Origin: an uncultured Actinomycetota bacterium
GTDB taxonomy: Bacteria; Actinomycetota; Actinomycetes; Frankiales; Frankiaceae
Length of the DNA: 24,000 nucleotides
Assembly (NCBI GenBank): GCA_963783105.1
Contig: CAWAMI010000003.1
Location: forward strand, 97,812-121,811
Reading direction: 5' to 3'
The notes beneath the pieces were generated by a model that saw only the letters and a list, made by a program, of their open reading frames with translations, made no database searches and had not been told where the DNA came from. The translations under genes were made by a program, and so were the position numbers. This document shows, piece after piece, positions 1 through 24,000 of this stretch (positions within the stretch are counted from its first letter, which is position 1; each line of letters starts with the position of its first letter).

Positions 1-1
1 G

Positions 2-490
2 GAGGACCTGCTCGCCACCGGGGCGCTGGTCGACCGCGGCCAGCTCTACTGGCAGGCGCGGTTGTCCGAGCGGTACCCGACGGTGGAGATCCGGGTCGGC
101 GACGCGCAGCTCTCGGTCGCGGACAGCGTCGTGGTCGCGGGGCTGCTGCGCGCCCTCGTCCTCACCGAACTCCGCCGACCGGCGGACGTCGCCGCGCCGA
201 CCGACGAGCTCCTCCGCGCGGCGGTGTGGCAGGCGGCCCGGGACGACCTGTCCGGCACGCTGACGGACCCGGTGGCGGCGCAGGTGCGTCCGGCGCTCGG
301 CGAGGTCGACCGGCTGCACGAGCACGTCGCGGACGCACTCGACGAGCTCGGCGACGACGCCCAGGTGACGGGGCTGCTGCAGCAACGGCGGGAGACGGGG
401 ACGGGGGCGGCGCGGCAGCGCGAGGCCTACGCGCGTGATGGGCTTCCCGGGGTGCTCGACCTGCTGCTACGCGAGTTCGTCCTCGGATGA
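2..490 (+). CDS. Carboxylate-amine ligase, glutamate-cysteine ligase family 2 (YbdK-like), C-terminal fragment; the 5' end lies outside the window
   Basis: Frame 2 is open from base 2 to TGA 488-490, and the TTG at 62 in the ORF track is internal. The translation LYWQARLSERYPTVEIRVGDAQLSVADSVVVAGLLRALV resembles the conserved W-x-x-R-x(5)-T-V-E-[VI]-R-x-x-D block of GCS2/YbdK enzymes as I remember it. Third-position GC is high. Confidence 0.6.
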   Translation, partial: EDLLATGALVDRGQLYWQARLSERYPTVEIRVGDAQLSVADSVVVAGLLRALVLTELRRPADVAAPTDELLRAAVWQAARDDLSGTLTDPVAAQVRPALGEVDRLHEHVADALDELGDDAQVTGLLQQRRETGTGAARQREAYARDGLPGVLDLLLREFVLG

Positions 491-1108
491 GGTCGGGGCG
501 AGGGAGTCGAGCGGGCCCGTGAGATAACGCTGGAGCGTGGGCGCGATGGCGTCGACGACCTCGGCGGTCGGCTTCGACGCGAGCGGCTCGACTCCGACGA
601 CGTAGCGGGCGAGCGCGAGGCCGACCATCTGCGACATGACCAGGTTGGCGCGGAACCGGGGATCACCCGCCCCGATGCGCGCCGCGACCGGTGTCAGCAG
701 CTCCTCGGAGAGCAGGTCCCGGATCAGCCGGGCCGCCTCCGGCTCCGACGTCGCCGCACGCAGCAGGCCCAGGACGCGGCTGCGGCCCTGGTCCGAGTCG
801 AGAACACTCAGCGCGAAGGTCGCGAGGCGGGCGCCGGCCCGCTCCGGGTCGCCCGCGAGCAGCTGCGGGACGATCTGCTCCGGGGCGAAGGGCAGTTCGA
901 CGACCGCGAGGAACAGGCCCTGCTTCGAACCGAAGAAGTGGCTCACCAGCGCGGGGTCGACCTCCGCCTCCAACGCGACCTGGCGCATCGAGGTCCGGTC
1001 GAAGCCGAGCTCGCCGAACTGGCGACGGGCGGCGGCGAGGATCGCGTCCCGCGTCCCGCTCGTGCCCGGCCGCCGGCCCGTGCGTCCCGACCGGCCCGGT
1101 GCGGACAT
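467..1108 (-). CDS. TetR/AcrR-family transcriptional repressor (213 aa)
   Basis: This is the C-terminal third of the 827-aa track ORF. ATG is at 1108-1106, preceded by GGAAGGAG. The N-terminal HTH TRDAILAAARRQFGELGFDRTSMRQVALEAEVDPALVSHFFGSKQGLF is typical of TetR_N. The gene is divergent from an MFS efflux gene. Its 3' end overlaps the convergent ligase gene by 24 nt. Confidence 0.9.
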   Translation of the reverse strand: MSAPGRSGRTGRRPGTSGTRDAILAAARRQFGELGFDRTSMRQVALEAEVDPALVSHFFGSKQGLFLAVVELPFAPEQIVPQLLAGDPERAGARLATFALSVLDSDQGRSRVLGLLRAATSEPEAARLIRDLLSEELLTPVAARIGAGDPRFRANLVMSQMVGLALARYVVGVEPLASKPTAEVVDAIAPTLQRYLTGPLDSLAPTSSEDELA

Positions 1109-1132
1109 CGCGCACTCCTTCCCGTCAGAGGC

Positions 1133-1160
1133 TTGACAGCCAATTCTGCACGTGCAGAAT
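1133..1160 (+). promoter_or_regulatory. Candidate promoter of the MFS gene: -35 TTGACA (1133-1138), 16-nt spacer, -10-like CAGAAT (1155-1160)
   Basis: There is an exact TTGACA hexamer. The -10 candidate lies inside the operator palindrome, 48 nt upstream of ATG 1208. No transcript data are available. Confidence 0.4.
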
Positions 1161-1161
1161 T
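1142..1161. promoter_or_regulatory. Perfect 20-bp palindrome AATTCTGCACGTGCAGAATT, the likely TetR operator
   Basis: The sequence equals its own reverse complement. It is centred in the 99-bp divergent tetR/MFS intergenic region and overlaps the -10 candidate. Confidence 0.7.
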
Positions 1162-1207
1162 CAGCACGCACGGATATACGAGACAGCCTCAGTCCTCGGG
1201 AGGCACC

Positions 1208-2857
1208 ATGTCCACCGCTTCGGCCGGTCCCGCAGCGAGTCCCGCACCGACCCCCGCGCCGGCTCCCGCCGGGACGGCCACGTCCGAGCCCACCGCTCCG
1301 CTGTCGCCGCGCCGCCGCACGGCCGTGCTCGCGGTCGTCGCCCTCGCGCTGATGATGGTGGTGTCCGCGGTCAGCGGCCTGAACGTGGCGCTGCCGAACC
1401 TGGCCGTCGACACGGGTGCCTCGCAGACGCAGGTCACGTGGATCGTCGACGCCTACACCCTGGTGTTCGCCGGCCTGCTGCTGTCCGCGGGGGCGCTGGG
1501 GGACCGGTTCGGGCGGCGCGGGGTCCTGCTGGCCGGGCTCGCGATCTTCGGTGCCTCCGCCGCCGGCGCCATGGCCGTCTCGTCGCCCGCCGCCCTGATC
1601 GCCCTGCGGGCCGGAATGGGCGTGGGCGCGTCCGCGGTGATGCCGGTGACGCTGTCGATCATCACGACGTCCTTCCCGCCGGAGGAGCGGGGCCGCGCCG
1701 TCGGCGTGTGGGTCGGTGTGGCCGGCGGCGGGGCCGTGATCGGTCTGTTCGGATCCGGCATCCTGCTGACGTTCTTCGCGTGGAACTCGTTCTTCGCCTT
1801 GAACGTCACCCTGGCCGTCCTCGCCCTGGTCGGCACCGTGCTGGTCATCCCGACCTCCCGCGACCCCCACCCGCCGCGGCTCGACCCGATCGGCGCGGCC
1901 CTGTCCCTCGTCGGCGTGGCCGGCGTCGTGTTCGCCATCATCGAGGGCCCCGACCGCGGCTGGACCGGCCCCGGAACGCTCGCAGCCCTCGTCGGTGGCC
2001 TGGTCGCGCTCCTCGGCTTCCTCCGCTGGGAACTGCACAACCCGGCGCCGATGCTCGACCCGCGCCTGTTCCGGCTCCGGGGCTTCTCCGCCGGCACGTT
2101 GGCGATCACCGCGCAGTTCCTCGCGAGCTTCGGGCTCTTCTACACGCTGCTGCAGTACCTGCAGTACATCGCCGGACAGTCTCCGCTGCGCGCGGCGCTC
2201 TCGCTGCTGCCGCTGCCGATCGTCCTGATCCCGCTCGCGCGGAAGGCGCCGCTGATCGCGGCGCGCTTCGGCATCGCCCGCGTCATCTCCCTCGGGCTCG
2301 TCCTGTCCGCCGCCGGGATGCTGATCCTGACGAGCCTGTCGGTCGAGCTGACCTACTGGCACCTGGCGCTCGGCCTCGTCGTGTTCGCCGCGGGCATGGG
2401 GCTCGCCGGTACTCCGGGGACGACGGCGATCGTCTCGTCGCTGCCCGAGCAGAAGCAGGGGGTCGCCTCCGCGGTCAACGACGTCTCGCGTGAGCTCGGC
2501 AGCGCCTTCGGCATCGCCGTCCTCGGCAGCGTCCTCAACTCCGGCTACCGCGGCGGCCTCGAGGACGCCGTGAGCGGCCTGCCGCCCCAGGTGGCGGAGC
2601 ACGCGCGCTCCTCGATCGCCTTCCTCGAGATCGGCAAGGAGCAGATCGCGCGCGCTGGTGCCGCCGGCCAGGAACTCGCCGACACCGCCCGGCAGGCCTT
2701 CGTCGACGCCTCGCACGCCGCGTTCCTCACCGCGGCGGCGATCCTGCTGCTCGCGGCGGTCGTGGTGGCGGTCCGCGGCCCCCGGCGCGGGTCCGCGGAG
2801 GGCGCCGACGGGGACGACGAGCGGTCCCCGTCGCGGGCGGTCGACCCGGGCGCGTGA
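1208..2857 (+). CDS. MFS transporter, DHA2 (EmrB/QacA-like, 14-TMS) drug:H+ antiporter family (549 aa)
   Basis: ATG 1208 is preceded by GGGAGG (1198-1203). MFS motif A is present as GALGDRFGRRGVLLAGL. There are many hydrophobic segments spread over ~500 aa, which fits a 14-TMS topology. The gene is paired with a divergent TetR. Confidence 0.9.
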   Translation: MSTASAGPAASPAPTPAPAPAGTATSEPTAPLSPRRRTAVLAVVALALMMVVSAVSGLNVALPNLAVDTGASQTQVTWIVDAYTLVFAGLLLSAGALGDRFGRRGVLLAGLAIFGASAAGAMAVSSPAALIALRAGMGVGASAVMPVTLSIITTSFPPEERGRAVGVWVGVAGGGAVIGLFGSGILLTFFAWNSFFALNVTLAVLALVGTVLVIPTSRDPHPPRLDPIGAALSLVGVAGVVFAIIEGPDRGWTGPGTLAALVGGLVALLGFLRWELHNPAPMLDPRLFRLRGFSAGTLAITAQFLASFGLFYTLLQYLQYIAGQSPLRAALSLLPLPIVLIPLARKAPLIAARFGIARVISLGLVLSAAGMLILTSLSVELTYWHLALGLVVFAAGMGLAGTPGTTAIVSSLPEQKQGVASAVNDVSRELGSAFGIAVLGSVLNSGYRGGLEDAVSGLPPQVAEHARSSIAFLEIGKEQIARAGAAGQELADTARQAFVDASHAAFLTAAAILLLAAVVVAVRGPRRGSAEGADGDDERSPSRAVDPGA

Positions 2858-2882
2858 GGCGTGCAGGAGAACCGCGGCCTGC

Positions 2883-3083
2883 TCAGGACTGTGCGCCGGC
2901 CCCCGCGTGCCGTGGCCTGCGCCGCGGCGCCACCGAGAGCGCCCCGTCACCCTCGAGGAGGATGACGCCGTTGCAGAGCAGCGCGTAGCCGCAGTCCTGC
3001 AGATGTTCCGACACGATGCGGGCCGCCGACGCGTCGCTCGCGTCGCAGGACGGACAGGCTGGGCTGTGCTTGCAGTTACTCAT
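2883..3083 (-). CDS. Small cysteine-rich protein, DUF5999-like (66 aa)
   Basis: ATG 3083 is preceded by GGAGAAGAC. The translation MSNCKHSPACPSCDASDASAARIVSEHLQDCGYALLCNGVILLEGDGAL matches my recollection of the actinobacterial DUF5999 pattern (C-x-H-x-P-x-CP ... LLCNGV ... E-D/G-x-G). The longer 90-aa track ORF has no better start context. Confidence 0.55.
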   Translation of the reverse strand: MSNCKHSPACPSCDASDASAARIVSEHLQDCGYALLCNGVILLEGDGALSVAPRRRPRHAGAGAQS

Positions 3084-3139
3084 GTCTTCTCCGGCTCCGG
3101 CTCCCGGCCGGTTCCTTCCCGCGTTGTTAGGTGTCTCAA

Positions 3140-3164
3140 CAACTAGCTTCCGCATCGATGTTCC
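3140..3164 (-). promoter_or_regulatory. ECF-sigma-like promoter motif GGAAC-N16-GTTG upstream of the DUF5999-like gene
   Basis: The minus strand reads GGAACATCGATGCGGAAGCTAGTTGTTG, which resembles the GGAA(C/T)-N16-18-GTT class (SigR/SigH/SigE type). It lies ~57 nt upstream of ATG 3083. This is a motif match only. Confidence 0.2.
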
Positions 3165-3214
3165 GATCCTGCAACGACCGTCCGCTTTGTGGCGAAGTTG
3201 TCACCCGTTCGTGG

Positions 3215-4018
3215 TCAGGGAGCCAGCCGCACGACGTCTCCGTGTTCCACGTAGCGCACCTCGAGATCGATCCGGCGCCGCTCGACCTCGGCCCGGAAGT
3301 CCTCCAGCGGCGAGCGGAAGACGGTGTAGTCGTCGAAGTGCACCGGGACGGTCACCGAGGGGCGGACGCGCTCCAGCAGATCCGCGCCCTGCTCGCCGTC
3401 CATCGTCACGAGGAGCAGGCCGAGGATGCGGGTGCCGCCGAGGTGCAGAACCATGGCGTCGAGCCGGGGATAGGCGTCGACGATCTGCTGCAACTCGGGC
3501 ACGTTCAGCGTGTCGCCGGTGACGTAGACCCGGAACGGCTCGCTGTCCGGCCCCTCCCGGAACTCGAGCAGACTCCCCATCACGGGCGGCAACACGCGCG
3601 CGGCCTGGCCGGGGGCGTGTCGGCCGGGCAGCGAGGTGACGGTGAGGCTCGACAGCCCGCGTCGCAGCTCGTGCGAGGACCAGGTGTCGAGGGCCACGGC
3701 GTTCTCGAATCCCTGGAGCCGCAGGCGCCGCGCCGCGTGGCGCGTGGTGATGATCGGCAGCGACTTCTCCAGCCCGCGCCTGGCTCGTCGGTCGAAGTGG
3801 TCGCCGTGCAGGTGGGACAGGACGACGGCGTCGAGCGGCGGGAGGTCGTCGATGCCGAGCGCCGGGTCGGTGAGGCGCTTCGAGAACAGCCCGCGCCCGA
3901 GGTAGGCCCGCTCGCCCTTGTGCAGGAAGTTCGGGTCGGTGAGCAGCGTGAAGCCCCCGAGCCGTAGCAGGGTCGTCGCGGTGCCGATGAACTGCAGCGA
4001 GGGCCCCGTCGACGTCAT
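3215..4018 (-). CDS. MBL-fold metallo-hydrolase (267 aa)
   Basis: ATG is at 4018. The translation carries the H-x-H-x-D-H zinc motif in VVLSHLHGDHFD, plus later His/Asp ligand candidates (LPGRHAPG, VYVTGDT, MVLHLGG). Confidence 0.85.
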   Translation of the reverse strand: MTSTGPSLQFIGTATTLLRLGGFTLLTDPNFLHKGERAYLGRGLFSKRLTDPALGIDDLPPLDAVVLSHLHGDHFDRRARRGLEKSLPIITTRHAARRLRLQGFENAVALDTWSSHELRRGLSSLTVTSLPGRHAPGQAARVLPPVMGSLLEFREGPDSEPFRVYVTGDTLNVPELQQIVDAYPRLDAMVLHLGGTRILGLLLVTMDGEQGADLLERVRPSVTVPVHFDDYTVFRSPLEDFRAEVERRRIDLEVRYVEHGDVVRLAP

Positions 4019-4066
4019 GTGTGTCTGCCTGCCCCGTGCACGCAAGACCTCACGGGCAGGCGGGGA

Positions 4067-6379
4067 TCAACGAAGGACGGTCCCAACCCCATCGACCTGC
4101 CCACTCGGGACGGATGTGCTCGCAGGCTCCGACGACTGCCCGCCCCGGGCATGGGCGGCGGAGGCGGTCGCCGCCCCTGCCTCCTGGGAGCGGGCGCGGA
4201 AGGTGCGCCCGGGCCACGCGCTCGTGCGCCCGACCAGCACGAGCAGACAGGGCACGAGAAGGCTGCGGACGATGACCGAATCCAGGATGATCCCGACGAA
4301 CATGGCGAAGCCCAACTCGCGGAACGGCGCGAGCGGAACCACGGCCAGCAGACCGAAGCTGATCGCGAGCGTGATGCCCGCCGCGGTGATCGCCCGGGTC
4401 GTGCGAGGCACCGCGTCGCGGACGGCGGCGGCCATGGGAAGCCGACGTGCCGCTTCCCAGACCTGACCCACACCCAGGATGTTGTAGTCGGCGCCGAAGG
4501 ACACCAGCATCACGGCGGCCGCGAACGGCACGTAGAAGGACAGGCCGTCGTGCCCGAGCACGACAACGAAGACCAGGGTCGTGAGCCCGAGCGAGGCGGC
4601 CACCGCCAGCACCCCCACCGCCAGCAGGTAGACCGGCGCGACCAGCGCCCGGAGGAAGATGGTCAGCAGCGCCAGCTCGACGAGTGCCGCGAACAGGAAG
4701 ATGCGCCAGAGGTCGGACTGGGTCTGACCGGCGATGCTGGCGGCGAGCGCGGTGTCGCCGGCGAAGGACGCGGACGCCCCGGACAGGCCGGCGGCAGCCA
4801 GCATCTGCGGCATCTTCGCCCGGATGTTGCGCAGCAGGTCGATGGCGGTGGCACCGAGGGGCTCCTCGTTCAGCACGATGAGGTAGCGGGCCGCTTCGCC
4901 CGTCGGGGACAGCACCGCTCCGAGTACCAGCGGGGTGAACTGGTCGGCGGGGCCGGCCACGCCCGCGATCCCCGGCATCCGTTCGATCTCGCGCTGCAGC
5001 GCGGTCAGCTGAGCCCGCTTGTCGACGATGCCCGGCTGCTCCACGAGCAGGACCGTCGGGGACAGGATGCCGGGGGCGAAGCCGACGGACGCGGCGTGGG
5101 CTGCCCTTGCCGGGCCACTGCTGCTCGGCAGCGACTTCTCGACCGACATCCCGAGATCCGCGTGACGGAGGGGCACCGCGGCGAGCAACAGCCCGCAGAA
5201 CAGGCAGAAGGCCACGATCAGCGCGACGGGCTTGCGACTGATCGCGGAGAGCAACCGACCACGCATGGCGCGGGAGGCGATGGCCGCCGGCGCCGGTCCC
5301 GGCATGTCTCCTGACGCCGGCACCCAGCGCGCCGGCCAGAAGACGGCGCGACCGACGATCGCCAGAAGAACGGGGATCAGGGTGATCGAGACGAGAACCG
5401 CGATGAGCACGGTCAGGGCCAGGGCGGGCCCGAACGCGCCGAAGAAGTCCGAGCGGGCCATGACGAGGGAGCCCACGCCCGCGCACACGGTCAACCCCGC
5501 GACCGCGATGATCGGCGTGTGCTCCGCCGCGCTGCGCTGCGCCGCCTCCCGGGGCGGGACGCCCGCGAGCAGGTGGTGCTGCGTTCCGCTGATGTAGAAG
5601 ATGCAGTAGTCCGTGATGACGCCCAACATCAGGGCCACCACGAGCGGTTCCACGTCGGAGGGGGTGGCGAACCCCATCAGCTCGCCGGCCACGCCGAGGA
5701 CCCGGACGGTCACGAGGTAGCAGACGGCCGCGACGGCCAGGGCGACCAAGGGCGCGACGACGGAGCGGAAGTTCAGCCCGACGACGAGCAGGATCGCGAC
5801 GAGTGTCGCGGTTTCCACAAAGGGGAGGCTGCGCTTCAGGACCGACGCCTGCTCGACCCGGGCCGGCACGGTGCCACCGACGCCGACGAGGGAATCCTCG
5901 GGCCGGTCGACGTACTGCCGCGCCCAGGCTCGGGCGAGTCGGTCCTGCTCGGCGAAGCTCAGCCCTGGATCGGTGAACAGGTACGTGATTGCTGTCGTGC
6001 CCGACTCCGTGGAGGCGGGGAACAGCTTCGCCGTGTTGACGACGGGGAGCGCCCCCAGCACCTGGTGGCGGCCGTACGGCCCCTTCTGGTCGTAGGCGAG
6101 GGCACGGAGCACGACACGGGCCTGGGCGTAGGGGTCGAGCCCCTCGTCGTTCCGCTGGACGACGGCGGCGCGTGCGAGCAGCGGGAAGGAGAACTGGGTG
6201 ACCGAGCGGATCTCGGCCCGGACCACGGGACTGTCCGAGGGGATGAGGCCGCCGAACTTGCCGCCACCGGTTTCACTGAAGGCCGGCAGGGTCAGGGTGC
6301 AGGCGATCGCCGCGGTGGCCCACGCCAACGCGACCAGTAGGCGGCCCTTCAGGAGCAAGCCGGCGTAGAACCGGCTCAC
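4067..6379 (-). CDS. MMPL-family (RND superfamily) membrane transporter (770 aa)
   Basis: GTG 6379 is preceded by GAGGTGA. The protein has two blocks of ~6 hydrophobic helices, each following a soluble domain. MMPL-like strings are present (VITDYCIFYISG; GADYNILGVGQVWEA). Confidence 0.85.
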   Translation of the reverse strand: MSRFYAGLLLKGRLLVALAWATAAIACTLTLPAFSETGGGKFGGLIPSDSPVVRAEIRSVTQFSFPLLARAAVVQRNDEGLDPYAQARVVLRALAYDQKGPYGRHQVLGALPVVNTAKLFPASTESGTTAITYLFTDPGLSFAEQDRLARAWARQYVDRPEDSLVGVGGTVPARVEQASVLKRSLPFVETATLVAILLVVGLNFRSVVAPLVALAVAAVCYLVTVRVLGVAGELMGFATPSDVEPLVVALMLGVITDYCIFYISGTQHHLLAGVPPREAAQRSAAEHTPIIAVAGLTVCAGVGSLVMARSDFFGAFGPALALTVLIAVLVSITLIPVLLAIVGRAVFWPARWVPASGDMPGPAPAAIASRAMRGRLLSAISRKPVALIVAFCLFCGLLLAAVPLRHADLGMSVEKSLPSSSGPARAAHAASVGFAPGILSPTVLLVEQPGIVDKRAQLTALQREIERMPGIAGVAGPADQFTPLVLGAVLSPTGEAARYLIVLNEEPLGATAIDLLRNIRAKMPQMLAAAGLSGASASFAGDTALAASIAGQTQSDLWRIFLFAALVELALLTIFLRALVAPVYLLAVGVLAVAASLGLTTLVFVVVLGHDGLSFYVPFAAAVMLVSFGADYNILGVGQVWEAARRLPMAAAVRDAVPRTTRAITAAGITLAISFGLLAVVPLAPFRELGFAMFVGIILDSVIVRSLLVPCLLVLVGRTSAWPGRTFRARSQEAGAATASAAHARGGQSSEPASTSVPSGQVDGVGTVLR

Positions 6380-6384
6380 TCACC

Positions 6385-7023
6385 TCACCGCCCGCCCGCC
6401 GTCTCGCGCGTCGAGCTCAGGGGGAGTCGACGGAGCCCGATCCGGGCGAGTTCCGCATCCGCCAGCGCGCGCAGATCCCCCTCCTGCAGGCGCGTGTACG
6501 GCCGTGGCACGACGTCGGACAGCTGCTGGTGCGATTGCACCAGCACGGCCCGGAGCGCCAGCACGGGATCGACGACGCCGGGCTCGGTCTCGAACGCCTC
6601 CTGGAGCGCCCTCGCCTCCCGCCGATGAGCTCGACGGAGCACGATGTACATGCCGGCGACGGGCACGGACGGAGCGATGGCCACGACGATGCCGAGCAGG
6701 AGCGCCGTCTGGCGGGCCCGGCTGGCGTTCATCTCGCCCTCGCGGGTGACGCGGGCACCGGTCTGTTCGACTCGTTCCCCGAGGTCCCGCGCCGGGCCGC
6801 CGATCAGCGGGATGCCGTCCAACTCGCGGATCGCGGCGCCGGTACCTTGGGCCGCCCGGCCCGAGTCGGCGACGCTGTCGCCGATCTCCGCGAATTGCCA
6901 CAACCGCAGGCCGGTCCACGCGCCGATGACGAGCCAGAAGATCACCCAGAAGGTGATGAGCGCGTCATAGAAGCGCAGGCTGCGCGGCGAGGCGAACGCG
7001 ACGTTGGTCAGGCTCGCCCTCAT
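6385..7023 (-). CDS. Two-TM membrane protein of unknown function (212 aa), translationally coupled to both flanking genes
   Basis: ATG 7023-7021 overlaps the upstream stop (ATGA). Its own stop lies 5 nt before the MMPL GTG. Hydrophobic helices are FYDALITFWVIFWLVIGAWTGL and ALLLGIVVAIAPSVPVAGMYIVL. I recognise no family. Confidence 0.65.
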   Translation of the reverse strand: MRASLTNVAFASPRSLRFYDALITFWVIFWLVIGAWTGLRLWQFAEIGDSVADSGRAAQGTGAAIRELDGIPLIGGPARDLGERVEQTGARVTREGEMNASRARQTALLLGIVVAIAPSVPVAGMYIVLRRAHRREARALQEAFETEPGVVDPVLALRAVLVQSHQQLSDVVPRPYTRLQEGDLRALADAELARIGLRRLPLSSTRETAGGR

Positions 7024-7517
7024 GAACGGCAGGCCTCCACGTCCGGTGTGAGCTGCCGCTGCTGCTGCTCGGCCCGATCGAGCACGTCCTGCAGCGCCGA
7101 CGCGTTGAGGTCCCGGATGGCCGCGACGGCGTCGCCGAACGTGTTCCCGATCTCGTCGCCGCGCTCAGCCACGCGCAGGCACGCGCGCGCTCGCGCAGTG
7201 GCGGCCTCCACCTGCGGGTCGGGGGTGGCCTCGGGCGTCGGAGCGGCGGGGGTGGCCCGTGCGTCCGGCGACGTCGAGCCGGCGGAATCGTCGCCGAGCC
7301 TCGGGAGCCCGAGAAGGGCGGCGCCCAGCGCCAGGCCGAGCAGGAACGTCAGGGTGGGCAACAGCCAGGCCCACCGGCCCCGGTTGCCCACGCGTTCCAC
7401 CCGGTCTGCACCCGCCGAGGCGTCGGAGGTCTCCGCGGCCTGCGGGTCTGTCGAAACGGGATCGGCGGGCTCGGCTGAGGTTCGCGATCGATTCTCCACG
7501 CTCGGGCCGGATGACAT
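7020..7517 (-). CDS. Single-pass membrane-anchored protein of unknown function (165 aa)
   Basis: ATG 7517 is preceded by GAGGAGG. The protein has an acidic N-terminal ~45 aa, a TM segment WAWLLPTLTFLLGLALGAALLGL, a Pro/Ala-rich linker, and a helical C-terminal domain with two Cys. The longer 298-aa track ORF upstream of 7517 lies in low-GC3 intergenic DNA. Confidence 0.6.
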   Translation of the reverse strand: MSSGPSVENRSRTSAEPADPVSTDPQAAETSDASAGADRVERVGNRGRWAWLLPTLTFLLGLALGAALLGLPRLGDDSAGSTSPDARATPAAPTPEATPDPQVEAATARARACLRVAERGDEIGNTFGDAVAAIRDLNASALQDVLDRAEQQQRQLTPDVEACRS

Positions 7518-7777
7518 CGGCCACCTCCTCAGGTCGGCAAAGCTCTGCTCTCCGTTCGGAGCGCGATGACCGTCGGGAGAGGAATCGCTGACGACGGGGT
7601 ACCCGATCACGCTGCACGCTCGGGGAATCTGCGGCGTGTTCATGAAACTGACAAACAACCGCATGGAAACAGTGCATCGGATGACAGGCCTGCGGCGATC
7701 TCGTGACCTTCGGACGTGGGCGCTGTGCTCCCGAACCACACGGGTATTTCCGGAATCGAACAAGGAGGGAGAATGCG

Positions 7778-8338
7778 ATGACAACGACGGACCGAGTTCT
7801 TCAATCCCTCGATCAGCCCGAAGGCCACCGCGAGCGACGACGCCTCGGTCCGGGAAACCGCGCGGTGGCCGTGGCCGGGGCGGTGAGCGCCGCCCTGCTG
7901 CTCGGCGGATGCTCAAACGACAACCTCGTGTCGGGGCCGTCGCCGTCGGCGAGCGTGTCTTCTGCGGCCAGCGCGGCGGGCGCGGCCGGCGCCACGCCCA
8001 GCACGAGCCCGCCCACTGGGTCGGCCACCTCGCCGGCCGCTTCGCCCGGCCAGCCGTTCAGGATCGGCGATACGGTCACCGTCGCAGGTCGGGTGACGGA
8101 CGATCTCAGCGCGTTGAGCTTCGAGTTGCAGCCGGACGACGGCCGACCCGCGCTTCCCGTCCTGACCGTGCGCGACGCCAGCGTCGGCACCGGCGACCAG
8201 GTGACGGTCGAGGGCCGGATCGCGAAGTTCGATGCCCAGAGCCTCCAGCAGGACCTGCCGATCAAGCTCGACGAGGACCTGGTGCAGCGATACTCCGGAA
8301 AGCAGGTCCTGATCGCGCAAGTCGTCAACAAGCGCTGA
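7778..8338 (+). CDS. Secreted lipoprotein of unknown function (186 aa)
   Basis: ATG 7778 is preceded by AAGGAGGG (7763-7770). The signal peptide has an RRR n-region and the lipobox LLGGC, followed by a Ser/Ala/Pro-rich linker and a ~100-aa C-terminal domain. Confidence 0.75.
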   Translation: MTTTDRVLQSLDQPEGHRERRRLGPGNRAVAVAGAVSAALLLGGCSNDNLVSGPSPSASVSSAASAAGAAGATPSTSPPTGSATSPAASPGQPFRIGDTVTVAGRVTDDLSALSFELQPDDGRPALPVLTVRDASVGTGDQVTVEGRIAKFDAQSLQQDLPIKLDEDLVQRYSGKQVLIAQVVNKR

Positions 8339-8369
8339 CCACCCGGCCGTGCTCGTTCTCTCTGCCCGC

Positions 8370-8401
8370 GCGGTCGATCACCCGGCGCGATCGATGACCG
8401 C
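8370..8401. terminator. Imperfect hairpin between convergent genes, a possible bidirectional terminator
   Basis: GCGG-TCGATC (8370-8379), a 9-nt loop, then GATCGA-tga-CCGC (8389-8401), followed by cgTTTcggTT. It sits in the 80-bp gap between the stops at 8338 and 8419. Confidence 0.3.
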
Positions 8402-8418
8402 CGTTTCGGTTCCGATGG

Positions 8419-10773
8419 TCAGTCCAGGATGAACCAGCCACGGACCTGGGCCTCGTGATCGACGTAGCGCTCGCCGGAGACGTCCACCACGACCCGATCG
8501 ATGGTCCCGCCGGTGAAGCGGAACGGCACGGGATAATCGGGCGTCACCGGCGATGCGTCGTTGCGTCCGACGCAGATGCCGTCCCCGACCAGGTTGAAGT
8601 AGCCGGGTTGGGTGACGATGTCGCCGCTGCCCACCGCCTGATCGTCCATGTAGAGGGTGAGCGTCCCGGTGGCACCGGGCATCGCGGGGTCGGCGCTGCG
8701 GCCCTTCGCGCTGAACTCGGCGGTGAAGACGTGGCTCCCGACCGGGATCTCCCGATCGCCGACCACGTTCTGGAGGAACGTCCCGACCCAGTTGAAGGCG
8801 TAGTGCAGGTGCCGGTCCTTGACGTAGAGGCTGTGCCCGCCGGCGACGCCGCCGTGGGAGTACAGGACACCCTCCGCGTCGGGTGACGTGATGTCGACGC
8901 CGGCGGCGATGGTGTAGGACCGGCCGCTGATCGTGACGCCCGCCTGCTCCGGCACGGAGGCGCAGTCCGGGTAGTAGACGTACCGGTCACGTGGCGGAGT
9001 CCCGTGCGGGCGGTCGGCGAGCGTCTGCTCCAGGGCGCTGCGGTCGTCGAGCGGCAACCCCTTGTAGATGCCGGCGTAGTAGTACCAGAGGCTCTTGAGC
9101 TTCTCGAGGCGCTCCGGCTCCTGCGCGGCCAGATCCCTGGACTGGGAACGGTCCGTCTTAAGGTCGTACAGCTCCCAGGTGTCGTGCTCGAACTTGCCCC
9201 ACCCGGACAGCGGCGGATGCAGCGTGCAGGCCAGCCACCCGTCCGAGTAGAGGGAGCGCTGGCCCAGCATCACGTAGAACTGGGTCTGTTTGCCGGCAGC
9301 CGCGGGGTCGGTCAGCGATGCCGCGAAGCTCTCGCCCTCGATCGGGCTCTGCACGTAGCCCTTCAGGATCTCGGGAGGCTCGATGTCGAGGAGCTCGTAG
9401 ATCGTGGGGACGACGTCGGACGCGTGGATGTACTGGTCCCGGACCCCGCCCTTGTCCTTGATCGTGTCTGGCCACGCCACGAGGCACATGTCCGCGATGC
9501 CTCCCTCGTACCCCGCCCAGCGCTTCCAGTACGGGAAGGGGCTGTCGAAGGCCCACGCCCACCCGGTGTTGTAGTGGTTGTAGGACGTCGGGCTCCCGAG
9601 TTCGTCGATGTGCTGCAGGGACAGCTCCGTCGGGGTGGGAGCGCCGTTGAAGAACCGCCACTCGTTGAAGGTCCCGTCCGGGCCGCCCTCGCCGCTGCTG
9701 CCGTTGTCGGAGACGGCAACGATGATCGTGTTGTCCAGCTGGCCGGAGGCCTCGAGGAAGTCGAGCACGCGACCGAGCTGGTCGTCGGTGTAGGAGACGT
9801 AGCCGGCGTAGACCTCGGCCATCCGGATGAACAGACGCTGTTCGTCGGGGGTGAGCGAATCCCACGGGCGAACGGTGTCGAGCATCGGCCAGGGCTGCCC
9901 GTCCGGGCCGGTCACCGCCGGCTCGCCGTGCGGGTTGATCGCGGAGAGCTCGGTGTCCTCGGGCAGCAGCCCGAGCTCCTTCTGGCGGCGCAGGATCTCG
10001 GGCCGGATCGCCTCGTAGCCCTGGTCGAACGTCCCCTTGTATCTGTCCGCCCACTCCTGGAAGACGTGGTGCGGGGCGTGCGCGGCGTCGAGCGACAGAT
10101 ACATGAAGAACGGCTTGTCGGGCTCGACGACCTTGGCGTCCCGGATGAACCCGATCGCCTTGTCCGACAGGTCCTTGGCGATGTGATAGCCCTCCTCGGG
10201 CGTGGCCGGGGGGTCGACCGCGTGGTTGTCCGAGATCAGGTCCGGATACCAGCAGCTCGATTCGCCGCCGAGGAAGCCGTAGAACCGCTCGAACCCACGG
10301 CCCAGCGGCCAGCGCCCCTTGTAGGCCGCCATGCTCGTCTCCTCACCTGGGGTGAGGTGCCATTTGCCGACGCAGTAGGTGTTGTAGCCGTGCTCGGTCA
10401 GCACCTCGGAGAGGAACCCGTTCTCGAACGGGATGCGCGTGGAGATGCCCGGAAAGCCGGAGTTGAGTTCGGCGATCGTCGCCATGCCGTTCGAGGTCGC
10501 GTTCCGGCCGGTCAACAGCGACGAACGGGTCGGGGAGCACAGGGCGGTGGTGTGGAAGTTCGAGTACCGCAGGCCCATGTCCGCGATGCGGCTCATGGCC
10601 GGCGTCTTCACGGGACCGCCGAAGCAATCCATCGTCCCGTAGCCGACGTCGTCCCAGACGATCATCAGGACGTTCGGTGCGCCGGGGCGGGACCTGGGAG
10701 CCAGGTAGGGGCTCCAGTCGGGCTGGGACTCGCGGATGTCGAGTCCGATCCTGCCGGAGAAGCCCTTAGGCAT
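8419..10773 (-). CDS. Arylsulfatase, Cys-type (formylglycine-dependent) sulfatase family, long AtsA-like form (784 aa)
   Basis: The N-terminus NVLMIVWDDVGYG is followed by the sulfatase signature LCSPTRSSLLTGRN (C-x-P-x-R; Cys codon at 10539-10537) and GKWHL. The ~250-aa C-terminal extension is like that of mycobacterial AtsA-type enzymes. Confidence 0.9.
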   Translation of the reverse strand: MPKGFSGRIGLDIRESQPDWSPYLAPRSRPGAPNVLMIVWDDVGYGTMDCFGGPVKTPAMSRIADMGLRYSNFHTTALCSPTRSSLLTGRNATSNGMATIAELNSGFPGISTRIPFENGFLSEVLTEHGYNTYCVGKWHLTPGEETSMAAYKGRWPLGRGFERFYGFLGGESSCWYPDLISDNHAVDPPATPEEGYHIAKDLSDKAIGFIRDAKVVEPDKPFFMYLSLDAAHAPHHVFQEWADRYKGTFDQGYEAIRPEILRRQKELGLLPEDTELSAINPHGEPAVTGPDGQPWPMLDTVRPWDSLTPDEQRLFIRMAEVYAGYVSYTDDQLGRVLDFLEASGQLDNTIIVAVSDNGSSGEGGPDGTFNEWRFFNGAPTPTELSLQHIDELGSPTSYNHYNTGWAWAFDSPFPYWKRWAGYEGGIADMCLVAWPDTIKDKGGVRDQYIHASDVVPTIYELLDIEPPEILKGYVQSPIEGESFAASLTDPAAAGKQTQFYVMLGQRSLYSDGWLACTLHPPLSGWGKFEHDTWELYDLKTDRSQSRDLAAQEPERLEKLKSLWYYYAGIYKGLPLDDRSALEQTLADRPHGTPPRDRYVYYPDCASVPEQAGVTISGRSYTIAAGVDITSPDAEGVLYSHGGVAGGHSLYVKDRHLHYAFNWVGTFLQNVVGDREIPVGSHVFTAEFSAKGRSADPAMPGATGTLTLYMDDQAVGSGDIVTQPGYFNLVGDGICVGRNDASPVTPDYPVPFRFTGGTIDRVVVDVSGERYVDHEAQVRGWFILD

Positions 10774-10839
10774 GGTTACCCCCTGGAGTGAGCGGCGTCG
10801 TTGGGAGAACCATCGGACCGCCGACGGCCGAGGCGTGCT

Positions 10840-12285
10840 TCACCCCAGGCGGGTGAACCGTTCCGCCGACGTCGCCGCGGCGTTCATGCGCTGGGCGTCC
10901 GGTGCCCCGTGGCAGCGCTTCCACTTGCGGCCGCTGCCGCAGGTGCAGGGACCGTTTCGGGGCCGGGTGGCGTCGGCGCCGGCGTAGACGGCCATCACGT
11001 CCGCCGGCGCCCGGCCCTCCCGCAGCAACCGCGTCATCGTCTCCATGGGCTCCCGCACGTGGGAGAAGAAGGCCTCGTAGCCGGCGCAGAGGTAGTGCTG
11101 CCCCGGCTCGCCGTAGGGCGAGGTGGCGAACCGGTCCTTCGGGCATCCGCCGTTGCAGGCGAAGCGGACCGGGCAGTCGAGGCAGTAACGGGTCAGGGTG
11201 TCCCGCTTCGCCTCCCCGAACGCGCGCTGCTGGGGGAGCGCGACCAGGTCCAGCAGGTGCTTGTCCGCGATGTTGCCCAGCAGGTAGTCGGGCTCCACGT
11301 AGTGGTCGCACGAGTACAGGTCGCCGTTGTGCTCGAGCGCCAGCTGCGTTCCACAGGTCTCCGCGTGGATGCACAGCGAGCCGGGTTCGCCGTACCAGCT
11401 CGCGAGCGCGTCGTCGAAGGCCTGCACGTAGACGCGGCCGACGTCGGAGCGGACCCAGTCCTCGAACACGTCGATGAGGAAGCGGCCGTACTGCTCCGGT
11501 CCCACGCTGCGCTCGGTGACCAGCGAGCCCTGTTGCGTGTAGAGCGGCCGGCCGGAGACGCCGCTGCCCCAGCCGGCGTTCGCGATGGGCAGCGTCTCCT
11601 CCGTCGCGCGCTCGACGATGGGGATGAACTGGATGAAGGTCGCGCCCAGCCCGTCGCGCAGGAAGCGGTAGACCTCGCCGCCGTGGTCACCGTTGGCGGA
11701 GTTGATCGTCGTGAGGACGTTCCACTCGACCCCGTGTCGCCGGAGCACGTCGAGCCCGCGGAGCACGCGGTCGAAGGTGGGCTTGCCGCCCTTGTCGACC
11801 CGGAACGTGTCGTGCAGCTCGCGGGGGCCGTCGATCGAGATCCCGACCAGGAAGTCGTTCTCCTTCAGGAACCGCCCCCACGCGTCATCGAGCAGGGTCC
11901 CGTTCGTCTGCAGGGTGTTCAGGATCCGCTGGCCCGGGCGGGCGTAGCGGCGCTCGAGCTCGACCGACCGCCGGAAGAAGTCGAGCCCCATCATGGTCGG
12001 CTCGCCGCCCTGCCACGCCACCACGACCTCGGGTTCGCGTGCGTGGGCCTCGAGCAGCTGCCGGAGATAGGTCTCCTGCAGTTCCTCCGCCATCCGGAAC
12101 CTGCTGCCGGGGTAGAGCATCTCCTTCGACAGGAAGAAGCAGTACTCGCAGTCCAGGTTGCACACCGCACCGGTGGGTTTCGCCATCACGTGGAAGGCGC
12201 GCGGAGCATCCCGCCCGGTTCGGGCCGGGACCGCCGGGGCAGGCGGGGCGGCCGGCGGCGGTTCGAGTCCCATGCGGCCTTCCAT
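10840..12285 (-). CDS. Anaerobic sulfatase-maturating enzyme-type radical SAM/SPASM protein with a C-terminal SEC-C-like zinc motif (481 aa)
   Basis: ATG 12285 is preceded by GGAGAAGGA. The radical-SAM motif is CNLDCEYC (12162-12139). The SPASM cluster is CLDCPVRFACNGGC. The C-terminal CTCGSGRKWKRCH (10947-10909) fits C-x-C-x8-C-H. The gene lies 66 nt upstream of the sulfatase on the same strand. Confidence 0.9.
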   Translation of the reverse strand: MEGRMGLEPPPAAPPAPAVPARTGRDAPRAFHVMAKPTGAVCNLDCEYCFFLSKEMLYPGSRFRMAEELQETYLRQLLEAHAREPEVVVAWQGGEPTMMGLDFFRRSVELERRYARPGQRILNTLQTNGTLLDDAWGRFLKENDFLVGISIDGPRELHDTFRVDKGGKPTFDRVLRGLDVLRRHGVEWNVLTTINSANGDHGGEVYRFLRDGLGATFIQFIPIVERATEETLPIANAGWGSGVSGRPLYTQQGSLVTERSVGPEQYGRFLIDVFEDWVRSDVGRVYVQAFDDALASWYGEPGSLCIHAETCGTQLALEHNGDLYSCDHYVEPDYLLGNIADKHLLDLVALPQQRAFGEAKRDTLTRYCLDCPVRFACNGGCPKDRFATSPYGEPGQHYLCAGYEAFFSHVREPMETMTRLLREGRAPADVMAVYAGADATRPRNGPCTCGSGRKWKRCHGAPDAQRMNAAATSAERFTRLG

Positions 12286-12390
12286 CGATCCTTCTCCCGC
12301 TACTACTGCTGCGGTGCTGCCGGTCGCATCGAAGGGTGCCCGCGGCGCCAGCCGGAGGCATCATCCTGACCGGGCGAAGCCGCCGCTCGC

Positions 12391-13704
12391 GTGCCCGCCT
12401 GCGGGCTTTCGTCCTCTGCGGACGATTCGCCGGCGTACACGCTCCGGTCCTCTGTGCCGGTGAGTGCCGGCATCCTCGCCCTGATCGCGGCCACCGTGTT
12501 CGGCTGGGGCGTCCTGTCCGGGCGGCTCGAGCGCGCCGATCTGACCGCGCCGATCGTGTTCGTCGCCGTCGGAGTGCTGATCGCGAACATCGCGTCCTTG
12601 AACCCGACGGTCGACGCGGAGGTCGTCCGACTGCTCACCGAGATCACCCTCGTGTGGGTGCTGTTCTCCGACGCCGCACGGGTCGGCGTGCGTCAGCTGC
12701 GGGCCGAGGCGGGCGTCTACCTGCGGCTGCTGGGTGTCGCACTGCCGTTGACGGTCGGGATCGGCTGGCTGCTCGCCTGGGCGATGTTCGGCGGTTTCGA
12801 CCTCTGGCTCGCTCTGTTGGTCGGCGCGGCGCTCGCACCCACGGACGCGGCCCTCGGCGCCAGCGTGATCGGCAATCCGGTCGTCCCCGCGCGGGTCCGC
12901 GGGATCCTCAACGTCGAGAGCGGGTTGAACGACGGCATCGTGACGCCCGTCGTCATGCTCGCGCTGGCCGGGGCGAGCGCCGCCGAGGAGGGCGGCGGAC
13001 GGGGAGCTCCCCACGCCCTGCTGCAGCTGTCGCTCGGGGTGGCCGTGGGCGTCGGGGTGGGCGCCGGCGGCGGCTGGCTGCTCGGGGTCGCGCGCCGTCG
13101 AGCGTGGGTCGACGAGGAGTTCGCGGGCCCGGCGGTTCTCGCCCTCGCGTTGCTCGGCTACGCCGCCTCGGTGGCGTGCGCCGGGAACGGCTTCGTGGCC
13201 GCCTTCGCCGGCGGCATCGCCTTCGGGCACGTGGCCGGCCGTGCGACCCCGAAGCAGGTGTCCTTCGTCGAGCAGACCGCCGGGCTCGCGTCCCTGCTGG
13301 TGTGGCTGACGTTCGGCGTCGTGGCCGTGCCGCTGATCGTCGACGCGGTCGGATGGCAGTTGCTGGTCTACGCCGTACTCAGCCTGACGGTCGTGCGGAT
13401 GCTGCCGGTCTGCCTGCTTCTGCTTGGGACCAGCCTTGCCGGTCGCGCCTCCTGGTTTCTCGGCTGGTTCGGCCCACGAGGCCTCGCGTCCGTCGTGTTC
13501 GCGCTGCTGGCCGTGGAGGAACTCGGGCCGCAGGCTGACACCGCTGTTGCAGTCATCGTGACGACGGTGTTGGTGAGCGTGTTCGCGCACGGCCTCACCG
13601 CCGGTCCGCTGGCGAGTCGCTACGGCGGGCGCGCGAGTGCGCACGGGAAGACCAGCGCCGAGGGGACCGGGGCGGGGGCCGGGGCCGGGGTGTCGCAGGT
13701 GTGA
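12391..13704 (+). CDS. Cation:proton antiporter (CPA1, Na+/H+ exchanger family)
   Basis: The protein is polytopic, with LAPTDAALGASV and ESGLNDG motifs typical of the Na_H_Exchanger family. GTG 12391 is the first in-frame start after TGA 12367-12369. GTG 12454 or 12460, directly before the first TM helix, are equally plausible. No start has a clear RBS. Confidence 0.8.
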   Translation: MPACGLSSSADDSPAYTLRSSVPVSAGILALIAATVFGWGVLSGRLERADLTAPIVFVAVGVLIANIASLNPTVDAEVVRLLTEITLVWVLFSDAARVGVRQLRAEAGVYLRLLGVALPLTVGIGWLLAWAMFGGFDLWLALLVGAALAPTDAALGASVIGNPVVPARVRGILNVESGLNDGIVTPVVMLALAGASAAEEGGGRGAPHALLQLSLGVAVGVGVGAGGGWLLGVARRRAWVDEEFAGPAVLALALLGYAASVACAGNGFVAAFAGGIAFGHVAGRATPKQVSFVEQTAGLASLLVWLTFGVVAVPLIVDAVGWQLLVYAVLSLTVVRMLPVCLLLLGTSLAGRASWFLGWFGPRGLASVVFALLAVEELGPQADTAVAVIVTTVLVSVFAHGLTAGPLASRYGGRASAHGKTSAEGTGAGAGAGVSQV

Positions 13705-13730
13705 GGCGCAGCCGCCGGAGCGACGGGAGT

Positions 13731-14768
13731 TCAGCGCAGGATCAGGGTCGCCGCCGTCTGGTCCGCCGGCCCTGCCGTCGGTCCGCCGCCGGGCAGATAC
13801 AGCCGCCCGTCGACGACGGCGGCCCCGATGCCCTGGCGGGGTTCGGGCAGCTCCCGCAGGCTCGACCAGGAGCGGGTGCGCGGGTCGTAGGCGGCCACGT
13901 TGCGGTAGGCCTGCGTCTCGGCCGCGTTCTCGCCGCCGATCACCAGGAACCGGCCGTCGAGGGACGCCCCCGCCACCGAGGAACGGCCGAGCGGCACCGG
14001 GGGCTGCGTGCTCCAGCTGTCGGTCGTCGGGTCGTAGGCCTCGTGGGCGGACGACTCGCCGGGGCGGCCGGCGGCGACGTGCAGGACCTCGTCGACCACG
14101 GCGCCGGCTGCGTGGTCCCGTGGGGTGGGCAGCGGCGCCGCGGTCGTCCACCGATTGGTCGCGGGGTCGTAGACGTCGTGCTCACCGGTGTCGACCGACG
14201 CTCCGCCGCCGGGACCGGTCGTCTTGCCGCCGACCAGATGGAACCGTCCATCGAGCACGACCGCGACGCCGGCGGCCCGCGGCGTCGGCAGCGGCGCCCG
14301 GGTGCTCCATCGGTCGGTCGCGGGGTCGTAGGCGTAGAGGGTCGCCGTGGGTCGGCCCGCGGCGCCGTAGCCGCCGGCCGCATAGATCGTCCCGTTCAGG
14401 CCCACGGCCCCGATGTGGTCCAGCGGCTCCGGCAGCGGCGCGGCGGTCCGCCAGGCCCCGGAGGTGGGGTCGAGCACCACGTGGGTGGTCGAGTGCGCCT
14501 TCCCGCCGACGTAGCCGCCGAGGACGTGGATACGCCCGCCCACCTCGGCGACCGCGACCTCGCTGACGGCGACGGGCATGTCCGGCCCGGTCCGCCAGGA
14601 CAGCAGCCGGGGATCGCTGGGACCGGCCGGTGACGCCCCGTCCTGCCGCGGGGTTCCCCCGGCCGGGAGCGACGAGCTCGACGACGAGCCTCCGGAGCAC
14701 GCGCTCATCGCCCCCGCCAGGATGAGCGCGCCGATGACGGCGACGCGAGCTCGGCGGGGCGAGGACAC
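13731..14768 (-). CDS. Kelch-repeat beta-propeller lipoprotein (345 aa)
   Basis: GTG 14768 is preceded by GGAG with 5-nt spacing. The signal peptide is SSPRRARVAVIGALILAGAMSAC (lipobox-like). The body has six repeats of the type hhhhGG...Y(D/N)Px(T/S)xxW...PLP. Only the C-terminal 345 aa of the 766-aa track ORF is real. Confidence 0.8.
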   Translation of the reverse strand: MSSPRRARVAVIGALILAGAMSACSGGSSSSSSLPAGGTPRQDGASPAGPSDPRLLSWRTGPDMPVAVSEVAVAEVGGRIHVLGGYVGGKAHSTTHVVLDPTSGAWRTAAPLPEPLDHIGAVGLNGTIYAAGGYGAAGRPTATLYAYDPATDRWSTRAPLPTPRAAGVAVVLDGRFHLVGGKTTGPGGGASVDTGEHDVYDPATNRWTTAAPLPTPRDHAAGAVVDEVLHVAAGRPGESSAHEAYDPTTDSWSTQPPVPLGRSSVAGASLDGRFLVIGGENAAETQAYRNVAAYDPRTRSWSSLRELPEPRQGIGAAVVDGRLYLPGGGPTAGPADQTAATLILR

Positions 14769-14809
14769 GCGTGCTCCGGGCCGCTCGAGGGGACGGGGCA
14801 CGGCCGCGC

Positions 14810-15985
14810 TCAGCGCAGGATGCCGGTGTGGCCCAGCGAGTACCGGCCCGGCTGGGGCCACACCGCGAGGCCGTGCGGCTCGCGGCCGACCTTGATGCGT
14901 GCGGCGAGCTGCCCGGTGGTGGTGTCGATGCCGTAGACCTCGCCGTTCCGCCGGCCCGAGAGCCACAGCGTCTTGCCGTCCGGCGAGACGCCGCCCATGT
15001 CCGGGGTGCTCGGTGGCGCGATCGGCCACGTCGCGACGATCTTGTTCGTCGCGAAGTCGAGGACGCTGACCGAACCCTTGTCGCCACCCGGGCCCATGCC
15101 GCCCCGGTTGGAGATGTAGAGCCTCGTGGCGTCCCGGCTCGGATACAGGCCGTGCGTCTCGGGCCCGGTCGGGATGAAGCCGGTGAGCTTGAAGGCGTCG
15201 CCGTCCATCGTCCACACCCCGTTGGCCATCATGTCGCTGACGTACCAGACCGTCCCGCTCGGGTTGATCTTGATGTCCTGCGGCATGCCGCCGTTCGGCA
15301 CCGGGATGTAGCCCAGCACCTTGTGCGACGCGGTGTCGACCTTCACGAGCTGGCTGGAGAACTCGCAGGTCGCGATGAAGTAGCTGCCGTCGGCGGAGAA
15401 GTCGACGTGGTTGACGCCGGCGCAGTCGACCGGAACCGAGTCCTTCACCTGGAAGGTGTGCGGGTCGGTGAAGTTCAGCCGCTTCTCCGCCTCGGCGATG
15501 ACGATGGCGAACTTGCCGTCGGGGGTGAAGTACATGTTGTACGGGTCGGTGACCGGGATGTTCGGACCTGCCCGCTTGGTGGTCCTCGGATCGATCGGCG
15601 TGAGGCTGTTGCCGTTCTCGTTGTTCGCGGCGTACAGCGTCTTCAGATCCCAGGACGGGATGACGTGCTGGGTGCCGGGGCCCGCCGGGAAGGTGTCGAG
15701 GACCTTCTTGGCCACCGGATCGATGACGCTCACGGTGCCGTCGGAGTGATTGGGCACGTACAGCCGGTAGGGCACCCCCTGGGTGGCCGGCTGGAACATC
15801 CCGACGTTGGTCGCGGCGTAGACATTGGTGCTCGACTCGGCGGGTGCCGTCGGCGGCGGGGTGGGTGCTCCGGACGACGACGTGCGCTCGCTGCCGCCGT
15901 TCGACGAGCAGGCGGCGACCGTCGCGACGAGCAGGACGGCGGCGATGCGGGCGAGGTTGCGACGGGGTCCGCGGACGCGGCTCAT
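14810..15985 (-). CDS. YncE/YVTN-type beta-propeller lipoprotein (391 aa)
   Basis: ATG is at 15985. The signal peptide MSRVRGPRRNLARIAAVLLVATVAAC has the lipobox VAAC, followed by a Ser/Pro linker. The repeated PHG/PDG/DGK...Y(V/I)xN pattern is typical of YVTN/YncE propellers. The gene is 41 nt upstream of the Kelch gene. Confidence 0.75.
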   Translation of the reverse strand: MSRVRGPRRNLARIAAVLLVATVAACSSNGGSERTSSSGAPTPPPTAPAESSTNVYAATNVGMFQPATQGVPYRLYVPNHSDGTVSVIDPVAKKVLDTFPAGPGTQHVIPSWDLKTLYAANNENGNSLTPIDPRTTKRAGPNIPVTDPYNMYFTPDGKFAIVIAEAEKRLNFTDPHTFQVKDSVPVDCAGVNHVDFSADGSYFIATCEFSSQLVKVDTASHKVLGYIPVPNGGMPQDIKINPSGTVWYVSDMMANGVWTMDGDAFKLTGFIPTGPETHGLYPSRDATRLYISNRGGMGPGGDKGSVSVLDFATNKIVATWPIAPPSTPDMGGVSPDGKTLWLSGRRNGEVYGIDTTTGQLAARIKVGREPHGLAVWPQPGRYSLGHTGILR

Positions 15986-16186
15986 ACAGCTCCGACTTCG
16001 GCTCGGGGTCACTCTGCCGTCCGCGCCGCACCGATCCCTGGCGGGTCGGAACGGGCCCGGACGTTCGCCCACGCTAGCGGGTGAGAGAGGGAAAATCGGG
16101 CCGAGCCGCCCCACCCGAGTGCAGAACCTGCCCCGGATACCCACCGTCGCGGGGACGTCGGACCCTGGACGCTCGGTCTTCCGCTC

Positions 16187-16215
16187 GGCAGTGTCGCCCC
16201 CGGCAGCGTCGCCCC
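16187..16215 (+). repeat. Tandem direct repeat GGCAGTGTCGCCCC / GGCAGCGTCGCCCC (15-bp period) upstream of the heliorhodopsin start
   Basis: The copies are at 16187-16200 and 16202-16215, with 13 of 14 positions identical. They end 26 nt before GTG 16241. Confidence 0.5.
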
Positions 16216-16240
16216 GTCGGACGTGGTCCAGGGAGGTGTC

Positions 16241-17032
16241 GTGTCCATCGCCAGCGGACCTGCGGAGCGTGTGGTCGAGCGGCCGAGGGCCGGGACCGCG
16301 CGGCGGTTGCGTGTGTTGAACATCGCCGCGTTCGTGTTCCTCGCCCTCGAGGGTGTCTACATGGTGGTGGCGAGCAACGACCTCTCGCTCCCGGTGACCG
16401 CGTCGTTCCTGCGGGACGACCCTGTCCGCGCCGCCGGTCCGACGTTGCCGGAGACGGTGTTCTCGCTGCGCATCGGCCCGGCCGTCGCCTTCTTCCTGCT
16501 GCTCGCGGCGGCCGATCACGCCCTGGTCGCTGCGCCCGGCGTGCACCGCTGGTACGAGCGGTGCCTCGACCGTGGCGTCAACTACGCCCGCTGGATCGAG
16601 TACTCGGTGAGCGCCTCGGTCATGATCGTGCTCATCGGCCTGTTCGTGGGGATCCGCGACCTCGCAGCCGTTGCGGCGGTGTTCGCGGCGAACACCGCGA
16701 TGATCCTGTTCGGGCTCCTGATGGAGCGTCAGCAGCGCCCCGGCAGCGCCGACTGGAGCGCGTTCTGGTTCGGATCGCTCGTCGGCGCGGTGCCGTGGGT
16801 GCTGATTGTGGTCTACCTGCTGCGGCCGCCGACGGTGCCGGGCTTCGTGTACGTGATCACGGCCGTGCAGTTCGTGTTGTTCTTCAGCTTCGCGGCGAAC
16901 ATGGCGCTGCAGTACGCGCGTGTCGGCCGGTGGCGGGACTACGTGCACGGCGAGGTCACCTACGTCGTGCTGAGCCTGACCGCGAAGTCGCTGCTCGCCT
17001 GGCTCATCTTCGCGAACGTGCTCCGGACGTGA
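16241..17032 (+). CDS. Heliorhodopsin (seven-TM retinal-binding protein, inverted-topology rhodopsin family), ~263 aa
   Basis: The translation aligns by hand over its full length to heliorhodopsin 48C12 as I remember it (RWIEYSVSASVMIVLIG..., FWFGSLVGAVPWVLIVVYL, VPGFVY..., YVVLSLTAKSLLAWLIF). The Schiff-base Lys codon is AAG 16985-16987 and the counterion Glu codon is GAG 16598-16600. GTG 16241 follows GGGAGG (16231-16236). GTG 16223 is an in-frame alternative start. Codon usage is native high-GC3. Confidence 0.85.
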   Translation: MSIASGPAERVVERPRAGTARRLRVLNIAAFVFLALEGVYMVVASNDLSLPVTASFLRDDPVRAAGPTLPETVFSLRIGPAVAFFLLLAAADHALVAAPGVHRWYERCLDRGVNYARWIEYSVSASVMIVLIGLFVGIRDLAAVAAVFAANTAMILFGLLMERQQRPGSADWSAFWFGSLVGAVPWVLIVVYLLRPPTVPGFVYVITAVQFVLFFSFAANMALQYARVGRWRDYVHGEVTYVVLSLTAKSLLAWLIFANVLRT

Positions 17033-17045
17033 GCGAGCCGCCCGG

Positions 17046-18014
17046 TCAGCCGAAGAGCGGGAACGCCCGGCGCCGGGCGAGTGCGTCCATGCCCTCCTGG
17101 ATGCTGTCCTGCACCTGCCGGTAGATCTGCTCGATGTACTCGTCGTCGTCCAGGCGGGCCGGGTCGGGGTCGACGTACACCGGCGGCCGCAGCAGGGTCC
17201 GGATCTTGGCGGGCAGCGGGATCTGGGGCAGCGCCGCCGGGGCGATACCCCAGGGCAACGACACCGCGATCGGGAAGACCTTGAGTCGGAGCGCGCGGTC
17301 GAGCTTCAGCATCCGGGACAACCGGTCGCCGCGGATGAGGACCGGCATCGCGTCGGCGCCGCCGACGGTGGCGATCGGCACGATCGGTACCCCGGTCTGG
17401 ATCGCGAGGCGCACGAAGCCCTTCCGCTCCGCGAGGTTCGCCTCGTCCCGCTCCTTCCAGGGCCGCAGGGAGTCGACCTCCCCACCCGGCCACAGCGCCA
17501 CGTCGCGGCCCTCCGCGAGCGCGGTGGTGATGGCGTCCGGCGCCGCGGGGAGTACCCCCATCGAGCGGAAGAAGCGGCCGATCAGCGGCATCGCCATCAG
17601 CGCGTCGTGCGCCGTGCCGTGCAGCGGGCGCTTCTCCCCGAAGTGTCGCCACCACTGCACGCCCACCGTCCAGGCGTCCCAGACGAACGGTGCTCCCGAG
17701 TGGATGCCGATCAGCAGGACGGGCGCGTCGGGGAGGTTCTCCCAGCCTTCCATCTCCATCCGGAACCAGTACTGCATCAGCGGGTTCCAGAAGAACTTCT
17801 GCCGCTGCATCGCCTGCTCGTCGGTGCCGTCCAGCGTCCACTTGCCGGCCCGTTCGGACAGCCACCCGGAGACACCGCCCTGCACCTGTTCGCGCTTGGC
17901 GCTCATGCGCTCGCGAGCGTGCTCGGCGTACTGCGCCGCCTGGCGCTGGACGTCCTCGGAGCGGGTCGGGTCGTTCGGCACGGGTTCTCCCACGGCAAGG
18001 CTGTAGCCCGGCAT
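17046..18014 (-). CDS. Lysophospholipid acyltransferase (LPLAT/PlsC-MGAT-like) superfamily protein (322 aa)
   Basis: The pattern PVLLIGIHSGAPFVWD ... ALWPGGEVDSLRP ... RKGFVRLAIQTGVPIVPIATVGG resembles LPLAT acyltransferase blocks (catalytic His block, the PGG-E block, and the [VI]P[IV]xP block). ATG 18014 has no strong RBS. The gene converges on the heliorhodopsin gene, with 13 nt between the stops. Confidence 0.6.
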   Translation of the reverse strand: MPGYSLAVGEPVPNDPTRSEDVQRQAAQYAEHARERMSAKREQVQGGVSGWLSERAGKWTLDGTDEQAMQRQKFFWNPLMQYWFRMEMEGWENLPDAPVLLIGIHSGAPFVWDAWTVGVQWWRHFGEKRPLHGTAHDALMAMPLIGRFFRSMGVLPAAPDAITTALAEGRDVALWPGGEVDSLRPWKERDEANLAERKGFVRLAIQTGVPIVPIATVGGADAMPVLIRGDRLSRMLKLDRALRLKVFPIAVSLPWGIAPAALPQIPLPAKIRTLLRPPVYVDPDPARLDDDEYIEQIYRQVQDSIQEGMDALARRRAFPLFG

Positions 18015-18129
18015 CCCGGCCGGGTCCGTTGTCTCCTGCTTTGTGCGACAGGAGCAGCGGCAGCAAACACTGCGCGGGGGAGAGGCCGAACAGGGCCTGC
18101 CGGACGTCGACGGGCGGCGACGGGTGTCG

Positions 18130-19659
18130 TCAGTGGCTGCTGAGTTGTCCCGCGAGCCGGCCGTGCATGCGGGCGGACGGGTCGTTCAGGCCGACGATCT
18201 CGACGGTCTTGCCGCGCCGCAGGTACTTGGTCGTGATCGCGTCGAGAGCTGCCACCGACGAGGCGTCCCAGACGTGTGCCTGCGACATGTCGATCAGGAC
18301 CCGGGCAGGGTCGTGGGCGTAGTCGAACTGGGTGATGAGGTCGTTGCTGGAGGCGAAGAACACCTGTCCGTGCACCGAGTAGATGACCTCGGTCCCGTCG
18401 GGGTCCGTGACGCTGGTGACCTCGACGAGGTGCGCGACGCGCCGGGCGAACAGCATCATCGCCACCAGGGTTCCGGTGACGACGCCGTAGGCGAGGTTGC
18501 CGGTGGCGACCACGACGGCGACGGTCACGACCATGACCGCCGTCTCGCTCTTCGGCATGCGCCGCAGGGTGGACGGGGAGACGCTGTGCCAGTCGAAGGT
18601 GAGGCCGGCGACGACGATCATCACCGCGACCAACGCGGCCATCGGGATGGCGCCGACCAGCGGGCCGAGTGCGACGACGAGGACGAGCAGGAACACGCCG
18701 GCGAGGAACGTCGACAACCGGGTGCGGGCACCGGACGTCCGCACGTTGATCATGGTCTGGCCGATCATCGCGCAGCCACCCATACCGCCGAAGAACCCGG
18801 TGACGATGTTGGCGACGCCCTGACCCCAGGACTCGCGGATCTTGTTCGAAGGGGTGTCGGTGATGTCGTCGACCAGTCGGGCGGTCATCAACGACTCCAT
18901 CAGGCCGACCAGCGCAAGTGCGAGCGCGTACGGGGCGAGCAGCCTCAGCGTCGCGAGATCGTAGGGCACGTCGGGCAGGCCGGGGCGGGGGAGGGAGGTC
19001 GGTAGCGCTCCCTCGTCGCCGACGGTGGGGACCGTGATCGCGGCCGCCGCCGTCAGTCCGGTCAGCACGACGATGGCGATCAGCGGTGCGGGGATCGCCG
19101 TGGTGAGGCGGGGCAGCCCGACGATGAGGACCAGGCCGAGGGCCACCAGCGGGTAGACGATCCACGGCACGGCGGTCAGGTGTGGCAACTGGGCCAGGAA
19201 GATCAGGATCGCCAGCGCGTTGACGAAGCCGACCATGACGCTCCGGGGGACGAAGCGCATGAGCTTGGGAACGCCCAGCGCACCGAGGGCCACCTGGATC
19301 AGCCCGCCGAGGATCACCGCCGCGACGAGATAGCCGAGACCGTGGTCGCGGGCGAGCGGGGCGACGACCAGCGCGACCGCGCCCGTCGCCGCGGAGATCA
19401 TCGCGGGTCGGCCGCCGGTGAAGGCGATGGTGACCGCCATCGTGAAGGAGGCGAACAGTCCGACCCGCGGGTCGACGCCGGCGAGGATCGAGAACGAGAT
19501 CGCTTCCGGGATCAATGCCAGCGCGACCACCAGCCCGGCCAGGACCTCGGTCCGGAGCACGCGCGGCGTGGCCCACGCGGGACGGGACAGCGCCGGCCGT
19601 CGAGGCGAGGCCGGGTCGGGCGAGGGCGAGTTCGGGGACAGCGGGGACAGCAGGGACAT
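18130..19659 (-). CDS. SulP-family inorganic anion (sulfate/bicarbonate-type) transporter with a C-terminal STAS domain (509 aa)
   Basis: The N-terminal core [23 protein letters not shown] and a polytopic body are followed by a STAS-like tail ([17 protein letters not shown] ... [13 protein letters not shown] ... VEIVGLN). I prefer ATG 19659. The track start at 19743 is a TTG. Confidence 0.85.
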
Positions 19660-19928
19660 GGGCCCGTTTCTCTCGTGCGCCGTTCGGGGCGCGGTGGTGT
19701 GACCGGACCCCGGCGGCGGCACGGGCGAACGTTCACGGAGCAAGGACGTTCCGGCCGCCGGACTCGTGGGCGGGGAACGACGGGGCGACGCGCTCAGGCG
19801 CGAGCGCTCGCCTCCTAGGAGCGCAAACCTATCGTCACGTCAGGGTTGGGATGAAGCCCCGGGCGGCGGAAGTGACGGCGCTCATGGTCCGCCCGGCGCG
19901 GCTGATCCGCCCGGCGCTGCCCCCGGGT

Positions 19929-20333
19929 TCATCTGCTCGCGCTCCGCGCATGGAGCTCCTCGCGCAACCGTCCCGCGAAGGACTCCGCCGTCACGAGCTG
20001 GGCGCGCAGGGCCTCGCAGCGCTGCTCCGCCGCCTCCACGTACATCTGCATCCGGTCGATGAGTCGCCGGCGCCGCTCCCCGCGTCCGGCCGCCGCCAGC
20101 TGGTCACGCAGCTTCAGCAGGTCGCGCATCTCCTCGAGGCTGAACTCGAGCGGCTTCATGTGCTTGATGAGCGCGAGGCGCTCGACGTCCGCCTGCGTGT
20201 AGAGCCGGAAGCCGCCGGCGGTCCGGGCGCTCGGTACGACGAGTTCCATCTCCTCGTAGTAGCGGATGGTGCGGATGGACAGCTGCGTTCGTTCCGCAAC
20301 CTGCCCGATCTGCAGCAGACCCTCGTCGACCAC
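19929..20333 (-). CDS. MerR-family transcriptional regulator (134 aa)
   Basis: The HTH is LLQIGQVAERTQLSIRTIRYYEEMELV, followed by GFRLY and a coiled-coil C-terminus. I prefer GTG 20333 because AAGGA lies 6 nt upstream and the HTH then starts at residue ~6. GTG 20369 is an in-frame alternative. Confidence 0.85.
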   Translation of the reverse strand: MVDEGLLQIGQVAERTQLSIRTIRYYEEMELVVPSARTAGGFRLYTQADVERLALIKHMKPLEFSLEEMRDLLKLRDQLAAAGRGERRRRLIDRMQMYVEAAEQRCEALRAQLVTAESFAGRLREELHARSASR

Positions 20334-20361
20334 GCGCTGTCCTTGTCCGTCGTGCGACTCA

Positions 20362-20392
20362 ACCCTCACGTAACGGTATCTTCAGTGAGGGT
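20362..20392. promoter_or_regulatory. Dyad ACCCTCAC-N15-GTGAGGGT in the merR/prfC divergent region, a candidate MerR operator
   Basis: Perfect 8-bp inverted arms lie at 20362-20369 and 20385-20392. A -10-like TATCTT (20377-20382) sits within the spacer. The dyad is 36 nt upstream of the prfC ATG. Confidence 0.45.
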
Positions 20393-20427
20393 CGTGCCGA
20401 CGGGCGCGAAACGCAAGGAGGTCGTTG

Positions 20428-22044
20428 ATGTCCGCCCCCGCACGAAGCCCCGACGTCCGGACAGCGCTGGAGGAAGCTGCCCGGCGGCGGACGTTCGCCG
20501 TCATCAGCCACCCCGACGCCGGCAAGTCCACGCTCACCGAGGCGCTGGCGCTGCACGCCCGGGTCATCGCCGAGGCCGGAGCCGTGCACGGCAAGGGCGG
20601 ACGGCGCGGTGTCGTCTCCGACTGGCTGGACATGGAGCGGGCCCGCGGCATCTCCATCTCCTCCGCCGCGCTGCAGTTCGGCTACGGGGACACCGTCATC
20701 AACCTGCTCGACACCCCGGGCCACGCCGACTTCTCCGAGGACACCTATCGCGTGCTGGCTGCCGTCGACGCCGCCGTGATGCTGATCGACGCGGCGAAGG
20801 GGCTCGAACCGCAGACGCTGAAGCTGTTCGAGGTGTGCCGGTACCGGCGCATCCCCGTCATCACCTTCGTCAACAAGTGGGACCGTCCCGGGCGCGAGGC
20901 CCTCGCCCTCGCCGACGAGCTGAGCGAGCGTCTCGGGCTGCACCCGACGCCGCTCACCTGGCCCGTCGGGGTCGCCGGGGAGTTCGACGGCGTGCTCGAC
21001 CGACGGACCGGCGGCTACGTCCGCTTCACCCGGACCGCGGGAGGCGCCACGGCCGCGCCGGAGGAGTACCTGTCGCCCGACGAGGCTCGCCAGCAGGCCG
21101 GGGAGGCCTGGCGCGCCACCCTCGAGGAGAGCGACCTGCTGTCCGCCGCCGGCCACGACTACGACGGCGAGGCCTTTCTCGCCGGGACCGCCACTCCGCT
21201 GCTGTTCGGATCCGCGGTGCAGAACTTCGGGGTCCGTCAGCTGCTCGACCTGCTCCTCGAACTCGCGCCGCCGCCGACCGAGCGGGTCGACGTCGACGGC
21301 AATCCACGGGCCCTGCACGCGCCCTTCTCCGGCTTCGTGTTCAAGGTGCAGGCCGGCATGGACGCCGCGCACCGCGACCGTCTCGCCTTCCTCCGGGTCT
21401 GCTCCGGCGTGTTCGAACGCGGGATGGTCGTCACCCACGGCGCGACCGGGCGACCGTTCGCGACGAAATACGCGCAGGCCGTGTTCGGGCGGGAGCGCGC
21501 CACCATCGACGTCGCCTACCCGGGCGACGTCGTCGGGTTGGTCAACGCCGCAGCGCTTCGGGTCGGGGATTCGCTCTACGTCGACCAGCCGGTGACCTTC
21601 CCCCCGATCCCGTCCTTCGCCCCGGAGCACTTTGCGGTCGCCCGATCCGCCGACGCCGGCCGCTACAAGCAGTTCCGACGCGGCATCGAGCAACTCGAGC
21701 AGGAGGGCGTCATCCAGCTGCTGCGCTCCGACCTGCGCGGCGAGCAGGCTCCGGTGTTCGCCGTCGTCGGTCCGATGCAGTTCGAGGTCGCCGAACATCG
21801 GATGGCGAACGAGTTCACCGCCCCGATCCGGCTGGAACGCCTCGACTACACGATCGCCCGGAGCATCGCGCCGGAGGACGTCGCGACGATCCAGGGGGAG
21901 CCGAGGGTCGAGGTGCTGACGCGCAGCGACGGCGAGCTCCTCGCCCTGTTCCCCGACAAGTGGCGGCTGGCCAGCGTCCAGCGGGCGCATCCCGACGTCC
22001 AGCTGCGCCCGTTGCTCGCCGAGAACCCGGACGACGACCGCTGA
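20428..22044 (+). CDS. prfC: Peptide chain release factor 3 (translational GTPase RF3), 538 aa
   Basis: ATG 20428 is preceded by AAGGAGG (20415-20421). The GTPase motifs are AVISHPDAGKST, DTPGHADF and NKWDR. The RF3-typical SDWLDMERARGISISS string and a full-length ~540-aa architecture are present. Confidence 0.9.
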   Translation: MSAPARSPDVRTALEEAARRRTFAVISHPDAGKSTLTEALALHARVIAEAGAVHGKGGRRGVVSDWLDMERARGISISSAALQFGYGDTVINLLDTPGHADFSEDTYRVLAAVDAAVMLIDAAKGLEPQTLKLFEVCRYRRIPVITFVNKWDRPGREALALADELSERLGLHPTPLTWPVGVAGEFDGVLDRRTGGYVRFTRTAGGATAAPEEYLSPDEARQQAGEAWRATLEESDLLSAAGHDYDGEAFLAGTATPLLFGSAVQNFGVRQLLDLLLELAPPPTERVDVDGNPRALHAPFSGFVFKVQAGMDAAHRDRLAFLRVCSGVFERGMVVTHGATGRPFATKYAQAVFGRERATIDVAYPGDVVGLVNAAALRVGDSLYVDQPVTFPPIPSFAPEHFAVARSADAGRYKQFRRGIEQLEQEGVIQLLRSDLRGEQAPVFAVVGPMQFEVAEHRMANEFTAPIRLERLDYTIARSIAPEDVATIQGEPRVEVLTRSDGELLALFPDKWRLASVQRAHPDVQLRPLLAENPDDDR

Positions 22045-22051
22045 GCCCCGG

Positions 22052-22079
22052 CCCGGGACGTGCCCAGCGGGCAGCCGGG
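22052..22079. terminator. Imperfect GC hairpin between convergent stops, a possible bidirectional terminator
   Basis: CCCGG (22052-22056) pairs with CCGGG (22075-22079). The inner stem TGCCC-agc-GGGCA spans 22061-22073. There is no U-tract. Confidence 0.25.
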
Positions 22080-22080
22080 A

Positions 22081-23550
22081 TCAGGAACCCCGCCGACGGG
22101 CAGCGGACCGGTCCAGCCTGGCTCGTCGGAGCCGGACGACGGCCCGCAGCGCCGACCGGGGCGCGGGACGGGCGAGTCCCGACATGACGTCGGCGACGGC
22201 CGGGTTCCAGACCGCGTCGTTGTAGGTGGGGTAGGCGTGCGTGGTGCCGGCCAGGTCCCGCGTACTCAGCCCTCGGCGGACCGCGACGGTCAGCTCGCCG
22301 AGGGATTCCCCGGCCCGGGGACCGACGATGGTCCCTCCGACGACCCGGCCACGGCGGTCGACCGCGAGGGTGGTGAACCCGGCGGTGTCGTCGTCGGTCA
22401 CCGCCCGGTCCGCGTGTTCGTGGTCCCACGTCAGCTCGCTCAGCCCCTTGGCCGGCGGTCCGCCGGTGCCGGCTCCGACGGCGGCGACCTCGGGCGAGGT
22501 GTAGGTCACGCGGGGCACGGTCCGGTCGATGCTGCGATGCAGACCGAGCACGGCGTTGGTGGCGGCAACGCTGCCGTGGACGCCCGCGACGTGGGTGAGA
22601 TGCGGCGGGCCGGTGACGTCGCCCGCGGCCCAGATGTGGGGGTTCGAGGTCCGCCGCTGGTCGTCGACGACGACCGTGCCGTCCGCGTCGAGTCGCACTC
22701 CGGCGGCCGTGCAGCCGAGTCCCTCGGTGCGCGCCCGCCGTCCCGCGGCGATCAGCAGGCGGTCGTAGCCGAGTACGGTGCCGTCGTCGAGCTGCAGTTC
22801 TCCCGCCGGGCCGGCGCTCCTGACCTGGGCAGCTCCCCGGCCCAGGTACAGCCGGGCGCCGTCGGCGCGAAGGGCGTCGGCAACGATCGTCGAGGCGCGC
22901 GGGTCCTCGAGCGGCAGCAGCCGGTCGGCGCCGTCGACGATGGTGACCGAGGCGCCGAGCCGGGCGAACGCCTGTCCGAGCTCGCAGCCGGTCGGTCCGC
23001 CGCCGAGCACGACGAGACGGTCCGGCAACTCGGTCAGCCTCCACACGGTGTCGCTGGTCAGGGTGCCGGCGGCTGCTTCTGCCAGGCCGGGCACGGGTGG
23101 AACGAGCGGGCCCGCTCCGGTGGCGATCAGTGCGGTGCGGAAGCGGACCGGGGAACCCGCGACGTCGGCCTCGTCCGGTCCGGTGAACACGGCGCTGCCG
23201 ACCCTGACGGTGACCCCGGCACGCTCGAGTGCCTCGACGGAGTCATCGGGCTCGATCGTGGCGATGGCGGCGTGCACGTGGTTCATCACCGCGGCGAAGT
23301 CGACGTCGACGTCGCGAACCCGCACCCCGAGCCGGTGGGCGGCCCGGGCGTTTGCGGTCGCCGACGCCGCCGCCAGCAGCGCCTTGGACGGCACGCAGCC
23401 GGTCCACAAGCAGTCCCCGCCGGTCCGGTCCCGCTCGACGAGCAGTACCCGCGCGCCGAGTGCGGCCGCGGTCCTCGCACCGACGATGCCGGCGGTGCCG
23501 CCGCCGACGACCAGGAGGTCCCAGCGATCGGACGCGTCCCCGCGGGTCAT
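22081..23550 (-). CDS. Class I pyridine nucleotide-disulfide oxidoreductase (dihydrolipoyl dehydrogenase / mercuric reductase-like flavoprotein)
   Basis: The FAD-binding fold is DLLVVGGGTAGIVGA. The redox-active disulfide is GGDCLWTGCVPSK. The second Rossmann fold is LVVLGGGPTGCELG. The dimerisation-domain string is THAYPTYND. I chose ATG 23550; GTG 23598 is an alternative, and neither has a clear RBS. An Arg-rich ~40-aa C-terminal tail is present. Confidence 0.8.
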   Translation of the reverse strand: MTRGDASDRWDLLVVGGGTAGIVGARTAAALGARVLLVERDRTGGDCLWTGCVPSKALLAAASATANARAAHRLGVRVRDVDVDFAAVMNHVHAAIATIEPDDSVEALERAGVTVRVGSAVFTGPDEADVAGSPVRFRTALIATGAGPLVPPVPGLAEAAAGTLTSDTVWRLTELPDRLVVLGGGPTGCELGQAFARLGASVTIVDGADRLLPLEDPRASTIVADALRADGARLYLGRGAAQVRSAGPAGELQLDDGTVLGYDRLLIAAGRRARTEGLGCTAAGVRLDADGTVVVDDQRRTSNPHIWAAGDVTGPPHLTHVAGVHGSVAATNAVLGLHRSIDRTVPRVTYTSPEVAAVGAGTGGPPAKGLSELTWDHEHADRAVTDDDTAGFTTLAVDRRGRVVGGTIVGPRAGESLGELTVAVRRGLSTRDLAGTTHAYPTYNDAVWNPAVADVMSGLARPAPRSALRAVVRLRRARLDRSAARRRGS

Positions 23551-23626
23551 CGCTGCCGGGTTCTGCAGGCGTTGTGGATCATCAAGGGTTCCCTTCACGC
23601 GGTGGGCGGGACCGAAAGGTTCGAGC

Positions 23627-23656
23627 GGTGGTGTGCAGCCACCAGGCGACTGGTGG
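23627..23656. promoter_or_regulatory. Three-arm repeat GGTGG ... CCACCAG-gcga-CTGGTGG in a divergent promoter region
   Basis: The 18-bp element CCACCAGGCGACTGGTGG (23639-23656) has perfect 7-bp arms. An extra GGTGG at 23627-23631 can pair with the same CCACC. Confidence 0.3.
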
Positions 23657-23690
23657 AACGAAGCCTGCCGAGAACCGCGTTCCCCCGTGT

Positions 23691-24000
23691 ATGCAGTCGA
23701 ACAGCGACGGGGGCGGCGGGCGGGACGACGGGGCGGCCGAGGTCGACGTCCTCGTCATCGGAGCGGGCCAGGCCGGTCTCGGGACTGCCTACTGGCTCCG
23801 CAGAAGGGCGCCGGAGCTGTCGGTGCTGCTCGTCGACCGGGCCGACCGCGTCGGGCAGAGCTGGATCGACCGGTGGGACAGCCTGCGGCTGTTCACCCCT
23901 CGGCGCTTCAGTGCCCTGCCGGGCGCCGCGTTCCCGGCCGGCGACGAAGCCTGTCCGGACCGACTGGAGATGGCCGACTACCTGCAGGGCTACGCCGGGC
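23691..24000 (+). CDS. FAD/NAD(P)-binding flavoprotein monooxygenase-like oxidoreductase, N-terminal fragment (runs off the window)
   Basis: ATG 23691 opens a frame that stays open to the window end. The dinucleotide-binding motif is DVLVIGAGQAGLGTAYWL, followed by VDRADRVGQSWIDRWDSLRLFTP as in FMO/CzcO-like enzymes. This ORF is not in the supplied track because it has no stop. Confidence 0.55.
   Translation, partial: MQSNSDGGGGRDDGAAEVDVLVIGAGQAGLGTAYWLRRRAPELSVLLVDRADRVGQSWIDRWDSLRLFTPRRFSALPGAAFPAGDEACPDRLEMADYLQGYAG

Follow-up and report, generated by a model that had tools for sequence, protein, structure and literature searches.

The founding heliorhodopsin (HeR), 48C12 from a freshwater actinobacterium (PDB 6su3, 6su4 and 6uh3), typifies subfamily 1 of Kovalev et al., in which His23, Ser76 and Gln213 were described as "almost completely conserved" and are accompanied by a Gln26/Ser242/Trp246 cluster (PMC7049168). 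A relay running His80...His23...water...Gln26...Trp246 has been proposed (PMC9726877), and a HeR with Leu for both His residues was reported to show low M accumulation (10.1101/2021.02.16.431466). For the HeRs of Geodermatophilaceae, which are soil actinomycetes of high GC content (~75%), pumping was not detected and no conserved gene vicinity was found (10.1101/2024.05.16.594530). Elsewhere, glutamine synthetase (PMC9529153), photolyase (PMC9769723) and an ABC transporter (PMC11109279) have been published as HeR partners, and HeRs regulate all three. A co-transcribed neighbour accompanies 173 of 448 helR genes (PMC11109279), so that 275 stand alone.

The gene studied here lies in a 24-kb window (the whole stretch of DNA that was analysed), where it occupies an open reading frame of 269 aa counted from the first GTG (16223..17032, + strand), as the original prediction had stated. 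The likely translation start is the GTG at 16241, which has a strong ribosome-binding site, with the Shine-Dalgarno sequence AGGGAGG (16230..16236, +) 4 nt 5´ of it; the probable coding sequence is thus 16241..17032 (+), comprising 263 aa and the stop codon. Relatives also carry G-rich runs ahead of the start codon, and an identical public protein (P0001, 263 aa) begins at the position of GTG 16241. Initiation at the first in-frame GTG would instead add an N-terminal stretch (16223..16240, +) and give the 269-aa form, but there is no ribosome-binding site 5´ of 16223, and this stretch is probably not translated, given that AGGGAGG falls inside it.

The product matched the heliorhodopsin models over their full length, with 283 bits for Pfam PF18761 (cutoff 26.7, E 2.3e-84, profile 1-242 of 242) and 266 bits for the NCBIfam equivalog NF038020 (cutoff 100, E 2.5e-79, profile 1-244 of 244). 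A database search returned 4,232 relatives, and the close HeR relatives are all from Actinomycetota. Among PDB entries, 48C12 (E 1.6e-51) and TaHeR (E 7.6e-51) were matched, and pairwise alignment to both was possible, with 101 of 248 residues (41%) identical to 48C12 (40% in the structure comparison). These results bear out the heliorhodopsin identity originally proposed from an alignment by eye to 48C12; all four blocks of that alignment occur in the translation, and the 48C12 strings used in it match the PDB entry. A HeR in a high-GC actinomycete is of a common and already known kind, for which curated models exist and which the NCBI pipeline names automatically. In addition to the identical public protein, comparable HeRs from high-GC actinomycetes have already been expressed, purified and measured.

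In the predicted structure, seven helices are joined by an A-B loop containing a beta-hairpin (strands 49-54 and 71-77, medium confidence, pLDDT 67). The model superimposed on 48C12 (6su3) with a TM-score of 0.86-0.88 and on TaHeR with 0.81-0.87. Since a seven-helix fold is common to both groups and type-1 rhodopsins were recovered as weak structural matches, we considered whether the product belongs instead to the type-1 microbial rhodopsins or to some other kind of seven-helix protein, a reading for which we found nothing further to say. The TM-scores against type-1 rhodopsins were only 0.52-0.61, at 11-15% identity, and Heliorhodopsin was the sole significant match in the Pfam search, with no other family, the bacteriorhodopsin-like one included, over threshold. 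The PF18761 and NF038020 matches together with the structural comparison refute this alternative, and its probability is negligible. A hand count along the predicted helices gave 15 Arg/Lys residues in the N-terminal tail and the B-C, D-E and F-G loops versus six on the opposite side. By the positive-inside rule, this prediction agrees with the original expectation of an N-terminus inside and is consistent with inverted topology, the N-terminus being cytoplasmic.

When aligned to 48C12, all four codons singled out in the original prediction proved to be correct. The Schiff-base Lys of the last helix is encoded by AAG at 16985..16987 (+; K255 in the 269-aa form, K249 in the 263-aa form, K241 in 48C12) and is invariant in our alignment A1. 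The counterion Glu of helix C (GAG, 16598..16600, +) corresponds to E107 and is Glu in 98 of 100 family representatives, while the Ser four residues ahead of the Lys (AGC, 16973..16975, +) corresponds to S237. The His encoded by CAC at 16517..16519 (+) corresponds to H80 and is found in all 79 related loci; it was originally placed in helix C, but it falls within the second model helix (78-97) and therefore belongs to helix B. The protein shares with 48C12 the fold, these four residues and the equivalents of Trp246 and Ser242, as well as the equivalents of H80, N16, Y92, E230, R104 and E149, so that the cytoplasmic hydrogen-bond branch is complete. It differs in that a deletion shortens the E-F loop by 5 residues and an insertion lengthens the A-B loop by 2.

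It also departs from the signature of the 48C12-type subfamily, with Leu, Glu, Ala and Met at the positions of H23, Q26, S76 and Q213, respectively. By sequence comparison, this departure leaves family membership unaffected: among 100 family representatives, position 23 is His in 69 and position 213 is Met in 46, and the S76A change is also present in Geodermatophilaceae HeRs such as BagHR (10.1101/2024.05.16.594530). The helix-A segment at 16340..16351 (+) contains the Leu (CTC, 16340-16342) and the Glu (GAG, 16349-16351). This Leu-Glu pair occurs in 47 of the 79 related loci, none of which combines His with Glu at the two positions; His-Gln predominates among the 50%-identity representatives. 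The Geodermatophilaceae HeRs have His23 where the window protein has Leu. A closer likeness at this position is to HULAa30F3 from Chloroflexi, in which the helix-A His is also Leu (10.1101/2021.02.16.431466), and P0173 and P0249, representatives of this L...L type, have Glu at position 26 as does the window protein. HULAa30F3, however, has lost the second His as well (H81L), which the window protein retains. The exchange of H23/Q26 for L/E in this clade rewires the proposed proton relay on its extracellular branch and possibly reduces accumulation of the M intermediate. The coupled H23L/Q26E change amounts to a natural experiment, one that could inform on the proposed His80-His23-water-Gln26-Trp246 relay.

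Glu at 48C12 position 26 adds a buried carboxylate in the clade, which, taken with the proton transport reported for a viral HeR (cited in PMC12873467 and PMC11109279), could be read as a sign of ion transport, say through a light-gated proton pathway of the kind found in viral V2HeR3. We think this very unlikely, as the window HeR groups with bacterial 48C12-type sequences rather than viral ones, and the bacterial HeRs tested to date, one from a high-GC actinomycete included, showed no transport. The product is an ordinary heliorhodopsin and most likely a non-pumping light sensor with a partner protein. From what is known of the family, it is expected to have a cytoplasmic N-terminus, to bind all-trans retinal, to absorb green light (near 520-560 nm) and to have a slow photocycle; going by its relatives, it would move no ions across the membrane. 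The Geodermatophilaceae HeRs were expressed and measured (559 nm).

Judged by gene orientation, the HeR gene is monocistronic. Upstream is a divergent gene for a YncE-like beta-propeller lipoprotein (14810..15985, -; PF21783), and downstream is a convergent gene for a PlsC/DAGAT-like acyltransferase (17046..18014, -; PF01553, PF03982); among 80 related loci, none has either gene beside HeR. More broadly, a tblastn search of all 18 window proteins against these 80 loci revealed no common YncE-like, Kelch, acyltransferase, RF3 or other neighbour, the sole exception being Micromonospora marina, with SulP and MerR; the window SulP is 78% identical to the M. marina protein. In an all-against-all clustering of flanking open reading frames, the top neighbour family was present in only 11 of the 80 loci. 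[quoted passage not shown] Variable neighbourhoods and HeR genes oriented against their neighbours are also features of Geodermatophilaceae (10.1101/2024.05.16.594530). AbHeR, TfHeR and OcHeR, which belong to the same protein family, have their partner genes (glutamine synthetase, photolyase and the OmrDE ABC transporter, respectively) in their own operons, whereas the window HeR has no co-directional neighbour. With no partner encoded alongside, the window gene falls into the majority, stand-alone class. The original prediction treated HeR function and partners as open, which is partly outdated with respect to partners, for which glutamine synthetase, photolyase and an ABC transporter have been published. 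It also held that every new genomic context is informative; here, with divergent and convergent flanks and neighbours common to none of the 80 related loci, the neighbourhood makes no contribution to the search for HeR partners.

The stop codons of the acyltransferase and HeR genes are 14 nt apart, and lipid remodelling was proposed by Chazan et al. from an association with DegV/DUF2177 (10.1101/2021.02.16.431466). One could therefore link HeR to membrane-lipid metabolism, in a light-dependent enzymatic or lipid-remodelling role with the adjacent enzyme. The two genes converge, however, making co-transcription impossible, and an acyltransferase homologue was near HeR in 0 of 80 related loci. 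The window also contains no DegV or DUF2177 gene, and a DegV link was likewise not found in the Geodermatophilaceae study (10.1101/2024.05.16.594530). We consider such a role quite unlikely.

The HeR gene fits its surroundings in composition, with a GC3 of 0.90 compared with 0.87-0.93 for its neighbours, in agreement with the native codon usage noted originally. On the basis of the window GC (68-76%), the HeR relatives and the SulP identity, the host is a high-GC actinomycete. The native GC3 had been taken to argue against recent transfer, an argument that is weak, since the donor could be another high-GC actinomycete and the nearest relatives span several actinomycete families with unrelated neighbourhoods. 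This scatter, together with the lack of any retinal or carotenoid biosynthesis gene in the 24-kb window, could indicate a horizontally acquired passenger gene, silent or decaying, that lacks a chromophore supply and plays no part in the host; some Geodermatophilaceae carry frameshifted HeR genes, and only half of the desert MAGs with HeR transcribed the gene. In the window, though, the frame is intact with all key residues present, dN/dS is 0.14-0.34 (versus 11 relatives), as for a gene under selection, GC3 matches that of the host, and a conserved promoter architecture is predicted to have been kept, all of which make a passenger gene improbable. We favour, with a probability of about 0.78, a functional monocistronic HeR gene at 16241-17032 that has its own predicted promoter and encodes a retinal-binding, non-transporting light sensor whose partner is not encoded alongside. 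We assume here by analogy that the regulatory-sensor mode carries over from AbHeR, TfHeR and OcHeR; like these family members, the sensor would bind and modulate another protein, in this case encoded away from HeR.

The only fresh lead at this locus comes from the region upstream of HeR, where a promoter box is conserved. The box, GGGGACGTCGGACCCT (16151..16166, +), is an imperfect inverted repeat (GGGAC-N4-GACCC) that begins 90 nt ahead of GTG 16241 and abuts a predicted -35-like hexamer, TGGACG (16166..16171, +), whose location at the 3´ edge of the box is constant. A -10-like hexamer, CAGTGT (NANNNT; 16189..16194, +), is predicted downstream. An expectation-maximization (EM) motif search detected the box at a fixed distance in ~20 of 78 HeR loci. 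In 17 of the 20 box-bearing loci, NANNNT is present at a spacer of 17 or 18, while elsewhere it occurs 0-2 times per offset, save for four at offset 57; it also follows the box in 22 of 28 unrelated, non-HeR copies. Scored with the HeR-derived matrix, the window box reached 20.0 bits and was the sole match in the window of at least 11 bits. A scan for E. coli-type consensus sequences of the window found neither promoter nor terminator. From these patterns, HeR is predicted to be transcribed from its own promoter, with 16166-16171 as the -35-like and 16189-16194 as the -10-like element. The box stays with HeR even where the flanking genes are unrelated, and it is found ahead of unrelated genes of redox type as well.

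An upstream RNA element was considered and dropped in favour of a DNA element, because there was no Rfam match at E <= 1, covariation was essentially nil with a consensus structure of -0.63 kcal/mol, and the window fold was not more stable than shuffled sequences (z = +1.31). The inverted-repeat box at 16151-16166, which abuts the -35-like element, is probably bound by a dimeric regulator. A tie to nearby MerR/B12-binding (LitR/CarH-like) regulators was rejected, as only 2 of 5 such loci have the box. The matrix matches at window position 20196 and at position 3267 of another HeR locus (L060) were false positives, lying in MerR coding sequence at or beside a GGFRLY motif. The box does not appear to fit any of the ECF-sigma (GGAAC-N16/17-GTC), GlnR, LexA or CarH operator patterns.

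The box does resemble the site of the dormancy regulator OsdR/DevR (DosR) of Streptomyces and Mycobacterium, an inverted repeat with the same GGGAC half-site (PMC5069765, PMC3177182). The listed OsdR sites CGGGACCTTCGGCCCT and AGGGACCTTCGGCCCC differ very little from the HeR-box consensus GGGGACCTTCGnCCCT, and relative to the published 16-nt palindromic consensus AGGGCCGATCGGCCCT, the window box GGGGACGTCGGACCCT has a perfect left half-site and one mismatch in the right. Its placement at -35, within ~100 nt of the start codon, is also like that of OsdR sites, the published ones being mostly at -47 to -102. Some other box-bearing genes belong to families listed for the OsdR regulon (Zn-dependent dehydrogenase, PPOX-type oxidase and flavoprotein disulfide reductase), while the genes that follow the box included none for a universal stress protein, a nitroreductase or a nitrate reductase. 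A promoter of this type would have a cognate NarL-family response regulator in the genome and be induced by hypoxia, NO or redox stress; the window contains no response-regulator gene.

With an OsdR matrix built from 25 published sites and hence independent of the HeR loci, the window box scored 8.8 bits, below all of the published sites (11.2-18.0 bits); it was not the top match in the window, and the chance maximum in simulated windows was 11.5 +/- 1.7 bits. The commonest HeR-linked box variant scored 4.7-6.0 bits, and 6 of 77 related HeR upstream regions exceeded the 99th percentile of controls. A strict OsdR identity of the window box is unsupported at 8.8 bits, and the regulatory link is unproven because this copy scores under every published site. 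It is tentatively conceivable, though on balance doubtful, that a large soil-actinomycete HeR clade with the His23/Gln26 to Leu/Glu exchange, the window gene among its members, has its own promoter with an OsdR/DevR(DosR)-like repeat at -35, shares this box with redox-type genes and so places HeR in a hypoxia/redox-stress ("dormancy") type regulon. We found no joint mention of heliorhodopsin and DosR in the literature searched. If correct, such a regulon would for the first time give access to the physiology of stand-alone heliorhodopsins, and the box is a possible route to the timing of their expression, perhaps under an OsdR/DevR-like regulator. Two or more boxes in tandem are a hallmark in M. 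tuberculosis (PMC3177182); the window has a single clear box, with a weak second match, AGGGAAAATCGGGCCG (16088-16103, 7.5 bits), 63 nt upstream. Besides the window copy, a variant of the upstream box has the sequence GGGACCTTTGCCCCT.

The plus-strand ORF at 16223-17032, originally predicted to encode a heliorhodopsin (HeR), is present exactly there and gives a 269 aa product from the first GTG. In a profile-HMM search, the translation matched Pfam Heliorhodopsin (PF18761) with 283 bits (E 2.3e-84) across profile positions 1-242 of 242, with no other significant Pfam match, and scored 266 bits against the NCBIfam equivalog 'heliorhodopsin HeR' (cutoff 100). The protein is 41% identical (101/248) to the founding HeR, 48C12, whose sequence blocks, as given in the original prediction, match the PDB sequence. 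The four plus-strand codons singled out there were all correct: AAG 16985-16987 (Schiff-base Lys), GAG 16598-16600 (Glu), AGC 16973-16975 (Ser) and CAC 16517-16519 (His) align to 48C12 K241, E107, S237 and H80, respectively. Among solved structures, the best match was 48C12 (E 1.6e-51), followed by the Thermoplasmatales HeR (7.6e-51). An AlphaFold model, built on a shallow alignment and hence of only medium confidence (pLDDT 67), has seven helices and a beta-hairpin in the A-B loop, and superposes with a TM-score of 0.86-0.88 on 48C12 versus 0.52-0.61 on type-1 rhodopsins. Counted by hand from the sequence and model helices, 15 Arg/Lys lie on the membrane face that holds the N-terminus with the B-C, D-E and F-G loops, versus 6 on the opposite face, consistent with the predicted cytoplasmic N-terminus. 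The dN/dS was 0.14-0.34 against 11 relatives, and GC3 was 0.90, similar to the neighboring genes and in line with the native codon usage proposed. Judged from its sequence, the heliorhodopsin gene is intact and evolves under purifying selection.

The start codon is likely GTG 16241, giving 263 aa: the sequence AGGGAGG (16230-16236) is found 4 nt before it, and the public sequence identical to this product (P0001) has the same length. The conserved His, which had been assigned to helix C, falls in the second helix of the model. The protein also carries Leu in place of 48C12 H23, Glu for Q26, Ala for S76 and Met for Q213. H23, S76 and Q213 are almost completely conserved within the 48C12 subfamily, and the Q26/S242/W246 cluster of 48C12 holds water beside H23 (PMC7049168). 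QM/MM work proposed an extracellular-side relay, His80...His23...water...Gln26...Trp246, and a cytoplasmic branch, His80...Asn16...Tyr92...Glu230...Arg104...Glu149 (PMC9726877). The residues of the cytoplasmic branch are all kept here. The extracellular branch is altered at both of its middle links, the helix-A segment at 16340-16351 (plus strand) encoding Leu-Glu at positions 23 and 26. Across 79 related loci, in raw counts that ignore kinship, Leu-Glu was found in 47 and Leu-Gln in 5; His23 was always paired with Gln26, and His-Glu never occurred. The loci with His-Gln are the more distant relatives of this Leu-Glu protein. Among representatives at 50% identity, His-Gln was the commonest pair (50 of ~84, again irrespective of kinship), and Leu-Glu recurs in a second lineage, also without His80, that is similar to HULAa30F3, a characterised HeR with low M accumulation (10.1101/2021.02.16.431466). 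In these counts, the substitutions at positions 23 and 26 are coupled among the related loci. Speculatively, the Leu/Glu swap might alter the photocycle.

At E <= 1e-10, 4,232 proteins were retrieved in a family search; the best 120 of these were 73-100% identical to the window HeR. Several relatives carry the NCBI name 'heliorhodopsin HeR' (Micromonosporaceae, Motilibacteraceae, Streptosporangiaceae, Mycobacteriales and Marmoricola MAGs), and cultured Micromonospora species have relatives at 69-74% identity. [quoted passage not shown] The heliorhodopsin finding is thus correct yet ordinary. The original view of HeR partners as unresolved no longer fully holds: other HeRs were shown to bind and modulate proteins encoded in the same operon, namely glutamine synthetase, a photolyase and an ABC transporter (PMC9529153, PMC9769723, PMC11109279). 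By analogy with the family, the window HeR would bind retinal, absorb green light and have a slow photocycle without transport, and may modulate, in a light-dependent manner, a protein partner encoded elsewhere. The remaining interest lies in the coupled helix-A substitution and a promoter box, both of which are clade-level features not special to the window.

Gene calls and Pfam searches place the HeR between a divergent YncE-like beta-propeller lipoprotein gene (14810-15985, minus strand) and a convergent acyltransferase gene (17046-18014, minus strand; stop codons 14 nt apart), and the gene is therefore monocistronic. The YncE-like gene and a Kelch lipoprotein gene (13731-14768, minus strand) form a tandem pair of predicted beta-propeller lipoproteins (13731-15985), each with a signal peptide and a lipobox-like Cys. 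Beyond the acyltransferase lie, in order, SulP/STAS, MerR, RF3 and flavoprotein disulfide reductase genes; MerR, SulP/STAS and the acyltransferase make up a co-directional string converging on the HeR (17046-20363, minus strand). When the window neighbors were sought beside the HeR in 80 related loci, none was found except SulP (78% identical) and MerR (57%) in Micromonospora marina (L030 7115-8979), just downstream of the HeR, in the opposite order and with the acyltransferase missing. A functional tie to the acyltransferase, tempting given the published lipid hypothesis, was not supported by adjacency, the enzyme being absent near the HeR in the 80 loci. The commonest neighbor family of the related loci was NmrA/SDR-DUF2867 (9-11/80), followed by DUF6512 (7/80) and MerR with a B12-binding domain (5-7/80); none of these occurs within the window. 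The last group, found <5 kb from the HeR (L003 4557-5459, L009, L015, L019, L060), has the LitR/CarH-type light-responsive architecture, matches the published 'MerR' neighbor group, and showed no association with the promoter box. Gene context thus points to no partner for the window HeR. Its chromophore site and its cytoplasmic network are both intact, and the gene is under selection and lies outside any operon.

Upstream regions of the HeR loci share sequence without synteny. An EM search of 78 such regions yielded the motif GGGGACCTTCGnCCCT(A/G)(C/G)AGG in ~20 loci at a near-fixed position, with scores of 9.2-19.7 versus at most 6.4 in downstream-region controls and 9.2 in reverse-complement controls. 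The box, GGGACCTTnGnCCCT, precedes the HeR in L001-L017, L024, L061 and L066. The window copy, GGGGACGTCGGACCCTGGACG at 16151-16171, is the sole match of at least 11 bits to the HeR-derived matrix in 24 kb. Its 3´ end forms a -35-like hexamer (TGGACG, 16166-16171, plus strand), followed by a -10-like hexamer (CAGTGT, 16189-16194, plus strand) with the A2 and T6 pattern at 17-18 nt. A hexamer keeping only A2 and T6 was found at this distance in 17/20 loci and at other offsets in 0-2 loci, except for 4 at offset 57. An RNA element upstream of the HeR was also tested and was not supported. We strongly predict that the HeR would be transcribed from its own promoter with this conserved box. The octamer GTCGCCCC is tandemly repeated (16193-16200 and 16208-16215) in the predicted 5´ leader (16193-16217), in the stretch that separates the -10-like hexamer from the ribosome-binding site; in L002, L009-L011 and L066 it also follows the box, at a distance of ~20 nt.

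Further copies of the box were found elsewhere in the loci, with 6 non-training matches of at least 17 bits versus 0.8 expected from Markov simulation, and 3 of at least 20 bits versus 0 expected; these lie 43-101 nt upstream of NmrA/SDR-DUF2867, cupin, patatin-like lipase and YgaP-like genes, among others. Scanning metagenome contigs for exact matches to GGGACCTTNGNCCCTACAGG gave 45 sites, 17 of them directly upstream of a HeR, with 69-76 nt between box and start codon at 16 and 48 nt at the remaining one. Of the other sites, four precede a gene for a flavoprotein oxidoreductase (Pyr_redox_2) and two a gene for a STAS protein; behind others lie genes for a PPOX-type oxidase, Zn-alcohol and aldehyde dehydrogenases, an amidohydrolase and ABC ATPases. 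NANNNT was found at a spacer of 17 or 18 in 22/28 otherwise unrelated non-HeR box sequences. The box is thus not HeR-specific, and we conclude that it probably defines a class of promoters in which the -35 is abutted by a regulator-type inverted repeat, GGGAC-N4-GnCCC. Four of the metagenome copies (L083, L092, L097, L122) share a conserved downstream stretch, …cgatCAGTGTcgcggcagg…, that is not followed by any convincing ORF; a small RNA or a short peptide gene under the same promoter class may explain it. Actinomycete-type HeRs, up to 74% identical, were also found on contigs binned as Gemmatimonadota (L008, with the same promoter box), Steroidobacteraceae (L071) and Chloroflexota (L077) MAGs. 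Mis-binning likely accounts for these copies on diderm or non-actinomycete bins, with horizontal transfer as the alternative; they bear on the claim that HeR is missing from diderms.

The box resembles the DosR/DevR site. The DevR half-site is GGGACT (PMC3177182), and OsdR, the Streptomyces orthologue, has the consensus AGGGCCGATCGGCCCT and listed sites that include CGGGACCTTCGGCCCT and AGGGACCTTCGGCCCC (PMC5069765). Both sites nearly equal the HeR-box consensus, and another box copy (L054 4693-4738) has exactly the sequence of the first. With a matrix built solely from 25 published OsdR sites, 6/77 HeR upstream regions scored above the 99th percentile of controls (L006, 14.7 bits), while the window box, third-ranked in the window, scored 8.8 bits, lower than every published site (11.2-18.0) and not above the chance maximum (11.5 +/- 1.7); the commonest HeR-linked variant scored 4.7-6.0 bits. 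Genes behind the box shared with the OsdR list encode a Zn-dependent dehydrogenase, a PPOX-type oxidase and a flavoprotein disulfide reductase; universal-stress-protein, nitroreductase and nitrate-reductase genes were not seen behind box copies. The resemblance is real, but membership is not established because the matrix result is mixed and the gene overlap partial. The box may be bound by OsdR/DevR itself, by a paralogue or by another protein, and control of the HeR by an OsdR/DevR-like regulator would be speculative; we found no paper treating heliorhodopsin and DosR together in the literature searched.

Elsewhere in the window, a 785-aa sulfatase is encoded with a radical-SAM/SPASM enzyme directly upstream (8419-12270, minus strand). 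The latter is probably an anaerobic sulfatase-maturating enzyme and, unusually, ends with a SEC-C zinc-binding motif. An MMPL-family transporter gene (770 aa) is followed by an MBL-fold hydrolase gene without an intergenic gap (3215-6379, minus strand), which suggests an operon.
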